Under the pieces are notes generated by a model that saw only the letters and a program-made list of their open reading frames with translations, did not search any database and was not told the DNA's origin. Below, piece after piece: positions 1 through 32,000 of a stretch of 32,000 nucleotides of DNA (the first letter of the stretch is position 1; the number at the start of each line of letters is the position of its first letter). The position numbers were made by a program, and so were the translations under genes. Origin of the DNA: Fastidiosibacter lacustris (GTDB taxonomy: Bacteria; Pseudomonadota; Gammaproteobacteria; Francisellales; Francisellaceae); NCBI RefSeq assembly GCF_003428155.1, contig NZ_QLIR01000014.1, positions 1-32,000 on the forward strand. Reading direction: 5' to 3'.

Positions 1-333
1 AGTTTGCAACAGAACGAGATTTGCTAAGTGTCAAGAAGCAATATAGTTTTCAGACTATCTGTCCTAAATTTTACGTTAAACTTGTTTATTATAATTTGAC
101 CAACATAATATCAAGAAAGATAAAATAGAGAACATTTACGTGCCAAAGTCTATTTTTTTAGATTATTCCATCGAAGTTCAAAATCAAAACGTAAAAGAAT
201 TATCAGAGGTACTTTGCTTTGACTTTAGATTTTTTTAAATATAGAGATGAACATAAAAATTTAAAAAATATAAAAGTGGTGACTAAAATTCACGATTGAA
301 GCAGAAATATGAGAGAACAAGTTGAGAACACAA

Positions 334-3075
334 ATGAAAAATAGTAACAAAAAAATATTAGTTTTAACTGTGCTTGGCTTTTTGTATAACGGTACATATG
401 CTACATGCACTTTAAAAGAAATCAGCGGAGATTGGACGAAGACCTTAAGTTTTAGCTGTGATGAAGATATTGATCTGACACAACGAGCCATTGAGTTTAC
501 AATAGACCAAGGGAAAATAAATGCGGTTTGGGATCTCAGGGACAATACAGCTAAAAAGGAATTATCTGCACCAGTGACTATATCTCAAGATGAACGAAAT
601 ATTAAGGTTCAGTATGGACAATATTGGTGGCCAGAAGAGGATGTAATATTACCTAAAGGTCATCTGGCAAGTTTTACTTTTTCATCTACAGAAAATAACT
701 TAAATATTACTGAGTTCCACGTTCAGTCCTCACAACCAGAAGAAACAAGTCTGTTATTATTTGAGCAAGCAAACGATAGTCACACACTACCCAATGACAC
801 TGTAATTGAGCTTATGGAAAATGGGGTAATTGCGTATAGGGTTACTTGGAAATCAGTAAAAACACAAGGTTTAAACGTAACTCCCGGGAGATATAGCATT
901 AGCGCATATGTTAAAAAGGATGATATACAGCAACCAGTTGCTATTGTTTCAGCCAATCCTGTGACAGCAGTTAAAAATAAATCGCAAATCGTGACGTTAA
1001 AGTATCAATTGCAAGATTCACAGTTAAAATTCAGCTTGTTGCATGAAAAACCACAAGGAATCAGTAACAACGTTGTTTCCGTGACAATAGAGGATAAAAA
1101 TAGTGTAAGTGATAGCCAAACCTTAGATGTCCCTTGGGGTGCAGATAAGACGATTACATTGGCAAAAGATAAAACCTATCGGTTTAGTACAGAAGATATA
1201 ACTGGCTCTATGAGCGTTTACCACTTTACATTTTCTCCAACTGAAGTAACTCTTGAAAATCCAAGCACCATTTACTCTGTGAGCATGAACGTTACAGAAA
1301 CACCGATTATCACTTACCCTGTTTTTTATACAATCTCAGGATTACCAACAGGTAGCAAAACAACGTTGACATTAAGTCAGGCAGGCAAGGTAATTGATAA
1401 ACAAGAGATTGAAGATACGCATGGTGAAGAACTAAAAGTGAATTTGCCAGTGGGTAGTTATGAAGTGGATGCTGCAAGTATCACGATAGGTGACTATCAA
1501 TATAGCTTAAAACCGCAAACAGTAGTGATTCAGAATTGTCAAAGTTGTAATCACTTTGTCTTGCAATTTGATAAAAATGAAGCTCATCCATCTGTAAAGG
1601 GCTGGCCAAATTATATTGCTATGGGAGCTGTGACGGATGCCAATTTCCTAAATCCAACACAGTTTAGAGATCGACCTGTAGATGCAATTTTTAAATATGC
1701 AGGTGATGGCGGAAATGGTGACCCTGGTATGATTATTTATCCAATTTACACTCAAAACACCTATAAACTTGCGCAGGTGGTTACAGAGCAAAATAAGCGT
1801 GTAACTCGTCCTGTTATGGTGATTTATACTGCCGAAATGAGCGGGGGCACAAGTTTTAAAGATTTTGATAATAGTAAAAGTGAAGATGAGCTACAAAACC
1901 TGATTTTAACAAAGCATTTTATTAACTTAATGTTGGAAGCACAGACCATTCAAGCTGAAGGAAAGAAGTATGATCTGCCAGGATCAATTATATTAAACCC
2001 TGATCTTATGGGGATGATCCAGCAAATGTCTTTATATAAGGACTTGCTTGATCCAAATTCACCAACTTTTATAGATGTCAAAAACGCATTGCAGCAGGCT
2101 TATTGGTTCGTTACAACTGCGCATAATTGGACAATTATGTTGAATAACGGTAAGACACTGAATATTAACAACAAAACACCTGAAGGTTTTTTTCAAATTG
2201 CTGAAAATGGATCTCTTAAACCAGACGTTTATAGCCCATGGGACGTTAAAAAACCATGGGAAGAGAATGCTATTGAAATATTAAAAGATTATAAAGGTCA
2301 AACGGCGCAATTGCCAAACTTCAGCGATGACTTTAAAGGTTGGATCCAGGCTAGTAACTGGGTGATCAAAAACTTTGCTCCAGATATTAGCTTTGGGTGG
2401 CAAGAAAATGTCTGGAATGTGATAGGTGCAAATTGGTTGCATAAGGATTTAACAGAACAACAAGTAGAGGAAGTTATCAGTAATTCAACGATTAAATTGT
2501 GGCAGGATGCTGGCTTGTATACCGGAGCTTACAAACCAGATTTTTTGGTATTTGATAAATACGAGCGTAATCCAATACCAGGTGAAGTAGGTGCAGGATT
2601 TGTTTGGAATAGCCGTGACTGGAATAATTATCTAACTTATGTCAAACAATTATCAGAAGGTTTGGGTAAAGTGCCTGTAATGTTATGGCAATTGCCAGGA
2701 GGGCATTTACAGACGACAGAGGAGCTTGATCAAGGTACCCATGGGGCAACAGCGCCTGATTACTTCTTGGGTAATCCTGTGGTTAAAAAAGACTTAAGTA
2801 ATCTACAAAGCTATATCAAAAATATTACTCTGCAAAAAGAGATTTATGATTGTGAACCAGCATGTCAATTGCCACAGTATTTATTGAGTAATGGTCAGAT
2901 GATCAGCAATTATGATTGGTCGCGCGACAACATGGATAAAGCGCAACAAAGCCATGTATTTGCTATCCTATGGGGTGGCGGTAGTACCACTAGTGTCGGG
3001 ACTTTCCCCATGGATGATGGTGGCTGGCTTGCCACTCAGATCAAACGATATTACAATAACCCACAACCGGTATGA
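334..3075 (+). CDS. large secreted protein (signal peptide, beta-rich N-terminal half, C-terminal ~490-aa domain possibly of TIM-barrel glycoside-hydrolase type)
   Basis: 917-aa track ORF starts at TTG 322. ATG 334 gives MKNSNKKILVLTVLGFLYNGTYA, a classic signal peptide. The C-terminal half has strand/acidic motifs (VMVIYTAEMSGG, ISFGWQENVWN, DFLVFDKYERNP, VMLWQLPGGH, FAILWGGG) suggestive of a barrel hydrolase. No canonical GH18 DxxDxDxE motif is seen, so the function is unresolved. Confidence 0.6.
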   Translation: MKNSNKKILVLTVLGFLYNGTYATCTLKEISGDWTKTLSFSCDEDIDLTQRAIEFTIDQGKINAVWDLRDNTAKKELSAPVTISQDERNIKVQYGQYWWPEEDVILPKGHLASFTFSSTENNLNITEFHVQSSQPEETSLLLFEQANDSHTLPNDTVIELMENGVIAYRVTWKSVKTQGLNVTPGRYSISAYVKKDDIQQPVAIVSANPVTAVKNKSQIVTLKYQLQDSQLKFSLLHEKPQGISNNVVSVTIEDKNSVSDSQTLDVPWGADKTITLAKDKTYRFSTEDITGSMSVYHFTFSPTEVTLENPSTIYSVSMNVTETPIITYPVFYTISGLPTGSKTTLTLSQAGKVIDKQEIEDTHGEELKVNLPVGSYEVDAASITIGDYQYSLKPQTVVIQNCQSCNHFVLQFDKNEAHPSVKGWPNYIAMGAVTDANFLNPTQFRDRPVDAIFKYAGDGGNGDPGMIIYPIYTQNTYKLAQVVTEQNKRVTRPVMVIYTAEMSGGTSFKDFDNSKSEDELQNLILTKHFINLMLEAQTIQAEGKKYDLPGSIILNPDLMGMIQQMSLYKDLLDPNSPTFIDVKNALQQAYWFVTTAHNWTIMLNNGKTLNINNKTPEGFFQIAENGSLKPDVYSPWDVKKPWEENAIEILKDYKGQTAQLPNFSDDFKGWIQASNWVIKNFAPDISFGWQENVWNVIGANWLHKDLTEQQVEEVISNSTIKLWQDAGLYTGAYKPDFLVFDKYERNPIPGEVGAGFVWNSRDWNNYLTYVKQLSEGLGKVPVMLWQLPGGHLQTTEELDQGTHGATAPDYFLGNPVVKKDLSNLQSYIKNITLQKEIYDCEPACQLPQYLLSNGQMISNYDWSRDNMDKAQQSHVFAILWGGGSTTSVGTFPMDDGGWLATQIKRYYNNPQPV

Positions 3076-3311
3076 AACTTGTAAAATCGTTATTTTAACC
3101 ATGAATTCTGGGTGAATTATTTATTGGGATGAAGTTAAAAGAATTTAAACCATCTCTATAAATTAGACGATTTATAATTGCAATCGATAGTATCTATCGT
3201 TACAGCTAAAACGCCTAATTTTCTAAACTATCCTGGTTAAATATCTGTCGTAACGAGTACGTATAGCCTGCAAAATTTTTGAAACGGTAGCAAAAATAAA
3301 ATAGAGTATTT

Positions 3312-5163
3312 TCACCTGCCTACAGTGTTGTCAGTCAAAACCACCTGAAAATAAAAATCCTGAGTTGGAAGTTTCACGTGACTTAATTTTATTTTGATGG
3401 TTTCATCTAATTCTACCGACTCCACTAATGTGAGTTTTTTGATTAGCGATAATGCGGGAATAAATATGGTGACACGATTCCCTTGTTGTTTTTCGATCAC
3501 GATTGCCGCACCCTCCCAGCCACAATGTTGCATAAGGTAAACGCATTTCCAATGATTGTTACTAAACATTTCTGATTGACGTGCAGCCTTGATGCCAGAT
3601 TCACTTTCACCAATACGCACCAAAATCTCTTCCTCTGAAAACAGTGTTTCACCTTTTAGAAAGCGGCGAAGTTGCTGATGAACAACCAGATCTAAATAAC
3701 GCCTTAATGGGCTTGTAGCTTGAACGTAAGCAGATAATCCCATTCCTGCGTGACGATCAGCGACACTCTTATATTGACCTTTTTGTAGGCGTCTTCTTAT
3801 GGCAAACATCTCGGATAACTTAACAGGCATTTGCTCTTCTGGAGTTAAATCATGCTCTGGCTGAGTTGAAAATGGTAATGGAATATTATGCATATCAGCA
3901 AATTTCGCTATAGCAACACCTGCCATAAGCATCGCATCACGCACGATATTACGACTTTTTAATATTTCAAGTTCCCTAATCTCAACTTTATATTCTCTCA
4001 ACTGTAGTTTGACTTCAGGAAACTGTAGATCAACAGCGCCATGCTGATGACGATATTGATTGAAGGCTTTAGAAGCTTCAACAAAATATTGAAATGGTTT
4101 TTCTGTTAGTCTTGCTTCAGCTGCTGTATAACTTAGACGCTTGACCTTGATAGTCGATAATACCACTTCAATATCTTGAATTTCGCCATCTAACACTCTA
4201 AATCCAACAGAAAGCGCAGGTGAAAGTGGGTGTAACCCTAGTGCCAAGTTATGTGTTACTTGATGTGGTAGCATTGGTACAATCTTTTCTGGCAAATATA
4301 GATTAGTACCTCTGGCACGCGCTTCAATATCTATTTTACCATCGGGAGTGATTATTGCCGCAGGATCTGCAACGTGCACCCAAAACTTTTGATTGGTTTC
4401 ATCAAAACTGATTGCATCATCTGGGTCATGGCTATCTTCATCATCAATAGCATAACTTTCCATATGGGTTAAATCTACTCTTGTTTCATCTTGAAGCTTA
4501 GGTAAATCAAACTTTGGCTCATCTAAACTTATGCCCATTCTGATTGGATATGGATTAAAAAACTCATTCCAATAATTTATTTCCAGTAATAATAGATGTG
4601 CATTTTGTTGATTTTCTTCTTTGTCTAAGAATTTAAAAAAACCGACAACTTAAACTTTGCCCTAGGGCAAAACTCACAATCTCTTTAAGGAAGGGTTCAT
4701 CTTGAGTGAGATAGGTCTTCTGTTTTAACCGAGTGATAAAACTCTCTAAGGCTTGCGCTTTTTGTTTTTTCTTTTCTGCTTCTTTGATAATAGCAGCTAT
4801 CGTTTCTTCATTATTGACAACGATTTCACCAGATTCTTCAGCAAAATGGACATTCTTTTGCACATGTTGCCATGTGGCATAAGCCGTAGCAGGTGTATAC
4901 TCACCATAAATTAATTCGCTTAATTCTGGATAGCTTGTTTTTTCACCTTGTAATAAATTCCAGGCTTCAATTAACTCACCATCTCCTAATTCATCTGCAA
5001 GTACATCAAACTTCTTAAAACCACCATCATGTAGCAATAATAAATTTTTTTCGGGCAATTTTATGGTTTTTTCATTTTCTAACTGAATTTCGACTTTCTT
5101 ATCTTGAAAACCAATCACTCTCGCTGGGTGATTTTTAAAAATTACTAAACTATCTATTTGCAT
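3312..5163 (-). pseudogene. RNB-domain 3'-5' exoribonuclease (RNase II/R family) split into 176-aa and 408-aa ORFs by a 1-nt frameshift
   Basis: The 408-aa ORF carries RNB motifs (HDPDDAIS; HAGMGLSAYVQATSPLRRYLDLVVHQQL). The 176-aa ORF is the matching N-terminal part. The two frames differ by one nt. Removing one A from the A7 run at 4635-4641 gives an uninterrupted 616-codon frame (...SCRFFKFLDKEENQQNAHLLLLEINYWNEFFNPYPIRMGISLDE...). Confidence 0.7.
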
Positions 5164-5338
5164 TCTTAACTACATATCAGCTTGATGGATTAGGGCTATG
5201 GTATCAAAAAAGCGAATAAACAGGGATGATTGTTACTGATTTTTTTGGTTTAGAAAAAATCCCCAATCAGAATCGATAATTATACGATAAGGGCCCCAGG
5301 AAATTAAGCCTTCTCAGGATAGCTCTACAAGACTAAAA

Positions 5339-6556
5339 TTAGCGAATAATATCATGACTTTCATTGGCAAAAATAGCACGTGCATGTAGCAAATATAGGA
5401 TGATCGCCAGCACTGACAAAAGCAAAGCAAAGCTTAGCCATATCCAGAATATATTGGCACTTGATATAAAGGGGATAACGACAAATAAGGCAATGCCGCC
5501 TGTACATTTACCAATCAGATCAATAATGCTGATCCCTGTTGAGTGATATTGCTTATCGATGTTGCGTGCCACCAGAACGTTCACCAAATTAGTGGCATTG
5601 GATAGAAGACCGTTAAAGCTAGCATATAAAAATATAACAATAACAATCAAAGCAGTGCTGGAAGAGAAAAACAGTAATAAATACAAGGATGAGCTTGCTA
5701 AAAGGAGGCTAAGCACAATGGAGGGGATTAATGGTAGTTTTGTATAAATATATTTGCGAAATAGTATGGAATATAGATATTGTCCACATAAAGTAAATGA
5801 AAAAATAAGTGCCAAAACTAGAGGTTGTACTAAACCTGTATGGACAAAAAATGGCTGCCAATATTGATAAATAAACTGCATCATTCCTATACTAACGACC
5901 CCTGAGATGAGGAAAACTTTGCCTATATTACTGACTAAAAGATAACGAAATGCTGATACAAATATCATACGCGATGGTAATGGCTTTTCTTTATTTTCAG
6001 GCGCTCCAGCCTTCTCTTCAGGAAGTATGCAATAGAAAAGCGTCACTAAAATAAGACAAATAACGGTAATGATAAATACATAGGTTGATATCAGCGCACC
6101 AATGATGGAGGCAGTAGTAATAGATAAAAACACCATTTCAGAAGAGCGAATGATGTTGTTCATAAAGCGATAATCATGGCGCTTACTATTTAAATGCAGT
6201 AACCAAGCTTCATAACTGCCAGCATAGAACGCTAGTCCCATTCCATTAAAAATTTCACCTAAAATTACTTTATTAGAGGTTGGTTCTATTAGTAAGCTAA
6301 AATACATAATTTGGCACAAACACGCTATAATTAAAGCCTTTTTTCGACCATACCTATCGGCAACCATACCAGCAGGAATAGTGACAATGGTCGAAGTAAT
6401 TAATTGTAAAGCCTTGGCTAAAGTAAACGCTTGTAGGGATACGCCATGCGCTAGAATGACTACAACGATAATCGCACCTGGTAAGGTGCGTGAAAAATTG
6501 AAGAGAGCATTATTGATGAGTAATGCAGGAAGTGTTTTTTTATCTAACACAGTCAT
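5339..6556 (-). CDS. MFS-family transporter
   Basis: 405-aa polytopic hydrophobic protein. It has the MFS loop 2-3 signature (GMVADRYGRKKALII) and about 12 predicted TM segments. Confidence 0.75.
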   Translation of the reverse strand: MTVLDKKTLPALLINNALFNFSRTLPGAIIVVVILAHGVSLQAFTLAKALQLITSTIVTIPAGMVADRYGRKKALIIACLCQIMYFSLLIEPTSNKVILGEIFNGMGLAFYAGSYEAWLLHLNSKRHDYRFMNNIIRSSEMVFLSITTASIIGALISTYVFIITVICLILVTLFYCILPEEKAGAPENKEKPLPSRMIFVSAFRYLLVSNIGKVFLISGVVSIGMMQFIYQYWQPFFVHTGLVQPLVLALIFSFTLCGQYLYSILFRKYIYTKLPLIPSIVLSLLLASSSLYLLLFFSSSTALIVIVIFLYASFNGLLSNATNLVNVLVARNIDKQYHSTGISIIDLIGKCTGGIALFVVIPFISSANIFWIWLSFALLLSVLAIILYLLHARAIFANESHDIIR

Positions 6557-6858
6557 TTAACATCCCACACAATGTTTGCCATATGTCTATGAGCTTATCC
6601 GAGAAGCCATATAATTTATATTCTATAATACACATGGTTCATCACTATAATATCTGTAATTTGAATATGTTACACACTTTTGGAATATCAACAAATGTTA
6701 TTCATAAGCTTTATGTTGTCAGTCAAAAAAGCATATATAAGGAAGATGCTTGTTGATAAGTTTTTTTATATACTCATATTAAATATTGAAATTTCTTAGA
6801 GCTTGTCGCAAGCATAGCAACGGTAAGAGGCTCTAGCTATCACAAATTAAGGGTCAAA

Positions 6859-7629
6859 ATGTCACAATCAAAACCAATTGTTTTAATTACTGGAGCAAGT
6901 GCAGGCTTTGGCGCAGCTATGGCAAAAAAATACAATGCCAATGGTCACCCAGTCATTTTAACCGCACGACGCTTTGACAGACTTAAGAAGTTAACACAAG
7001 AGCTAGATTCAAACTTTCCTATTCACATCGCTCAATTAGATGTTACGCAGAAGAATGATATTGAGCAGTTTATCAAAGCTTTACCTATGACGATGCGGAA
7101 CATTGGGATTTTGATTAATAACGCAGGACTTGCTCTTGGTCTTTCAAGCTTTCAAAATGCTGATGAGCTTGATTTTGAAACGATGATCAACACCAATATT
7201 AAAGGGCTCATCTATATGACTAAACGCATTTTGCCATTTATGCTTAATAATAACATGGGTCATATTGTCAATATTGGCTCTATCGCTGCAAACTGGCCTT
7301 ATCCTGGCGGTCATGTATACTGTGCAACCAAAGCTTTCGTCCAACAATTTTCACGCACACTTCGTTGTGATTTACAAGGTAAAAACATTCGCGTAAGTGA
7401 AATTGAACCAGGTATGTCACAAACCGAATTTTCTTTGGTGCGCTTTAAGGGTGACGAAGTCAAAGCAAATGAAGTTTACGCAGGAAACTCACCACTTATT
7501 GCTGAAGATATTGCAAACATTGTTTACTTTACCACGACTCTACCACCACATATCAATATCAACACGTTAGAGGTCATGCCAACTTGCCAAAGCTGGGCAC
7601 CATTAAGTATCGTCAGTCAATCACTTTAA
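6859..7629 (+). CDS. ydfG: NADP-dependent short-chain dehydrogenase/reductase, YdfG-like
   Basis: TGASAGFG cofactor motif, NNAG, catalytic YCATK, and near-colinear similarity to my recollection of E. coli YdfG (LDV..., INTLEVMP C-terminus). Confidence 0.8.
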   Translation: MSQSKPIVLITGASAGFGAAMAKKYNANGHPVILTARRFDRLKKLTQELDSNFPIHIAQLDVTQKNDIEQFIKALPMTMRNIGILINNAGLALGLSSFQNADELDFETMINTNIKGLIYMTKRILPFMLNNNMGHIVNIGSIAANWPYPGGHVYCATKAFVQQFSRTLRCDLQGKNIRVSEIEPGMSQTEFSLVRFKGDEVKANEVYAGNSPLIAEDIANIVYFTTTLPPHININTLEVMPTCQSWAPLSIVSQSL

Positions 7630-7640
7630 AGGAGGCTAAT

Positions 7641-8525
7641 ATGTGGAGCATTTTGTCACTTATTGTGGCACAGATGGTAACTGGGATAAATATTACAGGT
7701 TCTAAGTTTCTAGTGGCAAACCTACCTATTGTCGTGCTACTGGAAATTCGATTTGTTGTTGGTAGCCTAGTGTTGATGCTGTGTATGCCTTTTTTGCAAC
7801 AAAAAAATAATCCACAAGATAAAATTTGCACTTTAGCCAAAAAGGATTGGTTTATTTTGATCATGCAAGCACTTTGTGCTGGAATGTTTTTTAACCTTCT
7901 TATGCTTTCTGGCATTCAGTTTACCACGGCTAGTATGGCAGGGCTTATTACTAGCACACTGCCAGCAATGATTATTATTCTATCATTCTTTATTTTTAAA
8001 CAACGCATCACGCGTTTAAAAGCACTATGCATCATATTTGCTACCATTGGTTTAATTGCGATTAATGGCACAAATATCACGGCTAATGATTTCTCATCGT
8101 TATCGCTTATCGGTGACGGGATTATTTTGATCGCGATGCTTCCTGAAGCGTTATACTATGTGATCAGCAAATTCAAAAGTACAGAGCTATCTGCTGTAAA
8201 ATCAGCATTTTTAATGAATATTATTAATGCCATTGCCATGGTCCCATTTTTGTTTTTTACCAATTGGTATGAATTAGTGGTACTTAGTTACATTGCTTAT
8301 TTTGTATTGCTTTTAGTTTCTATCTCTTCAGCGCTGTTTTATTTGTTTTGGTTTATGGGATGTAATCAAGTCAGCGCGAGCACAGCTGGACTCGTTACAG
8401 CAGCAATGCCAATTTCAACCCTGCTACTATCATTTATTTTTTTAGACGAAAAAATTACTCTCATTCAAGGCGTTGGAACGTTGCTTATCCTTACCTCTAT
8501 CATGCTTGGGGCAAGGAAAGGTTAA
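7641..8525 (+). CDS. DMT/EamA-family transporter
   Basis: About 10 TM segments arranged as two EamA-like halves. The track ORF starts at 7584, but ATG 7641 is preceded by AAGGAGG (7628-7634), so it is the likelier start. Confidence 0.75.
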   Translation: MWSILSLIVAQMVTGINITGSKFLVANLPIVVLLEIRFVVGSLVLMLCMPFLQQKNNPQDKICTLAKKDWFILIMQALCAGMFFNLLMLSGIQFTTASMAGLITSTLPAMIIILSFFIFKQRITRLKALCIIFATIGLIAINGTNITANDFSSLSLIGDGIILIAMLPEALYYVISKFKSTELSAVKSAFLMNIINAIAMVPFLFFTNWYELVVLSYIAYFVLLLVSISSALFYLFWFMGCNQVSASTAGLVTAAMPISTLLLSFIFLDEKITLIQGVGTLLILTSIMLGARKG

Positions 8526-9931
8526 CCGTGTTTAATAAACCTTCTAACACAAAAACATAACATGCTGCCGATTACCGTCAGTGCAATGAATAATAGTAGA
8601 CCTAAAGCCATACTTGATTTGACTGACTCAGTATCCCCGGCAATAGTTACACACTGTGAAATAGCACCCGCCAGTTTGCCACCAATGCCAAGTGTTACCA
8701 ACCATATGCCCATGTAGAGTGACACGTAATTCGGTGGCGCTAATTTAGTAATAAGCGATAAACCAATTGCAGAAAGCGATAGCTCACTAATTGCCATCAC
8801 TAAAAATGCAATGATCATATAAGTTGCAGCCATACTACTATCTATTGGTGTAAGTTTGATGCCAATCCAAATAATTAAAAAGACCAACGCTAATGTCATA
8901 AAGCCAAAGTTAAATTTATCGATATCATGTATCGGTTTGCCTTTGTGATCAAAGTAGAGCCATATTTTCCCCATGAAAAAGCCAAAAATAAGCACTCCAG
9001 CTGCCTCAAAACTTAAAAACTGAGAAGTTAATATATTCCAGCCCAGAAAATGTGAATTTACGCCTTGCGAGATAAATAACAATATCGAAATAAATATTTG
9101 AAAAAACAGCGCCCAGTATAAAATGGAAAGCACAAAAAACACTAACAACACGATTACATTACGCCAATATTTTTTTTGTGCCGAAAATGTCATAATCACC
9201 AAACATCCGATTGCTGCAACAATAATTGCTACATTTGCAATAATGGGATTTTTTAAAATAATGAACACCATCACAAAATATCCGACCAAAATAACAGTTG
9301 TTTTAGCAATAATAGTTAAGTTTATTCTGACTTCTTTTATGTGTTTAACCAACAAGAAAAAACCAATAATCAGATTTATTAGCACCAAAATCGAAACAAT
9401 TAAACTTGAATAAAACGGTGCTGCAAATCCATACGTGTCATTCAAATATGAAGCGATAAATAGCGCAGCAAAACCACCTGCATTAATACCAATGTAGAAG
9501 ATATTAAATCCAAAATCACGCTGCCCTTCAGTGGCGCCTGTATGATCATAAAAGCGTCCAATAAAAGAGCTAATATTCGACTTGATTAATCCCGTACTAA
9601 TTGAGATAAATGCAAGTCCAACAAATAGTAGATTTTCAGAACTTGCAATAGCAAGTATACAACTACCTGTAATCATGAATCCAACACCGAGTATTGCTGA
9701 GCGATAATAACTAATCAGTTTGTCAGCAATGTAGCCTCCCACTAAAGCAGAAATATATACCATGCTTAATACTGTTCCAACTAAAGAGGCGCTTGCTGCC
9801 TGTGGAAGATTAAATTTTTGGATTAAAAAGAAGATTAATAGTGATTGAATAACGTAGTAACTGTAGCGCTCTCCAAATTCAGTAAGGCTTGTGATGGTTA
9901 AAACGCTGGTTTGTCCTTTTAAAGTTTTCAT
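8522..9931 (-). CDS. POT/PTR2-family di-/tripeptide:proton symporter
   Basis: 469-aa polytopic protein with the PTR2 N-terminal signature (FGERYSYYVIQSLLIFFL) and GGYIADK motif. Confidence 0.8.
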   Translation of the reverse strand: MKTLKGQTSVLTITSLTEFGERYSYYVIQSLLIFFLIQKFNLPQAASASLVGTVLSMVYISALVGGYIADKLISYYRSAILGVGFMITGSCILAIASSENLLFVGLAFISISTGLIKSNISSFIGRFYDHTGATEGQRDFGFNIFYIGINAGGFAALFIASYLNDTYGFAAPFYSSLIVSILVLINLIIGFFLLVKHIKEVRINLTIIAKTTVILVGYFVMVFIILKNPIIANVAIIVAAIGCLVIMTFSAQKKYWRNVIVLLVFFVLSILYWALFFQIFISILLFISQGVNSHFLGWNILTSQFLSFEAAGVLIFGFFMGKIWLYFDHKGKPIHDIDKFNFGFMTLALVFLIIWIGIKLTPIDSSMAATYMIIAFLVMAISELSLSAIGLSLITKLAPPNYVSLYMGIWLVTLGIGGKLAGAISQCVTIAGDTESVKSSMALGLLLFIALTVIGSMLCFCVRRFIKHG

Positions 9932-10281
9932 TCAGTTTTCGACTAAATTTAAATTGCTTAAGCGTAGATTCGATAATAAAAGTATCGAAAAATCAAGAAA
10001 AAGTTTACTCTAAACGTAACTGCTCAGAAAATAATTCCCATCCCTTTTAAATAATTTGTTGTTAAATACTGTGTAAATTCAAATTCTCGTTACACATTTA
10101 GTAACAAATAAGTATGGTTACTTTTAAATCTTATTATGTTCTAATCTGAGCAAAATAGTGATTTTTTAGCAGCTTTCACTTAATTCAAGTTAAATTTAAC
10201 ACGTTAATTAATACAACTTGAAATTCAGATTAGACAATGGCACAGTGATAACTGTGTTTTGTAACCCTTTAGGATAATGAT

Positions 10282-11037
10282 ATGATTCTACGACAAATTA
10301 TCGAATCCAAGGATAAAGAACTTTTATCTCTTCCAACTATCGACTCAAAGTACTTAGCTAAATCCAATAATAATTTTTTAACAGCTATCCATAAGGCGAA
10401 AGTTGCAATTATTGCGGAACTTAAAGCACGGTCCCCTTCAGAAGGGATAATTGACCCACACTATGATCTGATTAAGATTGCGACAGAATATGAACAAGGT
10501 GGTGCTTGTGCACTTTCTATTTTAACCGATAAGCCATTTTTTGGTGGGAGCTTTGAGGATATTCAAAGAGTAAGGCAAGTTACAAGTTTACCTATATTGT
10601 GTAAAGAGTTTATTATAGATGAAAAGCAGGTATATCATGCGCGTAAAAGTGGGGCTGATGCGTGTTTGTTAATCGTTCGTTGTTTAACAGCAGATAAACT
10701 AAAATTACTCATTGAATGTGTTGAATCTTTAAATATGACAGCACTTGTTGAAGTTTTTGATGAGCAAGAAACAAAAATGGCGCTTAACTGTGGGGCAACA
10801 CTTATCGGTGTTAATAATCGTGATCTTGATAGTCTTGAGATGGATATGAACAACATTGCACGCTTAGCAAAAATCATACCTAACTATGTTACCCTATTGA
10901 GTCTATCAGGTGTTAAAACAGCAGAAGACTTATATTATTATGCGACAACCTATGATGGAGTACTTGCAGGCACGTTACTGATGAAAGCAAATGATAAGGT
11001 AGCGCTGTTACGTAGCGCTATTTATACACGTCCATAA
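10282..11037 (+). CDS. trpC: indole-3-glycerol-phosphate synthase
   Basis: Motifs AELKARSPSEG, LSILTD, PILCKEFIID, ADACLLIV and GVNNRDL match the TrpC (IGPS) family. Confidence 0.85.
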   Translation: MILRQIIESKDKELLSLPTIDSKYLAKSNNNFLTAIHKAKVAIIAELKARSPSEGIIDPHYDLIKIATEYEQGGACALSILTDKPFFGGSFEDIQRVRQVTSLPILCKEFIIDEKQVYHARKSGADACLLIVRCLTADKLKLLIECVESLNMTALVEVFDEQETKMALNCGATLIGVNNRDLDSLEMDMNNIARLAKIIPNYVTLLSLSGVKTAEDLYYYATTYDGVLAGTLLMKANDKVALLRSAIYTRP

Positions 11038-11087
11038 AATGGTTAAGTTTAGTGCAAAAAGATAAAATAAAAAGGGAAAGGAAAGAT

Positions 11088-12524
11088 ATGTCAAACTTAA
11101 AGCGGAATTTGAAAGCACGCCATTTGATTATGATTGCATTGGGGGGATCTATTGGAACAGGGCTTTTTCTAGCCAGTGGCAGTGCGATTTATGAAGCGGG
11201 ACCAGGTGGTGCAATGTTAGCTTACACCATCATCTCAATAATGGTTTATTTTTTAATGTGTAGTCTTGGAGAGATGGCAGCACATTCGCCAACAACAGGT
11301 ACATTCTGTGAATATTCTAGCAAATATGTGAGTCCAGAATTTGGATTTGCTATGGGTTGGAATTATTGGTTTAACTGGGCGATTACTATTGCCGCTGAAA
11401 TTATTGCCGCTTCATTTATTATGCAATATTGGTTTCCAAACGTGCATACTATCTATTGGAGTGTATTGTTCTTTGTATTGATATTTGGTCTTAATCTTCT
11501 GGCAGTCAAAGTTTATGGCGAAACGGAATATTGGCTTTCATTTATCAAAGTTGCATTTGTGATTATCTTCATTGTGGTTGGTATTCTGACTCTTGTTGGC
11601 GTCACGGGTATGGGAGGCTCTGTAGGCTTCGAAAATTGGCATATAGGTGATGCACCTTTTCATAATGGTGCAATTGGCTTTATGGCTGTGTTTTTGATTG
11701 CAGGGTTCTCATTTCAAGGTACAGAACTTGTTGGAGTGGCAGCAGGAGAAGCCGATAATCCACGCAGTTCTATTCCACAAGCGATTAAGCGCACTTTTTG
11801 GAGATTGGTGATTTTTTATATACTTGCAATTGGTATTATCAGTTTTTTAATTCCTTATACAAGCGAAATTCTGGTAAATAAAAACTCAGATATTGCAGTT
11901 AGTCCATTTACGATTGTTTTTAAAAATGCAGGGCTTACTTATGCGGCCACCATCATGAATGCTGTAATTTTGATTGCTATTTTGTCTGCTTGTAACGCAA
12001 GTATGTATTCAGCGACACGGATTATGTGGCATTTGGCACATACTAAACAAGCCCCGCGCTTATTTGCTTACATCAATCGTCAGGGTATTCCAGTAAATGC
12101 ACTTTTGATTACCGGACTTATAGGCTGCTTTTTCTTTTTGACTTCCTTTTTAGAAAATGGAGCGGTGTTTATTTGGCTTGTTAATATTTCCTCTTTAGCA
12201 GGTTTTATTGCTTGGTTTGGCATTGCATTAAGCCATTATCGTTTTCGTCGCGCATATCTTATCCAAGGCTATGCACTAAAAGATTTACCCTATAAGTCAA
12301 AATGGTTCCCAATGGCACCCATTCTTGCCATGATTTTGATTGCCATCATTATTTTAGGACAGGAGTTTCATGACATCTTGACAGGTAATCTAACTTGGCA
12401 GAAATTTTTTGCCATCTATATTGGCTTTATTTTATTTCTAGTACTTTTGATCGGCTATAAACTCGTAAAGCATAGTAAACTTATTCCCCTGGCTAAGTGT
12501 GACGTGAAAGCGAAGAAACACTAA
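11088..12524 (+). CDS. lysP: APC-family amino-acid permease, LysP-like
   Basis: LKARHLIMIALGGSIGTGLFLASGSAIYEAGPGG, GFSFQGTELVGVAAGE and ISHYRFRRAY are nearly colinear with my recollection of E. coli LysP. ATG 11088 follows a GGAAAGGAAAG purine-rich RBS; the track start GTG 11052 is less likely. Confidence 0.8.
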   Translation: MSNLKRNLKARHLIMIALGGSIGTGLFLASGSAIYEAGPGGAMLAYTIISIMVYFLMCSLGEMAAHSPTTGTFCEYSSKYVSPEFGFAMGWNYWFNWAITIAAEIIAASFIMQYWFPNVHTIYWSVLFFVLIFGLNLLAVKVYGETEYWLSFIKVAFVIIFIVVGILTLVGVTGMGGSVGFENWHIGDAPFHNGAIGFMAVFLIAGFSFQGTELVGVAAGEADNPRSSIPQAIKRTFWRLVIFYILAIGIISFLIPYTSEILVNKNSDIAVSPFTIVFKNAGLTYAATIMNAVILIAILSACNASMYSATRIMWHLAHTKQAPRLFAYINRQGIPVNALLITGLIGCFFFLTSFLENGAVFIWLVNISSLAGFIAWFGIALSHYRFRRAYLIQGYALKDLPYKSKWFPMAPILAMILIAIIILGQEFHDILTGNLTWQKFFAIYIGFILFLVLLIGYKLVKHSKLIPLAKCDVKAKKH

Positions 12525-12880
12525 AGTATGTAGTAACAGCATTGATTGGCAGTAATGAGGTATAAATATTTTCTTTTAAGGATATATCAAAGAATATGAG
12601 CATATTAGCAAAGGTTATATAAAAGCTAAAAGTGATTTAGCTATATTACTATTGAGCATCTAGGTGCTGAAATCTTACTGTATGGCTTTATTCGTAACAG
12701 CCAATCACGAATGACAGTGAGAATTGAAGGTTATTGACAAGGAAATGGCGATCAAGATATTCATTTACACGTGCAAAAGCAACATTTATATGCTTTTGAC
12801 TCAAAAATACAAAAGCGCTTAGATTTAGGTAAATATGTAATGATAAAGGTCGTTTAGGCATAAATACGCTTTTTAAATGT

Positions 12881-12909
12881 TTGACACTAAAATTTATGAG
12901 TGGTATATA
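12881..12909 (+). promoter_or_regulatory. putative sigma70 promoter of ampG with extended -10
   Basis: TTGACA (12881-12886), a 17-nt spacer ending in TGG, then TATATA (12904-12909). It lies 37 nt upstream of the ampG ATG. Confidence 0.4.
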
Positions 12910-12945
12910 CTTAATTTTCATTACTCTAGGTAGAGTTTTACATTT

Positions 12946-14226
12946 ATGAACTTTTCCACACAGTTAAAAGCGGCAACAATTGATAGTATTAAAGGGATTC
13001 TAACTAGCCGCAAGATGCTGGTGATGTTTTTATTAGGCTATTCTTCTGGTTTGCCTTTGATGTTAACCGCCTCATCTTTGCTGTTATGGTATAAAGAGGC
13101 AGGAATAAGCATTCAAGATATCGGTCTTTTGTCACTGGTGGCAATTCCATATACGATTAAATATCTGTGGTCACCTGTTATCGATCGTATAAGCTTTAAA
13201 TATTTAGGACGCAGAAAAGGTTGGATATTGCTTATGCAGCTTATACTCATTTTTTGCGTATTCTTGTTGAGTCAATTCTCACCTTCCAGTTCCCCTGTTA
13301 TGATTGCGATCATTGCATTGGCAATTTGTTTTTTTTCAGCAACTCAAGATATTGCTATAAATGCCTATCAAACAGAAATACTAAATGAAGATGAGAGAGC
13401 TTTAGGCAGTTCAGTATCAGTTTTGGGTTATCGTGTTGCAATGATGGTGACAGGTGCACTGTTATTGATAATAGTTGAGTATTTTGATAATAATTGGAAT
13501 AAAGGGATGCAGGCGCTTATTCCTTTTTTTACCATAGGATTGCTAGGGACGCTATTGGCAAAAGAAGCTAAGGTGACAAATCAACCTAAAACATTCGTTG
13601 ATGCAGTTATTCTGCCGTTTTATGATTTTTTCACTCGGCGTGGAATATGGGTGGCAACCGTAATGTTACTCATTATTGTTTTTTATAAATTTAGTGATGC
13701 TTTGGCATTTTCACTTAATACAGTTTTCTTTTCAGAGCTTGGGTTTGATAAAACTACTATTGCCGTTTCATATAAGTTTAACGCGCTTATATTTACTTTT
13801 ATTGGTTTAGTTTTAGGTGGGATGCTTGCCAAAGGCTTTGGATTGTTTCGTACTTTTTTATGGTTGAGTGTGCTAATGGCGACTGCCAATTTAATGTATA
13901 TGTGGCTTGCTCTTATTGGTAAAAGTTATTATTTGATGGTGCTATCTGTTGCCATTGAATACATGATTGGTGCAATGGGGACAGCTGTATTGGTTGCGAT
14001 GATTATGAGCTTGGTCAATAAAAGTTTCTCGGCAACACAATTTGCTGTATTAAGCTCGATTGATTCGTTAGGAAGAGTGTTAGTAGGGCCAATGGCTGGA
14101 TGGATTCAAACACATTGGGGGTGGTCAGCATTATTCTTTGTGAGTTTTGCTATTGGAATTGCAATCGCTTTCGGGATATGGCGAGCAAGAAGACAAATTA
14201 TGTTAATGGCAAATTTACATGGCTAA
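12946..14226 (+). CDS. ampG: AmpG-family muropeptide (anhydromuropeptide) permease, MFS
   Basis: The N-terminus LGYSSGLPLMLTASSLLLWYKEAGISIQDIGLLSLVAIPYTIKYLWSPVIDR is typical of AmpG. 426 aa, polytopic. Confidence 0.8.
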   Translation: MNFSTQLKAATIDSIKGILTSRKMLVMFLLGYSSGLPLMLTASSLLLWYKEAGISIQDIGLLSLVAIPYTIKYLWSPVIDRISFKYLGRRKGWILLMQLILIFCVFLLSQFSPSSSPVMIAIIALAICFFSATQDIAINAYQTEILNEDERALGSSVSVLGYRVAMMVTGALLLIIVEYFDNNWNKGMQALIPFFTIGLLGTLLAKEAKVTNQPKTFVDAVILPFYDFFTRRGIWVATVMLLIIVFYKFSDALAFSLNTVFFSELGFDKTTIAVSYKFNALIFTFIGLVLGGMLAKGFGLFRTFLWLSVLMATANLMYMWLALIGKSYYLMVLSVAIEYMIGAMGTAVLVAMIMSLVNKSFSATQFAVLSSIDSLGRVLVGPMAGWIQTHWGWSALFFVSFAIGIAIAFGIWRARRQIMLMANLHG

Positions 14227-14412
14227 TTGTATTGACTGTTATGGTTGTGCATGTGTATTGATTTTTTTATTTGAAGCAGTTTAAGGGGGTAAGAGCGTTT
14301 AAGTCTACTTTGGAAGCTATAAAGTGAGTGATTTTGAAATTTGTTGCATTTGCATAGTGCTTAAGAACTGATAAACTTACACCTACAAATAGCTGTTTGT
14401 TGGTTTTAGCAT

Positions 14413-14709
14413 TTGAAAATAAATGATGAAGATGAGTTAAAGCTTCCCGTTAAACTTCGTGATCACCAGGGAAACCTTATTATTATTTATATTTCATACG
14501 CTGATGAAGGGATCACATTTAGTTACCTTGAATCCTCAGCCACTTACCCTGAAGAGCTAAATATTCTTGGTTGGCTTGAATCTGTTACCAAAAAGAAGAT
14601 ACTACATTTCCCCAAAAATTTGGACTACATCTACGAAGAATGTGAGCAAAATCCAGAAAATATACTGAGCATTTTTTACCATTACTTTTCTGCCATTCGC
14701 TATTTGTGA
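14413..14709 (+). CDS. hypothetical protein (weak call)
   Basis: 98-aa ORF with protein-like acidic composition. It has only a TTG start and no in-frame ATG. An in-frame stop lies 6 nt upstream, and the 3' end overlaps rlmH by 10 nt. Confidence 0.2.
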   Translation: MKINDEDELKLPVKLRDHQGNLIIIYISYADEGITFSYLESSATYPEELNILGWLESVTKKKILHFPKNLDYIYEECEQNPENILSIFYHYFSAIRYL

Positions 14710-15170
14710 TAAGGGTGCCCTTGCAATATTGTCCATGCACGGTAAATTTGCTCTGCAAAAATGATGCGTACAATCGGGTGTGGGAAAGTCATTCTTGATA
14801 ATGAGATTTTTTCTTGAGCCTGTGCTTTAATACATTGATCAATACCATCAGGACCACCGATGACAATTGCGACATTAGGCGTATGTTGCTGCCAGTTTTG
14901 AATTCTTTGTGCCAACTCTTCTGTACTTATTTGTTTAGATTGAACGTCTAATATTACTAAATGATCATTGTCATCAAATCTGGATAGTAGTGTTTTTGCT
15001 TCTTGCTCCAAGTATTTTGCAATGCTAGCGGTTTTAGTCCGCTTTGCAATAGGTAGCTCAATAAGCTGTAATTGAATCGTAGATCCTGATAGACGCCTAC
15101 TATATTCATCAAAACCAGCCATGACCCATTTGGGCATTTTCTCGCCTAAAGCTAAGAGTTTTATTTTCAT
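14700..15170 (-). CDS. rlmH: 23S rRNA (pseudouridine1915-N3)-methyltransferase
   Basis: MKIKLLALGEKMPKWVMAGFDEYSRRL...IGGPDG...LSLSRMTFPHPIVRIIFAEQIYRAWTILQGHPYHK is colinear with RlmH. ATG 15170 overlaps the yaaA stop (ATGA). Confidence 0.9.
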   Translation of the reverse strand: MKIKLLALGEKMPKWVMAGFDEYSRRLSGSTIQLQLIELPIAKRTKTASIAKYLEQEAKTLLSRFDDNDHLVILDVQSKQISTEELAQRIQNWQQHTPNVAIVIGGPDGIDQCIKAQAQEKISLSRMTFPHPIVRIIFAEQIYRAWTILQGHPYHK

Positions 15171-15940
15171 GGCTTTACTCGAGTAAAGCAAAGCAAATAT
15201 GTATGTGAGAGTTCAGAGTTAAAGGTATAACCATCATAATCAAATGCCTTAAGTCCATCTATGGTGTTGATACGATGGTCAAGAATGAAACGTACCATAC
15301 GCCCTCGTGCGCGTTTGGCAAAAAGTGCGATTGTTTGGTATTTATTCATATGGTGTTCTTTAAAATCGACTTCTAGCCACGTTGCATGAATTGCTTTCTG
15401 ATCGATTACTTTACTATATTCATTTGAAGCTAGATTAACAATCACTTTGTGCTCACTGGTAGCAATAATTTCGTTTAACTTTGTAGTAAGTTTAGCGCGC
15501 CAAAAATCATATAACAGCAAGTTATCAATATAAAACTTTACTCCCATTTCTAAGCGATAGGCTTGAATTAAGTCAAGCGGACGAATAAGTCCATATAATC
15601 CTGAGATCATCAATACATGATTTTGTGCATAGTCGAGTTGGTTGGCAGTTAAACTTAACGTATCTAGCCCACGATATACATCGCCTGTAAAGGCAAAAAG
15701 TGCTTGCTTAGCATTCGCTTTAGTATAATTTTGGTTGTCAAAATTAACATACATATCAAATACCTTCTCGGCAAGCTTAGGCGATATTTTCATTAAGGTC
15801 TCAAATTGATCTGGAGAATAGTGTTTTAGCTTTTGCACAAGTTGTGTAATTTCATTTTTAAATAATACATCAGTTGCTTTATCCGTTGGTACGTTGTTGC
15901 TAAAATCCTGACTTTTAGCTGGTGAAATCAAGCTTAACAT
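15167..15940 (-). CDS. yaaA: peroxide stress protein YaaA (DUF328/UPF0246)
   Basis: N-terminus MLSLISPAKSQDF and overall length (257 aa) match the YaaA family. Confidence 0.9.
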   Translation of the reverse strand: MLSLISPAKSQDFSNNVPTDKATDVLFKNEITQLVQKLKHYSPDQFETLMKISPKLAEKVFDMYVNFDNQNYTKANAKQALFAFTGDVYRGLDTLSLTANQLDYAQNHVLMISGLYGLIRPLDLIQAYRLEMGVKFYIDNLLLYDFWRAKLTTKLNEIIATSEHKVIVNLASNEYSKVIDQKAIHATWLEVDFKEHHMNKYQTIALFAKRARGRMVRFILDHRINTIDGLKAFDYDGYTFNSELSHTYLLCFTRVKP

Positions 15941-16165
15941 AATATTTCTTATTTAAAATAACCTTGGTGCACATTGTAACAGAATATACTTAGGTCTAAA
16001 TAGGTGTAGCCTTTAGTTTTAGCCAAAAAAACTCATACCTTTTTCAGATCACAATTGTTACAATGTTGACGATTTTCAACGAACACCAACCTTCCTGTAT
16101 GGCTATTTTTGTTATGGCAATAAGCATGATGTTGGTGCACAAAGACTTAATCAAAGAGGCGTAGA

Positions 16166-17134
16166 ATGGATCGTAATTTAGCACTAGAAACCGTAAGAGT
16201 CACTGAAGCTGCAGCCCTATCTGCTTGGCGTCAAATGGGCAAAGGGGATGAAAAAGCCGCAGATCAAGTTGCAGTTGATGCCATGCGTCGTGCCTTAAAT
16301 GGACTAGATATTAATGGTACGGTTGTTATTGGTGAGGGTGAGCGTGATGAGGCTCCTATGCTTTATATTGGTGAGAAAGTTGGTAAAGGTGGTCCTAAAG
16401 TTGATATTGCTTTAGATCCATTAGAGGGGACGACCATCACAGCAAAGGGTGGTCCTAATGCACTGGCGGTTATCGCTATGGCTGAAGATGGTGGTTTTTT
16501 AAATGCTCCAGATGTCTACATGGAGAAAATTGCAGTTGGTGGACATGGCTTACCAAAGGATATCATCGACATCAATGCAGAACCTGCTGAAAATCTAAAA
16601 CGTTTAGCTGATTTTAAAGCTATCCCAATAGAAGCCTTAGTAGTGTGTATTTTGGAGCGTCCAAGACATGAAGAAATCATTCGCAAAGTGCGTGAGGCAG
16701 GTGCGCGTATTGCACTTATTGGTGATGGCGATGTTTCGGCTGTTATAGCTACAGCACAAGAAGACAGTGGTATTGATATGTATATGGGTGTAGGTGGCGC
16801 GCCTGAAGGGGTGTTAGCTGCTGCTGCCTTACGTTGTCTAGGTGGACAAATGCAGGGGAGATTAATTTTCAGAAATGATGATGAAAAAGCGCGTGCTAAA
16901 AAATGGGGCATTGCGGATCTGAATAAAATCTATCATTTAACCGACCTTGCTTCTGGTAATGTGCTTTTTGCAGCCACGGGTGTGACTGATGGTCAAATGT
17001 TAAAAGGTGTAAAACGCAAGGGTCAAATCGCAAAAACACATAGTTTGGTCATGCGCTCTGTTTCTGGTACGATTCGACATATTGAAGCGGAACATAACTT
17101 CAACTTTAAAAAAGGTTTTGAATATTTAGGTTGA
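16166..17134 (+). CDS. glpX: class II fructose-1,6-bisphosphatase
   Basis: VTEAAALSAW..., IGEGERDEAPMLYIGEKVG, DPLEGTT and NAPDVYMEKIAVG closely match GlpX. Confidence 0.92.
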   Translation: MDRNLALETVRVTEAAALSAWRQMGKGDEKAADQVAVDAMRRALNGLDINGTVVIGEGERDEAPMLYIGEKVGKGGPKVDIALDPLEGTTITAKGGPNALAVIAMAEDGGFLNAPDVYMEKIAVGGHGLPKDIIDINAEPAENLKRLADFKAIPIEALVVCILERPRHEEIIRKVREAGARIALIGDGDVSAVIATAQEDSGIDMYMGVGGAPEGVLAAAALRCLGGQMQGRLIFRNDDEKARAKKWGIADLNKIYHLTDLASGNVLFAATGVTDGQMLKGVKRKGQIAKTHSLVMRSVSGTIRHIEAEHNFNFKKGFEYLG

Positions 17135-17145
17135 GTCATAACAAT

Positions 17146-18018
17146 ATGCTGTCCTATCAACAACTTGCCATATTTACTGCGATTGCCGAGCATGGCAGTA
17201 TCACTAAAGCATCAGAAGCGCTCAATTTAACACAGCCTGCATTAAGTAGTGCTTTGTCAGGATTAGAAGCGAAATTAGGCGTGAAACTTTTTGATCGTGT
17301 TGATCGTAAAATTGTACTTAACCATAATGGGGAGCGTCTTTATCCTCAAGCTGTTAAGCTTTTGGAAGAGGTAGCTAAAGTCCAAAGTTTTTTCTCTCAT
17401 AACCAAGCGCTTTGTGGTAAGATCCGCATTGCTGCAAGCAACACCATTGGCAACTATGTTTTACCACCGCGTATGGCGAGTTTTAAAACCAAATACCCAA
17501 ATGTGCAATTGATACTAACTATCTCTAATAGTGAGCAAGTTATTGAGCAAGTGATCCAGCATCAAGTTGAAATTGGATTCATAGAGACAAATTGTCTAAA
17601 TAACCAAATCAACTCTTTCCCTTTTGCCCAGGATGAACTGGTTTTATTTGTGTCAAAACAACACCCATTAGTAGGTAAGAACAATGTGAGCATAATGGAC
17701 TTAAAAGACTATCCATTTATTTTGCGTGAACGTGGCTCAGGCACAAGAGGCATTCTAGAGCAAAACTTCTTACCTTTAATGAACTATCAACTCAATATTT
17801 TTTTAGAACTTGGCAGTAGTGCAGCAGTATGCTTAGCGGTTAAGAATAGCCAAGCTATCGGTTGTATTTCACGTCATGCCTTAGTCGATCAACCTGAGTG
17901 TGTTATTTTAACATGTGATATGTTTGAGTTGAAACGTGATTTTCTTGTTGTTCAAAACAAGCGCACACATATTTCAGAGCTTACCGAAGAATGGTTGGAC
18001 TGGGTTATTAATAAGTAA
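17146..18018 (+). CDS. LysR-family transcriptional regulator
   Basis: The N-terminal wHTH (LSYQQLAIFTAIAEHGSITKASEALNLTQPALSSALSGLEAKLGVKLFDR) is followed by an LysR substrate-binding domain. The track start TTG 17131 overlaps the glpX stop; ATG 17146 is preferred. Confidence 0.85.
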   Translation: MLSYQQLAIFTAIAEHGSITKASEALNLTQPALSSALSGLEAKLGVKLFDRVDRKIVLNHNGERLYPQAVKLLEEVAKVQSFFSHNQALCGKIRIAASNTIGNYVLPPRMASFKTKYPNVQLILTISNSEQVIEQVIQHQVEIGFIETNCLNNQINSFPFAQDELVLFVSKQHPLVGKNNVSIMDLKDYPFILRERGSGTRGILEQNFLPLMNYQLNIFLELGSSAAVCLAVKNSQAIGCISRHALVDQPECVILTCDMFELKRDFLVVQNKRTHISELTEEWLDWVINK

Positions 18019-18062
18019 AATTAATGTGTCCAATAACTTTTAAAAAATTTAATTTATTTTTA

Positions 18063-18091
18063 TTGTCAAATATACTATCAGTATATTAAAT
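18063..18091 (+). promoter_or_regulatory. putative promoter with a dyad operator in the spacer, upstream of the TDT transporter gene
   Basis: TTGTCA (18063-18068), 17-nt spacer, TTAAAT (18086-18091). The spacer contains the dyad AATATACT-atc-AGTATATT (18069-18087). Confidence 0.35.
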
Positions 18092-18107
18092 TGCTTAAAG
18101 GTGTATT

Positions 18108-19112
18108 ATGAGACAACGTATTAAAACAATTTTAGAAAATACGCCAACTCCGATGGCAGGTTTGGCATTGGGTATATCAGGCTTAGGTTGGAGTGCTGAA
18201 AATGCACTTTCTACTCATCATACTTTGCAGATTACAAGCGCGGGAATAGCATTAATATTGATCCTAGTCGTAGCCAGTAAATTTATGCTCTGGCCACAAA
18301 AACTGCTTACTGACCTATCTCATCCTGTTATTGGTAGCGTTGTCCCTACATTTGCGATGACACTTATGATTATTTCTAATAGTATCGAATATTTCAATCA
18401 TATTCTAGCTGAAATTGTATGGCTTATTGCAGTGATCATTCATTTGTTATTCTTAGCTACTTTTATCTTTCACAGAGCGAAAGTCTTTGAATTACATCAC
18501 ATGGTACCGTCATGGTTTGTACCACCAGTTGGGATTATTGTTGCTGACGTTGCTTTTCCAGGTGGGGTATTACAGCCATTGGCAATCACTTTGCTTTATT
18601 TCGGACTTGTTTGTTATGCAATTTTACTACCTGTAATGCTTTATCGCATTATTTTTTGTCATGAGATACCTGATGCGTCTAAACCAACTATTGCAATTTT
18701 TGCTGCACCTGCAAGTTTATCTTTAGCAGGTTACTTGACTGTTATCGAAGATCCTTCGCCAAATGTTGTTATCCTCCTTGTTGGTATTGCAATTCTCATG
18801 ACTGCTTTAATTTACATTGCATTTATTAAACTCATGACGCTTCCTTTTAGCCCAGGCTTTTCAGCATTTACGTTCCCAATGGCCATTGGCTCAACAGCTT
18901 TATTTAAAACAGCACATTGGGCAGAAACCGTTATACATCTTCCACCAGAATACGTTGCCCAAATATATTACCTTGCTGTATTTGAGCTTATTATCGCCAC
19001 ACTTGTTATTGGGTTTGTTGCCCAGCAATATTTGTATCACTTAGTGTTGAAAAAATTCAATATAGGTGCTGTAAACAAGGTGAGTGGGATGAAAAAGAAG
19101 ATTAACGCTTAG
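18108..19112 (+). CDS. TehA/TDT (tellurite-resistance/dicarboxylate transporter, SLAC1-like) family membrane protein
   Basis: 334-aa protein with about 10 TM segments, matching TDT family length and topology. It has a conserved WFVPPVG-type segment (SWFVPPVGIIV). Confidence 0.75.
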   Translation: MRQRIKTILENTPTPMAGLALGISGLGWSAENALSTHHTLQITSAGIALILILVVASKFMLWPQKLLTDLSHPVIGSVVPTFAMTLMIISNSIEYFNHILAEIVWLIAVIIHLLFLATFIFHRAKVFELHHMVPSWFVPPVGIIVADVAFPGGVLQPLAITLLYFGLVCYAILLPVMLYRIIFCHEIPDASKPTIAIFAAPASLSLAGYLTVIEDPSPNVVILLVGIAILMTALIYIAFIKLMTLPFSPGFSAFTFPMAIGSTALFKTAHWAETVIHLPPEYVAQIYYLAVFELIIATLVIGFVAQQYLYHLVLKKFNIGAVNKVSGMKKKINA

Positions 19113-19148
19113 TTGCTAAAAAACTAAACGATTTTGATTTTATGTTAT

Positions 19149-19910
19149 TTACTGATATGCTGATATAACTGCTGTTTGGTTGAGTTTAAATCCTGATGGA
19201 TTAGTTATTATTTTATAATCTCCAGCTACTACTCCATCTGCTGCTATTGAAGTGATTTCGCCTAAATCTGCTAAAACTTTACCAATGGTTGCAATTGTAA
19301 AAGCTCCATATTCTGATTGTAATACTAAGCCATAGTTATTGACTGAATAGATGCGATAACGATTTGTAACTTTATCTTCATTTGTCGCTACTACTGTCTG
19401 TGGTTGTGGTAATTTTGCATTTATTACCGGAGCGCTACTAGAGATATGCTTAAGCTTAGCATCAATTTGCTTCATAAGCTCATCACTGACTTTATCTAAG
19501 TTTTTTGTCTGCTTTTGGATTTCATCAAGCTTCATCTGTATTTGTTGTAATTGCGTTACCGCCTCAGTATTGCCATTTAGAATCATCTGCTGTAAATCAG
19601 CAATTTTAGCATCTGTTGATTTACGCACTTGCTTTGCTTCTGCGTGTATGATGTCAGAGAGTGTATTGCGAATCTCTCCTGCTTGATCCTCAATATGTGT
19701 TTGTAAAACCTGTTGGTGTGCTAGGATATCTTTTTGATTCTTAATGATAAATATTTCAAAAATCAAAACACATATCATTGCTCCAATGCAAATAAACACA
19801 AGTTTCTTTTGTTGGGTTATCGGTACTTTTTTTGGCTGTTCATCATATATGTTATTGGTTGAATGATTATCCTGTGGTTTTTTATTCCATATTTTAAATA
19901 AATTCTTCAT
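19149..19910 (-). CDS. hypothetical bitopic membrane protein with Q-rich coiled coil and C-terminal beta-rich domain
   Basis: 253 aa. It has a polar N-terminus, a single TM (LVFICIGAMICVLIFEIFII), a heptad-like Q/K/L-rich region, then YRIYSVNNYGLVLQSEYGAFTIATIGKVL... No family was recognised with certainty. Confidence 0.6.
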   Translation of the reverse strand: MKNLFKIWNKKPQDNHSTNNIYDEQPKKVPITQQKKLVFICIGAMICVLIFEIFIIKNQKDILAHQQVLQTHIEDQAGEIRNTLSDIIHAEAKQVRKSTDAKIADLQQMILNGNTEAVTQLQQIQMKLDEIQKQTKNLDKVSDELMKQIDAKLKHISSSAPVINAKLPQPQTVVATNEDKVTNRYRIYSVNNYGLVLQSEYGAFTIATIGKVLADLGEITSIAADGVVAGDYKIITNPSGFKLNQTAVISAYQ

Positions 19911-20077
19911 AGCATTAACGCGATTTTGTTTTGCAATTGATGTGCTAAGTATATATCACTCACAAACCATTTTGCAGTATTTCTTGTTCTGCCTAGTAAT
20001 TAATAGTGATTTCTTATTTTTCTTGTTTATACTTTTAAGTTCCATGATTTGGAGAAAAACAACACAAGGATAATGAT

Positions 20078-20596
20078 ATGCCAAAATATAACGTTCTTAT
20101 TCGATTACTGCATACACTTGTTGCGCTAGGAGTGATTTTACAAGTTATCGTTGGCTTTTTCTTTGATGATATGTTCAGTAAGCTTAACCCTGCATTTTTC
20201 ATGACCATCCATAAATCTATAGGTTTAAGTTTATTCTTACTTATTGTGTTTTTAATCATTACGCGTATATTTTCCAATAAAATTCCCTATCCCAAAGAAA
20301 TGCCCGTCATCCAGCGGATGCTTGCTAAATTGGTGCACTGGGGATTGTATTTGTGTATATTACTCATGTCATTGTCAGGTTTTATAGCATCACAACTCTT
20401 TCATAGCAAATGGCAATATTTTTATTGGTTTGATATCCCCAATTTCTTACCGAAAAATCCTGGGCTTGGACGTGAGATTTTTAGCTGGCACCCTTTTATT
20501 GCTATGATTTTATTGGTGCTTGTCATTTTGCACATATTAGCTGCACTTTCCCATCAGTTTATTGCTAAAGATAAAATCATGCAAAAAATGTTTTAA
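20078..20596 (+). CDS. cytochrome b561 family protein (CybB-like)
   Basis: 172 aa with four TM helices. Conserved His positions are present (LLHTLVA..., IHKSIG, VHWGLY, HILAALSHQF), as is typical of cytochrome b561. Confidence 0.8.
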   Translation: MPKYNVLIRLLHTLVALGVILQVIVGFFFDDMFSKLNPAFFMTIHKSIGLSLFLLIVFLIITRIFSNKIPYPKEMPVIQRMLAKLVHWGLYLCILLMSLSGFIASQLFHSKWQYFYWFDIPNFLPKNPGLGREIFSWHPFIAMILLVLVILHILAALSHQFIAKDKIMQKMF

Positions 20597-21159
20597 TCTC
20601 TTAAAACCTCGTTGCTAATAAGGTTGATAACGCGTGAAGGTTTTGCTGCAATAAAATTTTGTTGTGGATGAATATAATCTAGCTGATCACCAAAATAATG
20701 TTGTACCTTATCATAGGAAGTGGCAGGCGGTTGATTGGATAGATTTGCGCTTGTTGAGATAATCGCGCATCCTAGTGTTATTGTTAGCTCCTTAAGTAGT
20801 GGATGATCTGTTAAACGTACCGCAATCGTACCAAAATCACCAGTTAACCAACGGTATTCATGTTTCACTGGTACTACCCATGTCGTTGGTTTATCTTGTC
20901 TTTGACTGAGTATTTCTAGCTGTTTTTCATTGAGCTTTTCGGTATCTATTAACGCTAATAAATGTGAAATGTCACCAGATAATACAATAAATCCTTTCTT
21001 TAAATCGCGCTGTTTCAACGCTATAACTTTTTCAACAGCCGCTTTTTGAATAATACAACTTAAGCCATAAACAGATTCTGTTGGTAATCCTAACACTTTA
21101 CCATTTTTAAGCATTACGGCTATCTGTGCTAGGGTTTTATAAAATTTTTCAGTGCCCAT
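20593..21159 (-). CDS. tsaC: L-threonylcarbamoyladenylate synthase (TsaC/YrdC family)
   Basis: YrdC motifs are present: GKVLGLPTESVYGLSC and ISTSANLSNQPP. Internal ATG 21159 gives the family-typical 188 aa; the longer track ORF (to 21330) adds an implausible N-terminus. Confidence 0.85.
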   Translation of the reverse strand: MGTEKFYKTLAQIAVMLKNGKVLGLPTESVYGLSCIIQKAAVEKVIALKQRDLKKGFIVLSGDISHLLALIDTEKLNEKQLEILSQRQDKPTTWVVPVKHEYRWLTGDFGTIAVRLTDHPLLKELTITLGCAIISTSANLSNQPPATSYDKVQHYFGDQLDYIHPQQNFIAAKPSRVINLISNEVLRD

Positions 21160-21388
21160 GTGTTTTTTCCAAATTTGCCATTTAGGTTCATCAATGCTAA
21201 CGTTGATTATTCTGATAATCAATATACAGATAAAATCTAGAGTAAAGGGTGTGGGTCTAGCAGGCAATAGATAAGGTCTTGGCAATGACAAGACGCATTT
21301 TTTAAAATTTATTCTTGCAATTTTTAGCATCAGCTCAATCTATTGCCAATACGTTTTTTAACCCAAACGCTAAGTGGGGAATTGTTTT

Positions 21389-21943
21389 ATGTTGGAAATG
21401 AAGGGCACAACAATTTTGTGTGTGCGCAGAGGCGACGAAGTTGTTGTTGGTGGAGATGGTCAGGCGACATTAGGTAACACAGTTGCTAAGGATAACATTA
21501 TTAAAGTGAGAAGGCTAAGTAATGGTAAAGTACTAACAGGTTTTGCTGGATCGACAGCAGATGCGTTTACCCTATTTGAAAAATTTGAACAGAAATTGGA
21601 TTTTTATCAAGGCAATCTTGAACGAGCGTCGGTTGAAATGGTACGTGAATGGCGTTTGGATAGAATGATGAGTAAACTTGAGGCAATGATTATTGTCGCA
21701 GATGAAACAAAATCTTTACTGATCTCTGGTTCAGGAGACGTAATGGCTGCTGATGACAAAGGTATTTTGTCTATTGGTTCTGGTGCAGCATTTGCTAAAG
21801 CTGCAGCACATGCACTTGTTGATAATACAGATTTACCAGCTTACGAAATTGTGAAAAAGAGTTTAAATATTGCAGCAGATATTTGTATTTATACCAATCA
21901 TAATTTAACAATTGAAAAATTGCCTAATAAAGCAAAAACATAG
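21389..21943 (+). CDS. hslV: ATP-dependent protease subunit HslV
   Basis: [38 protein letters not shown] matches HslV, with the catalytic Thr following a short propeptide. The start is ambiguous (GTG 21374, ATG 21389, ATG 21398); 21389 has GGGGA 8 nt upstream. Confidence 0.9.
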
Positions 21944-21971
21944 TAATTTAAATTTTTAGAGGATAGAAGTT

Positions 21972-23321
21972 ATGTCGCAAATGACTCCAAAAGAAATTGT
22001 GAGTGAATTAGATCGATTTATTATCGGTCAAAAAGAGGCTAAGAAAGCAGTTGCCATTGCGCTTAGAAATCGTTGGCGCAGAATGCAGTTAGAAGAAGGG
22101 ATGCGCCAAGAAGTGACACCCAAAAACATTTTAATGATTGGACCTACAGGGGTTGGGAAAACAGAAATTGCACGGCGCTTAGCAAGGCTTGCTAATGCTC
22201 CATTTATCAAAATTGAGGCGACAAAGTTTACTGAAGTAGGTTATGTTGGGAAAGACGTTGATTCTATTATACGGGATTTAGCAGATATTGCTATCAAGAT
22301 GCTTCGTGAGCAAGAAAAAGCAAAAGTGGCGGTAAGAGCAGAAGAGCTTGCACGAGAGCGAATTTTGGATGCGCTATTGCCATCAGCAAGAGAAAGTAAA
22401 GTTGGCTTTGCCAACGAGCCAGTGGAAAGTGATAAAAAAATTGAAAGCACTACAAGGCAGCTGTTTAGAAAAAAGCTAGAAGCAGGTGAGTTGAATGATA
22501 AAGAAATAGAAATAGAAATTGCAACACCTACAATTGGTATGGAAATCATGGGACCTCCTGGCATGGAGGATATGACAAATCAACTACAAAGTATTTTTTC
22601 ATCTATGGGAGGTGATCGTAAAACACGCAGGAAAGTCAAGGTTAAAGATGCGCTTAAATTATTGCAAGATGAAGAAGCTAGTAAGCTTGTTAATGAAGAT
22701 GATGTTAAGCTTAAAGCGATTGAGGCTGTCGAGCAAAATGGTATTGTCTTTATTGATGAAATTGATAAAGTGTGTAGAAGATCAGATCAACGAGGTGCGG
22801 ATGTTTCTCGTGAAGGTGTGCAGCGAGATTTATTACCACTGGTTGAAGGTTCAACGGTGTCAACAAAATATGGTATGATTAAGACAGACCATATTCTGTT
22901 TATTGGTTCGGGTGCCTTTCATGTTGCAAAACCTTCTGACTTGATTCCTGAATTACAAGGTCGGTTACCGATTCGTGTTGAGTTACGGTCATTAGAGGTT
23001 GAAGATTTTTTCCGAATCTTAACGGAGCCTGATTATTCATTGATTAAACAGTACATTGCGCTGTTAGCCACAGAAGGAGTTGAAGTGAGATTTGAGCAAG
23101 AAGCAATTGCGCGTATTGCTGAGATTTCCTATCGCGTCAATGAGGAGATAGAAAATATAGGAGCTAGACGCTTACATACTGTGCTTGAGCGTTTATTAGA
23201 AGAGATTTCGTTTGATGCTTCTGACCGTATGGAAAAAAATTTTGAGATTAACGCTAGTTATGTAGATGAGAAGCTTGGGGATCTGGTAAAAGATCGGGAT
23301 TTAAGTCAATATATTTTGTAA
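21972..23321 (+). CDS. hslU: ATP-dependent protease ATPase subunit HslU
   Basis: [34 protein letters not shown], Walker [16 protein letters not shown], and IVFIDEIDK; 449 aa. Confidence 0.95.
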
Positions 23322-23337
23322 AGTTACGTTGTGCCAA

Positions 23338-23844
23338 TTACATAGTGGTGTTGTTATTAGTTTTTTCCCACACTTCAAAGTCAAAACTGCATTCATTTTT
23401 ATCATCTTGTAGATAATGGCGTTGACCAATACGCTTAAAGAGCTTTTCATCCCATTGTGGAAAAAAAGTATCGGCTTTTTTTATGGTGTTGACTTTAGTA
23501 ATATACAGTCTATCGACATACGGTAAGAAAGCTTGGTAAATTTCAGCACCGCCAATAATAAAAATTTCATACTGTGGTTTTTCGCGTACTAAATTCAGAA
23601 GATCATGGATGTCATGTATCACAGTACAGTTCTCTTGAGTATATTTTTTTTGCCGAGTGAGAATAATATTTTTGCGGTTGGGAAGTGCATGACCAATTGA
23701 ATCAAAGGTTTTGCGTCCCATGACGATATAATTGTTTTGAGTGAGGACTTTGAAATTCTTTAAGTCATCGGTCAACTTCCATGGCAAGCTGTTTTTAATG
23801 CCTATACCTTGGTTTTGATCATAGGCAACAATAATAGATAGCAT
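23338..23844 (-). CDS. folA: dihydrofolate reductase
   Basis: IIVAYDQNQGIGIKNSLPW, VMGRKTFDSIG, LPNRKNIILTR and IIGGAEIY are DHFR signatures. Confidence 0.92.
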   Translation of the reverse strand: MLSIIVAYDQNQGIGIKNSLPWKLTDDLKNFKVLTQNNYIVMGRKTFDSIGHALPNRKNIILTRQKKYTQENCTVIHDIHDLLNLVREKPQYEIFIIGGAEIYQAFLPYVDRLYITKVNTIKKADTFFPQWDEKLFKRIGQRHYLQDDKNECSFDFEVWEKTNNNTTM

Positions 23845-23934
23845 GATGAGCTAAACTCCCTAAGAATGTAAGAATTAAAGTTGGGTTATTGTAACGAATT
23901 TTAGTGGAAGAAGAAAAATTTTTGCACTTAAAAT

Positions 23935-23971
23935 AGTCATAAAAACCTTTGATTTTCAGGTTTTTATGACT
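23935..23971. repeat. perfect 14-bp inverted repeat (AGTCATAAAAACCT-9 nt-AGGTTTTTATGACT)
   Basis: Read directly from the sequence. It lies in the divergent folA / tRNA-operon intergenic region. Confidence 0.6.
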
Positions 23972-24005
23972 TTATAGACATAAAATAAATTATTCAAAAA
24001 AGTGC

Positions 24006-24036
24006 TTGACCGAGTTTGGGAAATCCGTTTTAATAT
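24006..24036 (+). promoter_or_regulatory. putative tRNA-operon promoter
   Basis: TTGACC (24006-24011). The -10 candidates are TTTAAT (17-nt spacer) or TAATAT. A GC-rich discriminator (GCG) follows, just before tRNA-Phe at 24045. Confidence 0.45.
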
Positions 24037-24044
24037 GCGTCATT

Positions 24045-24120
<76 letters not shown>

Positions 24121-24131
24121 TTATCGATATT

Positions 24132-24208
<77 letters not shown>

Positions 24209-24241
24209 TAGATTGGATACCGTCAATGGTGGAGAGAAAAT

Positions 24242-24318
24242 GCGCCCGTAGCTCATCTGGATAGAGCATCGGCCTTCTAAGCCGAGGGTAGCAGGTTCGA
24301 ATCCTGCCGGGCGTACCA
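24242..24318 (+). tRNA. tRNA-Arg (anticodon TCT)
   Basis: Acceptor stem is GCGCCCG/CGGGCGT (G1-U72), anticodon stem-loop TCGGC-CTTCTAA-GCCGA, T-arm GCAGG-TTCGAAT-CCTGC. CCA is encoded; 77 nt. Confidence 0.92.
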
Positions 24319-24332
24319 TGAAAAGAGTTTAT

Positions 24333-24409
24333 GGTGGACGTAGCTCAGTTGGTAGAGCCCCGGATTGTGATTCCGGTTGTCGTGGGTTCAAGTCCCATCG
24401 TTCACCCCA
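24333..24409 (+). tRNA. tRNA-His (anticodon GTG)
   Basis: It has the extra 5' G(-1) typical of tRNA-His. Acceptor stem is GTGGACG/CGTTCAC, anticodon loop TTGTGAT. CCA is encoded. Confidence 0.93.
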
Positions 24410-24414
24410 GATAT

Positions 24415-24497
24415 GCGGACGTGGCGAAATTGGTAGACGCACTGGATTTAGGTTCCAGCGGGTGACCGTGGGAGTTCGAGTCTCCCCGTCCGCACCA
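24415..24497 (+). tRNA. tRNA-Leu (anticodon TAG), long variable arm
   Basis: Acceptor stem is GCGGACG/CGTCCGC, anticodon stem-loop CTGGA-TTTAGGT-TCCAG. A long variable arm is present and CCA is encoded; 83 nt. The island integrase follows directly. Confidence 0.92.
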
Positions 24498-24500
24498 AAT

Positions 24501-24530
24501 AATCATCTTATAACGTTTCAAATCATCTTA
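24501..24530 (+). repeat. two 10-bp direct repeats AATCATCTTA spaced 20 bp apart, adjacent to attL
   Basis: Exact copies at 24501-24510 and 24521-24530, immediately 3' of tRNA-Leu. These are candidate integrase arm-type or accessory-factor sites. Confidence 0.5.
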
Positions 24531-24611
24531 ATACTAACCTTAAACCCTTACTTTACAAGGCTTTTCGATTTCATGACGTTTTATAACGTCTTATAGTGAC
24601 TTACTTTTAAT

Positions 24612-24633
24612 TGTCCCCTGTAGTGTCCCCTGT
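24612..24633 (+). promoter_or_regulatory. tandem TGTCCCCTGT repeats over the -35 region of a putative int promoter
   Basis: TGTCCCCTGT occurs at 24612-24621 and 24624-24633, followed by TATAAT at 24636-24641. There is no -35 consensus, which suggests factor-dependent control. Confidence 0.4.
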
Positions 24634-24682
24634 GCTATAATTTATCAATAAAAATTTCCAAATGTTGGATTTGGGGACACTT

Positions 24683-25945
24683 ATGCAGCTGAATGATAGT
24701 AAAATAAAGGGTTTGAAGTATACAGGGAAAGAAAAGCTTTACAGCGATGGTAGAGGTAGCATGCTATATCTTCGTGTAAGGGAGGTTTCAAAATCTTTTC
24801 TGTTTAAATACAAGCTTTCAGGAAAGACCTATAAACTTAGTTTAGGGACTTACCCTGATTTGTCCTTAAAAAACGCAAGAGAAAAAGCAGCAGAGTACAG
24901 GGAGTTGCTATCTAATGGAGTTGACCCCAAAACTTATAAAGACAAACAAAAAACAGAACATGACAAGACGCTTGAGCATATCGCTGCCTATTGGTTAGAC
25001 GTCAAGAAGAATGAGTTTTCTGCCAGTCACTACAAGCAAACCGTTAGCAGGCTAAACCGCTTTATTTTGCCAACCTTCGGTAAAAGGGATATTGACAAGA
25101 TAGACGCGCCAGAAGTCGTTAGGTTTTTAAAAAATTTTGAAGTTGAAGGACACCTTGAGCAGCGAAATAAGGTTAAAAGTCATCTTAAGCAAATCTTTGC
25201 TTATGGCGTGGCTAGTGGTGTATGTTCTCATAATCCAGTAGCAGGCATTAGCCCCGTTTTAAAAGTATCAAAAGGCAAAAACTATGCGGCAGTAACCAAG
25301 CCTGAGGATATAGCCAGTTTATTGCGTGATATTGATAACTACCATGGCTTTTATACTACTGTTATGGCGTTAAAACTCGCCCCCTATGTGATGTTACGTC
25401 CAAGTGAATTGGCAAAGCTTGAATGGGAAGAAATACACGAAGATGAAAAGCAAATACATATTAAGCCTGAGCGCATGAAAATGCGTAAAGCTCATATAGT
25501 ACCTTTGTCTAAACAAGCATGGGCTATTATTGAGCAAATGAAAGCATACTCTAGTAAAGGTGTGCACGTATTTCCAAGTGCAAAGAATCCACAAAAACCT
25601 ATTGATATAAACTCGCTTAGATTAGCATTAAGGGCAATGGGTTATAAATATTCATCGAATAGTGCGGAGCCAATGCGAGAAGGAGAGAAGCCAAAGCATG
25701 ATACTCATGGTTTTAGACATATGGCAAGCACGCGACTTTATGAGATGGCAAGTATGTATGGTTTTCATGGGGATATGATAGAGTTGCAACTAGCGCATGC
25801 AGAATCCAATAAAGTAAAAGCAGCTTATAATCATGCGCAATATATTAAAGAACGCACTAGAATGATGCAGATATGGGCGGATTACTTGGACAATCTAAGG
25901 GATGGTAAAAATGTGGTTAATCTATCTGATTTTAAAACTGGCTGA
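24683..25945 (+). CDS. int: P4-type tyrosine recombinase/integrase (DUF4102 N-terminal arm-binding domain)
   Basis: The N-terminus LNDSKIKGLKYTGKEKLYSDGRGSMLYLRV...YKLSLGTYPDLSLKNAREKA is characteristic of P4-like integrases. Catalytic HGFRH and LAHAE...AAYNHAQY (His/Arg/Tyr) are present. ATG 24683 has GGGGA 6 nt upstream; the track start is 24662. Confidence 0.9.
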   Translation: MQLNDSKIKGLKYTGKEKLYSDGRGSMLYLRVREVSKSFLFKYKLSGKTYKLSLGTYPDLSLKNAREKAAEYRELLSNGVDPKTYKDKQKTEHDKTLEHIAAYWLDVKKNEFSASHYKQTVSRLNRFILPTFGKRDIDKIDAPEVVRFLKNFEVEGHLEQRNKVKSHLKQIFAYGVASGVCSHNPVAGISPVLKVSKGKNYAAVTKPEDIASLLRDIDNYHGFYTTVMALKLAPYVMLRPSELAKLEWEEIHEDEKQIHIKPERMKMRKAHIVPLSKQAWAIIEQMKAYSSKGVHVFPSAKNPQKPIDINSLRLALRAMGYKYSSNSAEPMREGEKPKHDTHGFRHMASTRLYEMASMYGFHGDMIELQLAHAESNKVKAAYNHAQYIKERTRMMQIWADYLDNLRDGKNVVNLSDFKTG

Positions 25946-25963
25946 GAATAATACTAAATTTAT

Positions 25964-26185
25964 ATGGCTTTATCAGTTAGATTATCAGATGAATTGGTGA
26001 AACAAGCGCAAAGTGTAAGCGCTGTTATGTATCGCTCATGCGCAAAACAGATTGAGTACTGGGCAAGAATAGGGAAGATGGCAGAAGAGAATCCAGAACT
26101 AAGTTATGAATTTATTAGAGATACGTTAATTGCTAAGGCAGAATCTAATAATAATGATGTGAGCGATTATGAATTTGATAATTAA
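25964..26185 (+). CDS. ParD-like type II antitoxin
   Basis: 73 aa. VRLSDELVKQAQ...YRSCAKQIEYWARIGKMAEENPELSY matches my recollection of the ParD_like antitoxin family pattern (RxSDEL...RS...QIE.WA.IGK.AE.NP.L). Confidence 0.55.
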   Translation: MALSVRLSDELVKQAQSVSAVMYRSCAKQIEYWARIGKMAEENPELSYEFIRDTLIAKAESNNNDVSDYEFDN

Positions 26186-26243
26186 ACAAACCAATAGCTT
26201 TAAAAAATCCATCAAAAAACTATCTAAACAAGATAAATTTTAA
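26169..26243 (+). pseudogene. remnant of a RelE/ParE-family toxin gene (24 codons then stop)
   Basis: ATG 26169 lies 17 nt inside the 3' end of the antitoxin gene, a typical TA arrangement. It encodes MNLIIKQTNSFKKSIKKLSKQDKF*, resembling the RelE/YafQ N-terminus (..FKKdlKKL.K...). The frame stops at 26241-26243 and again at 26286-26288. Confidence 0.4.
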
Positions 26244-26527
26244 TTAGATGACGAAGACATATCTAAGTCATTAATACCGAATAGTTGACCGTGTAAACTG
26301 GTGTTATGGTTGACTACCCACACTTTTAAAACTACACATTCCTAGATGGATTTGTATTAAAAATTTACAGCTAAACCAAGCAATATGTGCCTTACTCAGT
26401 TTAAGTTTATATCTAAATGTATCATAATATATCATACCGCCTTAAGCAGTGCCTAGGCTCGCTACCGAATAGCTGACTTTCCACCAGCGTGGCACTGTTT
26501 AATTAAGTGGATGCTTAGGAAGGTGAA

Positions 26528-27592
26528 ATGAAGCCAATAAAAGAACTTTTATCAATACCATCTGAACTATCTTATCATGAACTTTTAGAACGTTGGCGTG
26601 AGCCTTTGGAACTTTGGGGATTCTCAGATAATAATGCAAAGGCTAAATATATCGCACAACTAATTAATAAGCACGGTTTAAAAGCATTCTTGACGCCATC
26701 TTACGATGGTAAAGAATACATATCAATTTCAATTAAATTAGGCAGCCAGGCAATTAATTATAGCGAATTGAGCATTAAAATAATAAAACACGCGTTGAGC
26801 AATTTAGCGCTTGTAAAATCACTACCTGTTAAGGGGTATAAAATCAATAGGTTTAAATTTATCGAAAGTGAAGCATGGCGTAATTTGTTTTTGCGATCCA
26901 TAACAACTGTTCTATTTCCCATTGATGACGATATTGTTGACAAAATTGGTAACAAAACGCGTGGCGAAATTCTCTCGATTATCTCAAATGGTACCTATTG
27001 CACGGTATTATTAAACCATCCTCTTGAACTAAAAACTGTGCTTGTTCAAGATTACAATGGTTATTTGCAGTTGCAAGTTGGTGATGTCGTGGGCGCTGAT
27101 TATATTATAACTACATATAAATGGAAAGATGTCATGGACGATGATTGTATTGTAGCTATATACAAAGAGTTATGGAATCCTGTACTTCTTGAACCAAAGA
27201 TTGAAGCACCTGTATTTAAAGAGTCTCAGTTATATTTCAAGGGTGAAGACATTATAGCCTTTGAAGAAGCACAAATCAGGCAGAAAGAGAGTAACAAACG
27301 AGAAAACAATAATAAGGATAAGTCAAGCAAAGAAAAAGCACCAGAACCTACAAGCAATGGTGTCTTAAAGTGTGTTCAAAAACAACGAGAGTTAGCTTTG
27401 CAAACTGCCATAAATCTCGGGGCGATAAAAAAAAGCCATACAAAGGCAGAGATTCATAAAATATTAAAGCAAGCATCACCAGAGTTATTCACTATAGCAA
27501 GAACTACTTTTAATGACTTTTTTAAGAAGCAGCAGCTGTTTAACCTAAATTCTGGACGTAGAAGCATGGAAGACATAACCGAAAAATGCTAA
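26528..27592 (+). CDS. hypothetical island cargo protein, 354 aa, no recognised domain
   Basis: AGGAAGGTGA RBS before ATG 26528. The composition is protein-like. It has an N-terminal ~230-aa domain, a K/E/N-rich linker (NKRENNNKDKSSKEKAPEP) and an ~80-aa helical C-terminal domain. Confidence 0.65.
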   Translation: MKPIKELLSIPSELSYHELLERWREPLELWGFSDNNAKAKYIAQLINKHGLKAFLTPSYDGKEYISISIKLGSQAINYSELSIKIIKHALSNLALVKSLPVKGYKINRFKFIESEAWRNLFLRSITTVLFPIDDDIVDKIGNKTRGEILSIISNGTYCTVLLNHPLELKTVLVQDYNGYLQLQVGDVVGADYIITTYKWKDVMDDDCIVAIYKELWNPVLLEPKIEAPVFKESQLYFKGEDIIAFEEAQIRQKESNKRENNNKDKSSKEKAPEPTSNGVLKCVQKQRELALQTAINLGAIKKSHTKAEIHKILKQASPELFTIARTTFNDFFKKQQLFNLNSGRRSMEDITEKC

Positions 27593-27652
27593 ATATAGAG
27601 TGACTTTCATTTTTTTTCAATATGACTGAAACCCTGATTTAATAAGGATGTA

Positions 27653-27710
27653 AATATGGGGTGATTGGTCGACTACCCCATATTAGCCCCCTTTTTCTTT
27701 TCCTTTTTTG
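27653..27710 (+). terminator. putative intrinsic terminator after the 354-aa gene
   Basis: Perfect 10-bp stem AATATGGGGT/ACCCCATATT with a 12-nt loop, followed by the T-rich tract CCCCCTTTTTCTTTTCCTTTTTTG. Confidence 0.5.
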
Positions 27711-27727
27711 TCTCTCATAATACACCC

Positions 27728-27749
27728 CAAGACTTGGCGCCAAGTCTTG
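27728..27749. promoter_or_regulatory. perfect 22-bp palindrome CAAGACTTGGC|GCCAAGTCTTG upstream of alpA
   Basis: Read directly from the sequence. It lies 42-63 nt upstream of the alpA ATG (27791) and is operator-like. Confidence 0.4.
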
Positions 27750-27790
27750 TTAAATAGTGATTGTATAAAGTCTATTAAAAAGGGGAAACC

Positions 27791-27997
27791 ATGAATTTAA
27801 ATATTATTAAATTACCGTTGGTGGTTGAAAAAACAAGCCTTTCAACTGCATCCATATATCGATTAGCTAAAGTGGGTAAGTTTCCAGCTCCTGTAAAGCT
27901 AAGTGAGCGTTCAAGCGGCTGGCTTGAATCGGATGTAAATCAATGGATTGATAATCGCATTAAAGCACGTGATGGTAAATTGAGTAAAGGGGTGTAG
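27791..27997 (+). CDS. alpA: AlpA-family transcriptional regulator/excisionase-like protein
   Basis: 68 aa. LSTASIYRLAKVGKFPAPVKLSERSSGWLESDVNQWI is the AlpA/phage-regulatory HTH signature. AAGGGGA RBS. Confidence 0.85.
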   Translation: MNLNIIKLPLVVEKTSLSTASIYRLAKVGKFPAPVKLSERSSGWLESDVNQWIDNRIKARDGKLSKGV

Positions 27998-27999
27998 GC

Positions 28000-28281
28000 A
28001 TGTTAAGTAATGAAATTCAACTAAGTAAACGTCAATTAAGGACACTTGAAGAGTTGGCTTTAAAGGGTGAAGTGTCAAGGCTTGAGTTGAGTCGCTATGC
28101 GGGGTTAAATACACCTGAAACCATAAGCCAGTTACGTAAAAAGGGATGCATTATCCATATGGTTAGAAAACCCCGCGTTGACCATTATGGTGTGAAGGTT
28201 TACGCGGGGTTTTACAGCTTGGATAAAAGCCAGAAAGATGATGCTTGTAAGCTAGTAATTAAAAACAAGGAGGTGAAATGA
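28000..28281 (+). CDS. small winged-helix DNA-binding protein (HTH_39-like pattern)
   Basis: 93 aa. It starts 2 nt after the alpA stop. LRTLEELALKGEVSRLELSRYAGLNTPETISQLRKKGCIIHMV...YSL resembles the wHTH family common in satellite and prophage elements. Confidence 0.55.
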   Translation: MLSNEIQLSKRQLRTLEELALKGEVSRLELSRYAGLNTPETISQLRKKGCIIHMVRKPRVDHYGVKVYAGFYSLDKSQKDDACKLVIKNKEVK

Positions 28282-28553
28282 TGATTGATAATAAGTTTAA
28301 TCAAAAAGTAAAAGGAAATCACATTGGTGATTCCCTGTTTACTTCCCGCCCCACAATGTTATACTGCGCTCGTTCGGGCGTAGTAACCTGCAAAAACAAG
28401 CGTAATCATGCGATAAATGGTATCAATATATTTTCATCTTGGCTACTTGTTTTTCAAGTTGTCGGGTGGTGGCGTAAATACAATACCCGTTTCATTATGG
28501 GAAATAGCGCCAGCCTTACTTGTTTGAGGTTACTAACCACCCGATTAATTTAG
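28278..28553 (+). CDS. doubtful 91-aa ORF overlapping structured element E1
   Basis: For: AAGGAGGTG RBS, and ATG overlaps the upstream stop (ATGA). Against: the composition is W/C/R/H-rich and non-protein-like. The 3' third is the E1 element, whose conservation with E2 is out of frame. Confidence 0.25.
   Translation: MMIDNKFNQKVKGNHIGDSLFTSRPTMLYCARSGVVTCKNKRNHAINGINIFSSWLLVFQVVGWWRKYNTRFIMGNSASLTCLRLLTTRLI
28462..28544 (+). ncRNA. candidate structured RNA element E1 (three-way junction, c4/CI-like antisense immunity RNA candidate)
   Basis: P1 is TCGGGTGG (28462-69) / CCACCCGA (28537-44). P2 is TGGCGT (28470-75) / GCGCCA (28507-12). P3 is GCCT (28513-16) / AGGT (28527-30). The P3 5' strand plus loop (CTTACTTGTTT, 28515-28525) is complementary to SD regions at 28263-28273 and 28561-28570. 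Confidence 0.45.
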
Positions 28554-28579
28554 TAATACAAAACAAGGAATCAAATTAT

Positions 28580-29017
28580 ATGAATAATCTAAACCGTATA
28601 ACGCGGCGTTCGTATTCTCATACTGGTGTAGAAGTACAAAGCCCGCGCTATACAGTCACTCATGAACCAACTGATAAAACCAACGACATCAGTCAATGCA
28701 ATTGTATATCAATAGCCCCGTCTTGGTTTTGTGCTTTTAATCTGTTAAGCTTGCGAATGTTGGTCGTAGAAAGCCAGCAAAAACGTTCGGGCTTAGAAAC
28801 CCAGATACTACCAAAACGCGGAGCTTATCAAACCGTTAAACTTGATATTCAAACGATTATATCTCATTTATGGCTAGTTATAGCTTCATGGTTTCATATA
28901 ATCGGGTGGGCGCATCAATACAACACCTTTATGGGAATAATGCGCGCTGTTTCGTTTTGGGCAGTTTCTAACCACCCGATTTTTAAGGATAACCAAAACG
29001 GAGCTAAACCATGGTAG
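28580..29017 (+). CDS. doubtful 145-aa ORF overlapping structured element E2 (possible coupling ORF)
   Basis: ATG 28580 is 9 nt after AAGGAA, and the stop overlaps ATG 29011 (ATGGTAG). The composition is W/H/C/R-rich and atypical for this AT-rich genome. The 3' part is the E2 element. The track ORF starts at 28520. Confidence 0.25.
   Translation: MNNLNRITRRSYSHTGVEVQSPRYTVTHEPTDKTNDISQCNCISIAPSWFCAFNLLSLRMLVVESQQKRSGLETQILPKRGAYQTVKLDIQTIISHLWLVIASWFHIIGWAHQYNTFMGIMRAVSFWAVSNHPIFKDNQNGAKPW
28902..28979 (+). ncRNA. candidate structured RNA element E2 (paralog of E1)
   Basis: P1 is TCGGGTGG (28902-09) / CCACCCGA (28972-79). P2 is GCGCAT (28910-15) / ATGCGC (28940-45). P3 is GCTG (28946-49) / CAGT (28962-65). 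GTTTCGTTTTGG (28949-28960) pairs 12/12 (2 G-U) with CCAAAACGGAGC (28993-29004), the SD of ATG 29011. ATTTTT follows P1. Confidence 0.45.
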
Positions 29018-29598
29018 TAAAAACAATTATTTTCAATGACAAAAACATCACTATCCATTATATAAATGGTGATTACTATTTATCCATCGTTAAAATTATG
29101 GATGATTTAAACTTAGACTTTAACGACACCGTAAAAGCCTTAATGAAATCGTCATATTTACATATAACCGCCGATGACGTGACTATTAAATTATCTGAAT
29201 TAAACAACTGGCTTAATACGATGGATAAAAGCAAACTAGATAATGGTTCTTTACTTTTTTTAGCTGAGTATCAATCGTCATTACTGAATATTATTAAGCA
29301 TGAAATTAACCAACTATCACAAGCCTCTAAGCCAAAGCCTAAATATAATTTTCATATTTTCCAAGGTTCAGTAAGTACCAGAAAGCATAATGAATCAATT
29401 TATCTATCCGCAATGGATTTGTGTGAACATCTAGGAGTCAATAAAGAAGAAAATATCAATAGACTTATTAATGATGAAGATTTTAATGGCTTTTTACATT
29501 ACTCAATCAATGGCTTATATATCAGTGAAATAATTGCGCAATGGTGGATTGGCAAGCTTACTGGTACACATAATCAAGTAAAGGGGGTTAGGCTATGA
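29011..29598 (+). CDS. hypothetical protein; possible tandem KilA-N/Bro-N-like (antirepressor-type) DNA-binding folds
   Basis: 195 aa with GGAG 7 nt upstream. Two internally similar segments occur (IIFNDKNITIHYINGDYYLSIVKIMDDLNL... and HIFQGSVSTRKHNESIYLSAMDLCEHLGV...). They resemble the 'F..g..ir....g..w..a.d....lg' pattern of KilA-N/Bro-N domains. The functional call is tentative. Confidence 0.6.
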   Translation: MVVKTIIFNDKNITIHYINGDYYLSIVKIMDDLNLDFNDTVKALMKSSYLHITADDVTIKLSELNNWLNTMDKSKLDNGSLLFLAEYQSSLLNIIKHEINQLSQASKPKPKYNFHIFQGSVSTRKHNESIYLSAMDLCEHLGVNKEENINRLINDEDFNGFLHYSINGLYISEIIAQWWIGKLTGTHNQVKGVRL

Positions 29599-30500
29599 GG
29601 CTTGAAGAATATATGCTTAAATGCGGCTATACGCCCCCAAGTGTAATTAATCCAGATGGCTACAATCGATACCCCGCTCCAGACAAAGGAAAGGGTAATA
29701 AAGCAGGCTGGCTGATTGTTATTAGTGAAGAGTGTGCCGTTTTTGGTGATTGGGTGAGTCAAAGCAAATACGTATGGCATGCCAATATGGATAAGATGAG
29801 TCATACGGAAAGAACAGCAGCCTATGAGTGCGCTATACACCAGGCAGAAAGATTGAAGCTTGAGCTGCAACAGCAGCAAGAAGAAGTAGCACATCAATGC
29901 CAGTTCATTTTGAATAACTCAGAGAAGGCGCAAGATAGTCATGCTTATTTAGTCAAAAAAAGCGTTATTTCTTTTGGGCTTCATTGGGCTCCACACTTAC
30001 AAGGCGTGGATAATGCGTTAATTGTCCCTATTTATGGTTTTGATGATGGTGCCAATACATTACTGCAATCGCTGCAAATAATCTCGCCTCAAGGAGACAA
30101 ACGCTTTTTTAAGGGTGGACGAAAGAAGGCGGGATTCTATCCCTTGCAGGTAAGAGAAGGCAAAGATGTAAGGATATTAATTGCGGAGGGCTATGCAACA
30201 GCAGCAAGCTTGGCAATGGTTCAGCCAAACGATAGCGTTTATTGCGCTTTTGACGCGGGTAATTTAAAAGATGTTGCTTTATCCCTACGCAAGTACCACC
30301 CATTTAGTAAAATCGTTATATGCGCCGACAATGACCGCTTTAATGACAAAAACACCGGTGTGCTTGCTGCAAGAGACGCGGCTAACTCTGCCGATGCTGT
30401 TTGTATCGTCCCTAGGTTTGAAACGGAAGAAACAGGCACAGATTGGAATGATTGGCTAGTGCTAAGGGGATATATAGGAACAAAGGAGGTGCAATCATGA
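29595..30500 (+). CDS. Toprim-domain DNA primase (phage/plasmid primase-associated type, P4 alpha N-terminal-like)
   Basis: The N-terminus ...NKAGWLIVISEECAVFGDWVSQSKYVW matches the primase-associated domain pattern. Toprim motifs are ILIAEGYATAASL (catalytic Glu) and VICADNDRFND (DxD). The ATGA start overlaps the upstream stop. Confidence 0.8.
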   Translation: MRLEEYMLKCGYTPPSVINPDGYNRYPAPDKGKGNKAGWLIVISEECAVFGDWVSQSKYVWHANMDKMSHTERTAAYECAIHQAERLKLELQQQQEEVAHQCQFILNNSEKAQDSHAYLVKKSVISFGLHWAPHLQGVDNALIVPIYGFDDGANTLLQSLQIISPQGDKRFFKGGRKKAGFYPLQVREGKDVRILIAEGYATAASLAMVQPNDSVYCAFDAGNLKDVALSLRKYHPFSKIVICADNDRFNDKNTGVLAARDAANSADAVCIVPRFETEETGTDWNDWLVLRGYIGTKEVQS

Positions 30501-31471
30501 ACCAGTTTAATGAACAAAGCAATCAAGCCAGTGCAAGCGACCTTGTAACAAATGAGCTTAAAGAACAGGGGATAATAACGCCGCAAATTGTACCAATTAA
30601 ATACGGTGATTTTAAAAAACTAAACCTTAAAAGCGCGGAGTTCCTTTTATATCCAATCATTGAAGAACAGGGGTTAGCCATGATTTACGCTATGCGTGGG
30701 GTTGGCAAAACTCATGTAAGCTTAAATATTGCCTACGCCGTGGCAACGGGTGGAAGCTTTTTAAAATGGAAAGCCAGGCGCCCAGCTAAGGTCTTATTTA
30801 TTGATGGGGAAATGCCAGCATATGCACTGCATGAACGGTTAAAGGTAATTGACCAAGGTAGAGGGTTTGCAGATGACAATTTAAATATTATCACCCCCGA
30901 TTTGTTAAAGGATAAAATCCCGCCAGACTTGGCAACGTCTACAGGGTGGAAGGCTGTAGAAGCTGCTGTGAATGATGTGGATTTAATCATTGTTGATAAT
31001 ATCAGCACACTTTGCCGCAATGGTAGAGACAATGAGGCAGATAGCTGGATACCTGTTCAACATTGGGCACTTAAATGGCGTGCGCAAGGCAAAGCAATAT
31101 TATTTATCCATCACTCCAATAAAAACGGCGACCAAAGGGGAACTAGTAAAAAAGAGGATGTGCTTAGCACAGTTATAAAGCTAGAACATGAAGAAGGTTA
31201 TAGTGCAGAAGACGGCGCTGCCTTTAGGGTAAGCCATACCAAGTCAAGATTGTTTCATGGTGAGGACGCCAAACCGTTTAAAGCAGCACTAACAAGCAAT
31301 GGCTGGGTATATGAAGATTGCGAAGCAGGAATCAAAGAAGAGGTGTGGGCACTCCATAATGATGGGATGAAGCAAGTTGATATTGCCAGAGAGCTTGGGC
31401 TTGAAAAATATCAAGTGACCAGAATCATTCAAAAGCATAAAAAATGTGATGGAATTTTAAGGACCGTATAA
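30497..31471 (+). CDS. RecA-fold AAA ATPase / RepA-like replicative helicase with C-terminal HTH
   Basis: Walker A is MRGVGKTHVSLNIA and Walker B is LIIVDNIS. IHHSNKNGDQRGTSKKEDV is typical of the AAA_25/RepA-like family. The C-terminus has MKQVDIARELGLEKYQVTRIIQKH (HTH). ATG 30497 follows AGGAGG and overlaps the primase stop (ATGA). Confidence 0.8.
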   Translation: MNQFNEQSNQASASDLVTNELKEQGIITPQIVPIKYGDFKKLNLKSAEFLLYPIIEEQGLAMIYAMRGVGKTHVSLNIAYAVATGGSFLKWKARRPAKVLFIDGEMPAYALHERLKVIDQGRGFADDNLNIITPDLLKDKIPPDLATSTGWKAVEAAVNDVDLIIVDNISTLCRNGRDNEADSWIPVQHWALKWRAQGKAILFIHHSNKNGDQRGTSKKEDVLSTVIKLEHEEGYSAEDGAAFRVSHTKSRLFHGEDAKPFKAALTSNGWVYEDCEAGIKEEVWALHNDGMKQVDIARELGLEKYQVTRIIQKHKKCDGILRTV

Positions 31472-31544
31472 TGGAGTGTTTGATTAAATTATATGCTAAA
31501 TTTTGCCATGCTTTTTGTGAAATAATTAAAGTAACTTTCGCAAT

Positions 31545-31745
31545 AGTTGCAGAGTTGCAGTCCCTTAGGGCGTTGCAACTTGCAACTTTTCAAAAAAGCG
31601 TGCAACTTTTCTTGCAACTGTATCAGGTAAAAAACATGCCTGAAACCCTTATTTTAAAAGGAAGTTGCAACTGCAACTTTTATTGCAACGAACTGCAACT
31701 GAATGATATTTGTGCTGCAACTTTTAGGGGTAAAAAAGTTGCAGT
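31545..31745. repeat. iteron array: nine TGCAAC and three TGCAG cores (TGCAACTTTT x4; GTTGCAAC palindromes); putative island replication origin
   Basis: Cores start at 31548, 31556, 31574, 31581, 31601, 31613, 31666, 31672, 31684, 31694, 31716 and 31740. An A/T-rich centre lies at 31627-31660. The array is flanked by the 11-bp direct repeat ATTTTGCCATG (31500-31510 and 31779-31789). Confidence 0.65.
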
Positions 31746-31806
31746 AATATTTCAATAATATGATCGTAAAATCTACACATTTTGCCATGGTAGGAGTGAC
31801 AAAAAA

Positions 31807-32000
31807 ATGATTAAATCACACGTCAAAAATGACGAGCAAAAAAACATCAATTCTGGAGGTGAAATCCTCGGAGATGTATCCGAAAAAACAACACCAAAAA
31901 CACTGGTGGATTTAGTGCCATACGGAATAACTGTATTAGATGCTGCTTATGTTAAGCAACTGCTTGTTCATACCACTTGGTTTTCAAGGTATGAAGTTAT
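31807..32000 (+). CDS. 5' part of an unknown island gene (open to window end)
   Basis: ATG 31807 follows TAGGAG (31790-31795). 64 codons (MIKSHVKNDEQKNINSGGEILGDVSEKTTPKTLVDLVPYGITVLDAAYVKQLLVHTTWFSRYEV...) run without a stop to position 32000. It is absent from the ORF track because it is incomplete. Confidence 0.4.
   Translation, partial: MIKSHVKNDEQKNINSGGEILGDVSEKTTPKTLVDLVPYGITVLDAAYVKQLLVHTTWFSRYEV

Follow-up and report, generated by a model that had tools for sequence, protein, structure and literature searches.

A tRNA-Leu-adjacent, P4-like/PICI-like island of Fastidiosibacter lacustris carries, in the leader of its replication operon, two homologous elements (E1 and E2) that are very probably tandem, differently addressed antisense "immunity" RNAs of the c4/CI type, belonging to the Rfam class sRNA-Xcc1. 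The RNA immunity switch of phages P1 and P4 is well known; here, it is borne by another RNA family. We analysed a stretch of 32,000 nucleotides (the window), in which an earlier note had described two homologous structured elements differing in length by 5 nt. Both are real structured RNAs of the + strand, and the length difference holds:

28462 to 28544, + strand: E1 RNA, 83 nt; Rfam sRNA-Xcc1 47.0 bits (E = 1.1e-6); independent model R1 46.9 bits (E = 3.9e-10); fold -32 kcal/mol, z = -4.0.
28902 to 28979, + strand: E2 RNA, 78 nt; Rfam sRNA-Xcc1 50.0 bits (E = 2e-7); R1 52.4 bits (E = 1.5e-11); fold -26.5 kcal/mol, z = -2.5.

In both cases, the cmscan alignment to sRNA-Xcc1 (RF02221) spans model positions 1-87 and contains all invariant columns of the 96-sequence family alignment, while the scores lie 3-6 bits under the gathering score of 53. 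R1 is a covariance model built from 19 viral-contig members without any window sequences, and its matches in the 32 kb are confined to E1 and E2 on the + strand; the next-best score in the window is 11.9 bits, and the minus strand of the two elements reaches 8-9 bits. Elsewhere, 13 of the 14 viral or metagenome-assembled genome (MAG) loci scanned contained 20 sRNA-Xcc1 elements at 54.7-83.6 bits, with no match above threshold in the remaining one (L005). The search with the Rfam C4 model (RF01695) that the earlier note had suggested turned out differently: neither this model nor c4-a1b1 or isrK gave a match at E ≤ 10 in 27700-29700, while the C4 model run with the same tool recovered the positive controls P1 c4 (68.8 bits) and P4 CI (74.9 bits).

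The fold is a three-way junction composed of a closing stem (P1), a long first hairpin (P2) and a second hairpin (P3), and the minimum free energy structure from RNAfold has the same helices as the cmscan alignment. P1 is TCGGGTGG/CCACCCGA in both elements, forming 8 bp. P2 is UGGCGU/GCGCCA in E1, with one G-U, and GCGCAU/AUGCGC in E2, and P3 (GCCU..AGGU and GCUG..CAGU, respectively) has 7 bp in each by RNAfold. E1 consists in turn of P1, P2 with its AAUACAAUACC/GGGAA internal loop, P3 and the J3/1 linker. The blocks AATACAAYACC and GGGAA are common to E1 and E2; in sRNA-Xcc1 as a whole, P2 combines a small apical hairpin with an internal loop in which AAUACAAYACC ... GGGAA is invariant. Each RNA exposes two address segments: the P3 loop presents b′, and the J3/1 linker between P3 and the closing stem presents a′. 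Most sRNA-Xcc1 members have a CACC-like tail after the closing stem that is missing after E1 and E2, and RNA processing may therefore differ in these two.

The shared fold with compensatory changes, which had been proposed from the two copies, is borne out by comparison with homologues. Across 99 distinct family members, 99.0% of helix cells pair and compensatory changes are found in 12 of 20 pairs, giving a helix covariation score of 0.433 against 0.130 in shuffled controls (0 of 500 as high) and at most 0.066 in slid controls. These values rest on a gap-free subclass alignment that was turned into a covariance model and then used for model-guided alignment. MAFFT followed by RNAalifold misaligned P2 and P3 in the mixed-length set, so that just P1 and the apical hairpin emerged, and was replaced.

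The genes around the two RNAs, in an order (integrase, AlpA, wHTH, E1, E2, P22_AR_N-like gene, primase and helicase) that resembles that of the P4 immunity region, are the following:

24662 to 25945: integrase.
27791 to 27997, + strand: AlpA-family excisionase/regulator (Pfam Phage_AlpA, E = 2.8e-16; PHROG "excisionase and transcriptional regulator").
28000 to 28281, + strand: winged-helix-like (wHTH) protein of 93 aa, with weak ScpB and HTH_91 matches.
28278 to 28553, + strand: ORF91, annotated by PGAP as hypothetical protein WP_116964342.1; its frame runs through the E1 leader and E1 and ends at the E1 a2 site.
28580 to 29017, + strand: ORF145, annotated by PGAP as WP_116964343.1; its frame runs through the E2 leader and E2.
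29011 to 29598, + strand: P22_AR_N-like gene of the Bro network, antirepressor type (Pfam P22_AR_N, E = 6.3e-7, 30.0 bits against a cutoff of 30.7).
29595 to 30500, + strand: Toprim primase.
30497 to 31471, + strand: AAA_25 helicase-like gene.

The AlpA gene opens a tightly packed chain in which ATGA overlaps join the wHTH gene to ORF91 (its stop TGA overlaps ATG 28278) and link the antirepressor-like gene, the primase and the helicase in succession, and the ORF145 stop (TAG, 29015-17) overlaps the antirepressor-like start at ATG 29011. The PHROG anti-repressor matches of the latter gene are weak. Its protein has no homologue beyond itself in 5.8 billion proteins, and its homologue in the close island L131 is 191 aa long. 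Searching viral contigs with the primase and the antirepressor-like protein returned two distant loci for the primase and none for the latter; an exact look-up of the antirepressor-like protein and of P0006, one of the frames homologous to ORF145 (P0006-P0008), found no contig; and blastn of 27790-29600 against phage and plasmid collections gave no match. A DNA pattern specific to E1/E2 occurred in one MAG of genome_contigs and in three metagenome contigs. The promoter and terminator scan gave no signal above chance, including no + strand terminator around E1 and E2, and TATAAT at 28897-28902, which extends into the first base of P1, was for that reason rejected as a promoter for E2.

Given that both RNAs lie within annotated open frames, an obvious question is whether 28278-29017 is simply coding sequence for two paralogous hypothetical proteins, with the likeness of E1 and E2 reflecting a shared protein domain. 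Apart from the PGAP annotation, this idea can draw on the improbable length of the frames: only 12 of 5000 dinucleotide shuffles keep ORF91 open, and none of 5000 does so for ORF145. Furthermore, the frames are conserved in the close islands L128 and L131, where all three internal indels are of 3 nt, and HMMER finds "proteins" with 47-60% identity. Nevertheless, the codon-usage scores (0.003 for ORF91 and 0.024 for ORF145) fall in the non-coding range, below the 0.10-0.12 that marks the 5th percentile among true coding pieces, and neither ORF has a Pfam or PHROG match, ORF145 being without an antirepressor domain. The earlier note had named third-position conservation as a result that would speak against an RNA; change by codon position is 0.15/0.26/0.15 in the RNA, with no third-position bias, and 0.27/0.23/0.32 (a weak bias) in the leader, unlike the coding-type 0.20/0.13/0.39 of the wHTH gene, whose homologue in L128 has 76% nucleotide identity. 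The 3′ halves of E1 and E2 are also read in different frames, the covariation of helices and targets is strong, and the RNA lies inside an ORF in only 7 of 35 AT-rich family loci, so embedding was rejected as a general sRNA-Xcc1 trait. The assertion that conservation is not at the protein level is right, but one frame per unit is kept open, which recalls P4 eta/kil. We give the coding explanation very little credence, and would rather view WP_116964342.1 and WP_116964343.1 as ORFs carrying immunity RNAs, much like the past "cI protein" of P4, under which GenBank likewise places CI.

The sequences that flank each RNA are complementary to its two address segments. The sites and leaders are as follows:

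28253 to 28273, + strand: extra E1 target module, with a-site TAGTAA (28253-58) and b-site AAACAAGGAGG (28263-73), matching the composite pattern.
28371 to 28402, + strand: E1 leader CGTTCGGGC..., with a1 TAGTAAC (28381-87) and b1 AAACAAGCG (28394-402); aligns with the E2 leader.
28550 to 28570, + strand: E1 downstream targets, a2 TTAGTAA (28550-56) and b2 AAACAAGGAA (28561-70).
28784 to 28824, + strand: E2 leader CGTTCGGGC, with a GGG/CCC hairpin (28789-28802) and b1 CCAAAACGCGGAGC (28811-24).
28993 to 29004, + strand: E2 b2 target CCAAAACGGAGC, overlapping the Shine-Dalgarno (SD) sequence (GGAG) of ATG 29011.

E1 presents b′ CTTACTTGTTT (28515-25) and a′ TTACTAA (28530-36). As had been noticed, b′ pairs at 10 of 11 positions, one of them G-U, with 28263-28273, which overlaps the SD of ATG 28278, and at 9 of 10 with 28561-28570, which overlaps the SD of ATG 28580. 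Around E1, the + strand has three copies of the composite target TAGTAA-N(2-14)-AAACAAG, with 0.06 matches expected in the whole window. One further match, at 18606-18629, is antisense to a gene of the + strand; beyond these, the pattern scan found no other match in the window. The bipartite duplex of E1 with its own downstream 45 nt is calculated at -15.3 kcal/mol, compared with -7.0±2.1 for shuffled targets (2 of 500 as good). E1 is, then, predicted from base complementarity to address the starts at 28278 and 28580.

For E2, b′ is GTTTCGTTTTGG (28949-60) and a′ is GTTTCTAA (28964-71). All 12 positions of b′ pair with 28993-29004, two of them as G-U, and the core target CCAAAACG recurs at 28811-28818, both as described before. 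The a1 site TTAGAAAC (28793-800) sits in the loop of the small GGG/CCC leader hairpin, a layout shared by L131 and L128, while no a2 site is recognisable downstream of E2, the longest run being 4 nt. The duplex with the downstream 45 nt reaches -18.5 kcal/mol against -10.3±2.5 for shuffled targets (2 of 500 as good), and the start of the antirepressor-like gene at 29011 is the predicted address of E2. Both RNAs thus have complementary a1/b1 sites (28381-402 and 28793-824) in a leader some 80-110 nt upstream on the same strand, where the c4-a1b1 and isrK models have no match. Three things had been absent from the earlier note: the pairing of the J3/1 linker with the a sites as a second contact, the canonical E1 leader at 28371-28402 and the Rfam identity.

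The claim that RNA and targets change together, first made from these two copies, holds across the family. The P3 core has a longest complementary run of 6.73 nt with its own downstream region and 4.68 nt with non-cognate ones (p = 4.6e-32), and cognate exceeds non-cognate pairing also for the linker with the downstream region (p = 1.9e-15) and for the upstream sites (p = 2.6e-33 and 2.5e-14). Position-based probes were used for these comparisons, as loop extraction by constraint-folding parsed only 46 of 96 RNAs and a simple hairpin finder mis-parsed some. The longest complementary run over the whole RNA and duplex energies for the whole of P3 were set aside as noisy, owing to promiscuous pairing of conserved linkers and GC-rich stems; the latter measure also ranked E1 poorly. 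Among the close homologous islands, the RNA and both targets change together: E2 pairs CGTTTTGG with CCAAAACG, L131 pairs CGTTTTTGG with CAAAAACG, and L128 pairs CTAGTGTAG with CACTAG and TACACTAG, while the linker pairing is TTTCTAA with TTAGAAAC in E2 and TTTTGAA with TTCAAAAC in both L131 and L128. In essentially all members, b2 adjoins GAG/GGAG with an ATG 6-12 nt downstream, and the genes downstream of family members are of antirepressor type, encoding AntA, KilA-N, ORF6N, Bro-N, P22_AR_N or Rha domains.

These observations bear on a rather different proposal from the literature, in which sRNA-Xcc1 of the Xanthomonas integron is a trans-acting, virulence-linked sRNA under HrpG/HrpX control and a cargo of extracellular vesicles. 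If E1 and E2 were likewise trans-acting sRNAs, as has been proposed for Xanthomonas sRNA-Xcc1 and Xylella sXF, their main targets would be host mRNAs, even those of a eukaryotic host, and the composite match at 18606-18629 could be one more target. However, that match is antisense to its gene, and the covarying partners are cis-encoded, less than 200 nt from the RNA in nearly all sRNA-Xcc1 members; we regard a mainly trans-acting role as highly improbable for E1 and E2. The sRNA-Xcc1 literature that we examined describes neither covarying flanking targets nor a link to c4/CI, and the covarying cis targets on antirepressor ribosome binding sites bear on how the Xanthomonas and Xylella copies, read as virulence or vesicle-delivered sRNAs, should be interpreted.

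The hallmarks of C4 RNAs are RNase P maturation from the operon transcript, repression in trans and heteroimmunity. By analogy with P1 c4 and P4 CI, E1 and E2 would be excised from the operon transcript, accumulate, and pair with the a and b sites on new transcripts, blocking ribosome binding. With translation presumably coupled along the entire chain and open frames crossing the RNA units, a loss of translation could then expose the transcript to premature Rho-type termination. The antirepressor-like gene, the primase and the helicase would stay silent until translation is pushed across the units by an upstream signal, and two units with different addresses might act as two locks in series.

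It is also conceivable that E1 and E2 are mainly cis attenuators, in which P1 followed by a U-run (E2: CCACCCGAUUUUU) terminates transcription before the antirepressor-like gene and the flanking sites are anti-terminator or anti-antiterminator partners within the same transcript, with no diffusible RNA. The earlier note had pointed to a U-rich tract after P1, and AUUUUU does directly follow E2, but E1 has no U-run (GAUUAAUUUAG). For the family, the Rfam consensus ends in CCCuuuu and nine consecutive T (TCTTTTTTTTT) follow P1 in one locus (L041), whereas most members have CACC and a separate hairpin instead; and, in P4, termination is under the control of CI-seqA pairing, according to PMC10111431. 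Nevertheless, the scan showed no + strand terminator here, and a pure attenuator needs no b2 site on the SD, which essentially all members have. We thus consider attenuation an unlikely main function, and prefer antisense immunity RNAs as the explanation.

The comparison with P1 supports this preference. P1 c4 has the same outer stem enclosing two hairpins (topology according to the Rfam alignment), its second hairpin loop carries b′, the partner of b2 at the icd ribosome binding site, and its 3′ linker carries a′, the partner of a2, as in E1. The immI order of P1 and P7 (a1b1 - c4 - a2b2 - icd - ant) is that of the sites of E1 and E2, except that E2 lacks a2; upstream a1/b1 sites (by complementarity, though not by the c4-a1b1 model), a presumed single transcript, an antirepressor-type downstream gene and specificity in short variable segments (heteroimmunity in P1/P7) are also shared. 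In contrast, P1 c4 has a short UUCG first hairpin where E1 and E2 have a long one with the invariant AAUACAAYACC/GGGAA loop, its closing stem is of about 17 bp and not 8 bp, and E1 and E2 form two tandem units.

With P4, the window shares the placement of immunity RNA between an AlpA-family gene and a primase in an integrase-bearing island, targets on both sides of the RNA (seqA and seqC around CI seqB), and ORFs that extend across the RNA genes and overlap the preceding gene in a way suited to translational coupling (ORF91 through its ATGA with the wHTH gene, as with P4 eta/kil). The c4/CI-like layout with an antirepressor-like gene and a primase that the earlier note had recognised is thus present. 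However, P4 CI is itself a C4-family RNA whose leader matches isrK and c4-a1b1, none of these three models matches the window, and the window holds two RNAs with different addresses. P4 itself has an immunity-dependent, Rho-dependent terminator (timm) and the late genes psu, sid and delta; these genes were not seen within the window, which ends at 32000, soon after the helicase. As described in PMC10111431, which cites Forti 1999, P4 eta is coupled to alpA and its translation prevents termination.

What is new here, and modest, is that the sRNA-Xcc1 family behaves as a c4-type immunity RNA, and the P1/P4 design is extended to a Fastidiosibacter island. For covarying cis targets of sRNA-Xcc1 RNAs on antirepressor ribosome binding sites, the evidence is statistical but strong. 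A broader and more tentative idea, which we hold with somewhat less than even confidence, is that the whole of sRNA-Xcc1 is a second, larger branch of a c4/CI superfamily, used in this island lineage as a translation-coupled bistable switch with tandem units. Encoded in cis and bearing an address, its members may repress the antirepressor genes (occasionally also toxin or CsrA genes) of prophages, satellites and integron cassettes, and this lineage may keep its RNA units inside translated but non-coding-like ORFs. Translation of a unit and maturation of its RNA would then be mutually exclusive, making the switch self-reinforcing, and the tandem units could be serial locks or provide cross-immunity against other elements. 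In Rfam, sRNA-Xcc1 belongs to no clan, while C4 and c4-a1b1 form part of CL00128. Tandem sRNA-Xcc1 arrays with a spacing of about 380-440 nt, comparable to the E1-E2 tandem, are known from Xylella (sXF1-5) and locus L052, and in phage APSE a copy precedes an ORF6N gene. In L052, C4 and sRNA-Xcc1 modules are interleaved in one array.

By sequence comparison, E1 (28462-28544, +) and E2 (28902-28979, +) are predicted structured RNAs of a known family, sRNA-Xcc1 (RF02221). In a permissive Rfam scan, both match the family over its full length, at 47.0 and 50.0 bits (E = 1e-6 and 2e-7), both below its gathering score of 53 bits, while C4, c4-a1b1 and isrK gave no match to the region; the Rfam C4 model had been proposed as a check in the earlier note. 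Folding beats shuffles on the + strand only (z = -4.0 for E1 and -2.5 for E2). A motif scan of viral contigs provided homologues at no fewer than 120 loci, with at least 95 unique RNAs among the matches listed in the first end-finding pass and at least 98 once the ends were refined. The covariance model R1, built from 19 viral-contig RNAs with the window excluded, found exactly two matches in the 32 kb, E2 at 52.4 bits and E1 at 46.9 bits, both on the + strand, with the next at 11.9 bits. In a model-guided alignment of 99 distinct sequences among the matches listed, whose fitting to the model favours structure, 99.0% of helix cells are paired, 12 of 20 helix pairs carry double changes, and the covariation score is 0.433 vs 0.130 for shuffles (0/500) and at most 0.066 with partners slid. 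Covariation in the first and second hairpins, P2 and P3, is shown independently by a gap-free subclass alignment. The statements of the earlier note on the sequence itself all proved correct against the window, and its shared fold with compensatory changes is borne out by these double changes and this score.

The topology of E1 and E2, an outer stem around two hairpins, is that of phage P1 c4, on whose layout the Rfam alignment and GenBank features agree. In P1, b′ (CACUAAC, second-hairpin loop) pairs with b2 at the icd ribosome-binding site and a′ (CUGUCAA, 3′ linker) with a2, and an a1/b1 pair sits upstream. Unlike P1 c4, E1 and E2 have a long first hairpin with an invariant AAUACAAYACC/GGGAA internal loop. 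c4/CI RNAs are already known, also from satellites, and so are sRNA-Xcc1 arrays in tandem (in Xylella) and embedding in an ORF (in P4); E1 and E2 are therefore divergent new members. That sRNA-Xcc1 is linked to c4/CI appears to be a modest new point, with statistical support, since the link is absent from the Rfam clans and was not found in the literature searched. At one other locus, L052, sRNA-Xcc1 modules are interleaved with an isrK+C4 module in a single array; thus, the two RNA classes are interchangeable parts.

Candidate target sites flank both RNAs, several of them on Shine-Dalgarno (SD) sequences:

28253-28273, + strand: E1 a-b module on the SD of ATG 28278
28381-28402, + strand: canonical leader a-b module of E1
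28550-28570, + strand: E1 a-b module on the SD of ATG 28580
28793-28800: E2 leader hairpin with a1
28811-28824: E2 b1
28993-29004: E2 b2, on the SD of ATG 29011

The composite pattern behind the three + strand E1 modules has an expectation of 0.06 in the window, and a fourth match nearby is the antisense of E1 itself. Sites for E2 are fewer, and no a2 site was found in its flank. Both leaders open with CGTTCGGGC, the two units are alignable over about 220 nt, and pairing with the downstream sites as a bipartite duplex is favoured by 8 kcal/mol over pairing with shuffled targets.

Several further matches were seen. A sense copy of the E1 b′ loop, CTACTTGTTT, lies at 28443-28452, 10 nt 5′ of E1, and could pair with b1 (28394-28400) inside the leader. 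The composite E1 target is matched once more at 18606-18629 (-), antisense to a + strand gene, probably by chance. The sole + strand promoter-like site of the region (TTTACT-16-TATACT with an upstream TG, 28338-28365) has a predicted start at 28371, where the E1 leader begins, and resembles the internal PLE promoter of P4 in position; in the promoter scan, the number of such sites in the region was not above chance.

Across the family, we compared the longest Watson-Crick run between a position-defined probe and its own flank with that in the flanks of dissimilar RNAs:

P3 core, own downstream 120 nt: cognate 6.73, non-cognate 4.68 nt (p = 4.6e-32)
Linker, own downstream 70 nt: cognate 6.56, non-cognate 4.18 nt (p = 1.9e-15)
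P3 core, own upstream 300 nt: cognate 7.27, non-cognate 5.29 nt (p = 2.6e-33)
Linker, own upstream 300 nt: cognate 6.92, non-cognate 5.08 nt (p = 2.5e-14)

The co-variation of loops and targets that had been claimed for the two copies therefore holds family-wide (p = 2.6e-33 to 2.5e-14), as well as in close homologous islands. GAG/GGAG always adjoins the downstream P3 site, with a start codon 6-12 nt beyond; upstream, a1 occupies a small-hairpin loop and is followed by b1. The genes 3′ of family members encode AntA, KilA-N, ORF6N, Bro-N, P22_AR_N or Rha proteins. Two near-identical sRNA-Xcc1 RNAs, from a Gammaproteobacteria MAG (L123, 2537-2612) and a metagenome (L126, 991-1067), have nearly all their differences in the P3 loop (TCCTTGGT vs GTCCTGATT), and b1 and b2 are altered to match (ACCAAG... 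vs ATCAGG...).

The homologous islands were reached through ORF145 (28580-29017), the open frame through E2: a HMMER search against 1.84 billion representatives returned three related "proteins", whose contigs are syntenic islands with RNAs located by R1. Their gene orders are as follows:

L131: AlpA, 93-aa ORF in the wHTH position, ORF104, RNA, CsrA, P22_AR_N-like gene, Toprim primase
L128-L130: integrase, DUF6387, AlpA, AntA, wHTH, RNA, 31-aa ORF, primase

Among E2, L131 and L128, the P3 loop changes in concert with b1 and b2, and the linker likewise with a1/a2; in a 6x6 cognate matrix for the downstream flanks, the diagonal dominates. Mean column identity of the RNA unit (three sequences) is 82% vs 45-61% for flanking genes. 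The 93-aa ORF of L131 has no Pfam match and 45% nucleotide identity with the window wHTH gene. A CsrA homologue (Pfam CsrA, L131 5233-5414) lies directly 3′ of that RNA's b2/SD site; gene calling merged it, in frame, with the open frame that crosses the RNA.

In F. lacustris, the region (28250-29010) belongs to an island adjoining a tRNA array, in the order tyrosine integrase, ParD-like gene, 354-aa unknown, AlpA, 93-aa winged-helix-like protein (wHTH), RNA region, P22_AR_N-like (AR-like) gene, Toprim primase and AAA_25 helicase-like gene:

24045-24497: tRNA genes Phe, Pro, Arg, His and Leu (n = 5), directly 5′ of the integrase
24662-25945: integrase
25964-26185: ParD-like antitoxin gene (Pfam E = 1.3e-20), beside the integrase

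This position of the five tRNA genes next to the integrase makes tRNA-Leu(tag) the likely attachment site; the window end may precede the far end of the island. No partner toxin ORF was obvious among the neighbours of the ParD-like gene. ATGA-type overlaps occur between wHTH and ORF91 (28278-28553, through E1), between ORF145 and the AR-like gene, and on either side of the primase, with the AR-like gene before it and the helicase after it. Within the wHTH coding region, a GC-rich inverted repeat with 11 bp of perfect pairing (AAAACCCCGCG ... CGCGGGGTTTT, 23-nt loop, 28164-28216) has weak Rfam "F6" matches on both strands; the homologue from L128 does not conserve it.

A further question is whether ORF91 and ORF145, annotated by PGAP as hypothetical proteins, are ordinary genes. 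Their codon-usage scores are 0.003 and 0.024 vs 0.19±0.06 for true genes (5th percentile of same-length coding pieces, 0.10-0.12), and they have no Pfam or PHROG family matches. Split by codon position, substitutions run at 0.27/0.23/0.32 in the leader and at 0.15/0.26/0.15 in the RNA, vs 0.20/0.13/0.39 in the wHTH control, in agreement with the proposal that conservation is not at the protein level. These observations count against ordinary coding; the frames nevertheless seem to be maintained, as they are improbable in dinucleotide shuffles (12/5000 for ORF91, 0/5000 for ORF145), one frame, the same in all three homologues, stays open, and each of the three internal indels spans 3 nt. An RNA is embedded in an ORF at 7 of 35 AT-rich loci, and hence not generally in the family. 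The same embedding is described in phage P4, whose CI is a C4-family RNA beneath an annotated "cI protein" ORF: the GenBank "cI gene product" CDS (137 aa, 8168-8584) spans the CI RNA (Rfam C4 match 8420-8507), the same type of annotation as ORF91 and ORF145.

Fold, addresses, SD-located targets, target covariation, synteny and coupled open frames are all observed here, and a c4-like mode of action can be proposed. The RNAs would mature out of the operon transcript, and the paired RNA would block translation; polarity or termination would then silence the AR-like gene, primase and helicase, and this silencing would be released once translation from upstream is driven through. The E2 U-run may also contribute as a cis-attenuator.

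The six modules of the L052 array (7577-9493) are sRNA-Xcc1, isrK+C4 and four further sRNA-Xcc1, the last four about 380 nt apart. Three of these four precede a truncated Bro-N ORF that reads through the next RNA (two of 127 aa and one of 139 aa, called from an upstream GTG). The end of each truncated ORF overlaps the start that follows it in ATGA fashion, and the full-length 197-aa gene comes last.
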